From the NCBI RefSeq assembly GCF_003334385.1, contig NZ_QOWN01000162.1: DNA of 587 bases; one strand, given 5' to 3'. The number at the start of each line of letters is the position of its first letter. Within the stretch, counting starts at the first letter, position 1. The translations under genes were made by a program, and so were the position numbers. The DNA comes from Escherichia coli (GTDB lineage: Bacteria > Pseudomonadota > Gammaproteobacteria > Enterobacterales > Enterobacteriaceae). The notes below the pieces were generated by a model. It ran no database searches. It saw nothing but the letters and a program-made list of their open reading frames with translations, and was not told where the DNA came from. This document shows positions 1 to 587 of the stretch, in pieces.

Positions 1-587
1 GCACTATGCGGATGCCATTCGTTATAATGCTCGAACGCCTCTGCAAGGTTCTTTGCTGCCGTTAACCCGTCTGGTTTGGGCATGACACTGATGTAGTCAC
101 GCTTTATCGTTTTCACGAAGCTCTCTGCTATGCCGTTACTCTCCGGACTCCGCACCGCCGTGTTCTTCGGTTCAAGCCCCAACATCCGGGCAAACTGCCG
201 TGTTTCATTAGCCCGGTAGCATGAACCATTATCCGTCAGCCACTCTACTGGAGACGCCGGAAGCTCGTTGCCGAAGCGGCGTTCCACCGCTCCTGGCATG
301 ACGTCCTGTACTGTTTCACTGTCGAAGCCGCCCGTAGTGACCGCCCAGTACAGTGCCTCACGGTCACAGCAGTCCAGCGCGAACGTGACTCGCAGTTTTT
401 CTCCGTTATCACAGCGGAACTCGAACCCGTCAGAGCACCATCGTTGATTGCTTTCTTTCACGGCCACTTTGCCAGTATATGCCCGCTTCGATGGCGGTAC
501 AGCGGTTTTTCGCTCAAGCAACAGCGCATTCTGGCGCATGATCCGGTAAACACGTTTGGCATTGATCGCAGGCATACCATCAAGTTC
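1..587 (-). CDS. insD: IS2 transposase OrfB (InsD), IS3-family DDE transposase/integrase catalytic domain; internal fragment, truncated at both ends by the window
   Basis: Minus-strand translation starting at position 587 is open for all 195 codons (plus 2 leftover nt at positions 2-1). It reads [196 protein letters not shown]. This matches IS2 InsD as I recall it, and it carries the retroviral-integrase-like W-x-x-D, TDNG and ES motifs. All three plus-strand frames are broken by stops within the first ~100 nt. Confidence 0.95.
1..587 (-). mobile_element. Insertion sequence IS2 (IS3 family), internal portion only; element ends lie outside the window
   Basis: The entire window encodes the IS2 orfB product. 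Because orfB is on the minus strand, the IS2 left end (IRL, insC/orfA, frameshift site) must lie beyond position 587 and the right end (IRR) beyond position 1. No inverted repeats or target-site duplications are visible in the window. Confidence 0.93.
102..431 (-). other. DDE catalytic core of the transposase: D at codon 429-431, D at codon 231-233, E at codon 123-125, conserved K at codon 102-104
   Basis: On the minus strand, plus-strand gtc at 429-431 is GAC (the D in WCSDGFEF), atc at 231-233 is GAT (the D in WLTDNGSCY), and ctc at 123-125 is GAG (the E in NGIAESFVK). There are 35 residues between the second D and the E, and a Lys sits 7 residues after the E (ctt at 102-104 is AAG). This is the IS3-family and retroviral-integrase DD(35)E signature. 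Which residues are catalytic is assigned by analogy to the HIV integrase 'QGVVES' region, not by experiment. Confidence 0.8.

Follow-up and report, generated by a model that had tools for sequence, protein, structure and literature searches.

The window (the whole stretch of 587 bp analyzed here) probably derives from a non-functional copy of IS2, a 725-bp 3' remnant that lies beside ISEc38 on an IncFII-type plasmid. The identity of this remnant, its truncation, its junctions and its neighbors are read directly from public records that contain the exact sequence of the window, and the source of the window would carry the same junction, between ISEc38 and IS2 position 607, judging by identity at every base, a private base included. 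The link between window and locus is favored by the recovery of one and the same locus from many independent samples, also through its neighbors, while an intact twin with the same 587 bases, in genomes so far unsampled, could speak against it.

Identity of the Window

Read on its minus strand, the window aligns gap-free and over its whole length to positions 652–1238 of IS2A of K-12 (NC_000913 381260–382590, 1331 bp), with 25 mismatches over 587 bases (95.7% nucleotide identity), and this match to IS2 is far beyond chance. In K-12 IS2A, insC1 (orfA) spans IS2 positions 92–457 and insD1 (orfB) spans 415–1320, and the frame in the window corresponds to orfB (insD) codons 80–274 (window 3–587, minus strand; IS2 652–1236), open past both ends. 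This frame, minus-strand frame 0, is the only one that is open from end to end, the remaining five being full of stops, and it is missing from the list of open reading frames because it exits both ends of the window; the plus-strand frames of up to 59 codons were rejected as antisense by-products of the orfB frame. The G+C content of the window is 54.9%. The encoded protein is identical to K-12 InsD at 184 of 195 residues (94.4%) and differs at 11, and the 23 codons that vary from K-12 IS2 comprise 12 synonymous and 11 nonsynonymous changes. The top NCBIfam model for this protein is NF006918, “IS2 transposase TnpB” (E 3e-133, model positions 80–274 of 301), with a score of 444 bits, where the generic IS3 model reaches 149 bits; the former remains below the whole-protein cut-off of 597 bits because only 195 of the 301 residues are present. 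By the ISfinder convention, isoforms share about 95% or more nucleotide identity with the reference, and the window, at 95.7% over 587 bases, lies within this limit for IS2, while its amino acid identity of 94.4% is under the stricter protein criterion, making the window a diverged isoform. These comparisons place the window in the IS2 group of the IS3 family, as such an isoform of the IS2 sequence family.

The integrase core is recognized as rve (Pfam PF00665; window 144–455, minus strand; window-protein residues 45–148; E 2.6e-19), along with rve_3 (PF13683; window 3–179, minus strand; E 6.7e-14), the C-terminal part of the core, which is clipped by the end of the window. The putative DDE triad is formed, in InsD numbering, by Asp132 in WCSDGF (window 429–431), Asp198 in WLTDNG (231–233) and Glu234 in GIAESF (123–125), all on the minus strand, and the spacing of 36 residues from Asp198 to Glu234 agrees with the DD(35)E pattern. 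By analogy with this pattern in the IS3 family, a catalytic role may be proposed for the three residues (PMC3219604).

An earlier note, made from the letters of the window, had placed it wholly inside IS2, in the interior of orfB, and the gap-free alignment to K-12, the open frame, the match to IS2 TnpB and the rve domain all bear this out; the note named no strand, and it is the minus strand that codes. Its remark that the insertion site cannot be read from the window is also correct, as neither an inverted repeat nor a target duplication nor any flank lies within the 587 bases. The exact translation of 195 residues has no record in an exact-protein look-up. As to other signals, a weak promoter-like site is found on the plus strand (window 82–110, 9 of 12 matches, with 0.3 such sites expected from shuffled sequences), and the terminator scan and the repeat search of the window returned neither terminators nor repeats; nothing here points to a second feature.

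A Minority Sublineage of IS2

Megablast searches with the window return matches in 4,428 of the 5,426 complete Escherichia coli genomes, at a median of three places per genome, annotated as IS3-family or IS2 transposases, in 3,671 of the 72,556 plasmids of the PLSDB collection (from Escherichia, Klebsiella, Salmonella, and Shigella), and in nine phage records, one labeled as IS2 and the others as InsD or IS2 OrfB. Matches of at least 99% identity are limited to about 120 records in each of the E. coli and PLSDB collections, with approximately 5,750 E. coli records falling between 95 and 99%, and the exact window is found in none of the complete E. coli genomes, plasmids or phages searched, the best match there being of 99.5%. 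With few records at 99% or above, none exact and most at 95–99%, the window represents a minority sublineage of IS2, which the alignments would place at about 4% divergence from the K-12 element.

One complete member of this sublineage is the copy on the chromosome of E. coli B771 (NZ_CP120557.1; L001 2908–4238), which is 99.5% identical to the window, with three differences, one of them being the lack of the base responsible for His116Tyr in the window. Compared to K-12 IS2, it has 57 differences and no indels, and it is annotated as encoding an intact transposase with a programmed frameshift. It is flanked by a 5-bp target duplication, ACATT, as K-12 IS2A is flanked by ATTAC, and an intact copy with a target duplication suggests that the sublineage is, or lately was, mobile in the usual manner of IS2. 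The surroundings of this copy (L001 1–6587) form an island with sodC, fragments of IS256 and IS3, and a gene for a group II intron reverse transcriptase.

Recovery of the Locus

At position 479 (IS2 760) the window carries a private base, A (T on the coding strand), which results in the substitution His116Tyr and which is missing from the IS2 of K-12, from the IS2 of SfX and from the two nearest complete records. A 40-mer around this base has one match among metagenome contigs, OAWT01000360.1 (2886 bp, referred to as L005), and none in viral contigs or in the GTDB representatives (one genome per species). In L005 the window matches at 587 of 587 bases (1333–1919, minus strand). Exact-protein look-ups with the 248-codon open reading frame of this locus and its version of 218 residues from the first ATG added 20 loci (L009–L028), represented by human-gut metagenome scaffolds and draft isolate assemblies, and look-ups via the AatD-like and AraC-type neighbors added six more, including a finished 137-kb record, CP065621.1; of these searches, the look-ups with the truncated product are biased toward truncated copies, and only the 40-mer scans and the neighbor-based look-ups are unbiased. 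Of the loci retrieved, 18 contain all 587 bases without a mismatch, every one of them being the same locus. The private base is carried by 24 of the 24 remnant copies compared, and all 24 further remnant-bearing loci have the identical ISEc38–IS2 607 junction, each remnant differing from that of L005 at two sites at most, out of three variable sites in total.

The earlier note had proposed that the flanks, the terminal repeats and the target duplication be inspected, and this was done on the public records with the exact match, in which IRR is found, IRL is not, and no duplication can be scored, as one end is gone. Only the 3' 725 bp of IS2 are kept (IS2 607–1331; L005 1288–2012). IRR is intact (L005 1968–2012), its outermost 26 bp being the same as in K-12, with one substitution 27 bp from the tip. 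Homology to IS2 begins at 606/607, abutting the terminal inverted repeat of ISEc38 (ISL3 family), and in L005 the end of ISEc38, ...GTTCGTGACA, is followed by CGTATGG of IS2, with the ISEc38 transposase gene pointing away from IS2. In place of the ISEc38 end, an intact IS2 would have IRL, the promoter, orfA, the frameshift site, and the first 64 codons of orfB, all of which are gone. IRL is absent from all exact-match loci, and OrfAB is not encoded, since the homology starts downstream of orfA and of the overlap between orfA and orfB. No 5' part of IS2 (positions 1–606) is found within 10 kb on either side of the remnant, and over that distance the left part is thus lost, rather than just displaced by a simple insertion. 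The earlier assumption that the window comes from an IS2 copy of about 1.3 kb holds as far as IS2 is concerned, but not as to an intact copy, as a 725-bp remnant is present in every exact-match locus. The truncated orfB frame is open, with an in-frame TTG located 11 codons upstream, within the end of ISEc38, resulting in the 248-codon open reading frame.

When PLSDB and the complete E. coli genomes were queried with the ISEc38–IS2 607 junction, all matches were in two pieces separated by about 290 bp, and in no record was the junction present as one piece. A search of the window and L005 against Rfam produced a candidate for AfaR, located outside the window and sub-threshold (22 bits versus a gathering score of 100, E 0.74), which was taken as chance.

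Transposition of IS2 is a two-step, copy-out and paste-in process, in which orfA and orfB are driven by a weak promoter in IRL, and the OrfAB transposase is made by a −1 frameshift at A6G (PMC3219604). OrfAB cuts IRR and joins it beside IRL, forming a figure-of-eight, which host replication converts into a minicircle, whose abutted ends serve as both a strong promoter and the substrate for insertion (PMC3219604). Not possessing IRL, the promoter, orfA, or the frameshift site, the remnant would make no transposase, and even with transposase supplied by another copy it would not form the junction of IRR with IRL. From the known mechanism of IS2, the remnant is expected to be immobile.

The Plasmid Locus

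The locus was mapped on a segment of UFYM01000001.1 (60446–81102, referred to as L020), whose coordinates are used below unless another record is named. A gene for an AraC-type regulator of the Rns/AggR family (3396–4214), matching the structures of Rns and CsvR over its full length (E 4e-29), is followed by an IS110-family gene and then by an IS66 fragment. ISEc38 (6853–9943) is split by an IS4-family element (7363–8722; L005 1–66) that encodes a transposase of 370 residues, has ends CATAAGCGCTAAC..., which we take to be IS186-like, and is flanked by an 11-bp direct duplication, CTGTAAATCCC. The interruption of ISEc38 itself makes for three nested layers of insertion at the remnant. In the order of events that we propose, ISEc38 would have replaced everything to the left of IS2 607, and would later have been split by the IS4-family, presumably IS186-like, element. 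The IS2 remnant (9943–10668, with the window at 9989–10575, minus strand) is followed by a stretch of 320 bp (10669–10988), which includes a 49-bp piece seen beside other transposase fragments, and by an IS3-family element of a type annotated with the AL1L pseudoknot (10989–12214). Beyond it is a gene for a dispersin homologue of 122 residues (12321–12689; PDB 2JVU, E 1.5e-19), with five genes directly after it in the order and of the sizes of aatPABCD (12786–17628); their products are an FtsX-type permease, two proteins of 399 and 270 residues, an ABC ATPase, and an Lnt-like acyltransferase. The remnant is thus situated within approximately 8 kb of insertion-sequence debris, between the gene for the Rns-like regulator and the dispersin/Aat-like operon.

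A second IS2 remnant (IS2 718–1331), inverted, is found 9.3 kb from the first one (19981–20594, minus strand). The two differ at 10 sites within 718–1331, and the second is canonical-like at IS2 753–889 and sublineage-like elsewhere, a mosaic that suggests a recombination between IS2 lineages. About 9 kb onward, a yacAB toxin-antitoxin pair, a gene for a 3'-5' exonuclease, and an IncFII repA are encoded, a backbone that is common to many enterobacterial plasmids, at 96–98% identity. One of the carriers of the remnant is the finished CP065621.1. A relative of the plasmid, JBAMFE010000764.1 (10001–20760, referred to as L033), encodes the same regulator, but the order of this gene and the dispersin/Aat genes is inverted, other insertion sequences lie between them, and no IS2 remnant is present. 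The insertion-sequence pile therefore varies among carriers.

The opinion expressed in the earlier note, that the flanks are of more interest than the fragment itself, holds, as the neighbors make up a plasmid module in which genes for fimbriae and for an Rns-like regulator accompany the dispersin/Aat-like operon. The dispersin homologue is approximately 43% identical to Aap of EAEC and has a signal peptide ending FAG/G; a precomputed Pfam hit labels it “Dispersin,” while a scan with the current Pfam library is negative and the sequence search of PDB is positive. The dispersin/Aat segment of 5.5 kb (12321–17628) is also present in CP065621.1 (L031 5629–10936), and a megablast search of PLSDB and of the 5,426 complete E. 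coli genomes finds no match to it beyond 240 bp at about 90%. In a public-assembly index, the AatD-like protein is present in 53 blocks and the regulator in 179, and the module recurs in human-gut metagenome scaffolds. A chaperone-usher operon (PapD/PapC-type) is positioned just upstream of the AraC-type regulator gene (L032 3283–6454). The combination of the regulator, the chaperone-usher genes, the dispersin/Aat genes, and the IncFII repA looks like a virulence-plasmid module in the style of EAEC/ETEC.

Window Ends and Alternative Origins

The ends of the window are at IS2 652 and 1238, each one base inside a site (651 and 1239) that distinguishes the sublineage from canonical IS2. Both sites are among the 57 such sites, the chance of both ends falling in this way being about 0.002, and this, taken with the small size of the source (587 bases), suggests a short contig bounded by assembly branch points among several IS2 types, an origin that would account for the missing flanks. 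With several IS2 types in the sample, the true context of the window could be any of them. A simple unitig model, at the same time, leaves the 25 internal differences from canonical IS2 unaccounted for, and all of the recovered remnants have the same bases at IS2 651 and 1239. The window as a collapsed repeat of the two plasmid IS2 remnants was considered and rejected, as these differ at 10 sites and their common stretches do not match the ends of the window. The last four bases of the window are GTTC (584–587, plus strand), the tetranucleotide target of the IS91 family. In pCFSAN083829_2 (IncK2/Z, CP070395.1; L003), an IS91-family element encoding a 401-residue transposase follows this tetranucleotide and abuts the sublineage exactly at IS2 651/652 (L003 4584–4800), and this insertion after GTTC fits the target of that family.

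It is rather unlikely, in our estimate, that the source of the window is a complete and active element of the sublineage (1331 bp, having both repeats and a 5-bp duplication), on the chromosome or on a plasmid, that could transpose and switch neighboring genes on or off, as the earlier note had assumed. The sublineage does include such a copy, that of E. coli B771, 99.5% identical and flanked by ACATT on either side, the frame in the window is open and the DDE residues are kept, and the ends of the window hint at the presence of two or more IS2 types in the sample. However, searches of 5,426 complete E. coli genomes, 72,556 plasmids, and collections of phages, viral contigs, and GTDB representatives returned no full-length element identical to the window at all 587 bases, and all the exact matches recovered are the truncated remnant. 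An origin from another truncated remnant, such as the one in pCFSAN083829_2, appears very doubtful. In that plasmid IS2 homology starts exactly at 652, beside GTTC, at 99.5% identity to the window, and a contig ending at such a repeat junction would account for the 652 end of the window, but the plasmid differs from the window at three positions, including the private base at 479, the other end of the window (IS2 1238) is no junction in it, and the junction with the IS91-family element is found in none of the exact-match records.

The earlier note had also held that missing terminal repeats would speak for a domesticated or fused transposase; IRL is indeed absent, but IRR is present, and the conclusion is not supported, as the frame extends only 11 codons into the non-coding end of ISEc38 and gains no new domain. 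We give next to no credence to the orfB-like frame being a gene of this kind, with a function for the host. The truncated frame remains open over 248 codons when read from the in-frame TTG that precedes the IS2 part by 11 codons, and it is identical or only synonymously different across the contigs retrieved, but this last pattern is forced by the exact-protein retrieval, the diversity of the remnant frames being too low and their retrieval too biased for selection to be inferred. The 11 upstream codons are the terminal inverted repeat of ISEc38 and contain no domain, the DNA is 99.4% identical to a full-length mobile copy, the right inverted repeat of IS2 is still present after the stop codon, and the surroundings are fragments of other insertion sequences. 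A domesticated gene would be expected to have lost the ends of the insertion sequence and to have gained a new domain or to be under purifying selection in a fixed host context, while here IRR is kept. Given the 99.4% identity to a mobile copy, the frame is still open owing to the youth of the remnant and not to selection. Two further scenarios are far-fetched at present: that the 248-codon frame, which has the integrase core of IS2 but not the DNA-binding part, is transcribed outward from the ISEc38 end and its product acts as a dominant-negative damper of IS2 transposition in plasmid-carrying cells, or that the 8-kb insertion-sequence pile rewires the dispersin/Aat-like operon by separating it from the gene for the Rns-like activator.

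Implications and Comparison with Known Systems

Overall, the window itself matters little, IS2 being among the longest-known insertion sequences, and enterobacterial and F-type plasmids commonly carry decayed insertion sequences that lie within other elements. The ISEc38–IS2 remnant is already known in kind, and the window presents nothing novel. What the analysis does illustrate is that a fragment of a repeat that is devoid of context can still be placed when a private base recurs in public records, and that a position inside an IS2 should not be equated with a position inside an active IS2. The plasmid module beside the remnant, with its Rns-like regulator, its chaperone-usher genes, and a dispersin homologue with an Aat-like exporter, merits more attention than the IS2 fragment. 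The families of which this module is composed are already known (PMC7344145, PMC7478709).

Two known copies are useful for comparison with the 725-bp remnant beside ISEc38, from which the window probably derives. One is the copy of E. coli B771, which over the 726 bases in common is 99.4% identical to the remnant, with the lineage-specific substitutions alike, but which is intact over 1331 bp, possessing both inverted repeats and orfA, while the remnant that matches the window lacks IRL and orfA. The other is a remnant on the IncF plasmid pNDM_P30_L1_05.20 (NZ_CP085061.1; L006 5175–5761), in which the end of ISEc38 likewise abuts a 5'-truncated orfB that continues up to IRR; it is annotated as a pseudogene for an “integrase core domain-containing protein,” and is widespread on IncF plasmids. 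However, the junction in this remnant is at IS2 position ~805–807, about 200 bp further in than the junction at 607 of the exact-match loci, and, apart from its different flanks, this remnant has a frameshift and an identity of only about 94%. The terminal 25 bp of ISEc38 also differ between this plasmid and L005, suggesting that elements of the ISEc38 type have entered orfB of IS2 at least two times.

Follow-up and report, generated by a model that had tools for sequence, protein, structure and literature searches.

An IS2 orfB fragment of Escherichia coli with a preserved DDE catalytic core, probably derived from a 5′-truncated element adjoining ISEc38

Does an undamaged transposase core, when met in a short stretch of DNA, belong to an element that can still move? 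This question is raised by a 587-nt stretch from Escherichia coli (hereafter the window), in which the initial annotation recognized an intact and potentially active transposase catalytic domain. Few insertion sequences have been studied as thoroughly as IS2, which has matches in 4,428 of the 5,426 complete E. coli genomes compared (about 80%), often in many copies. The window by itself carries no sign of truncation. Taken together, the comparisons described below indicate that it very probably represents the well-preserved catalytic domain of a 5′-truncated, non-autonomous IS2 remnant.

The catalytic core encoded by the window

Six-frame translation revealed that frame 0 of the minus strand is free of stop codons over all 587 bases, corresponding to 195 codons. 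Given the base composition (54.7% G+C), the chance of one frame remaining open over this length is ~1.5e-4. The remaining five frames are interrupted, and the internal ORFs listed comprise at most 59 amino acids; those located on the plus strand were considered as genes and rejected as antisense by-products of the coding strand. The gene is thus read from the minus strand, which the initial annotation had not specified.

Comparison with IS2A of strain K-12 (insC1/insD1; NC_000913.3 381260-382590) yielded an ungapped match within the same gene and frame, with 562 of 587 bases being identical (95.7%; 25 substitutions and no indels). The encoded proteins differ by 11 amino-acid changes (184/195 residues identical, 94.4%), and the DDE residues together with the Lys are shared. 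In NCBIfam the best model was ‘IS2 transposase TnpB’ (PRK09409, 3e-133), the score of 444 bits remaining below the 597-bit cut-off for the whole protein, of which the window holds only 195 of 301 residues. Moreover, the NCBIfam model transpos_IS3 was matched with 2.6e-43, and a search of Rfam yielded no RNA family in the window. The dN/dS ratio between the window and K-12 IS2 is 0.22 (Nei-Gojobori), suggesting that the divergence from K-12 IS2 was built up under purifying selection. Judged by domain content, catalytic triad and sequence identity, the window is the catalytic domain of an OrfB protein of the IS3 family, IS2 group. Its features are as follows.

1-587, minus strand: internal fragment of IS2 orfB (insD), codons 80-274, corresponding to IS2 nt 652-1238; ungapped match to K-12 IS2A
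477-479, minus strand: private His-to-Tyr exchange, InsD H116Y (OrfAB H224Y), with base A479; shared neither by K-12 IS2 nor by either of the 99.5% relatives
144-455, minus strand: Pfam rve integrase core (PF00665), fragment residues 45-148; i-Evalue 2.6e-19, model positions 3-102 of 102
438-440, minus strand: Trp three residues before D1, InsD W129 (OrfAB W237); Trp in 113 of ~125 family representatives
429-431, minus strand: first catalytic Asp, D1 (GAC), InsD D132 (OrfAB D240), motif RWCSDGF; invariant in the 25-sequence alignment
231-233, minus strand: second catalytic Asp, D2 (GAT), InsD D198 (OrfAB D306), motif WLTDNGS; invariant, aligned on HIV-1 D116
3-179, minus strand: Pfam rve_3 (PF13683), fragment residues 137-195, including the helix of the catalytic Glu; i-Evalue 6.7e-14
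123-125, minus strand: catalytic Glu (GAG), InsD E234 (OrfAB E342), motif NGIAESF; at least 90% conserved, aligned on HIV-1 E152
102-104, minus strand: Lys at E+7 (AAG), InsD K241 (OrfAB K349); Lys or Arg in 106 of ~125 representatives, aligned on HIV-1 K159

The spacing of these residues corresponds to the DD(35)E signature, with 65 residues between D1 and D2, 35 between D2 and the Glu, and the Lys at E+7. The window protein comprises the motifs RWCSDGFEF and WLTDNGSCY and terminates with the letters EWHPHS. The OrfAB numbers D240, D306, E342, K349 and W237 were read off the OrfAB protein (409 aa) of the intact element most closely related to the window. The published IS2 triad consists of D240/D306/E342, and the catalytic site of IS2 OrfAB has been assigned to residues 236-398 (Lewis et al. 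2011, PMC3219604). Likewise, W237 of IS2 has been aligned together with D240 on W61/D64 of HIV-1 integrase, and the exchange W237R abolishes IS2 transposition (PMC3219604).

Conservation of these positions was followed in an alignment of the window with 24 IS2-group proteins, with identities down to 38% (alignment A1). Here, no exchange occurs at D53 or D119, and E155 and K162 are retained in at least 90% of the sequences. Diverged relatives were represented by 50%-cluster representatives, the homologue search otherwise yielding near-identical IS2 proteins only; the pattern for D1, D2, Glu and Lys holds likewise over ~125 of these representatives. When the single window fragment was compared with the PDB sequences by phmmer, no match was obtained, and the family profile was needed. 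With this profile, which comprises 25 IS2-group proteins, retroviral integrase cores were detected in the PDB at an E value of about 1e-4, and the profile stretch TDNGS...SPeSNGmAESfVKtlK aligns with T115-D116...E152...K159 of HIV-1 integrase. The numbering of the latter corresponds to chain 1BIS and to the customary residue numbers of HIV-1 integrase. Correspondingly, of the HIV-1 integrase residues D64/D116/E152/K159, the latter three are aligned with D2, the Glu and the +7 Lys of the window, although the similarity is distant and the N- and C-terminal domains differ.

On the evidence of these alignments, the window encodes an undamaged catalytic core with an RNase-H-like DDE signature, DD(35)E with a Lys at +7. 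In this respect the initial annotation was accurate: the canonical spacing was reproduced, positions 102-431 being bounded exactly by the Lys codon and the codon of the first Asp. The alignment to InsD and to the rve profile likewise placed the D/D/E residues on the catalytic columns. The claim of an intact catalytic domain is further upheld by the open frame, the lack of indels in comparison with IS2, and the dN/dS ratio.

Relatives of the window and the substitutions that distinguish it

Two relatives are 99.5% identical to the window. The first is present in E. coli B771 (contig L001, NZ_CP120557.1; WP_277715403.1, ‘IS3 family transposase, programmed frameshift’). In contrast to the remnant described below, the B771 element is complete, comprising 1,331 bp with both inverted repeats (IRL and IRR), open orfA and orfB frames and a 409-aa OrfAB; its IRR is identical. 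The second relative, located on plasmid pCFSAN083829_2 (CP070395.1; L003 2408-3087), is a remnant as well, in which IS2 homology stops at nt 652 beside an IS91-family transposase gene. In this copy the essential Trp (W237) is exchanged (W129C), whereas the window retains it. The pCFSAN083829_2 copy and an ‘IS2 OrfB pseudogene’ of an Stx2 phage resemble the window in being IS2 orfB fragments cut by other insertion sequences with a still recognizable catalytic region, though the breakpoints differ. Such shortened copies of IS2 are common.

In comparison with both 99.5% relatives and K-12, A479 is the sole private base of the window. It specifies Tyr at InsD 116, where the B771 variant has His. 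Among ~107 diverged representatives this position is occupied by His in 90 (~84%) and by Tyr in 4, and Tyr is likewise found in 2 of 120 near-identical full-length proteins. According to the literature, OrfAB H224 falls into an interval that is ‘probably disordered’ (207-235). The exchange is compatible with relaxed constraint, though not diagnostic, and H116Y was rejected as a decisive mark of decay, since a few relatives and the two near-identical full-length proteins likewise have Tyr. The initial annotation had noted no sign of decay. This holds for positions 102-431, where the frame and all catalytic residues are intact; a caveat is provided by H116Y, which lies just outside at 477-479, a short distance upstream of the catalytic site.

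Of the 11 amino-acid exchanges relative to K-12, nine are also present in the complete B771 element, among them H159Y (OrfAB H267) and L177P. An exchange at the former position, H267D, has been described as deleterious in OrfAB (PMC3219604). However, H159Y and L177P are also present in many full-length 409-aa proteins in varied combinations. Since they occur in the complete B771 element and in full-length proteins, the nine shared changes represent polymorphisms of the lineage rather than decay.

Full-length 409-aa transposases of IS2 variants (P0001-P0120) display Leu or Pro at position 285, His or Tyr at 267 and Ile or Val at 355 of OrfAB in nearly all combinations. These mixed combinations suggest recombination or gene conversion among IS2 copies.

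Truncation of the element and its joint with ISEc38

A 100% match to the window was found neither in the 5,426 complete E. coli genomes nor in PLSDB, where the best match amounts to 99.5%, and the phage collection contained nothing exact, with matches of 95-98% only. The base A479 was employed as the diagnostic marker by which carrier contigs were located. The private 30-mer with this base was found neither in the 5,426 complete E. coli genomes or PLSDB nor among the GTDB species representatives or in IMG/VR, and the combination of three private or rare bases has no exact match in the GTDB species representatives. The 30-mer was located in two metagenome contigs only, namely L005 (OAWT01000360.1, 2,886 bp), which is identical to the window at 587/587 bases, and L006 (OAWU01000802.1), which is identical at 586/587 bases. 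In addition, a chimeric 248-aa product of the locus (see below) is recorded on 21 contigs. Ten of these, stemming from different ENA gut-metagenome samples and the NCBI isolate assembly GCA_016855245.1, were read, and four of the ten hold the exact window. In sum, 12 contigs from several gut-metagenome studies and one NCBI assembly were examined: L005, L006 and the ten with the 248-aa product.

In all 12 contigs of the window's lineage the IS2 homology is restricted to nt 607-1331. In intact IS2, nt 1-606 contain the IRL, orfA, the A6G slippery site, which is located at nt 409 in both K-12 IS2 and the B771 element, and InsD codons 1-64. Correspondingly, the IRL is absent in 12/12 contigs, the homology beginning at nt 607, and the loss of nt 1-606 likewise deprives 12/12 contigs of orfA and the frameshift site, whereas K-12 IS2A is complete with 1331 bp. 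The orfB gene is incomplete in the carrier contigs, lacking codons 1-64 of 301. With respect to the fusion protein, OrfAB residues 1-172 are lost; the remnant keeps residues 173-409 along with the natural stop codon and an intact right inverted repeat, and over 45 nt at its IRR end it agrees fully with the intact relative. The B771 element is flanked by a 5-bp target duplication (ACATT), whereas the left end of the remnant, at which such a duplication would be read, is gone. Comparison of the remnant in L005 with the intact B771 element revealed only 4 differences in 725 nt. The truncation is thus most likely recent relative to the mutation rate, which would most likely explain why the catalytic codons are still intact.

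At the point of truncation, the end of the ISL3-family element ISEc38 directly abuts IS2 nt 607. The ISEc38 side of the joint ends with ...GTGACAC, the IS2 side reads ACGTATGGTTATCG, and the two homologies share just 2 bp (AC). L005 56-1289 matches the right part of ISEc38, as present in E. coli M8, with 99.2% identity. One and the same junction of 63 nt between ISEc38 and IS2 was found in 10/10 contigs read. In L006 the 5′ half of IS2 was not found within 7.6 kb upstream of the remnant, and the sequence beyond the left end of ISEc38 is an IS66-family fragment and not the missing half. Neither the left (ISEc38/IS2) nor the right (IRR/flank) junction occurs in the complete E. coli genomes or PLSDB, and an ancestral intact insertion at this site was not found there. 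Plasmid NZ_CP060062.1 was considered as the ancestral site and rejected, because its canonical IS2 sits at a different site.

The ISEc38 sequence next to the joint displays further peculiarities. The ISEc38 inverted repeat is separated from the IS2 breakpoint by 22 bp, ACTATTGCACCGTTCGTGACAC (L005 1268-1289; L007 937-958 and 2681-2702; L006 4521). The same 22 bp follow ISEc38 on the chromosome and on a plasmid of E. coli M8, where they extend the inverted repeat outwards, though imperfectly. A matching extension on the left side is absent in L006, and the boundary of ISEc38 can be drawn at 1,722 or about 1,766 bp. Moreover, the ISEc38 transposase gene in L006 is interrupted by an IS4-family element of ~1,338 bp (L006 5042-6379). 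Since ISEc38 positions 533-543 are duplicated on either side of it, representing an 11-bp target duplication, the insertions in L006 are nested.

The window could alternatively be part of a complete, potentially active IS2 whose orfA, frameshift site and inverted repeats lie outside the sequenced stretch. The intact frame and catalytic residues argue for this explanation, as do the completeness of a 99.5% relative, whose annotation includes a programmed frameshift and which has a target duplication at its ends, the 409-aa full-length proteins with 99% identity to the fragment on many contigs, and the abundance of IS2 in E. coli. However, the exact window is missing from the complete genomes and PLSDB, its private 30-mer is equally missing from the GTDB representatives and IMG/VR, and all examined contigs with this 30-mer or the exact truncated product are cut at nt 607. 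We therefore regard a complete element as unlikely. The window is tied to the truncated locus by sequence identity and one private base, which leaves a small residual chance that it originates from an intact copy, as yet unsampled, that contains the same 587 bp.

Given that metagenome contigs may be chimeric at repeats, the joint with ISEc38 could also be an assembly artefact that conceals an intact copy. In line with this notion, the contigs bearing the joint are short, IS-rich assemblies, L017 and L018 end exactly at the IRR of IS2, and the right flank differs in L015, fitting a repeat-induced ambiguity downstream of the element. In contrast, the 63-nt joint was obtained identically from independent samples and assemblers, including the NCBI assembly, and the 2 bp shared by ISEc38 and IS2 are too few for a k-mer-driven mis-join. 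Because the joint recurs in independent assemblies and its partners overlap so little, a mis-assembly is scarcely credible. Thus, a remnant truncated at nt 607 remains the preferred explanation. The suggestion that the transposase is potentially active is not upheld for this copy: when the full element was sought in the carrier contigs, a check that the initial annotation had itself put forward, the IRL, orfA, the slippery site and InsD codons 1-64 proved to be absent, the end of ISEc38 being found in their place.

The consequences of the truncation can be deduced from the published mechanism. The IS2 transposase is the OrfAB fusion protein, which results from a -1 frameshift at A6G; an H+HTH bundle in its N-terminal part is responsible for binding to the ends, and oligomerization is brought about by a leucine-zipper-like motif (PMC3219604). 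During transposition one end is cleaved and joined beside the other, resulting in a figure-of-eight and subsequently in a minicircle (PMC3219604). In an active IS2, the DDE core would cleave at the IRR and join it next to the IRL, and the figure-of-eight would give rise to the inserting minicircle. Loss of nt 1-606 has removed the IRL with its promoter, orfA, the A6G site and OrfAB residues 1-172. As both the N-terminal half of the transposase and the IRL are missing, we infer from the known biology of IS2 that the remnant can neither encode a functional transposase nor act as a two-ended substrate.

The residual reading frame and its surroundings

In the carrier contigs the orfB frame extends upstream into ISEc38-derived sequence, resulting in an uninterrupted ORF of 248 codons (L005 1255-2001). 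Its product begins with MRKNHYCTVRD-TYGYRRVW and terminates at the natural stop of orfB. The start codon is TTG; direct reading of the sequence revealed no obvious Shine-Dalgarno sequence in front of it, and a promoter scan yielded no sigma-70-like promoter upstream on the same strand.

Expression of the truncated orfB on its own, with the 248-aa protein being retained as a domesticated or regulatory factor such as a trans-acting modulator of IS2 copies, could explain why the ORF is uninterrupted and why an identical product is recorded on the 21 contigs, which stem from several studies. However, the copies differ by just 1-2 nt in 2.4 kb; therefore, the identity of the product reflects recent common descent and not selection. 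The start region likewise speaks against expression, and the product is devoid of the DNA-binding and oligomerization regions, which renders this possibility very improbable. Equally speculative is the notion that an expressed 248-aa OrfB might, as a stand-alone DDE-domain protein, interfere with or modulate the transposition of intact IS2 copies in the same cell, or that the orphan IRR might still be bound and nicked by OrfAB provided in trans and thereby give rise to local rearrangements in an IS-rich, virulence-type locus.

With regard to the surroundings, the genes beside the IS cluster are arranged in an aap/cexE plus aatPABCD order (L010 2537-7843; L009 3471-4304). They encode a dispersin-family protein (PF28204, with GG after the signal peptide), an FtsX-type permease, proteins of 399 and 261 amino acids, an ABC ATPase and an Lnt-like acyltransferase, and a 277-aa AraC-family (HilD/AggR-like) regulator is encoded on the other side of the IS cluster. 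At the nucleotide level, PLSDB and the 5,426 complete E. coli genomes contain practically nothing that matches this 5.5-kb aap/aat-like cluster (coverage of 4%). In L010 a second IS2 remnant, which is inverted and comprises nt 718-1331, is located at 10196-10809 beside a hexapeptide-repeat gene; it probably accounts for the differing right flank in L015. Downstream of the truncated element, a group II intron reverse transcriptase/maturase gene adjoins an IS3-family fragment (L011 2938-4284; L012 2882-4262), and such a gene is also present near the intact IS2 variant of E. coli B771 (L001 5086-5587). Likewise, two E. coli plasmids of bovine origin of ~80 kb each (NZ_CP119745.1 and NZ_CP119739.1) contain 10 separate IS2 matches each, which is unusually high for their size.

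Truncated IS copies are routine in IS-rich regions of plasmids and islands, and the remnant described here is an ordinary one of a kind already known. The lesson it holds concerns annotation: an intact DDE core within a short window is no proof of an active element.

Follow-up and report, generated by a model that had tools for sequence, protein, structure and literature searches.

The 587-nt stretch of Escherichia coli DNA analysed here (the window) is very probably the catalytic-core part of orfB (insD) from an IS2 copy of a common non-K-12 sequence type, a copy that in contig OAWT01000360.1 is a truncated relic. IS2 is a 1331-bp element of the IS3 family, among the best studied of all insertion sequences, whose OrfAB transposase results from a -1 frameshift at an A6G site and which moves by copy-out/paste-in transposition through a minicircle. 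Both the IS2 element and the sequence type of the window are already in public data, and there is no sign of a new mechanism.

Identity of the window and its differences from K-12 IS2

In a six-frame check, the minus strand of the window was found to be a single open frame of 195 codons. This frame (frame 1, minus) contains the peptide YISVMPKP and the others quoted in an initial annotation of the window; the other two minus-strand frames are stop-rich. The reverse complement of the window can be aligned, with no gaps, to nt 652-1238 of the K-12 reference element (IS2A of E. coli K-12 MG1655, NC_000913.3 381260-382590, insD1 b0361), corresponding to InsD codons 80-274. The insD frame continues past both ends of the window, which spans the entire integrase-type catalytic core. 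The translation matches the Pfam families rve (residues 45-148, E 2.6e-19) and rve_3 (residues 137-195, E 6.7e-14), and its top NCBIfam match is NF006918 'IS2 transposase TnpB' (444 bits, profile positions 80-274 of 301), the cut-off of 597 bits for this family being set for the whole protein, of which the window supplies 195 of 301 residues. A search of the window against Rfam for structured RNA gave nothing at the gathering threshold. Two other origins were considered and rejected: a plus-strand gene, the longest plus-strand ORF (59 aa) being antisense within insD and unsupported, and a phage origin, IS2 being present in nine phage records at a best identity of 98.3% and exact in none.

Lewis et al. 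(2011; PMC3219604) count residues in the fused OrfAB, naming W237, D240, D306 and E342. An offset of +108 converts InsD into OrfAB numbering, with W129, D132, D198 and E234 of InsD equal to these four residues. The positions in the window to which the text refers are as follows.

1..587, minus strand: internal part of IS2 orfB/insD, InsD codons 80-274 (OrfAB residues 188-382)
477..479, minus strand: codon 116, TAT (Tyr) against CAT (His) in K-12, the only private substitution
429..431, minus strand: first catalytic Asp, InsD D132 (OrfAB D240), codon gac, conserved
348..350, minus strand: codon 159, TAC (Tyr) against CAC (His) in K-12, OrfAB H267Y
294..296, minus strand: codon 177, CCA (Pro) against CTG (Leu) in K-12, a two-base change, OrfAB L285P
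231..233, minus strand: second catalytic Asp, InsD D198 (OrfAB D306), conserved
123..125, minus strand: catalytic Glu, InsD E234 (OrfAB E342), conserved

The WCSDG motif of the window begins at InsD 129, and the D, D(35)E triad is complete, D198 and E234 being 36 positions apart with 35 residues between them. The window thus has the same reading frame and the same DDE triad as K-12 IS2A.

An ungapped comparison with K-12 IS2A gives 25 nucleotide differences (95.7% identity), and comparison with K-12 InsD gives 11 amino-acid substitutions (94.4% identity): P107T, H116Y, R119K, C137R, R143K, H159Y, N168D, L177P, D187E, S190A and I247V. The initial annotation had suggested that a few residues, namely a P, an E, an A and a V, differ from K-12 InsD, and all four are real (L177P, through CTG to CCA, D187E, S190A and I247V). 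It understated the extent of the divergence about threefold, counting 4 of the 11 substitutions and missing P107T, H116Y, R119K, C137R, R143K, H159Y and N168D. It had also put forward a slightly diverged isoform of IS2, a proposal that complete identity to the K-12 element would have contradicted; the observed identities, 95.7% in nucleotides and 94.4% in amino acids, support such an isoform. Between the window and K-12, the Nei-Gojobori method gave dS = 0.113 and dN = 0.025 (dN/dS 0.22), which fits divergence under purifying selection and not decay or sequencing error.

Distribution and recombination of the non-K-12 IS2 type

Of 5,426 complete E. coli genomes, 4,428 have IS2-like matches, as do 3,671 plasmids from Escherichia, Klebsiella, Salmonella and Shigella; records with the non-K-12 IS2 type number hundreds to thousands across E. 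coli, Salmonella, Klebsiella and Shigella. None of the complete E. coli genomes or plasmids searched holds a record identical to the window. The closest are the chromosome of E. coli B771 (NZ_CP120557.1) and the plasmid pCFSAN083829_2 (CP070395.1), each 99.5% identical with 3 differences. The window shares with them T107, K119, R137, K143, Y159, D168, P177, E187 and A190, but H116Y occurs in the window only, and the copy in B771, at 1083069-1084399, is a full-length element flanked by a target duplication. As a side observation, the copy in pCFSAN083829_2 (fetched piece 4001-4587) carries W129C, equivalent to OrfAB W237C, at a residue where W237R abolishes transposition (PMC3219604); this copy is just a 680-bp 3' fragment, and hence appears to be another dead relic of the non-K-12 type.

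With even sampling down the ranking, identities to the window form an unbroken range between 99.5% and about 95%. The K-12 type, at 95.7%, comes about halfway down the ranking of IS2-bearing E. coli records, and therefore about half of these records hold a copy nearer to the window than K-12 is. The IS2 of K-12 is, by this measure, not representative of IS2 in natural E. coli. A variable-site matrix of 13 fetched copies showed that 24 of the 25 nucleotide differences from K-12 recur in other copies, and ten of the 11 substitutions belong to the widespread non-K-12 type. Several IS2 copies are mosaics, with blocks of K-12-type and of window-type sequence: the copy in 23CRST046 has 1 type switch, a number as low being seen in 0 of 10,000 permutations (P<1e-4), and the same permutation test gave P=0.0015 for SCU204 and P=0.006 for pT28R-2. 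The ten shared differences are very probably inherited standing variation of the non-K-12 type, which evolved under purifying selection and is shuffled among copies by recombination. Because the IS2 types recombine, individual substitutions are unreliable as lineage markers. The usefulness as a strain or plasmid lineage marker envisaged in the initial annotation is accordingly confined to H116Y and the truncation junction described below, which are lineage-specific, while the other ten substitutions are common and reassorted.

The names assigned by PGAP divide along similar lines, K-12-like copies being called 'IS3-like element IS2 family transposase' and window-like copies just 'IS3 family transposase'. 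These two names can mislead automated counts of IS2, with about half of the copies missed if the count is annotation-based. A literature search yielded no publication that describes these IS2 sequence types under a name. According to the ISfinder guideline, isoforms share more than about 90% nucleotide and/or about 95% amino-acid identity; the window is above the nucleotide value (95.7%) and just under the amino-acid value (94.4%), and was counted as falling within the guideline. The withholding of the IS2 name by PGAP and the amino-acid identity within the window might be read as signs of a separately named insertion sequence of the IS2 group, not an IS2 isoform. Such an origin is very unlikely, given that the nucleotide alignment has no gaps, that full-length relatives are likewise 1331 bp long, with terminal repeats that are nearly identical, that their InsD proteins remain 95.0-96.0% identical to that of K-12, that the identities form a continuum with free recombination with K-12-type IS2, and that the IS2 TnpB family NF006918 is by far the top family match.

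The truncated copy and its genomic setting

The substitution that sets the window apart, H116Y, results from C-to-T at IS2 nt 760, which is window base 479 (A on the plus strand, where the compared copies have G); C is present at nt 760 in 13 of 13 compared copies. Searches used a 61-mer centred on this base, TGCTTTCTTTCACGGCCACTTTGCCAGTATATGCCCGCTTCGATGGCGGTACAGCGGTTTT. It had an exact match in 0 of 20,395 E. coli records and 72,556 plasmids, the best match having one mismatch, and H116Y is absent from 5,426 complete E. coli genomes. The 61-mer was also unmatched in representative genomes of 100,044 species, and a 131-base pattern was unmatched there and in viral contigs. A metagenome scan with the 61-mer yielded one contig, OAWT01000360.1 (2,886 bp), of which positions 1333-1919 are exactly the reverse complement of the window.

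In this contig, positions 1287-2012 hold IS2 only from nt 606/607 to nt 1331, with the right inverted repeat intact and the same as in K-12 IS2A. Upstream of IS2 nt 606, the terminal repeat of an ISL3-family element directly abuts the IS2 sequence.

OAWT01000360.1 56-1288: ISEc38-like ISL3 element with a transposase ORF (NF033550, 261 bits)

The IS2 copy is without the left inverted repeat, orfA, the frameshift site and InsD codons 1-64, and differs from K-12 IS2A in being truncated at nt 606. The rest of InsD, codons 65-301, has kept its open frame and has two more substitutions beyond those in the window, R288Q and C290S. When compared with the features of a complete IS2, the copy was found to fall short, its left part being replaced by the end of the ISL3 element. 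On this structure, we infer that the copy in OAWT01000360.1 is an inert relic and not a working InsD gene.

Several side observations concern the sequences on either side of the IS2 fragment. The ISL3 transposase ORF encodes 380 aa (OAWT01000360.1 51-1193, minus strand), and the ISL3 model is matched over profile positions 1-257 of 370; the last ~77 residues (303-379) show a weak match to the N-terminus of the IS21-family model (NF033546, E 1.3e-9). The ISEc38-like match ends at position 56, beside the start of an IS4-family element on a longer 181-kb contig. Downstream of the right end of IS2, a 148-aa ORF (OAWT01000360.1 2375-2821, minus strand) belongs to a different IS3-family fragment; it aligns with the C-terminal third of NF033516, an IS3-family transposase model (162 bits).

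Looking up the truncated ISL3 protein uncovered the same arrangement in two more ENA assemblies, ERZ918693 (human gut metagenome, PRJEB6456) and ERZ27239696, where it lies at the end of the 181-kb contig. Their contigs are 100% identical to the window over the shared 368-376 bases, including base 479, and contain the same ISL3/IS2 junction, also 100% identical. H116Y is thus identical in three independent metagenome assemblies, and the base is therefore real and not a sequencing error. The explanation by sequencing or assembly errors, under which the window would be a canonical IS2 copy, has two points in its favour, the origin of the window in short-read metagenome assemblies and the presence of H116Y in no complete genome or plasmid. 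It is nevertheless exceedingly improbable: the 24 other nucleotide differences recur in finished genomes and plasmids, three separate ENA assemblies agree at 100% identity where they overlap, H116Y included, the frame of the window has no indels and no stop codons, and synonymous changes exceed non-synonymous changes per site (dN/dS 0.22).

It is likewise highly unlikely that the window comes from a variant IS2 that is intact and active at present, with a working transposase. The open frame, the complete DDE triad and the low dN/dS speak for such an element, and full-length variant copies elsewhere look functional, but IS2 is cut at nt 606 by the ISL3 element in every contig with the exact sequence. 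The 5' half of IS2 may still be present on the far side of the nested insertions, each of the three contigs ending within repeats.

The preferred reading, a truncated relic, is placed on the chromosome by the 181-kb contig, in which the order is IS2 fragment, ISL3 fragment, IS4-family element, hok/gef, cysH and cysI, and in which the flank at hok/gef-cysH-cysI is 100% identical to E. coli chromosomes. The right-hand part of OAWT01000360.1 is linked to the chromosome through overlapping identical repeat sequence. The relic would accordingly lie within a nest of insertion-sequence fragments on the E. coli chromosome at hok/gef-cysH-cysI, in human-gut metagenomes. H116Y and the ISL3/IS2 junction are the only features marking this gut E. 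coli lineage. The equivalent region of E. coli strain E2 contains IS421 and is situated between iap, a CRISPR array and cysH; insertion sequences appear to have landed repeatedly in this iap-CRISPR-cysH interval. In the E2 chromosome (NZ_CP104509.1, fetched piece 3461-6425), IS421, hok/gef and a partial integrase-core pseudogene come after the CRISPR array, and the annotation shows no cas gene in this interval.

Intact relatives and codons 159 and 177

Full-length copies of the variant type are 1331 bp long and align without gaps at 94.9-96.2% identity to IS2A. Their terminal inverted repeats are near-identical to those of IS2A and the A6G frameshift site is conserved. InsC is intact, with 0-1 of 121 residues differing, as is InsD, with 12-15 of 301 differing; the full-length InsD of the closest intact relatives is 95.0-96.0% identical to that of K-12. 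Direct repeats of 5 bp (aatgt, cattt and gccgt) flank the copies in B771, AR0085 and strain 144, which sit at different sites. The full-length relatives thus have every feature of a complete IS2 (both repeats, orfA, A6G, orfB and the 5-bp duplication), and share with K-12 IS2A its length, terminal repeats, A6G site and 5-bp target duplications. From these features, full-length copies of the variant type are predicted to be transposition-competent.

Apart from its truncation, the window differs from K-12 IS2A by H159Y, at an experimentally sensitive residue, and by L177P. A laboratory mutant with H267D in OrfAB formed unstable end complexes and its transposition was abolished (PMC3219604, Table 2). 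Residue 267 is in beta strand 3 and was termed non-conserved by the authors (PMC3219604). Y159 is common to B771, pCFSAN083829_2, pDY612-4 and the four full-length copies of plasmid pE94-5. P177 is a minority allele, rarer than Y159, and was found in B771, pCFSAN083829_2 and AR0085; a 61-mer for P177 was matched at 99% identity or more in 264 of the 5,802 matching E. coli records, and the 12 matches listed were exact over all 61 bases. L285P in OrfAB is six residues ahead of R291, a residue in alpha helix 1 that is important for end binding (PMC3219604). From this assignment of R291 (PMC3219604) and the canonical integrase fold, OrfAB residue 285 would be expected near helix 1. A search of solved structures gave no PDB sequence relative at E<=0.01.

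Both Y267 and P285 are probably tolerated, because Y267 is found in intact elements present in multiple copies and P285 in copies with target duplications. It is a doubtful but conceivable suggestion that the non-K-12 IS2 type is a natural activity variant, owing to Y267 and, in a subset that includes the window, to P285 as well. If that were so, Y267 and P285 could alter the grip of the catalytic core on the IS2 ends, shifting the transposition frequency relative to K-12. To our knowledge, all biochemical work on IS2 has used the K-12 element.

The enterotoxigenic E. coli (ETEC) plasmid pE94-5 contains three full-length copies of the variant type that differ by 0-1 nt, and a fourth that is full length and annotated as frameshifted (23798-27009 and 44054-45384 in one fetched piece and 11770-13098 in another). 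This 80-kb plasmid (NZ_CP119745.1) carries K99/F5 fimbriae and STa, and also has at least five IS2 fragments. The sta1 enterotoxin gene has two identical IS2 copies just upstream of it, inverted relative to each other and separated by about 550 bp.
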